A stretch of DNA of 64,000 bases from Euprymna scolopes (lineage: Eukaryota). This document shows positions 1-64,000 of this stretch, piece after piece. Under the pieces are notes generated by a model. That model was not told where the DNA came from. It did no database searches and saw only the letters and a program-made list of their open reading frames with translations. The stretch lies in the NCBI GenBank assembly GCA_053919585.1, contig CM132805.1. One strand, given 5' to 3'. The translations under genes were made by a program, and so were the position numbers. Position 1 is the first letter of the stretch. Each line of letters starts with the position of its first letter.

Positions 1-169
1 TCACCTCTTCCCAGCCATGAAGTTGTTTTTGAAAGGAAAGCGTTCCCCAGATTATGCAGCCTTGATTTCTGGAAGTCACGTCATGGGCTCTCTCTCTACC
101 ATGCTAGAAAGTTATGCCTGAAAGTATCCTCTACCTCTACAAGGCCACGTCATTCATAAATAAAAATTA

Positions 170-305
170 AATGACTTAGAATGACTTTAATAAACTTAAG
201 GATGATTTGAATTACCTTAAGAATGACTTGAATGCTTAAAAATAACTGGAATTCTTCAAAAACAACTTGAATGATCTGGAGAATCACGTGAATGGCTTTG
301 AGACT
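170..305 (+). repeat. Degenerate 21-bp tandem repeat (~6 units)
   Basis: Units aatgactttaataaacttaag / gatgatttgaattaccttaag / aacaacttgaatgatctggag / aatcacgtgaatggctttgag. Confidence 0.65.
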
Positions 306-406
306 GACTGGTTATAAAGTTGGTGATTATTTTACATTAAACTAATACAGAAAAGTGATCCCCCACTTTATATCACAAAGTTACAAACATAAGTACAGCA
401 TGTAGT

Positions 407-449
407 AAGAAAGATACTACACTTTGATCTTGGCCAAAAGGCCAAGAAA
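407..449 (-). pseudogene. U2: U2 snRNA 5'-end fragment, copy 1
   Basis: Reverse complement ttcttggccttttggccaagatcaaagtgtagtatctttctt matches the U2 5' end (TTCTCGGCCTTTTGGCTAAGATCAAGTGTAGTATCTGTTCTT), including the branch-point recognition sequence GTAGTA. Confidence 0.85.
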
Positions 450-451
450 AG

Positions 452-775
452 GGTATTTATTTGCTCCCCCACCAAGCAAATTAGGCACAAGGCCGATTTT
501 TAATGTGAGGAGTAAAGGGGAAATGGGGACCAACTCCCCGGGGAGTAAGGGAGCTGGATAGTGACAATTTGTATAAAGGGTTGCCCCTACACTAACCAAG
601 GTCTTATATGTGGGGTTGGTATTTATTTGCTCCCCCACCGAGCAAATTAGGCACAAGGCCGATTTTTAATGTGAGGAGTGAAGGGGAAATGGGGACCAAC
701 TCCCCGGGGAGTAGGGGAGTTGGATTAGTATGAAGGGTTGCCCCTACATTGACCAAGGTCTTATATGTGGGGTTG
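452..775. repeat. Tandem dimer of a ~160-166 bp hairpin-rich unit
   Basis: ggtatttatttgctccccc starts at 452 and at 618, and the two units are near-identical. Internal palindromes include actccccggggagt and ttgct...agcaa. Confidence 0.9.
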
Positions 776-801
776 TCCCCACATATGGTCTTTGCTTGCC
801 G

Positions 802-843
802 GAACGGATACTACACTTTAATCTTAGCCAAAAGGCCAAGAAA
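802..843 (-). pseudogene. U2: U2 snRNA 5'-end fragment, copy 2
   Basis: Reverse complement ttcttggccttttggctaagattaaagtgtagtatccgttc matches the U2 5' end. Confidence 0.85.
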
Positions 844-857
844 AAGCTTAAAAAGCT

Positions 858-910
858 AAGAACAGCATCTATTAACTACAGACCTTTGATCTTAACCATA
901 AAAGTCAAGC
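858..910 (-). pseudogene. U2: Degenerate third U2 5'-end fragment
   Basis: aagaacag...actaca..ctttgatcttaaccataaaagtcaag aligns, with gaps, to the U2 reverse complement aagaacagatactacacttgatcttagccaaaaggccgag. Confidence 0.5.
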
Positions 911-1139
911 ACAAAAGTGTTACGGACAGACTGACCGACAGATTGACTTGTAGAGTCGCTTGCACATGACTAAAAACGGTCTCCAGAGCTGCATCAAATG
1001 ATGGGAGAAATGCATAACTCTGGGTGGTTCCTATGTAGAGAAAGACTAATAACTGTGCCAAGTTTCGTTGCTCTACTCTTATGGGAAGTGGGTCAGGGAC
1101 ATTACTTATTGCACGCCCCTCATAGCTATTGGTGGTTGA

Positions 1140-1600
1140 GAAGGTTTCTTGTAATTACTGAAGGAAACAAGCTTAGGCTGGGCAGTATTGTATATGACCA
1201 TTCATTTTTGTCCTCATTTCACTACAGATTAAAGGACTTCCTCTAGTTTTTCTGCCATTGCCTTAGATATGTGTTCATTCATTTTTCCCTCTTGCCTGTT
1301 ATATAGCTTGGTGACATTAACAAATATACCTATCTCAGAGACAATTTTATCAGGGAGGTCATTTATGAATATTAGGAAAAATAAAGGTCTAAGGATCGAC
1401 CCCTGAGGTACTACATTTATATCCTATTGTTTAAATGTACGACTGTCGAAGACAACCTGGATTCTTCTCTTATTTAAGAAGGATTTAATTATGTTAAGTA
1501 TTCATCCAATGATACCGTATGATATTATTTTCCTGAGAAAACCATTGTGCCATACCCTGTTAAAAGCCTTAAATATATCTAGGTCTACTGCCCTACCCTC
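1140..1600 (-). mobile_element. Degenerate CR1-group LINE RT fragment
   Basis: Minus-strand remnants of DIxKAFxRVW, PQGS and the YADD region; similar to the copy at 31130-31305. Confidence 0.75.
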
Positions 1601-1622
1601 CCCTGCTTTGTCCAGTGTATGC

Positions 1623-4245
1623 TTTTTTTTTTTTTTTTTTTTTTACAAAGGCATCACCACATTATCAAGGCCCAGAGGCCACTCAAGGATAAGGGTTAAA
1701 GAGTGTACAGTAGAAGTTGGTCAATATAGTAATAATTAGTAATGAAAATTTGGTAAATTTAATAACTTATATGGAACGGCTCATCAAGAACTTATTTACT
1801 TTAGACTTGAACAAAACCATATTGTAGTCAGCCGGAAAGCAGGAAAACGGAAGACAATTCCACAGGCGTGCAGTTCTAAGAAAGAAGCTTTGTTCATGGA
1901 ATCTACGTTTAGGTTTAGGGACAGATAAAGAGTGGGGGAAATTATTGATAGTGTTTACAGCTAGACGAGTGTTTCTTGTGAAAGTTTGGCGAGGGGGGAC
2001 CATAGATTGAAGCTCAGTTGAACACTTTCCATGAAAATAACGATACATCAGAGACAAACTCGCAACATCTCTTCTGTGAGATAGAGGTTGCAAGGAGGAG
2101 AAAAGGACATCTCCTACGAGGCTACGAAGTCTATTTTGAACTCTATCAAGGCAGGCCAAGTCCTTTCTAGCAGCTCCTGCCCAGATGTGGCAACAGTATT
2201 CCATCCTTGGACGTACCTGGCTCTTATATAGATAGAGAATAGCATCAGCAGTGAGATATCTACTGGATCGATAGAAAGATCCCACCATTTTTCCAGCGGC
2301 CTTGGCAACAGATTTGATATACGTGTTCCATTTAAGATCAGGAGTAATGGTCAAGCCCAGAAGCTTGTCAAAACTTGAGGCCTCCTGAAGACGAGAGCCA
2401 TTCATTTCAATTGATGACAAATGTGGATTAGAATGTTGATGATGTAAAGAGAGAAGCTTGGTTTTAGATGCATTAAAAGTAACCAGCCACTCCTTTCCCC
2501 ATTGTACTACGTGCTCAAGATCAGAGGAGAGAGAATTGGAGAGAACTTGCTCGTTTACTGTCTTAGATGTGGTACCATAAATGGTAGTGTCGTCAGCATA
2601 AATGTCTACAAATGATGTAAGGATATGATTTGGAAGATCATTAATGTAGATCAGGAAAAGAGTTGGGCCCAGGATGGATCCCTGAGGGACACCGGCATTA
2701 ATACTGTGAGCTTCTGATTTTTGCCCCTCAACTACTACTCTTATGAACCTATCAGAAAGAAATGATTTAATAATTGAGAAGACTTTTCCAGCTATACCAT
2801 AGCTAGCGATCTTATGAAGTAAACCTTTATGCCATACCCTATCAAAGGCTTTAGATATGTCAAGAGCAATTGCCCTAGAAAGATTGCCACCGTCGAGAGA
2901 TTTGCTAATCCTATGCGATATAACTGTAAGGACATCTGCTGTAGATCTAGCAGAACGGAAACCATATTGAGTGTCACTAAGAAGGTTATTTTTGTTGAGA
3001 TGTTTGATTACTTCTGTATTTAACACAGATTCTAGCAACTTACTCATGACGCACAGGAGACTTATTGGCCTGTACTGAGAGGGGGATGAGCGATCACCTG
3101 AATTCTTAAATACAGGGCATACTGATGAGATTTTCCAGGGAGATGGGAAACTATTCTCCTTAAGACAACGTTTAAACAGTTTTGTAAGTATGGGCGCTAG
3201 TTCAGGTTGAAGTTTTTTGAGTACTATAATTGGAATACCATCAGGGCCAGTTGCTTTACTGGAATCAAGGTTTTTGATTAGCTTGGCAACATCACGTACA
3301 GATATACGTATATCACGTAGCGTGTTTTCTGATACAAGAGGAAATATTGGGGGTTGGCGGTCTTGGTCGCAAAGGGTAGAATTAGCTGCAAAGTTCTTGA
3401 CAAAGAGTTTGGCTTTGTCTGATGCTGACGAGATTACCTCAGGTCCATTGATAATAGTTGGGATGGAGCACACGCTTCTGTTCAGGATTCTGTTTGCTAT
3501 TTGCCAAAACTGGTGGGAACCAAGCCGCTGCTCAGCTACTTTGGACTTAACAGATTGAGCATATAACTCTCTTGCGTTCCTTATTATTTTCTTACAATGG
3601 TTGCTGGCAGTCCTGAAAACGGCTTTAGTTTCCATACATCTATTACGTTTGAAGCAGTGGAAAAAGTGATTTCTGTGCGCAATGGCAGCAGCACATTCTG
3701 GAGAGAACCATGGCTGGCTGTTAGGTTTTTGCTGAAACTTTTTAGAGGGTATGAAATGGTCAATACCTACAATTAACCATTCAGTTAGGTCTAATACTAT
3801 AGAGGACACATCCTTTTTAAACATGGAATGCAGAGGTAGATCAGATATAAATGTACGGAAGCTATCCCAGTCAGCCTTAGTGTATCGATATACTGTACGA
3901 TGAAGAGGTACGTCTGGGGACTTATTACATTTAATTTTTATCTTAATTGATACAACAGAGTGGTCGGAAGATCCAAGAGGCGACAGAACAGAAACTGAAC
4001 ATAGTTCAGGGCAAGTTGTGAGAAAAAGGTCTAGTAGGCTCGCATACTGGCCGTCATTATCGGGCACACGGGTAGGTTCCTGAACAATCTGAGTGAGGTC
4101 ATAGGCAATGGAGAAATCATGACAGAACCTCCCCTCATCATCGGTCTTGTTTGAGTGGGTCAACCATTCGACGTTGTGAACATTGAAGTCTCCACATACG
4201 TGAATGTTAGCTGAAGGATAAGTAGAAAGGACTTGGTCAATATCC
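1623..4245 (-). mobile_element. Young 5'-truncated non-LTR retrotransposon, CR1 group (CR1/L2/Crack-Daphne-like)
   Basis: Poly(A) tail (T-run 1623-1644), 3'UTR shared with copies at 31820-31880 and 59655-59720, uninterrupted ORF2, truncated inside the endonuclease domain. Confidence 0.95.
1767..4244 (-). CDS. LINE ORF2: C-terminal part of APE endonuclease plus reverse transcriptase (5'-truncated, no true start)
   Basis: The frame is open upstream of the annotated ORF (DIDQVLSTYPSANIHVCGDFNVHN). Motifs: SDH, YRPISLL, QYGFR, LDISKAFDRV, GVPQGSILGP, YADD, MEYCCHIW, RTARLWNCLP. Confidence 0.93.
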   Translation of the reverse strand, partial: DIDQVLSTYPSANIHVCGDFNVHNVEWLTHSNKTDDEGRFCHDFSIAYDLTQIVQEPTRVPDNDGQYASLLDLFLTTCPELCSVSVLSPLGSSDHSVVSIKIKIKCNKSPDVPLHRTVYRYTKADWDSFRTFISDLPLHSMFKKDVSSIVLDLTEWLIVGIDHFIPSKKFQQKPNSQPWFSPECAAAIAHRNHFFHCFKRNRCMETKAVFRTASNHCKKIIRNARELYAQSVKSKVAEQRLGSHQFWQIANRILNRSVCSIPTIINGPEVISSASDKAKLFVKNFAANSTLCDQDRQPPIFPLVSENTLRDIRISVRDVAKLIKNLDSSKATGPDGIPIIVLKKLQPELAPILTKLFKRCLKENSFPSPWKISSVCPVFKNSGDRSSPSQYRPISLLCVMSKLLESVLNTEVIKHLNKNNLLSDTQYGFRSARSTADVLTVISHRISKSLDGGNLSRAIALDISKAFDRVWHKGLLHKIASYGIAGKVFSIIKSFLSDRFIRVVVEGQKSEAHSINAGVPQGSILGPTLFLIYINDLPNHILTSFVDIYADDTTIYGTTSKTVNEQVLSNSLSSDLEHVVQWGKEWLVTFNASKTKLLSLHHQHSNPHLSSIEMNGSRLQEASSFDKLLGLTITPDLKWNTYIKSVAKAAGKMVGSFYRSSRYLTADAILYLYKSQVRPRMEYCCHIWAGAARKDLACLDRVQNRLRSLVGDVLFSSLQPLSHRRDVASLSLMYRYFHGKCSTELQSMVPPRQTFTRNTRLAVNTINNFPHSLSVPKPKRRFHEQSFFLRTARLWNCLPFSCFPADYNMVLFKSKVNKFLMSRSI

Positions 4246-4801
4246 GTTCAGAGATTCCACTTGGGATATCTGCTGTAGAACAGGCGTGTCTAAATCCATA
4301 TTGTTAGTTGGTCAGAAGTTACCCAATTGTAAGGTGATTAGAGCTTGATTTATTATGGACTCAAATATTTTGGCAAAGAGAGGGAGGAGCTAATGGGGTG
4401 ATATGCAGATTGTCATAAAATGTTATATTTATTTATTTTGTAAAAGGCATAAATCGTTCCAGTGGTATTTCTTGAAATTTTTTCCAGTTCCAGATACGTC
4501 TTAATTACAAGATTCCTGCTAGCTTCTTTTGAAATTTTCATAAATGACATCCTTGTTATGGAACTTGACATAACAAGATAACAGACGCATGAATGTGCAA
4601 ATAATTTTATCTAAACAGTAATAATTACAGAAAATGTTCACTTTATATGCTAGATTCAAAGGCTAGGATACATCCACTGCAAACTACTCTTAGACAAACT
4701 TAAAATTCAGTAAAGGAAATCTATGCAGTGTTTTAAGAAGTCGTATTCTTCCCTGACTATCTGATTCTTACCGCTGAGTGTTTTTTTTTCTTTATTCAAT
4801 A

Positions 4802-5480
4802 CTAGCTGAAGTACCCAACATTGCCCAGGTGTTTGGAAGTGTAAAAGAAAAAAAAAGTGTTAGCAGTCAGGCAGGCTTTAACCCGTGACACGGTAAGGCG
4901 AAGACGGAAAAGAAAGTGAAAGAAAACTTGACATCTTACCGCTACGCTATGAGGGCATAGGAAGGGAAAAGCATTCAAATTTAACGACGTCAATCAAAAA
5001 GTTGTTGCTAAGTGAATGAGTTCATGCAGGTGCAGAAATGAAGGTTGGCTGAAGGCCAGTTCAGCTTTCCGCCATTTCATTCATTTGTTTCCCCAAGATG
5101 TTGGGGAAAACCAGCTCCCCATAAAAAGGGAGTGTCCAAATGATTAGCAATTGTCTGATATGAGGGGTTCCCCCACATTGATCAAAACTAATTACTTTCT
5201 GAACGTCCTTGCAGAAAAGCCGGAAAGCTGCATTTGCTTTCAATTAGTTTCACTTTTATACAAAAAAAAAACATGAACAAACATGCGAGAGGATGGAATA
5301 GCGTGAATTTTATAAAAGTCTATCAAAATAAATCTAGATACAACGTCCTTCCGCAAATTGTAGATATTATAATCTAGGGAGTATATAAAAACTTCTAAAA
5401 CATAGTAGAACCCCCACGGAAAAAGCCCTTGCTGGACATACAAAAATGCACACGCCCATTTTGCCTTTTATATATACAGA
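4802..5480 (-). mobile_element. Non-autonomous Helitron
   Basis: Minus strand begins A|TCTGTATATATAAAA and ends in a hairpin plus CTAG|T. Similar to 16090-16554. Confidence 0.65.
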
Positions 5481-5799
5481 TTACAAACAAAAGATAATCT
5501 GATTATCAAGTTACATTTTATGATTTTGTCTGGATTAAAAAAAATATGTCTGGTCATAAGTTTCAGGAAAATAGGTGTTGTACATGTAATTGAGTTTTGA
5601 GAGAAGGAGTGTATTGGGAAGGGGCTTATTCACTCAATAGCAACAGCAGCAAGAAGTAGGAGGCTGTCAGCAATAACACACTTCAACTAGAAACATTGAT
5701 CTGGACAATAGTTCAAAGAGAAATCAATTTAAATCATCTGGGTTGCTACATCTATCACTAATCTCTCATTCTAAACAGAGCCCAAAAAGAAATTTTAAA

Positions 5800-6190
5800 T
5801 CTAAAAGGTACAGCACAATCGGTCAGCTCTAACTTCTGTCCCATCGTTGCAATGTTGCATTCCTGTGTCTATTTTACATGTATTTTAATGGAATGGGCTT
5901 TGATAAACTCATAGAACTTGTGCCCTTTTAAACCGATAAGCAACAAAATTCCACCCCTTGATTGTTGAGGCTCCTATATGCCTGAAAACTTTCTACTCTA
6001 ATAGTTTCTTCCCTCAAACTGCTAGATTTTGGAATTCCCTCCACGTTTCCTTACTGACAGAAGTTTAAATGTACTGTGAACAGACATCTCGCTACTCAAC
6101 ATTACATAATCCCCCCCCTCCCGTGAGAAAGGATCCCAAGTAGTAGCTCCTTACATTTCAAGTGGAAATATGCCCTGTTTGAGATAAAAA
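5800..6190 (+). mobile_element. CR1-group LINE 3' fragment
   Basis: HRCNVAFLCLFYMYFNG and SFFPQTARFWNSL motifs. Confidence 0.7.
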
Positions 6191-6454
6191 GAGTACAATA
6201 ATAATAATAATAAAAATAATAATAATAAATTCTTGAATGTGGACACTAACACACATGAGCCACCTGCACGGGCCAGGCAAACTGCTGCAGAGGTAGAGCA
6301 TGAAGCACTACACGGAACCAAGAACATTGAAGTGGCATACCAATAAGTCCTCTACTCCGCCATCCCCCCATGACCACACCACCGTCCCCCACTCCAAAAA
6401 AGAGTAAGACCGAGGAGCGCACTGACCAGACCCCCACTGGACAAATACAAAGAG

Positions 6455-6650
6455 AACTGAAACCTTGAGGAGGCTTATTGCCACTCAAATTTCAGTGAAG
6501 ACCAATGGCTGGTGCCAGTAAGAAATCAATGGTAAGCGGCTGTTGGGATAATGCAAACTCATTTGCAAATGTTATCGAAAGAGGTGGAGAGTACTGGAAA
6601 CTTGGGGAGACTTATTGTCACTCAGCTTCTAGGGAACACCACAGGTTTTT
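6455..6650 (+). mobile_element. Duplicated short motif resembling R4/Dong-type non-LTR 3' ends, near (TAA)n tracts
   Basis: cttgaggaggcttattgccactca (6464) and cttggggagacttattgtcactca (6601), with TAA repeats at ~6198-6228 and ~6700. The family assignment is from memory only. Confidence 0.3.
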
Positions 6651-7459
6651 ATCATGGAGAGATCTTTGAAAACCCATGTGAAAGCTTCTTGTGAGCCAAC
6701 AATAATAATTCGTTATTCTAAAAATTAAGACTAAAAAAATCAAACAAATATTTTTCATGTTAATTCTTTATGAATAGCGATGTGTCATTTATTGTAATGA
6801 AACTTTGCATCTTTATATATTTTTTAATTATTTCTAATTGAAACTGGTTTGATTATGTTGGATTTTTTTTCTCCAAGTCTTAATTTGATTCATTTCTCGA
6901 CAAGGGAGAGATATCTTTTGTGGTCAAGTGATTGTTAATTAAATTTAAAAAAAAAAAGAAGTTTTTCTTTATCTGAATTAATTTGTGTCATCTTGCAAAT
7001 TAGGAATGTCAACAATTTTGACCAGCGATATTTATTTATACAAACCTTATTGGCTTCATATGTGCAGACATGATTATGTTCTCTTTGGAGAAGCTGATAA
7101 ATTAATATACTATGGTTACACTCTGTTATTGAGCACTTTTTAATAAACACCGAGGTTTTAGTGGATTTGCATCTAGGAAACTACGACTATCTATATGCCT
7201 ATAAAGTTAAGTTTTTGTCTCGCTCTGACATTTTTAGTAAAAGCCTACTTTTTCTATTTAAAAAGTATTAAAACGATCTTCTTAACTAATTTGCATATTA
7301 CTTTGAAAACAGAACATCATTATTTAATCATTCATTTTTATGGTTTTTTATTAGAAGATTGGTTCAATTTACCTATTATGCTTAATTCAATTTATCCATA
7401 GTTTCTATATTGTTGATAATTGCATAGAATCTAGGATGAAAACGTTCTAGCACACAGAC

Positions 7460-7503
<44 letters not shown>

Positions 7504-7699
7504 ATATATAATATTTTGATTGCAGAAAATCCCCTCTGAACCAAAGTACCGTAGGTTTGCAACAACATATACCACATACAAATTAATTATGTCTGGACTA
7601 TTAGTCACTGTCTTAGGTAACTTTAGATCGACATTTTAGACAGTCGTTATAATAACATCCTACATTTCATCCTAGGAGCAACATCATCACAATCACAGC

Positions 7700-8000
7700 C
7701 ATCTATAGATGAAGTAGTTCGTATTTTTCCTCCTGCTTCCCCCAGTCAGTATCAGGAAGAAATATACACATTATACATATATTGTCCTTACACTCTTCGT
7801 AACTGGATCATAAACTCATAGACATAATATAATCTTTCCCTTTTCCGATTCCAATATAATAAAGTCTCCTCAGACTAATTCCGTTCATTCTTATTGGCTG
7901 AGCTCTGACCATTCCTATATCCCGAATCAACGGTATTCGCATGCTAAAATAAGGCTAATGCACCATTTGGCATCGCAGTGATACCTGTTTTTGCCCTCTG
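7700..8000 (-). mobile_element. Highly degenerate RTE-like LINE 3' remnant
   Basis: Weak minus-strand resemblance to RTE C-terminal motifs (RMLRIPW, GxIxGKR). Confidence 0.35.
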
Positions 8001-8274
8001 AGTAAAGTGCTGTGTCCATTTTTTTTTTTAAATTTTACGTTGTCAACAATATCTTCACCAGTTTGTATTTCCTTTCTCTCTCTCCCTCTCTATCTCTCTT
8101 TGTATATATTCTTCCCAACTCTCTTTCTTGCTCGCTCTTTCTGGGCCTTGATTGCTTTTTACATTTCTTTTTATGCCGAAGAAAAAACACATTTCGCAGC
8201 GTTGCTGAAGAAAAAACGACAAAGATTTATTTCCTCTCTCTTTCGCCTGCTCACTTTGTAAATTTGCTCCAGTA

Positions 8275-9910
8275 ATTAATTATATTTTTTTCAAACATAG
8301 TTACGTTTTATTTAAATCTACTTGATTTCAATATACTTTATTTAAACGTACGCAATCTATTACGATCATTGCCGTTTTAAAAACAAATGTTTCGGCAATA
8401 TCATCTACTAGATTCGTACTTACGTTGTTTAAATTTAATGATTTTTTTAATATATGTGAAATAATCACATTTTATAGTTAACTATATTTTATGTTTATTT
8501 TTTCCAGTCCTCTTATAATAAAAATATATAAAAATACATAAATTTGTTTATCAATTGATTTTTTAATCGCATATCCTTTCAAATAACAATGCTTATTTAA
8601 GTTAATATATTATATTTTGTCAAACTGTTTAGATATTTTAAAAATATATTTATTTACAGAAACATGAACAGAAAACAATGAATGTGTCACATTTTTTTTT
8701 ACAGTTTTAGCACTTTTAAAAAGATAAATGCGAAATAGAAAATAGTTGAACTATTTTACAATGTGAATATTTCACATATGTTAAAAACATTAAATTAAAA
8801 AAACATAAGTATGAATCCAATAGATGATATTGCCGAAACATTTATGTGTAAATCGGCGTCGATCGTAATAGACTGCGCAGGTTTTAATAAAGTATATTCA
8901 AATAAGTATATTTAAATAAGTATATTCAAATAAGTATATTCAAATAAGTATATTCAAATAAGTATATTTAAATAAGTATATTCAAATAAGTATATTCAAA
9001 TAAGTATATTCAAATAAGTATATTTAAATAAGTATATTCAAATAAGTATATTTAAATAAGTATATTCAAATAAGTATATTTAAATAAGTATATTCAAATA
9101 AGTATATTCAAATAAGTATATTCAAATAAGTATATTTAAATAAGTATATTCAAATAAGTATATTCAAATAAGTATATTCAAATAAGTATATTCAAATAAG
9201 TATATTCAAATAAGTATATTTAAATAAGTATATTCAAATAAGTATATTTAAATAAGTATATTCAAATAAGTATATTCAAATAAGTATATTTAAATAAGTA
9301 TATTCAAATAAGTATATTCAAATAAGTATATTTAAATAAGTATATTCAAATAAGTATATTTAAATAAGTATATTCAAATAAGTATATTTAAATAAGTATA
9401 TTTAAATATACTTATTTAAATATATTTATTTAAATAAGTATATTTAAATAAGTATATTCAAATAAGTATATTTAAATAAGTATATTCAAATAAGTATATT
9501 TAAATAAGTATATTCAAATAAGTATATTCAAATAAGTATATTTAAATAAGTATATTCAAATAAGTATATTTAAATAAGTATATTTAAATATACTTATTTA
9601 AATATATTTATTTAAATAAGTATATTTAAATAAGTATATTCAAATAAGTATATTTAAATAAGTATATTTAAATAAGTATATTTAAATAAGTATATTCAAA
9701 TAAGTATATTTAAATAAGTATATTCAAATAAGTATATTTAAATAAGTATATTCAAATAATTATATTCAAATAAGTATATTTAAATAAGTATATTCAAATA
9801 AGTATATTCAAATAAGTATATTCAAATAAGTATATTCAAATAAAGTGCATAAAAAACGTACGTTTGAAAACACAAAAACAAAACGTAAATATGTTTAAAA
9901 CATATATTAA
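8275..9910. mobile_element. Foldback/MITE-like element with long inverted arms; right arm expanded by a minisatellite
   Basis: aaatgtttcggcaatatcatcta (~8385) is the inverse of tagatgatattgccgaaacattt (8821). The arm match resumes after the array (aaaacgtaaatatgttt ~9880 vs aaacatagttacgtttt ~8293). Confidence 0.7.
8888..9843. repeat. 14-bp minisatellite (aaataagtatatt[c/t]), roughly 65-68 units
   Basis: Direct inspection; short inverted units at ~9407 and ~9588. Confidence 0.97.
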
Positions 9911-10049
9911 CAAAAAATATCTTAATATTTTTCCCTAATACGTAATCCTTCTAGCGAACCTGAGAATTTTTCTGTCAAACTTGGAAATCTGAGTGGAATT
10001 TCGAACTGAATCCTTCATTCAATCCACAGGAGTAACATACTCTCGTTCA

Positions 10050-10170
10050 ATCAGTCATGACTGGGTAGAAATTCAGTTGTAAGTTTTATTATTCTGAAAG
10101 TTGAAGGTTCAATCCTCAGTACGGCCGACATTCAAAATACAATCGCAAATTATTTAAGACTTCTACCTAA
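10050..10170 (+). repeat. Dispersed repeat (second copy ~53752-53850) with a B-box-like ggttcaatcc
   Basis: aaagttgaaggttcaatcctcagt...aattatttaagacttctac vs aaagttgaacgttcaatccacagt...aattatttaggacttctat. Confidence 0.55.
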
Positions 10171-37526: not shown

Positions 37527-38425
37527 CAGGGTAGAACGATAAAATTTCCACCCTAAATAAAACACTACAGCTTTATTTTAAAACTTTTATTAAAAAAATC
37601 AATTCAGGTAACTTGATTATGGAGTAAAGCTGATATTTATTCAATGTAGTCGCCTTTAGCCTTAATCACTGCCTCGATACAGGTCTGAAACTGGAAGCAT
37701 GCTTTTTCCACAAGCACCGACTGGAGCTTGGCGAATACGCAGCTGATGGTGGCGATCAGGCTGACTTTAATGTTGTGGGAGGTCATGCTAGTGATGTTCT
37801 CGACATATGATAAAAGGAAGTAATTCAGCAGGTTCAGGTCGTGGAAGGAGGAAGGGGTCAGTGAGAGAAGGGCACAAAGACATAGCACTCCTTCTGAAGC
37901 CAAGTCTGGGTCTTTTTGGACTTGTGAAGTGGCGTCAAGTCCTGCTGCCACACATAGGGTCTGCCAGCAGCCACCTAATTGCACCAGAGAATCACCACAC
38001 TCTTCAGCATATCCACATACACTTTAGTGTTGGCTTTTAAGCTGACTTCAAAGATGTGAGGTGGTATGATGTGCCCCTCAATTGAAACTACACCAAAGAC
38101 CATAACCGTGGCCGGAAACATCGTAGAGCTGTGTCCTCAACCGTTGAACCGTCCAGATTTGCATTTTGAGGGTGCTGGCAATGGTTTAGTTGTTATAACT
38201 TCGATTGGTAGAGAGCATGAGTTGTACAGCGGTGCATCTTTGGCCTCACTCGTAGAATATTGTTTCACTTTCGAACATAATAGAAGATTCCTATCGATCT
38301 TGGGATTAGTACACAACTGGTCAACTAGTAGATGGTTTGAAACAAAAAAAGAAAACCGGTTTTCATCGAAGGGAAATTGAATCATGTCCTCTTATCTAGG
38401 CCGACAATTTTATCGTTTCACTCTG
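37527..38425 (-). mobile_element. Internally deleted Tc1/mariner element, maT (DD37D)-like, copy 1
   Basis: TA-flanked TIRs cagggtagaacgataaaatt / aattttatcgtttcactctg; transposase C-terminus DLNLLNY...EAVIKAKGDYIE. Confidence 0.85.
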
Positions 38426-38682
38426 TAGTGTATTTATGTAGACCAAAGCATATATATAGGCATACATACTTACACAAAAACTTATACACATACGCTCACA
38501 CAATACACACACACACACATAAAAGACAACAATCATAAAACTAAAAACTGATGGCCACCTACCATAAGTTATATCGCACCCCACCTTGAACTCATATCAA
38601 GTAACTCTGCGATGTACCTAAAATGACCCAGACTATGAGTGTGTAATTACCTACACAGACACATAATGCATGCTGCTAGCCA

Positions 38683-38748
<66 letters not shown>

Positions 38749-40128
38749 TGAAAAACCTGACATTATTCTCGATGCCGAGTAATCTCTTTCGAGATTTTTT
38801 TTACTCGAAATATCAGTAATTATAGACAGCGAAAAATGTTATTATCTTCCCTCGGAATGTTCTAGAAGTAATAGTTAAGAGAAGACAGACATTGTGTGAG
38901 GAGAAAGTAGGAAAAAATTACCTCAAAACCCAAATCAAGACACCTGGCACCAAAATGTTGTAGAATATGACAAGTTCAGTGTTTCAAGAAAAGAACAGTC
39001 ATTTTTTGTTCTAATAAATGTATTATGTATTATAATGTTTAAACATTGTATTTGTGTTTGTTGGTGAGTTCTTTTGTTTTCGTGTTTTTCAAACGATGGA
39101 CAAAAATGGTTGTAATAAAAAAAGAAAACGTTCATTTAAAAGAAGTGATTTTGTCACATCGATTTTTTTGTTTTGTTTTTATTCCGTTTTCTGTCAACAC
39201 AAAAATCGAATTGTTTTAGCTGTGTTCAGTAATCGAGCTGGCAGATGGTGGACATGTTGTCTGTAGTTCAAGTTGGGGTAAAAAAGATGAATTCTCATTG
39301 AAAATCAAGTTCGACTTCTTTTTCACCCCACTTCTTCCCGCTGGAGATTGATACGTTGTTAAAAAACGTTCATCCGTTCTCTTTGGGAACTTGTAGTTTT
39401 ACAAAGAATCAAAAGTCGAAAGGTTAAGTCTACATTCCTATTTGGCTCTAACGCAATGGAAAAATAAAACAAGCAAAAAAACAAAACGTAAGATAGTTCA
39501 CCAGGGAAATTATTTTTCATGCATTGTCGAAAGAAACTGTTAATAATTATGCTTTATCAGGTGCAACATTTTAGTTTGTTTTCATTAAATATTTTCAAAA
39601 CTCATAATTTTCAGACTAAAGCTCTTATAGTATGACAGTCATGACATGCTTACAAAAGATAAAGCCGAATTTCTGATTCCCACCGACATCTGGGTATTAT
39701 GAGACTAGGTACGTGCAAAATGAATGCCGATGCTTAAAATGTATAAACATTTTGACTCCACCCTTTACTTAAAAATTCACAAAATATCAGGAAATTAACC
39801 AATTTTATTGAAATTTTCAGTATTTATCAAATAATGATCACAGAATATAATGAACACATAATTGTTACTTAAATCTTAGTGGAAATGTATTATTTTGCTT
39901 AAACAAAAATACCTTTACTAAATTTATAGTTTTAAGTAGAAAAAAAGAAACATGAATTTATTTATTTTTTTTTAATGAAAATAAAGCATCATAAATTATA
40001 ACAATTTTTAAAAAACTAATTTTTACATCAACATTACGAAAACAAAAACCCTTAAAGTCCGCACTAACGAATTCAATATGACTCGAAGAAAAATTAATTT
40101 CTCGAACTACCAATCATTGAATTAAGCA

Positions 40129-40408
40129 TATAAAATGGGGGGGGGGTCACCTCAAATACACAAACGGAATGTTCAAGAAAGATTATCGCTACAGTCCTCT
40201 GTCTCTTCTCTCTTGGCTGATCGGGAATCATCTCCCAGCACCCAGAAATGAACATCGTTTTATAGGTTCCATCTTTACGCACACACGAGATTATATGAGA
40301 ACGGACAAAATAAAAATGCTGGCCGCCATGTTTGTTCTTACTTTTCTTTGCCTGAACTCACTCGCTGAGCACCCACGCTAAGACTTCTCTTTCTTGCTTC
40401 TAACCACA
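40129..40408 (-). repeat. 3' LTR (PPT agggaggca immediately inside)
   Basis: Matches 43941-44219 with about a dozen differences. Confidence 0.93.
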
Positions 40409-40427
40409 TGCCTCCCTGATCTCAAGA

Positions 40428-43250
40428 TCACATTTCATAGTCTCTCATCCTCTGTGGCGGTCGCCTCTCTCTACTTGGCCTCTGAGGTGTCTCGTCCTCC
40501 TCCTGTGGCTGCACACTCCTCTCCACTGCTTCGCCCTCAACTGGTCTGACGTCAAGAATGTGCCTCGGGACTCCTCCCACCACAATGTTGTTACTAGTGT
40601 TCCTCCCAGTCACGCGACCCCTACTCCATTGTGTGGTGCAGCGCGCCCCCGGTGGCTTCACCCATACCTCGCCCCGAGTTTAATTGTCCCTGTGGCCTCT
40701 ACTTCTCGGCTTGCCAGCTCCACCCTGGGATGTCTCCAGGAATATGCAAACATTGACAGTTGCGGGACCATCTCTGGTACTTATCCCAGTTTAGGCGACA
40801 TGTTATACCAGAAGACGGCTTGCTCAGGTGAGGTGCCTCCTCTTTCCGCAACTGCCTTTATGGTGCGGTGGTTTCTCTCTACGATCCCATTGCCACTAGG
40901 TCTGTAGGCAGCTCTGAAAAATTGTTGGATCTTCCATTTCTTCAGTACTTCTGTCACTGCTACTGACTTGAATGCAGTCCCGTTGTCGGTTAACAACTCT
41001 TCCACGGGGCCTCGCTCCAAAAACACCTCATCAAGGATTGCCGCTATTTCATTGCCTGTTCCTCCACGTACCTTCTTCCATAGAGCAAATCGCCCGGGCC
41101 CACAGTCAATCATGGTCAGGTAAAGTCCACCCCTGTAATGGGTGACATCGCATGCCAGTCTCTCCCAGGTCCCACTCACCTCCAATTGGCCAGCTTCATG
41201 CGTGCTTGGAGCAGAATCAATCGACTGACATCTGTCGCATGTCCTGACCACTTGCCTCACCTGCTCCTTGGTGATCCTCGGGTCGACTTTTTTCACTAAG
41301 TACCAAGTCCTCTCTACCCCCATATGCTGCAAATTGTGCAGTTCTCGCACGCCAACATCATCTAGATCCGATGCAGCAACAACATCTTTCTTTGGCAACA
41401 GCCAACTCTTCTTCACTCTCGTGAGAGCATCTGCTCGGTTCTTTTCAGAAGCCACCATGTCTACGCAAAGCTTCAAACAAAACTCTTGCATCAGCTCAGC
41501 CAGCACCCCAAGCATGCGCTTCACTCCACAGCCCCTTTCGTTTTTATCCTTTTTTTGCTTGAAATGAGAGACTTTAGCCAAGAAAACACCGTGGCAGAGT
41601 CTGTTTTGATGCAGATGTCACGTAGTCCTCATTTCAAGACCAGATTGACTTCTTTTATTGTCGCGTCTAATTCCACCACATTGATGTGGCTGACGTCATT
41701 CTTTTTCCTCAACCAGGCTGCATCTTCTGCAACTACTCCTCCAATTTCCAAAACGACCCCTGTTGCAATGCTGCTCGCATCGCACCACACGACTCCATCC
41801 AATATTCGTGGTATGTTCCAGGTTCCCCGGACTGGGTCTTGCCGTTCTGCTTCTTTCAGGAGCTCTTCCATCATGGCGACCGTTCTTTCTCCCACCTTAT
41901 CATTCCATCCTCGTCCTTCGGCGTGTCTCTTTATGTAGCTGCATGCTGGTCTAAGCCAGCTAGCAATGGGGTAATGTCCGATCAACTTTCCGCATAGGGA
42001 AAAAAGTTCACGTTTGTTGAGCTCCTGCTTCAGTTGTGGGATCTCGTTTCCCCTGCGAAACTCTAGGCCGCCTGACGCACCTCGTTTCAGTTTTAGGCCC
42101 AAAGCAGCCCCTCTGTCTAATTTTTCCAGCTCTTTGGCGACCAACCCGAACCTCTTCAAATGAGCCACCACCTCCTTGGCAGTTACCACAGTTTCATTCA
42201 CCAGAATGTCGTCTATGTATGAGCTCACTACCCCATCTCCCTTTCCCATTGTCTCCAGAATCTTCCTGAGGATAGTTGACATAATCTTGGGTGCCAAATT
42301 TAACCCGAACCCTACTCGTGTAAGGCAGTAGGTTTTGCCTTTGTACTTGACTAACTGATATTTTCATAGCTTCTTGGCAACATGGAGTTGCAAATAGGCA
42401 GATTTTAGATCTACCAACGTAGATGCGCCATTCATCTGCCTCCATTCCCTAATGGTCTCACTGCACACATCTACGGTGTCGCCTCCCGTATGGCACTTAA
42501 CATGGCCGTTCAGCACTCGGAAATCCAGGACCGGTTTACTTTCCCTTTAGTTGTTTGCAGAACGGCCATCAACGGCAAAATGCCCGACTTCACATCATCC
42601 GTCCAAGGCATCAGTATCCCCTCCTCAATCCATCGGTCGACTTCCTGCTCAAACTCCTTTCTCGCCCCTCCTCTAAGCAAATTTGTGTAGCACGCCACCC
42701 TGTTTGTCAGTGATGGCACTTGATGTTTCCATGCCCACTCCACCGTCCACCGCTCTCCGTCGAATTCGGCTCAGAAGTCCTGATCTTTGATCGACAATTT
42801 TCTTTCCTCCCCGGCCTTGTTGATCCCTCTGGGGGCGTTCTCCGTCACCGCGCACTCAGCTAGTCCGAACCTCACGTTGTCACATGTGATGGTAACACCT
42901 CCAAGGCGGCATATAACATCCATTCCAATGATGGCTTGGACACCAGGCACCAGGCGATCAGTGACAATTGCATGGACCCTCATCCGACGTTCAGCAATAT
43001 CAATAGTGACGGTCTTCCTCCCTCGACACTTCACTCGCGACCCATCGAATGCCACTACTTCACCCTTCCCTTTCCATCTTCCGACCAGGGTAGTGTGCAC
43101 ATTGGTAGTGGTGCAGCCAGTGTCAATCAGGGCCATAACTTCCCATCCTTCCACCGCAATCTTCTGTTTGGGCATCTGCTGCAGGTGCGCCTCTATTCTC
43201 GAATCGGGGCGGTCGCTGGCGCGTTGGCCTCCCCTCGGCAGTTTCCCGAA
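40428..43250 (-). pseudogene. Gypsy pol (protease, RT, RNase H, integrase) with stops and frameshifts
   Basis: LIDTGC, YIDD, WCDAS, integrase H..H..CxxC, and the catalytic DVT, TDNG and NGIVER motifs. Confidence 0.92.
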
Positions 43251-43924
43251 CTTGTGCATTTTACCGCTAAATGGCCTCTTTGATTGCATTTTTAACACAC
43301 TGTCCATTGCAAGAACTTCCTGCAGTCTCTTCTCATGTGTGGTCCCCCGCATGCGAAGCATGCGATCCCCGGGTTTGGCAGATTCCTGTCCACATCCTGC
43401 TGTACCGTTGCTGTCGTTCCTCCAGGCTCCGTGGGCTGGGTACTCACCAAGATTTTTGCAGTTCTAAGCAGATCACTCACATCCAGCGTCTCCACCCCCG
43501 GTACCTGCTGCAACCTTTTCGATATTTCTTCTGGGAACCCGGTAACAAAAGTCATCTTGACTACGTGACTTGTGGCATGTCCTCTGATGCCCGACAACTC
43601 AACCAATCTCCTTATCTCATTCGCGTAGACATCCACAGATTCACCAATCCACCTCTTCTCTTTCAACTTATTAAAGGCCTCGAAAGGCCCCTCTGCGAAA
43701 GCTTCGATCAGTCGACCCTTGATGGCGTCTGCATCACCCTGTTCCCGCTCGCTGAGCTCCAAATAGAGGGCCAGTGCGTCCCCTTCCAGAAACAGTTGTA
43801 TTACTGCGGCCACATCATTCAGCTTCTGAATCCTTGCTACAAGGTTCACTTTTTTAAGCCACGCCACCACATCACCGTCGCCATTAAAAGGCTTAATCAT
43901 ATTGCTTAAGCCTGCGTTGGCCAT
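43191..43924 (-). pseudogene. Gypsy gag with two zinc knuckles (premature stop in the second)
   Basis: MANAG...; CFACGGPHMRRDC and C*KCNQRGHLAVKC; ends SGNCRGEANAPATAPIRE*. Confidence 0.85.
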
Positions 43925-43940
43925 CGCCGAAATAGCTTGA

Positions 43941-44219
43941 TGTAAAATGGGGGGGGTTAACCTCAAATACACAAACGGAATGTTCAAGAAAGATTATCGC
44001 TACAGTCCTCTGTCTCTTCTCTCTTGGCTGATCGGGAATCATCTCCCAGCACCCAGAAATGAACATCGTTTTATAGGTTCCACCTTCACGCACACACGAG
44101 ATTATACGAGAATGGACGAAATAAAAATGCTGGCTGCCATGTTTGTTCTTCCTTTTCTTCGCCTGAACTCACTCGCTGAGCACCCACGGTAAGACTTCTC
44201 TTTCTTGCTTCTAACCACA
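43941..44219 (-). repeat. 5' LTR (TG...CA)
   Basis: tgtggttag...cattttaca on the minus strand. Confidence 0.93.
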
Positions 44220-46939
44220 GTTTATTTAATAGTTTGATACAAAAATATTATATTTGCAAAAAATATTTCTATTTTTTTTGTTAATTACATATTTCACATG
44301 ATTTTTAAATGCAAGATTCTAATATATTCCTTGCTTGAATGAATGTGAAACTTTCAGAGTAACATAATTTTTATATAATCTTTAAAAATAAAACTTTAAA
44401 AAAATTTAAAACCAGGAACAAGAAAAATAATTAAATTAAAAAATGATAAAAATTAGATAAATGTTCACAATAGGAATGTACGGAGGTACGGCTGGGAGAA
44501 AAAAAAGCACCCCCTGCCTCCCTGAAGTCATTTTAAGACATCCTTTCGGCTGAAATTTTGGGCTTTGTATAATCCATTAGACGAGAACTTTGTTTTCTTT
44601 CAGTCGAACGAAGTGAGAATTTCTTGCTTTTGGAAGCTAATTAAGCTACTTTTTGTACAAATGAGATGGGTTTTTTATTTTATTTAATTCAATATCTTAG
44701 GACTTTACTAATTATCTTTGAAATAGACCCAGAAAACTAATGCTTATTTTTCAATGTATTTTTGCAATGAATTTATTTAACTTCAAAATTAAGCTGAATT
44801 AGTTAGCTCGCCGTGAAAACATTTTTGAGGACTTTTTTTCACGTGTACTAATATTTTTTTCCTTTTGGAAATTAACTTTAGTCTTTAATCTTTCAAATAC
44901 AATAAAAAATTTGTGGAGAACTGCAAAACTATGTTCCCCTATTTTTTTTTGCCATTTTTGCTTGTACCTATATGAGACAAAACCTAATTTACAATCTTCA
45001 TTCGTATTTCATTATTTTCACTCTTTAATATTAGGAGTTTAATCTTAATACTCTAGGAATAAATATTACGATAATAAATCGCATGTTTCAATCAGAAAAA
45101 TACCCGTCCCGGGTAAAATTAATTACCTTAAACAAAACAATTTGGCATGACTTTTAGTTATAAATATAATGTTACTAAACGTTATGTCTAGAATCCTTAT
45201 TCTAATTTTGACCAAAATATGTTACATGATTTTCACTCTAGAAAATGTCGAAGGAACTTTCAGAAGAAATTGAAATTCAGAGAATATGGATTAATTCATG
45301 TTTAATAACTATCGCCTAAATTTGATATAAATCTGAAATATTTGAATTGGAAAATTAAAGATTATTCTCAAACTATTCCCTCTCTCTTGAAAAAACCTTT
45401 CAAATACACCAAAGAAACTGAAATTTAGAGAATATTTATTTCACAAAATTCGAATTATCTGAATTTTCATGTACGGTTTCCACCCTCTTTGGCTCACTTT
45501 GCATAAAACTAAATTTAACTAAATATAACCCACAGTTAGACCCATAAGTCCCCGGAGCCGCGTATCCAAATTCATAATGATTGAGGAATTAATTTATGAG
45601 TACATATAAATACCAATACCTACTTTTATATTAATAGTGATAGTGATAGGTAAAACAAAAATTTCTTCTTGCGAAAAAGTTGGTAAATTAAATTAATATA
45701 TGATGATAAGAAACAAATCCTTTTTTTCATAAAAATAGTCTAGCTGCACTGAAGAGCTGTGATACATAGCGTCTGGAAGAGCAGTATCAGATGTCATTTT
45801 GTGCAGAGTCCCCGATTTAATGTTTTCAACGTTATTTTTCTTGTCTTTCTTAAGTATCCTTCTTCTTTTTATTTTGTTTTGGAACACTGTGTCTTTTTTT
45901 ACTGATATTTGATTGTCTATGATGAGCAGCCGGATAAACTAAAGACACTATTTTTCGTTATAATCTGTGGAACGAACGTAAAACGGTAACATTTGCCAAA
46001 ATAAAAAATAAAAAAGTAAATAAACAAAAATATGATTGTGGAGTGATTCTTTCCTTTAGTCNNNNNNNNNNNNNNNNNNNNNNNNNNNNNNNNNNNNNNN
46101 NNNNNNNNNNNNNNNNNNNNNNNNNNNNNNNNNNNNNNNNNNNNNNNNNNNNNNNNNNNNNNNNNNNNNNNNNNNNNNNNNNNNNNNNNNNNNNNNNNNT
46201 ATCCACTGACACACGTGTCGTTGTCTACAACTCATAATAACAGTATAATAACATTCCAAGATCCAAATATTTATTTTTTATGAAAAACAATTTCTCAAAC
46301 ACGTTAAAATTTCAGTACATTCTGTTACATATTCGTTTCGTTATTCAGAAACAAATGATTAATGTGTTAATATCGTCTGTTTTCATGCATATACTCTTCA
46401 GAAAAATTAGAAATTCTTTGCTTAGATAGAAAAAATGCATGACAGTATAATGCTGCAAGAAGAAAAAGTTCATAGAAGACTCAATCTCGCGTGTTTATTC
46501 CGGCCCCCATCTTTGTTCTGAACATGTTCATGAACAAAGATGCTCTATTTAACATACATTGGACTTCTTTACAAGAAGGATTGGTATACATAAAGATTGA
46601 AATATAATTGAAAGAATATATTTGACCAAAATAACACACACATACATGCAAACACACATACATATATATATGCTTTAAGAAACATAAATATTAATCTTTC
46701 ACAAAAATATACATAAGATAGATTATTATTTGTACAAACTTTCAAGTTTTCATGTCTATGCCTCACAGCCTAAAAGTAGTTAGTGGAAACACAGGCAGAC
46801 ACAGATAATCATCTATATGAGTATAGCTTAGAATCTATTTATTACGTCTCGATTTCCTGAATCTCTTTGTTCAGATAACATTATTTTAGTCACAAAGAGT
46901 GTGAGATCAAATGACTCCAAGTCAAGTAAAATTCTGTAT

Positions 46940-47257
46940 ACTAGCTTATATCTGATGACCCTCGAGAACAACATAGGGAGATGCATGCAGAACAGGAGAC
47001 TGCAATGGTGTGGCCACATTGAAAAATTGGATGAGATTTCTGGGATTAACAAATGTAAAAGAATTGAGGTAGCAGTTCCAGTTCACAAGGAAAGACCAAA
47101 GAAGACATGGGAAGAAGTAATAATAATGGGCTTAAGAGAAAGAGAGATATATAAAGACCTGGCAGAGACAGGTTAGTTTAGAAGTCAATCTCTAAAAGCC
47201 ATCGAACATATGCTAGCATGTAAAGCTAACCAATGATGATGATGATGATGATGATTA
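46940..47257 (+). mobile_element. RTE-clade LINE 3' fragment with (GAT)n tail
   Basis: RRLQWCGHIEK...RPKKTWEEV, followed by gatgatgat. Confidence 0.85.
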
Positions 47258-48562
47258 TGTATGCTCACTTCGGTTGAATATTTTTGTTAACATGAAAGGA
47301 TGGTAACATAGTGAACGAATATATACTATATATATACACAACTGCTCACCCGCTAAAGGAGGAGTGAATGCTTTGGAAGATGGTATATTGACGAACGAAT
47401 AGATACTCCAAAGAAGGAGGTAATGCTTAGAGGAATAGTCTGATTAGAAGAAAACCGATACCATACCACCTTTCCCTTGTCCAAGAAAAGGAGGAAACGT
47501 ACCATTAACAGTCATGATTTCCTTCTCACTCACCGGGAAGTTATACAAAATTATGTTTAATTCTTAATAGCATTAACTGAAAAATTGTTACACTTGGTAT
47601 CTTTAGTCTTGTGGGTTGAGTTTCCATGAAACTGCAGATGGCTATGGACGATTAAACTAATGTATAATGTTCTTTTAAATATGTATACATACATAAGATA
47701 AACATGAAATGGGCTCAGCTGTAAGATCAGCTGTAAGATCAGTTGCACATGATGAGTTCCACAAGCAGTGCACACATTTCTGTTAAGCTAATGTACCTGT
47801 ATGGATTTAGCTCACCGTTTCTTGTGGATTAAATAATAGTGCATGATAGATTAAACTCGTTCATCGGAACATGCAAGTTGAACGAATTTGAATACTTGCA
47901 CACAATGACCACAAGTTCGTATGCACTTGAACCAGATGAGTAAGCAGACATTACTGCATACTGCATGTAGGAAGAAGCTGACGGCAAAACGTGATAAACA
48001 TCATTTTCAAAATTGTAAACTCAGTACAACCAAAAGTGATGCATTTCATCATTTCCCATACCCACAGATGATGACAACCGTAAACGACTTAATATAATTT
48101 GGATTCTTCGAACTACTGTTTTCATCTTGAGTATTTCTTTACAACATTTCGGCGAATGTAACCTCTGACGCTCTTCAGGTGTATTTTGTTGAACTCAGAA
48201 ATTTTTCTGTCAAATTCCGAAATCTGCATAGAATTTCGAACATAACTTTCATATAATCCACAATGGGTGGCGAGTAAATAATTCGAGATTTTATTCTGAA
48301 CATTGCCCATAATAGGATTTAACCTTCTGNNNNNNNNNNNNNNNNNNNNNNNNNNNNNNNNNNNNNNNNNNNNNNNNNNNNNNNNNNNNNNNNNNNNNNN
48401 NNNNNNNNNNNNNNNNNNNNNNNNNNNNNNNNNNNNNNNNNNNNNNNNNNNNNNNNNNNNNNNNNNNNNNNNNCAACGAGAGAAAAAATGTATATTTAAA
48501 AGAGTGTAGCCATCAACAATTGTGGGTTTTTTTTAAAAGGTTTTCATCATATTTTTATTTTA

Positions 48563-48616
48563 AAATATTTTTATAACGCGTTTCGAGCTTAGGGTGTGCT
48601 CTCTTCAGATATTTTC
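48563..48616 (-). ncRNA. Minimal hammerhead ribozyme (inverted pLTR copy)
   Basis: Reverse complement of the 52700-52756 motif. Confidence 0.8.
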
Positions 48617-48898
48617 GTAAAAAGTTTTTCTTTAAAATGGGAGTTTGTGGATATGCCTCCGCTGATATTAAATATGTTTTTCATAGTGGTGCGATGCGTG
48701 TGTTCAGTGTTTAGACGTTCTGTCTCCAATTGTAAGTGTTTCACTGTGACCGGTCAAAGTTAGTTTCAAAGAGTGTTTTTTAGTCCATATGGTGAAGGTT
48801 TTTATGGCTTCTTTAGGGTTCTTTTTTAAAGACTTTCTTTCCCCGACAACACAACCCTATACAACAAACCCCGACAACACAACCCTATACAACAATGC

Positions 48899-49132
48899 AT
48901 GTATCCTCAACAGCAACACCAATTCCAACTGAAACACAACTATCCAACACAAAAAACATATAACGACAACCCATTCAACCATTTATCACTGAACCCTCAC
49001 AATATTGTACACGACACTCATTTTACAAGGAGACATCAGACCACCCTAAAACACACCACTCCTCGAAACAAGGAAACAAACAACTCCCAGCATTTTTTAG
49101 GAAGCCCCCAGGGAACAACAATTCCAGGTTAG
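48899..49132 (+). CDS. Q/H/N/P-rich upstream ORF, probably the C-terminal remnant of a 5'-truncated ORF1
   Basis: Overlaps the open RT frame (48964 onward) and contains T TTT TTA in frame at 49093-49099. Confidence 0.4.
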   Translation: MYPQQQHQFQLKHNYPTQKTYNDNPFNHLSLNPHNIVHDTHFTRRHQTTLKHTTPRNKETNNSQHFLGSPQGTTIPG

Positions 49133-49188
49133 AAAAAATTAGACCCAAAATCATCAATTTATCCACATACTCCTTATCAAAGAACGAA

Positions 49189-51363
49189 ATGGAAATACTG
49201 AAGCTGGGCCTCAAATTCTGCCCCACCCCTAAAAGCAATATAGCAGAACTAAAAAAGGACCTTAAAGAATTCGAACGGAAATTTAGACTAATAGAAACAC
49301 TAGATAACAAAGGGGACAAAGATGATTCTTTAGTAAAAAACAAATCAACATATTTCCCTAATAAACAGAACAACACAAAAGAACTAAACAGCTACTTCGA
49401 AAATCTCTGGAACCTTAACCTCCAAAAAAAACACAAAACCACAAGCAACCTCACACATAAGCAAAAACAAGCACTCGAAAAGATCCGTAATAATAATGAC
49501 ATAATAATAAAAGAAGCAGACAAAGGCAGTGCCGTAGTAATCATGGACAGAACGTATTATGAAACAAAAATTACAGAATTACTGGATGACAATCACTACT
49601 ATAAACCCATTAGTACCAACATAGATAACACCACCATCTCAAAAATCACAAAACTCTGTACAACACACAACAAAATATTAAAAAAGAAAGAAAAGGACTT
49701 CCTCACAAATTTCATTACAAAGACCAACAACTTCTACGGACTGCCTAAAATACACAAATCTGACACAATAAAACTTGCCATCGACACACAAAACTCAGAA
49801 TATATTAGCGCTCCAAACCCTAGCGACCTTACATTTAGACCCATTGTAGCAGGACCAGCATGTCCGACAAGCAGACTTAGCAACTTAATAGACATCTTAT
49901 TACAACCTTTCACAGATCAAGTTAAGAGCTACATAAGGGACGACATCCATTTTCTCACTACCTTACCACATACAGTAGAAAACGGGACACTATTAGTTAC
50001 ATCTGACGTTAGTAGTTTATATAGTAATATACCCCATGAATTAGGAAAAGAAGCAATACTATTTTGGATCAACAGACACGCACAAACACTACATCCCAGA
50101 TTCACAAAGCAATTCATTATCGATAGTATAGACATAATTCTAAATAATAATTCCTTCGAATTCAACAATACCAACTACATCCAAACACTAGGTACAGCAA
50201 TGGGAACGAAAATGGCACCGACTTACGCAACCCTTACATTAGCCTACCTAGAAGAAACCCTATATAAAAAAATAGAACAAAAATTTGGCCACAGCACTAA
50301 AATACTGTTTGTAGAATCATGGAAAAGGTACTTAGATGACTGCTTCATCCTATGGAAACCCACATGGGGGGACATCACAGACTTACACACCATACTCCAG
50401 AACCTACACCCAAAAATTAAATTCACCATAGAACAAAGCTCTACAGAATTACCTTTCCTAGACATACTGATAAAGATTAAAGACAATAACATTATCACAG
50501 ACATTTACCACAAACCTACAGACACCCAACAATACCTACACTTTAAAAGTCACCACCCTAAAAGCTGCATAAAATCAATTCCCTACACCCTAGCACGTAG
50601 AATCTGCACCATAATCACGGACAATAACCTTCGAAAAATCCGACTCAAGGAACTACGAATAAATTTAAGAAAAAGAAAATACCCATCACAATTTATAGAC
50701 AAAGGGATCCAACTTGCGACAAATATACCAGTAGAAGATTTGAGAACCCCTAAAGAACGAAACAAAGAACAAATCCTAACATACGTCTCCACACACAACA
50801 CAAACAACCCTGAACTTTTCACAGAGATAACGAAAAACCTCGTCCTACTTAACCAAAACAGCAAACTAAACAATTTCCTTAAAACAACAAAAATAATAAA
50901 AAGCAAACGCCAACCCAAAAACCTAAAACGCATTCTTACCTCATCCAAACTCAATCAAGACGCAACAAAAGGAGTCACAAAATGCAACAAACAACGATGT
51001 GGAGTCTGCAATATAATATTAGAGGGAAACACATACACATTTGCGAACCCCATACAAACATTCAAAATTAAAAAAAACCTAGATTGCACCTCAAAAAACG
51101 TAATCTATGTAATAAAATGTCCAGCATGCGATAAATCCTACATAGGCGCTACAAAAAACCTTAGTAATAGAGTAGCCCTACACCGATCCAACATCAAAAT
51201 CGCGGAAAATAGACACCTACATGTATCACAACATATACACGCATGCAGTGGAGGCAGATTCGAGATAATGCCCATCTTCCAAACTGACAACTACTTCTAC
51301 TTGCTAACTCAAGAAAAAAATTTCATAACAAAGTTTAACCCCGCCTTAAACGTCTCTCCATAA
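49189..51363 (+). CDS. Penelope-like reverse transcriptase plus GIY-YIG endonuclease (frame open from 48964)
   Basis: INLS..LGLKFCPTP, ADKG, LPKIHK, RPIV, GTAMG, RYLDD, FLD, CxxxRCxxC linker, and VIY-CxxC-YIG...R..H. Confidence 0.95.
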   Translation: MEILKLGLKFCPTPKSNIAELKKDLKEFERKFRLIETLDNKGDKDDSLVKNKSTYFPNKQNNTKELNSYFENLWNLNLQKKHKTTSNLTHKQKQALEKIRNNNDIIIKEADKGSAVVIMDRTYYETKITELLDDNHYYKPISTNIDNTTISKITKLCTTHNKILKKKEKDFLTNFITKTNNFYGLPKIHKSDTIKLAIDTQNSEYISAPNPSDLTFRPIVAGPACPTSRLSNLIDILLQPFTDQVKSYIRDDIHFLTTLPHTVENGTLLVTSDVSSLYSNIPHELGKEAILFWINRHAQTLHPRFTKQFIIDSIDIILNNNSFEFNNTNYIQTLGTAMGTKMAPTYATLTLAYLEETLYKKIEQKFGHSTKILFVESWKRYLDDCFILWKPTWGDITDLHTILQNLHPKIKFTIEQSSTELPFLDILIKIKDNNIITDIYHKPTDTQQYLHFKSHHPKSCIKSIPYTLARRICTIITDNNLRKIRLKELRINLRKRKYPSQFIDKGIQLATNIPVEDLRTPKERNKEQILTYVSTHNTNNPELFTEITKNLVLLNQNSKLNNFLKTTKIIKSKRQPKNLKRILTSSKLNQDATKGVTKCNKQRCGVCNIILEGNTYTFANPIQTFKIKKNLDCTSKNVIYVIKCPACDKSYIGATKNLSNRVALHRSNIKIAENRHLHVSQHIHACSGGRFEIMPIFQTDNYFYLLTQEKNFITKFNPALNVSP

Positions 51364-51549
51364 TTATACACATAAATAGGCAAAACACAAAATACACTTA
51401 CACGCATGCATGCTTGGGTAGGTGTGCACCCTCACACACGAAACAACAAAAAAGCACAATAAGGCACACGCACACTTTCGCGGGTGCGCGCGCCCATACC
51501 CAGTACAGTACCATTTCTCTTAACTAAACAAACAACTAGAAATTAAACG

Positions 51550-52470
51550 TATGTATGTGTGTGTGCGCGCGTGTGTGCGTGTGTATATGTGTATGTGCGT
51601 GGGTGTACACATATGATTGTGTATGCGTGTGTGTATAATTATATATCATCTGTTATCTATGCTACATCTTGTTTGTATGTATACGTGCACTTATGTTTGG
51701 GTGACCGAACCCATGTATGCACATGTGCATGGATTGGAAAGGAAACTTCAACCAATATATACATAAGGTGGGATGTATGAATATGTATGTGTGTGTGGGA
51801 TTGTGAGTGCATGTGCCCATATATATATATATATATATGGGTGGATGAGTGTATACACATCCGTATGTATGTGTGTGTATGTATATATACATATGTATGC
51901 ACATGTATGAGTGGGTAAATGTGTTCGTGTGAATATGGATATACGCGTATGTGTGAGCCCCTGCATATGTCTGTGTGTGTGCATGTGTGTGTGTATGTGT
52001 ATGTGCCTACATAGTATGTGGATGTTTGTGAGTGTATGTGCACATACATATATGTGTGTACATATATGTGTGTATGTGCGTGTATGTGTGTGTATATATA
52101 TCTTCTACCTATTATTCTCCATCTTACTTGTGTGTGTGTGTGGGTGCGTGTACATATGTCTGAATGATTAAGCGCATATATACATGCGTGTTTTGGTAGG
52201 AAAAAAAAAAAAAAAAAAAGTGTATATATATATATATATATATATAAAATAAAAAATAAAAAAATAAAAATAATTGTTAGCGGTGGATGTATGCGAGTAC
52301 GTGTGTGAGTGTGTAGGTGGGTATGTATATGTGTATATATGTATGCTCCTACATATATTTCTATGTATGTACGTGTATGTATGTGTGTGTGCCTGTGTGC
52401 GTGTGCATGTGTACATGTACATGAATATATATGTATGCGTATGGGATTGTGTGTGAGTGTATGCTATACA
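51550..52470. repeat. Degenerate (TG/TA)n low-complexity tract inside the PLE 3' region
   Basis: Lies between the ORF stop and the 3' pLTR. Confidence 0.9.
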
Positions 52471-52699
52471 TGGGGAAAGAAAGTCTTTAAAAAAGAACCC
52501 TAAAGAAGCCATAAAAACCTTCACCATATGGACTAAAAAACACTCTTTGAAACTAACTTTGACCGGTCACAGTGAAACACTTACAATTGGAGACAGAACG
52601 TCTAAACACTGAACACACGCATCGCACCACTATGAAAAACATATTTAATATCAGCGGAGGCATATCCACAAACTCCCATTTTAAAGAAAAACCTTTTAC

Positions 52700-52756
52700 G
52701 AAAATATCTGAAGAGAGCACACCCTAAGCTCGAAACGCGTTATAAAAATATTTTAA
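52700..52756 (+). ncRNA. Minimal hammerhead ribozyme in the PLE pLTR
   Basis: tat-CTGAAGA-gagc(acaccctaa)gctc-GAAA-cgcg-TT-ata: intact core, 4-bp stem II, palindromic ACGCGT stem III. Confidence 0.85.
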
Positions 52757-52817
52757 AATAAAAATATGATGAAAACCTTTTAAAAAAAACCCACAATTGT
52801 TGATGGCTACACTCTTT

Positions 52818-52860
<43 letters not shown>

Positions 52861-52876
52861 ACAGATAGACAGATAT

Positions 52877-52907
<31 letters not shown>

Positions 52908-54018
52908 TATATGTAAGGTGCTGTATATAAAGTGTGTTGGGTATATGATGAGTTGTGTATATATAGTGAAGTTTCTTCGTGCCATCTAGTGTTCAAAAAT
53001 TCTTGTGGATACGGATAAAACAAAGGGGACGGAACACAGTTCTGGGTATCTTGCCTATAAAGAAATCATACTTTTGTTCATCCGAATCTTGATTAACGAA
53101 TCTACTAAAAGTTGAAATGAACATTTCTTCCAAAGAAACAACTAGGAGTTTTCGGTTATATTTTAGACAGCTTTTATTTCAATGTTTACTTGTTTGGTAA
53201 GATTGCACGCTTGTCTGTTCTACTCCCATTGCGCACAGGCCCAAAGGTCTGTCATTAGGGACTCAACTGTCCCACAGGTTTGGACTGTCTCTCCTCGACT
53301 TCTCGTCTGGACTTTTTCTGACTCTGTAACTAACGCATATATATCTAAACTAACAGATCCCATTACGTCATTTACTTCCATAAACGGACATGTGACTTCT
53401 AAACACGTTTATCGATACCTGGTTTAGTAACGTTTAATAATGCCATGCTTAGTCTGCTGTTTGGAAACCTACATTCCCGTCAAGGCGAAATTCCAGGATC
53501 TCTTTGTTCTATTCTGCTTCATACATTCCATTTTTTTAATAACAAATATTTCTTTGTGACACAAATAATTTTACAATTAAACTTTTAATATACCTCGTCT
53601 ATTTATACATCGACTCTTAGCAAGGTTACCTGGCGTTGCTCTAGCATAACATAACACTTCAACCTAAAGAAAATATCACTTACAATTGAATGTTACCAAG
53701 TACTTTATCGTCATGCCACAATTCTAGTATGAATTTTGGAAGCCTTAAGTTAAAATTCAATTGTGACACCCTTCTAAAAGTTGAACGTTCAATCCACAGT
53801 GTGGGGCGATATTCAGAATAAAATTGTTAATTATTTAGGACTTCTATCTGATCATGGATTGAATAAAAGATTCCATTGGAAATTCTGTACAAATTCTGTA
53901 CAAATTTCCAAGTTCCATAAGAAGCTCGGTGGTTACATCAGCCAAACTTTGTGAAAATAACACTTAAGATAAGAATCATAATCTGAATAATCCAAATACG
54001 AAATACGAATTATCCACC

Positions 54019-54077
54019 CTTCTTCTTCTTCTTCTTCTTCTTCTTCTTCTTCTTCTTCTTCTTCTTCTTCTTCTTCT
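54019..54077. repeat. (CTT)n microsatellite
   Basis: Direct inspection. Confidence 0.95.
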
Positions 54078-54084
54078 TCTCATT

Positions 54085-56100
54085 TGTCGTCATCATCGTC
54101 ATCATCATTGTTTAATTGTTTTACATCCATTTCCATACTAGCATGTGTTGAACGGTTTTGTCTGATAGGGTTTTTCCAGGCCTCTTTGTATTGTGCAAGG
54201 TCTGTTCGTAATTTCAGCTTCATAAAGTCATCCTTAACTGACTCCATGTCTTACATAATCGACCCATCCCTCTAAATCCATCAGTTTTAATAAAGTTTCA
54301 TCTGGATTTGTATTATCCATCCTCCCAACATGTTTATACCGCCTCAAGATTCGAGCATGTTCCACACTTAAAATCTGCCACAACATTCAACCTTCCATTC
54401 ACACCTCTAAAGTGCTTGTGTAATATAAAGTTTTCACCAATACTCTTATAGCAAACTCCACATGGGTGCTTTCCTCATGTAAATGTTGGACTCTGACTAA
54501 CAGTACTGATCATCACCTTAGTCTTTGCCAAATTTGCTCCCCATTGCATTCTTCCATGCACCATATCTAGCACCTAATTTTACCATGCACCATATCTAAC
54601 ACCTAATTTTACCATGTACCATATCTAACACCTAATTTTACCATGTACCATATCTAACACCTAATTTTACCATGTACCATATCTAACACCTAATTTTACC
54701 ATGTACCATATCTAACACCTAATTTTACCATGTACCATATCTAACACCTAATTTTACCATGTACCATATCTAACACCTAATTTTACCATGTACCATATCT
54801 AACACCTAATTTTACCATGTACCATATCTAACACCTAATTTTACCATGTACCATATCTAACACCTAATTTTACCATGCACCATATCTAACACCTAATTTT
54901 ACCATGTACCATATCTAACACCTAATTTTACCATGTACCATATCTAACACCTAATTTTACCATGTACCATATCTAACACCTAATTTTACCATGTACCATA
55001 TCTAACACCTAATTTTACCATGTACCATATCTAACACCTAATTTTACCATGCACCATATCTAACACCTAATTTTACCATGTACCATATCTAACACCTAAT
55101 TTTACCATGTACCATATCTAACACCTAATTTTACCATGCACCATATCTAACACCTAATTTTACCATGTACCATATCTAACACCTAATTTTACCATGTACC
55201 ATATCTAACACCTAATTTTACCATGTACCATATCTAACACCTAATTTTACCATGTACCATATCTAACACCTAATTTTACCATGTACCATATCTAACACCT
55301 AATTTTACCATGTACCATATCTAACACCTAATTTTACCATGCACCATATCTAACACCTAATTTTACCATGTACCATATCTAACACCTAATTTTCTAAGTC
55401 ACTGCATTTATTACTAAATCATCAGCATACAACATCTTCCACAGTAAATCATTTCTGCATTCTTTGGAAAGTACTTCCAGAACAATGATGAACACCAAAG
55501 GGCTCAAACTTCTCACCTATAGTATTGTTCATTCTTATTGTGCTATTACTATCCCTATACATAACCATAACTGTCCTTGTTAGACAATCATCAACGCCAT
55601 TTTCATAACACACTTAATTATTTCCTTTTCCGGTCAAATCCCTTTTTTTGATCAACAAAGGCAAAGTAAAGCCTTTCTTCTTTTCAAAATGTCGTTCGTA
55701 CAATTGGCATGCTATAAATATAGCATCCATAGTTCCTTTACCATTCCACTATCAAGTTACTCTATAACTGGATGGGCCCTTCGTCCATCCATATGTAGCG
55801 TCTGAAGATGCCAGCCGGTTCTGCTTTAGTGATTTCCAAAGACCTCAACTCCAACCTCCCTATCATCGTGGGTACTGTTTTTAAACTGATCTTTAAAATC
55901 TACTCCAGTTGCATTCTTCTTCATCTTCCAATTTGTTTTTCTCTATAAATGTTTTCTTTTTAACTTCTTTGATGAAAGCTACATCTAAGACAAATATCTG
56001 ATGTTGTTGCACAACCTCCTCACCTGGAATTACCTTAAAATCCCTCACTATTTTCTTATTACTATCTATTACCATAATATAATCAATCTTCATCTCCAAA
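54085..56100 (-). mobile_element. Degenerate RTE-clade LINE
   Basis: (GAT)n tail; WKMLYADDLV at ~55415-55442; IDYIMV...KVIPGEEVVQQH endonuclease remnant. Confidence 0.85.
54555..55393. repeat. 29-bp minisatellite, ~29 units
   Basis: catg(t/c)accatatctaacacctaattttac repeated. Confidence 0.97.
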
Positions 56101-56984
56101 ATTTAGAAACAACTGTAAAAACGGTTGATGGAAAATAGTGTAATATTGTGACATTGCGCATAGATAGAGAGCCAGTCAAACACATCTGTTAACTTTGAAG
56201 CCCAGCTAACGAAGAGGAAAATCCTCATAAATTTTGCACAATATTTAGAATAAGTTCTTCTTTAGTTAAAAAAATAGGATAGTGGATTCTCTCGTTCAGT
56301 ATAATTCAAGGGAGATGAGTTGGATACGGTTTAAGAGAGATAACACTTAAACATTCTGAGCAAACAGTTTATATTATATGTGATATTCGACTAATTTTCT
56401 TGATTTCAATTAACAGCTATGTTAAATTCTAGGTTTGAAATGTACATCTTTTTATAGCTTAAATTCTCAATTTAGAGAAATTGGATATATCATGCTTAGC
56501 ATTCAAAGTCTTTGATTCTTCTGTAAATCAGGTCCTAATGTGTCTGAAGATCTCTAACCTATTTTCTTTTTCGAACAGATATTCTTTGTTTTTATCATTT
56601 TCTTATTTAGATGATAGCATGATGCAATATGCGAGAAGCTAGAAAAATCATACAGACAAAAAAAGGATAAAAAATGTCACAATTGTCCTAATGACCAGAC
56701 TGTTTTTTTTTATCAGATTCTTTTTCCAAAAGATAAAATACAACAATGGCCTCTTTTAATGTCAACGTACACTTGGGAAAGCAGAAAAGAATTGCAAGAA
56801 ATGGTAAAAAGAAACGCCAACATTCTAAAGAACATATCCAAGAGAGAAAAATAGAAAAATTCTGCTGCTACAACCATTTCTTAGTGACCTTAGAATTATC
56901 TACTTTTAGAGAGGTTTTCACCTGCTGGTGATGCACTTCTATTGAAGTTAGTAATCATAATAGATTAACAATATTGCAGTTTGA

Positions 56985-57033
<49 letters not shown>
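56985..57033. repeat. (GAT)n microsatellite
   Basis: Direct inspection. Confidence 0.95.
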
Positions 57034-57811
57034 CAGGTTAGACATGATAATCGTCAACAAATATAGACTTCACCGACCCTGCAGATCAGATTTTGGTTAA
57101 TAACTTTCTCAGCTAAAACTTTCAATTAAATTAACTTGTAAAAAAAATCAGTTATCATCTGCTTCTTGCTAACAAATAAAAAAGAAATTATACTAATATG
57201 ACAACTTTATCGAGTTTGAATGAATTACATTCTTTATTTTACTGCAAACTTATTGGCAGTGTTATGGTCATGGTAAAAGAGGGAAAGCACAGGTATTATA
57301 TAGATATATACTCACACATATTTGCGTATACATTAAATGTATGCATGCCTATTGGAATCTCAGTTAATTTTCCTTTCCATCTTTTGTCTCTTTTTCAATA
57401 TGTTTTTCTGTTTGTAGATATCGGGGATTCGCAAAATACATAAAATGATTGTCTCTTTCTATCCCTGTCCTTTCAATCATTGACGAATATCTGAACCCGT
57501 CAGATGGATAACGGTCTTTTCTGAATTAGTCATGGAAAACATCTATCATCTTATCTCCCCCTTTCTTCCTTTCTCTCAAGACAGCTTAAGCATTTTCGAT
57601 TCCATCTCCGAATGCCTGCTATCCATATTTTATCTATCGAAGAACAGGAAGATTGAAATGAAAGGGAGGAAATGAAAAAAAAAATGCCATAGCGCAAGAA
57701 AAAGTAAGTACGTTAAGAAACGCCACGACATGAAATAATAGATGTGTTGAGGCGAATCAATAGAACAAGATTTTGCTGACTTACGGTAAGTGTTTGTATG
57801 TCTTTCTACGT

Positions 57812-57899
<88 letters not shown>

Positions 57900-58284
57900 T
57901 AGAAGAAGAAATGTCCTAGGACAGGTAAAATTAATTTCCCAAACAGAATCGTTTTGTAGCACTTTCGTGTCCTCTTACACCCATAAAAATCAAGATACAA
58001 TGATACTAAACCTGATGTTTTGAATCCTTATTCCAATTTAGATCAAAATCCTATACATGATTTTGATTCTAGACAATGTCTCAAATTTCAAACTTAAGCT
58101 AAAGATGTCTTAAGAAGTAGTTGAGATTCGGGAAATCTTGCTTAATTAGCATCTAATGGTTATAGACCAAATTTAATGCAAATCAGATATATATGAAATT
58201 TCAAATGGTAAGTTGTTTCCACTGGATACTCATCCCCTACCTGCCATCTAGTAGAATTTTATAAAACAGCTGAAAAAAGAAGCA

Positions 58285-58400
58285 TTGAGGCTGATATCAC
58301 ATGAATCACATGGGCCGAACTTAAAAAGACCAGCCAGAACCGAGTCTGTTGGAGGAGCATCGTTGCAGCCCTATGTTTCCCAAGGAATCAAGAGGTCAAA
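58285..58400 (+). mobile_element. RTE-type LINE 3' fragment
   Basis: TWAELKKTSQNRVCWRSIVAALC. Confidence 0.6.
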
Positions 58401-58689
58401 TTAAACTAAATTGTTTCCACATTATTTCCCCTAAAATTATTGAAAAATTTCCAATGAAACTGATTATTTATTAATTGATGTCTAATTTCAATTGACAGCC
58501 GAGTCATCTTCTGTCTCTAGTGTTATTAGATCAAACTGTCTGAAGATTTTCCAGACCTAAAATACACCAAATATTGATGTTATTTTTTTGTTTTTTCTTT
58601 GCAAAACACAATTATGTTCTGCAAAGTAAAAAAAAACAATTTTCCTCTACAAAACCCAACCAACCAAACATCGTGCATAAATATTTAAA

Positions 58690-58900
58690 AATAATCATCA
58701 TCATCATACAGTCCGTCAGTCTTGAAAATGACCAGTCGGAGCCTCGGTGTTTTATCCCTCAGTGTTAAGTAGTCCTCTTTCTGTGTTAAACGTCCAATCA
58801 CAGGTACAGCATATGTGGGTGCCAGGGTTGTGTCGTTGATAGAGTGTCAGCTCTTAGGCTTCTCCAATCTTTCTCTCTATTTCTTCCTTCCCTTTGTGGA
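58690..58900 (-). mobile_element. RTE-type LINE 3' fragment
   Basis: (GAT)n tail and a decayed C-terminal zinc-finger-like region. Confidence 0.45.
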
Positions 58901-59139
58901 AACTGTTTCGCCAGCTACTCTTTTCTTTGGCTTGTTCCTCCTAACTCTCGACGTTGTTTGAAGATATAAAATACTTGAAGCATAAAAACATTTTTCCAAA
59001 ATTACTCTATTTGCCATTAAATAACCATAAAAGGGTTGATATGCAGTAAAAGAAAGCACCCAACCATGTCAGTAGGCATAGATTAAACTATGACAAATTC
59101 AAAGCTAGTACTGTATTTTGATTTATTTCTAAATAGTTA

Positions 59140-61593
59140 CAGGGTAGAACGATAAAAGTGTCACCCTAAAGAAAACCATACTACAGCTTTATTAAAAACT
59201 TTTATTGAAAAAAATTAATTCAAGTAACTTGATTATGTATTAGAGCTGATATCTATTCAATGTAGCCGCCTTCAGTCTCAATCATCGCCTTGATAGATAT
59301 CTGAAACTGGGAGCATGCTTTTTCGACAAGCGCCAGCAAGAGCTCAGCGAATACTCGGCAGATGGCGGCGATTAAGCTGATTTTGGTGTAGTAGGAGGTC
59401 ATGTTGGTAATGTTCTCCATATTATGATATAAATGAAGGAGTCGAGAGGGTTCAGGTTGGGGAAGGAGGGGACCAGCGAGCAAAAGGTACAAAGTTGTAG
59501 CACTCCTTCTGAAGCGAAGCCTGTGTCTATTTGGACTTGTGGGCTGGTGCCAAGCCCTGCTGCCACACTCAGGCCACTTGATTGCACTAGAAAATCACCA
59601 CACTCTTCAGCACATCCAGATACACTATGGTGTTTAATTGCAAGCCGATTTTCCTTTTTTGTTTTTTTTACATAGGAGTCACCACTTATCAAGACCCGGA
59701 GGCCACTCGAGGATAAGGGTTAATGAGTGTACAGTAGTCAATGGGATAATATCGTTTGGTAAATTGGATTACTTAAGAGGACGGTTCATCAAGAATTTGT
59801 TTATGTTGGACTTGAAGGTGTCCAAATTGTAGTCAGCTGGAAAGCAGGCAAATGGAACAGAGTTCCACAGACATGCAGTTCTAAGAAAGAAGCATTGTTC
59901 ATGGAATCTACGTTTAGGTTTAGGCACAGATAAAGAGTGGTGAAATTATTGTTAGTAGTTTCAGCTAGACGAGTGTTTTTCATAAAAGTTTGGCGGGAGG
60001 GGATTATAGATTGAAGCTCAGACGAGCACTTGCCATGAAAATAACAATAAAGCAAAGAAAGGCTCGCAACGTCTTTTCTGTGGGAAAAGGTTGCAGAGAA
60101 GAGAAAAAGGCATCCCCTACTAGGTTATGACGTCTATTTTGAACTCTGTCAAGGCAGAATAAACCTTTCTAGCAGCTCCTGCTCAGATGTGGCAACAGTA
60201 CTTCATCCTTAGACGTACCTGGCTTTTATATAGATAAAGAATTGTATCAAAAGTGAGATATTTAATGCAGCAGTAGAAGGATCCCATTTTTCCCGTGACT
60301 TTGGCAACAGATTTGATATACGTCTTCCATTTCAGATCAGTAGTAAAGGTCAAACACAGAAGCTTATCAAAACATGGAGACTCCTTAAGATGAGAGCCAT
60401 TTATTTCAATTGATGCCAGGTGAGGATCAGAGCATTGATGATGTAAAGATAGAAGCTTGGTTTTACATGCATTAAAAGTAACCAGCCACCTATTTCCCCA
60501 TTTTACCATGTGCTCAAGACCAGAGCAGAGAGAAGTTGGTCATGGTATTGATGTTAGCATAAATATCTACGAATTATCTTCGGATGTGATTTGGAAGATC
60601 ATTGATGAATATTAGAAAGAGAGTTGGGCCCAGGATGGACCCCTGAGGGACTCCAGCATTAATACTGTGAGCTTTTGATTTTTGCCCATCAACCACTACT
60701 TTTATGAGCCTATGTGAGAGAAATGATTTAATAATTTGAGAAGACATTTCCAGTTATACCGTAGCTGGAGATCCTTTATGCTATACCCTATCAAAGGCCT
60801 TTGATATGTCAAGAGCAATTGCTCTAGAAAGGAACCCTCCACCGAGAAATTCGCTAATCCTATGAGATATAACCGTTAGCACATCTACCATAGATCTAGC
60901 AGAACAGAAACTATATTGTATGTCACTAAAAAGGTTATTTTTGCTAAGGTGGTTGACTATTTCTCTATTTAACACAGATTCCAGTAACATATTCATGATG
61001 CACAGGAGACTTATTGGTCTGTATTGAGAGGAAGATGACCAAACACCTGAATTCTTAAATACAGGACATACTGATGAGGTTTTCCACGGTGTTAGGAAGC
61101 ATTACTTCTTATGACAACACTTAAACAGCTTTGTAAATACGGGAGTTAGTTCTGGTTGAAGCTTTTTCAACACTATAATTGGAATGCCGTCAGGGCCAGT
61201 TGCTTTACTGGTATCAAGGTTTTTGTTAGATGGTGTGAAGATGTGAATTGGCATGATGTGGCCCTCACTTGAAAGATTTTAACCAGAGCCGTAAACTTTG
61301 CTTTCATCACCCTGAGCGTGTACCTGTTACTTGTGATAATCCAGCGATTCATTTTGAGTGTTAGCAATGGTTCTGTTGTCATAACTTGGATTAGTAGAGA
61401 GCATTAGTTGCATCTCCAAACTCGCTCGTTGAACATTGTGTCATTTTCAGACATGATAGAAGGTTCTATCGCTCTTGGGATTTGTACACAACTGGTCAAT
61501 TGGTCTGCAACAAAACAAGAAAACCGGTTTTCATCAAATAGAAATGGAATCATGTCGTCTTTTCTAGCATGACAATTTTACCATTCCACCCTA
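59140..61593 (-). mobile_element. maT-like Tc1/mariner copy 2, interrupted by a LINE
   Basis: Same TIRs and internal sequence as 37527-38425; NLNPLDS and EGGYIE motifs. Confidence 0.85.
59655..61227 (-). mobile_element. Older 5'-truncated copy of the 1623-4245 LINE family nested in maT
   Basis: Colinear similarity to 1623-3275 with stops and frameshifts; poly(A) remnant at 59655. Confidence 0.92.
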
Positions 61594-61627
61594 TAGATAT
61601 AAACAAAGATAATCACACCTTTGAATG

Positions 61628-61730
61628 TATGCAGCGCCTGGTATTCCCAAATGGTCACTCATATTAGAACTGACCAAGCTCAAGGTCTTTTAACTTCAGT
61701 GATCTAGTGTATCACCTAGATTATGTTGTA
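61628..61730 (-). pseudogene. 5S rRNA-derived copy
   Basis: gcagcgcctggtattcccaaatggtcactcat...actgaccaagctcaagg...ttaacttcagtgatc resembles the 5S reverse complement. Confidence 0.75.
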
Positions 61731-64000
61731 TATGTACTAATACTTATCATTAAGAATTCACAAAATATCTGAGGTATCTTAAATGTCACAAAGGACTTTC
61801 ACCTCTTCTTTGCCGCCATTGCCCAAAGCATAATTAAACTAAATATATCTGACATTACGATTCCTTACGCCTAGTGATTGCATTTCAAAACTCATAAGGA
61901 TCGGTTAATTAGTTTATGAGGAATCCAGTACAAATATGTACACATATACTTTACTTTATGCAAATAGAAATATAGCCACACTGAAGATATTTGATACAAC
62001 GAAATAGCCCATCTGTAAATGACTACATATGTCCCCCTTTGTGAGTACATAAAATAACCACCTACTGTTAGTGATAATGTGCAAAGCATTTCATAACAAC
62101 GAATGCCACATTCTTCTGTAGCTGATAGTGTTTATATATAGATTTGAAGCGCTTGCAAATCTAACCACATTGAAGTGCTGTGATACAACAGAACAGTCTG
62201 TGGATGACTGTATACATGTATAGATATATGTGTCTCCATATTGAAAGAGAACGATATTATGCTGTCAGACTCTTAGTCTCTCTTTCTTTCTCTCTCCTCT
62301 TCCTCTGAGCCTTAATTTTTTTCTTTCAGATAAGTCTGTTTCCTTGCATCTACCTCTTGCCTACACTATCCTCTCCTTTCATGGTCTCTTCATATTGTAA
62401 CAATCATGTCAACACAGGGGGGACTGTCGTTCTTGCTGTCCATTTAATATTTTGACCTGTTTGTCACTACTCCAAATTTCTAGTTAGTTCTAGACTACAA
62501 CGGTAACAACACTAGCTGCCCCCTCTTTTCTGTGAGAAAATGGAAATATATCTGCTTTCATTCCAAATTATGAGTCCCAATTAATTCTAGAATCTTCCGT
62601 AGTGCCTTTAACTCTGTTTCGATAATTTTAGAATTTCCTTGGATGCAAAAGAAGAAAGAGATAAACTATAATTTCATTATTTTACTTAACTCTGCTAATC
62701 GCAAGGGATGCTAATTGCAAATTTTTCTTCTTTTCGTTAATATTGCATGTAATTTACTGATGTTTATTATGCAAATTAAATATGTATATCTAATAACCAT
62801 AATTAACATTCAACAACTGTGTTTTTATACGATGAGCAAATAAGATATCGAATTGTTAATTCAAAATCTTGTTAATCGCATATATATACGATAATCAAGA
62901 AATAAACAACGGGATAAAATGAGTGATCTCTAATTAAGTTCCTCCACTCAAAATTATTTTTAATTTTATTCGTTTATGTTTTATATTGAGAAACAGAATA
63001 ATGAAAACCTAAACTTATAATTAGTTGAACTGTAATTCGTGGTTGTGAAATAGTATTGTTATCATCGTTATATAGGATGATTGAATGTCCCTGACTGAAG
63101 AATATTTAATTTTATTAATCTAACTAGCTATCCTTACCCGGTGTTGCTTGGTAATATTTTCATTTCATAATTTTTCTTTTCTTTTATACTTCACCGATTT
63201 TTTTACCAAAATATTTTTGTTTTTAAATGTAGTTTTGAAAGTTGAATTATGACATAAGTTTGCGTTTTTTTTTTAACTCTTAAATATATAAATAATAACG
63301 TGAGAGCTAGAGGTGCTAAATCAGCAAGTAGGTTGATAGAGAATGAGGGTAGTGCCACGGCCACCGACAGTAAGAAGAAGGCCTGTTAACTGAAAAATGT
63401 CTGCAGGCAATGTAGGTAAGATTTGTCAGACTGTCAGTACTATATGAGGGCCATATGAGCAATAAAACATTTTTAAAAAGAAAAAGGAACACAGTTCGAT
63501 TACTACTTAAACTGAACTTTATTCAATATAAAATATAAATATTATCTATGTAAAATTAAATAATTTTAAAGCAATATACAATTTAATACTGATAAAACTG
63601 AATTATGAATTTAGGGGACAAACAATTAAAGAAACATTAAACAAATATTTGTTGGCCTTCGGAACAAGATCAATAGTATCTGTTTTGATGCTACACTTTA
63701 CCTTTTCTGCCTTCGGTCGGTGGAGGAGAAATCTTTCATGACTGAGATTATTTTTGTTCCTATCCAGAGTGTCCCTTATTGGGAAGTTGGATTTTCTCCA
63801 CAAGATTATATGTTGAAATATTTAATAACTATTACTTTAAATACAGAAATTATATTTAAAGTTTTGGTTTTCTGTTCTTCTATGTCCATTTTTCCTTCAT
63901 GTTTTTCATCAAACTGTGTATCGTATTAGTTGTCTCACAAGCCATCATCAGTGATTGCTCACTGGCATTAACCTGTGGTGTTCCCTGGAGACCAAGTGAC

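What the first reader, a model, noticed from the sequence alone, without database searches (positions are those of the whole stretch)
140..975. Helentron-like mobile element carrying three U2 snRNA 5' ends
Seen: an ~835 bp insert splits a mariner (the flanks rejoin as ...LYK|NGLQSCIK). It holds U2 5'-end copies at 407-449 and 802-843 and a degenerate one at 858-910, all on the same strand. The two good copies include stem I and the GUAGUA branch-point recognition sequence and stop at about U2 nt 45. Known: Keno (Tx1) and Utopia retrotransposons target U2 near nt 37-38, U2-headed SINEs exist in crocodilians, and HINE/DINE-1 elements have tandem cores, a microsatellite and a terminal stem-loop. 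Inference: a rolling-circle element has captured and is spreading U2 heads. These could act as portable landing pads for U2-specific retroelements or yield splicing-interfering RNAs.
Basis: partly seen in the sequence, partly recalled or inferred. Interest (0 to 1): 0.75.

Follow-up and report, generated by a model that had tools for sequence, protein, structure and literature searches.

The report
Rolling-circle transposon carrying U2-headed retroposons
This is one damaged copy of a roughly 6,000-copy rolling-circle-type DNA transposon of a mollusc genome whose middle is a stack of short retroposons that begin with the first ~46 bases of U2 spliceosomal RNA, so the transposon has spread the landing site of U2-homing retroelements to about ten times more places than there are real U2 genes.

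Summary
The U2 pieces are real. Rfam U2 matches the minus strand at 454-298 and 848-732, and only U2 nt 6-49 and 6-46 align. A third, degenerate head lies at 901-857.

The host element is a high-copy family: its hairpin end occurs 6,012 times in the genome. Its structure fits a non-autonomous Helentron (HINE):
- T-run ends and no target duplication;
- a 12-nt subterminal inverted repeat with a palindromic 5' arm;
- a (GTCY)n microsatellite and ~166-bp central repeats.

The right end (976) is a true family end. The left end is not. The window copy lacks its last 122 bp and 30 bp of the mariner, and 84-155 is an inverted copy of nearby DNA.

The heads were probably not picked up from a U2 gene. 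They share derived changes with free U2-headed SINEs that have target duplications, and the 166-bp "repeats" are a second such retroposon.

In other copies of the carrier, further retroelements sit at the Keno/Utopia site of these heads, followed by the duplicated ATCTGTTC.

The LINE partner and the autonomous Helentron were not found. The scan had met this system before elsewhere in this genome.

The parts
1..86 (+). Left part of a mariner copy (Mos1-type transposase family)
   Evidence: Matches 2,928 first-look candidates at 97-98% over 1-86. ORFs of intact copies hit Transposase_1 and HTH_48.
84..155 (.). Filler. This is an inverted duplicate of local DNA (an internal piece of repeat family X) that replaces 30 bp of mariner and the last 122 bp of the carrier. 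It is probably a repair scar.
   Evidence: 98.5% identical, on the opposite strand, to G000:C23:82644788-82644852, 1.2 kb upstream; only 87-95% to other X copies. Intact mariners read differently here. RNA reads of family X run on with other sequence after 148.
156..976 (-). HINE-type (non-autonomous Helentron-like) carrier element. This copy lacks its 3'-terminal 122 bp.
   Evidence: 86-93% identical copies, with the far end fixed at 976 and the near end 122 bp beyond 156. The hairpin-end pattern occurs 6,012 times in the genome.
156..297 (-). Region of ~21-bp tandem repeats (AAGTCATTC-type) in the carrier's 3' arm
   Evidence: TRF periods 19-21 at 174-273. Direct-repeat family D2. Present in all copies.
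298..405 (-). Segment B, which follows head H1. Its start resembles the start of the free SINE-A body. In my sample it occurs only in this carrier.
   Evidence: the junction TGTTCTTACTACATGCTG occurs in about 33 sampled carrier junctions. It contains a hairpin, I1.
406..452 (-). U2 head H1 (U2 nt 6-49, plus the SINE-type 5' CTTTT)
453..617 (-). 5'-truncated copy of retroposon SINE-B (the '166-bp unit'). Its tail abuts the 5' end of H1.
   Evidence: 92-96% identical to unit 618-775. It starts at AACCCCACATA, lacks the linker, and ends in GCAAATAAATACC.
618..800 (-). Full-length body of SINE-B (linker plus unit). It starts directly after U2 nt 46 of H2.
   Evidence: The same body occurs outside the carrier, inside a SINE-A head, followed by ATCTGTTC (L061, L068).
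801..848 (-). U2 head H2 (U2 nt 6-46), cut off by the SINE-B body
857..901 (-). Degenerate U2 head dH (nt 15-49 with three small insertions), conserved in the family
   Evidence: (D5).
925..947 (-). (GTCY)n-type microsatellite of the carrier's 5' arm
   Evidence: TRF 925-947. Length varies between copies and in reads. The same motif class is reported in oyster HINEs (PMC7492417).
954..976 (-). 5' terminus of the carrier: a T5 run (972-976) and the palindromic subterminal inverted repeat. The family form is AGTCGC-N6-GCGACT. This copy is mutated to ...ATGACT.
   Evidence: It is complementary to GCACGCGACTAA, 18-29 nt from the other end in full copies.
977..1127 (+). Right part of the same mariner copy, up to its terminal inverted repeat

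Best explanation
Window 156-976 (minus strand) is a 3'-damaged copy of a ~950-bp non-autonomous Helentron-type DNA transposon (HINE) with about 6,000 copies.

The payload. The carrier's central repeats are not an ordinary satellite. They are a head-to-tail stack of LINE-dependent retroposons that begin with U2 snRNA nt ~3-46/49:
- a degenerate head;
- a full-length 'SINE-B' (head H2 plus a 183-nt body);
- a 5'-truncated SINE-B;
- a third head (H1) joined to segment B.

How it spread. The stack was already present in the master copy and was multiplied passively by rolling-circle transposition. After dispersal, the heads H1 and H2 kept serving as targets for retroelements that integrate at the U2 site used by Keno and Utopia LINEs (between GTA and TCTG). 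Each landing leaves a complete head upstream, so the pad can be used again and the stack grows.

Shown versus inferred.
- Shown: family ends, copy numbers, head coordinates, junction sequences, and independent insertions in other copies.
- Inferred: rolling-circle mobilisation (no autonomous partner was found); retroposition by a Tx1/Keno-like LINE (not retrieved here); and the entry route of the first heads.

The left edge of the window copy is a later deletion patched with an inverted copy of nearby DNA.
For: Carrier.
- Both family ends are fixed. The hairpin-end pattern occurs 6,012 times.
- In U2-sense orientation the ends read TTTTTAGTCGCGTG...ATCGGCCTTGTT.
- No target duplication of consistent length: the only repeats at the ends are 3-6 nt, seen in 9 of 19 copies against 17% of mismatched control pairs.
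- A 12-nt subterminal inverted repeat, with a 6-bp palindromic 5' arm.
- A (GTCY)n microsatellite and variable ~166-bp central repeats. This is the HINE layout described in PMC4067079 and PMC7492417.
- The 5' end sits in the T5 run of an intact mariner site.

Payload.
- The heads match this genome's own U2 over nt 6-46/49 only.
- The carrier heads and the free SINE heads share CTTGGCC, where U2 has CTCGGCC, and share the replaced 5' end.
- Free SINE-A copies have target duplications of 13 bp (L074) and 6 bp (L073).
- The SINE-A and SINE-B tails are alike, of the form GTGGGG(G)AG(G)CA...AAATA.
- Truncated units always lack the linker side, as 5' truncation predicts.

Landing pad.
- 48 of 156 unit ends are followed by ATCTGTTC(C).
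- Extra units sit right after H2 in L014, L017, L020 and L022.
- A ~0.5-kb element, E3, lies at one identical point of H2 in L007 and L029, with different 5' truncations and a 13-nt duplication.
- A 1.06-kb element, E4 (4,640 first-look candidates), lies in H2 of L008.
- SINE-B lies in H1 of L062 and L072, followed by ATCTGTTCTTACTAC.
- The 3' junction lies within one base of the Keno/Utopia site, where downstream U2 starts at nt 39 (PMC4640811).

Scale.
- 22,456 head cores in the genome, against about 1,191 matches of a pattern specific to real U2 genes.
- 9 of 20 sampled heads lie in this carrier family.
Against: - No autonomous Helentron with these ends was found. The best Rep/Hel loci belong to one young Helitron family with no carrier termini within 1.5 kb of the Rep domain.
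- The 3' terminal hairpin is weak: z scores of 0 to -1.3.
- The 3' subterminal repeat lies 17 nt from the end, not the 38-60 nt reported for mite HINEs.
- No complete empty site was recovered, so the TT target is supported by one half-site only.
- No LINE with the SINE tail was retrieved.
- In the master stack, unit tails abut the 5' end of the next complete head, not U2 nt 39. Integration at the Keno site does not explain this. Template switching or recombination has to be invoked.
- Segment B was seen only inside the carrier.
- Single-head copies exist, so a captured U2 fragment as the first head cannot be excluded.
Confidence: 0.72

Rival explanations
1. The rolling-circle element itself captured one or more fragments of a U2 gene, by read-through or template jumping during DNA transposition. 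Retroelements colonised them only afterwards, and the U2-headed SINEs may even descend from this captured piece.
For: - H1 and dH reach U2 nt 49, which is further than SINE-B heads.
- Segment B was found only inside the carrier in my sample.
- Single-head copies (dH-head-B) exist in the genome and in RNA reads.
- Helitron-type elements are known to capture host DNA (PMC4344730 abstract).
Against: - The carrier heads share the derived CTTGGCC and the replaced 5' end with free SINE heads, not with the real U2.
- B begins like the SINE-A body.
- No U2 flanking or 3' sequence is present.
- The single-head form is equally well explained by recombination between H1 and H2, which are 47-nt direct repeats 394 bp apart.
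Confidence: 0.15
2. The variable number of units and heads among copies comes from unequal crossing-over or replication slippage within a satellite-like core, as proposed for other HINEs. It does not come from new retro-insertions, and the heads have no target function.
For: - Long regular arrays of the 166-bp unit occur in some copies (L025, L013).
- Blocks of head-linker-unit are repeated as a whole in L009, L016, L021 and L024.
- Reads show a 'goes back 388' joint.
Against: - Different element families (a variant SINE-B, E3, E4) sit at fixed bases of the heads in different copies, with short duplications of head sequence and differing 5' truncations.
- The same junction occurs outside the carrier, in a SINE-A head (L061).
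- Recombination cannot create these. It probably contributes to the repeats of whole blocks.
Confidence: 0.08
3. The carrier is not a Helentron derivative. It is some other kind of non-autonomous element, or a segmentally duplicated composite, whose ends only resemble HINE ends.
For: - No autonomous partner was found.
- The 3' hairpin is weak.
- The spacing of the 3' subterminal repeat differs from the published range.
Against: - About 6,000 dispersed copies have exact ends in unrelated flanks.
- No target duplication of consistent length.
- T-run termini, a palindromic 5' subterminal repeat, a (GTCY)n microsatellite and ~160-bp central repeats match oyster Cg_HINE point by point.
Confidence: 0.05

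Closest known systems
HINE / DINE-1-like non-autonomous Helentrons (mite HINE-Mo, Drosophila DINE-1, oyster Cg_HINE, bivalve Pearl)
   Same: - T-run ends and insertion into T-rich sites without target duplication.
- A 12-nt subterminal inverted repeat whose 5' arm is palindromic.
- A (GTCY)n microsatellite in the left module.
- A short array of ~160-bp central repeats.
- Thousands of copies.
   Different: - Here the central repeats can be identified as retroposons with U2 snRNA heads and a SINE-type tail.
- The array grows by site-specific retro-insertion.
- The 3' subterminal repeat is closer to the end (17 nt), and the 3' palindrome is weak.
- No autonomous partner was identified.
SINEU (U1/U2-headed SINEs of crocodilians, Kojima 2015, PMC4494074)
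   Same: - Short retroposons whose 5' head is copied from U2 snRNA.
- Tandem insertions that sandwich a duplicated target.
- Association with one DNA-transposon family as preferred site.
- Heads added by presumed template switching.
   Different: - A mollusc genome, with unrelated bodies.
- The target is the U2 head itself, at the Keno/Utopia site, not a mariner sequence.
- The carrier is a rolling-circle-type element that multiplies the SINEs passively.
- Sequence homology to crocodilian SINEU was not tested.
Keno (Tx1 clade) and Utopia (restriction-like endonuclease clade), the LINEs that target U2 snRNA genes (PMC4640811)
   Same: The 3' junction of the inserted elements lies within one base of their site: downstream U2 starts at nt 39 in the usual numbering, i.e. 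GTA|TCTG. Tandem insertions occur at the site.
   Different: - What is inserted here are non-coding elements (0.18, ~0.5 and 1.06 kb).
- The targets are ~46-nt U2 heads on mobile elements, not U2 genes.
YURE elements inserted in the U2-derived satellite U2_sat of Ciona (mentioned in PMC4640811)
   Same: Relatives of U2-homing LINEs land in repeated U2-derived sequence outside functional U2 genes.
   Different: There the target is a tandem satellite. Here it is dispersed by a DNA transposon and by the SINEs themselves.

Membership tests
HINE (non-autonomous Helentron) | 12-15-bp subterminal inverted repeats, the 5' one a few nt from the terminus | tested here: met
   TTAGTCGCGTGC lies 3 nt from the 5' end. 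Its complement GCACGCGACTAA lies 18-29 nt from the 3' end. Both are conserved in about 20-27 copies.
HINE (non-autonomous Helentron) | Inverted repeat or palindrome at the 5' subterminal repeat | tested here: met
   AGTCGC-N6-GCGACT folds with a 6-bp stem in typical copies, at -3.6 to -5.7 kcal/mol. It is mutated in the window copy.
HINE (non-autonomous Helentron) | Short palindrome or stem-loop near the 3' end | tested here: inconclusive
   Only 3-5-bp stems form in the last 35 nt, and the folds are no better than shuffles: z from 0 to -1.3.
HINE (non-autonomous Helentron) | Strings of T at both boundaries; insertion in TT or T-rich sites | tested here: inconclusive
   The ends TTTTT... and ...TT are seen in 19 copies. 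One half-site shows the 5' end lying in the T5 run of an otherwise intact mariner sequence. No complete empty site was recovered.
HINE (non-autonomous Helentron) | No target-site duplication | tested here: met
   No repeat of consistent length was found in 19 full copies. Short 3-6-nt matches occur in 9 of 19 copies, against 17% of mismatched control pairs, and differ in length from copy to copy.
HINE (non-autonomous Helentron) | Microsatellite in the left module and tandem central repeats | tested here: met
   A (GTCY)n microsatellite at 925-947. Variable numbers of 166-bp units.
HINE (non-autonomous Helentron) | Autonomous Helentron (Rep/helicase/endonuclease) with the same termini | tested here: inconclusive
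   The genome holds at least 6,421 Helitron_like_N candidates, some with open frames of 1,603 aa. The ten best loci are one 99%-identical family without carrier termini within 1.5 kb. No further DNA could be fetched.
Canonical Helitron | 5' TC and 3' CTRR ends, hairpin ~11 bp from the 3' end, insertion between A and T | tested here: not met
   The ends are TTTTTAG... and ...CCTTGTT on one strand, or AACAAGG... and ...CTAAAAA on the other.
SINEU-like (snRNA-headed SINE) | 5' head derived from U2 snRNA | tested here: met
   The heads align to this genome's U2 over nt 6-46/49 at 93% identity. Rfam U2 gives E = 1e-6.
SINEU-like (snRNA-headed SINE) | Dispersed short copies with target-site duplications | tested here: met
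   The free SINE-A copy L074 has a 13-bp duplication and L073 a 6-bp one. Upstream flanks of heads are diverse in RNA reads, with agreement of 0.42-0.47.
SINEU-like (snRNA-headed SINE) | 3' tail shared with a partner LINE (Tx1 clade in crocodilians) | not tested
   SINE-A, SINE-B, E3 and E4 share 3' motifs with each other.
Keno/Utopia-type U2 site specificity | 3' junction at U2 nt 38/39 (downstream U2 starts at nt 39) | tested here: met
   Unit tails are followed by (A)TCTGTTC in 48 of 156 junctions, and in H1 of L062 and L072. The published site comes from PMC4640811. The junction is ambiguous by one A.
Keno/Utopia-type U2 site specificity | Element encodes a reverse transcriptase with an apurinic/apyrimidinic-type (Keno) or restriction-like (Utopia) endonuclease | not tested
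   The inserted elements seen here are non-coding. The 272-aa ORF behind a head in L078 has no Pfam or Atlas match.
Functional U2 snRNA gene | Full-length RNA with the Sm site and stem-loops III/IV, scoring above Rfam's threshold | tested here: not met
   Scores of 44.2 and 42.3 bits are below the threshold of 46 and rest on the first ~46 nt only. Real genes score 161 bits and form a 764-bp tandem array.

The most novel reading that the evidence does not exclude
This is a three-tier parasite system. A Helentron-type DNA transposon carries and multiplies the target site of U2-homing LINEs and SINEs. Most integrations of these 'gene-specific' retroelements then go into mobile decoy heads (roughly 10,000 in this carrier alone) and not into the ~1,200 real U2 genes. 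More broadly, the ~160-bp 'satellite-like' central repeats of mollusc HINEs may in general arise as stacks of site-specific retroposons.
Probability: 0.35. Interest if true: 0.75.

Novelty: new variant of a known kind. Interest (0 to 1): 0.6.

Why it matters
Target-specific LINEs are thought to be limited by the small number of their target genes. Kojima and Jurka discuss this for U2 (PMC4640811). Here the target has been put on wheels twice. The SINEs carry it as their own head, and a rolling-circle transposon then copied a SINE stack about 6,000 times. This gives a concrete, testable case of one transposon class enlarging the niche of another.

It also offers a mechanism for how the 'satellite' cores of HINEs can form and grow. 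And it extends snRNA-headed SINEs, so far published only for crocodilians, to a mollusc.

For annotation, it explains thousands of spurious U2-like hits in this genome.

Tried and rejected
- Whole-genome Rfam U2 search failed twice. I replaced it with a 28-nt pattern specific to real U2 genes.
So no LINE in the U2 array, no E4 flanks and no full Helitron could be read.
- The ten best Rep/Hel loci hold no carrier termini.
- The gapped-pattern counts for single-head versus two-head carriers returned 1+1 each. That is far too few for the common form, so I use them only as proof that both forms exist, not as frequencies.
- The 272-aa ORF downstream of a head in L078 is low-complexity, with no Pfam family even at E = 10 and no Atlas hit. 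I do not claim it as a LINE ORF1.
- The shared tail motif GGCCTTGTGCCTAA occurs in the window only in the two units, so the window holds no partner LINE.
- The search for a target duplication at the carrier ends found none of consistent length.
- 3' hairpin folding was not significant. One folded reference (L011) was in the wrong orientation and is ignored.
- I considered a SINE/LINE nature for the carrier itself (a fixed end plus variable length). I rejected it once both ends proved fixed and the length variation mapped to the interior.
- The masked N stretch at about 14400-14530 was left alone.
Full report
**Observation**

The region was read directly and scanned with Rfam. U2 matches the minus strand at 454-298 (44.2 bits) and 848-732 (42.3 bits). 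Both are just under the gathering score of 46, and only the first ~46 model positions align well.

The genome's own U2 was found with a pattern specific to real genes. It has 1,191 matches, most of them in a 764-bp tandem array on contig C9. One copy, L037:1559-1361, scores 161 bits. Against that copy:
- H1 = window 448-406 = U2 nt 6-49 (41/44);
- H2 = 842-802 = nt 6-46 (38/41);
- the degenerate head = 901-857 = nt 15-49, with three small insertions.

A 33-nt head pattern hits only these two good sites in the 64-kb window, with 0 expected by chance. They lie on one strand and include stem I and GTAGTA.

**Family and ends**

The stretch 140-975 has 7,642 first-look candidates in the 5.9-Gb assembly. 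Thirty fetched copies are 86-93% identical to it.

The right end is exact in every copy...AGTCGCTTGCACGCGACTAAAAA, then unrelated flank. The left side is different. All other copies continue for 122 bp beyond window 156, to a second exact end, AACAAGGCCGATAGCC.... The hairpin-end pattern occurs 6,012 times.

In the orientation of the U2 heads the element reads TTTTTAGTCGCGTG ... ATCGGCCTTGTT. Nineteen full copies show no target duplication of consistent length.

**The left edge of the window copy**

Intact copies of the surrounding mariner read ...CACGTCATGG, then 30 bp, then TTCTACAAAAACGGTCTCC. This family is a mariner by Transposase_1 and HTH_48. In the window:
- those 30 bp and the carrier's last 122 bp are absent;
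- window 84-148 is a 98.5% inverted copy of DNA 1.2 kb upstream, an internal piece of another repeat family into which the mariner had inserted.

The left boundary is therefore a deletion patched with local filler, not a transposition end.

The right junction is informative. The carrier's five terminal T (sense strand) coincide with the mariner's T5 run.

**What the carrier is**

Thomas et al. (PMC4067079) and Vojvoda Zeljko et al. (PMC7492417) define HINEs by these features:
- subterminal inverted repeats, the 5' one a few bases from the end and paired with an inverted repeat;
- a microsatellite (often GTCY) in the left module;
- ~160-bp central repeats;
- a 3' subterminal repeat followed by a palindrome;
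- strings of T at the ends;
- T-rich targets and no target duplication.

This family has:
- TTAGTCGCGTGC 3 nt from the 5' end, with its complement 18-29 nt from the 3' end;
- a 6-bp palindrome at the 5' repeat;
- a (GTCY)n tract;
- variable 166-bp repeats;
- T-run ends and no consistent target duplication.

The 3' stem-loop is weak. No autonomous partner was found: the genome is rich in Rep/Hel genes, but the ten best loci are one young Helitron family without these termini. Canonical Helitron ends are absent. I file the carrier as HINE-like, with those two gaps stated.

**What the U2 heads and 'core repeats' are**

I sampled 20 perfect head cores on contig C1:
- Nine lie in this carrier.
- Six lie at one fixed site of a second repeat family.
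- Two are free ~200-nt elements (SINE-A), with target duplications of 13 bp and 6 bp.
- Two (L061, L068) show a head followed by the same linker plus 166-nt unit as in the window, outside the carrier. In L061 this body sits inside a SINE-A head and is followed by ATCTGTTC and the rest of SINE-A.
- One has a different continuation.

The unit is thus the body of a second retroposon, SINE-B. Three points support this:
- its tail resembles the SINE-A tail;
- its truncated copies always lack the linker side, as 5' truncation predicts;
- carrier heads and SINE heads share derived differences from real U2, namely CTTGGCC for CTCGGCC and a replaced 5' end.

In sense orientation the window copy therefore reads: 5' arm, degenerate head, H2, full SINE-B body (800-618), 5'-truncated SINE-B (617-453), H1, segment B, 21-bp repeats, then the missing 3' end. 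Segment B starts like a SINE-A body, but I saw it only in the carrier.

**Landing-pad use**

All 19 full copies share the 3'-proximal core of the stack and differ just after H2.
- L014, L017, L020 and L022 have extra or variant SINE-B bodies there, each followed by ATCTGTTCC.
- L007 and L029 carry another element at one identical base of H2, with a 13-nt duplication and different 5' truncations. These are independent events.
- L008 carries a 1.06-kb element of a family with 4,640 candidates.
- In L062 and L072, SINE-B lies in H1 and is followed by ATCTGTTCTTACTAC.

Over all sampled loci, 48 of 156 unit ends are followed by ATCTGTTC. Kojima and Jurka report that U2 downstream of Utopia and Keno starts at nt 39, i.e. 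TCTGTTC (PMC4640811).

**Unexplained**

In the master stack, unit tails abut the 5' end of the next complete head (about 40 junctions, mostly the same inherited one), not nt 39. Integration at the Keno site does not produce that. Two routes could:
- template switching from the 5' end of one RNA to the tail of another, as proposed for SINEU 5' additions (PMC4494074);
- recombination.

Single-head copies exist (two genomic hits; a 446-to-842 joint in 285 reads of one run). They may be ancestral, or deletions between H1 and H2. Direct capture of a U2 fragment as the very first head cannot be excluded. I give it 0.15.

**RNA**

The family is present in polyA RNA libraries of several coded organisms. 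In run X21 the carrier arms show a 10:1 bias of first mates on the minus strand. The SINE-B units show the reverse bias (2:1), and the mariner flanks show none. The library chemistry is not known to me, so the transcribed strand is not assigned.

Most head-containing reads continue into the SINE-A body (2,611 loose ends in X24). Reads crossing 156 continue with the family's missing arm, which confirms the truncation. Nothing here tests interference with splicing.

**Scale and novelty**

There are 22,456 head cores against about 1,200 real U2 genes. By sampling, roughly 45% of the heads are in this carrier (9 of 20).

HINEs with satellite-like cores are known in molluscs. U2-headed SINEs are published only for crocodilians. 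U2-homing LINEs are known in many animals. I found no paper combining them, or reporting U2-headed SINEs in cephalopods or other molluscs, in the held library.

Earlier notes of this scan had already described the same system on other DNA of this genome. I took the retroposon-stack reading from them as a lead and tested it here.

I rate this a new variant of known kinds, with interest 0.6.

Noticed in passing
L010:2182-2847 (minus strand; G000:C27, inside a carrier copy): A ~720-bp insertion in the SINE-B linker of this copy holds a 222-aa ORF with a Parvo_NS1 match (E = 1.5e-07). It is probably a fragment of a parvo- or densovirus-like NS1 gene. I only observed it.
   Followed up: no
G000:C9:168876456-168954253 (U2 gene array; not fetched): The regular 764-bp ladder of real-U2 pattern hits is broken by gaps of 8,382, 7,914, 7,896 and 7,875 bp. 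Each equals one unit plus ~7.1-7.6 kb that destroys U2 nt 33-60. These are candidates for full-length U2-homing LINEs in real genes.
   Followed up: no
L059, L065, L067, L069, L071, L078 (G000:C1): Six of 20 sampled U2 heads sit at one fixed site of a second repeat family. That family starts ~165 bp upstream of the head and has ~88-bp tandem repeats downstream. It is a second carrier that multiplies a U2-headed SINE-A copy.
   Followed up: partly
window 177-396 and 617-704: In polyA RNA run X21, first mates on the carrier arms lie 10:1 on the minus strand. On the SINE-B units they lie 2:1 on the plus strand. The mariner flanks are balanced.
   Followed up: no
window 11616-11732 and 61626-61733 (minus strand): Weak 5S rRNA-like matches (37 and 30 bits, below the threshold of 38), possibly 5S-headed SINEs. 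There is also a weak, diverged U2-like head at 14632-14806 (30 bits).
   Followed up: no
L079-L088 (ten loci of G000): A very young Helitron family: Rep domains score 208 bits, copies are 98.6-99.6% identical over 3.5 kb, and open frames reach 1,603 aa. There are at least 6,421 Helitron_like_N candidates genome-wide.
   Followed up: partly
window 1121-1620 and upstream of the window (L001:8-332): The mariner that hosts the carrier is itself inserted in a copy of a ~2-kb repeat family (X). That copy supplied the inverted filler at 84-155.
   Followed up: partly
L008:2427-3489 (minus strand): A 1.06-kb non-coding element of defined length (4,640 first-look candidates, most matching from base 1 to 1,061). 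It carries the same GGCCTTGTGCCTAA 3' module as SINE-B and lies in a U2 head.
   Followed up: partly
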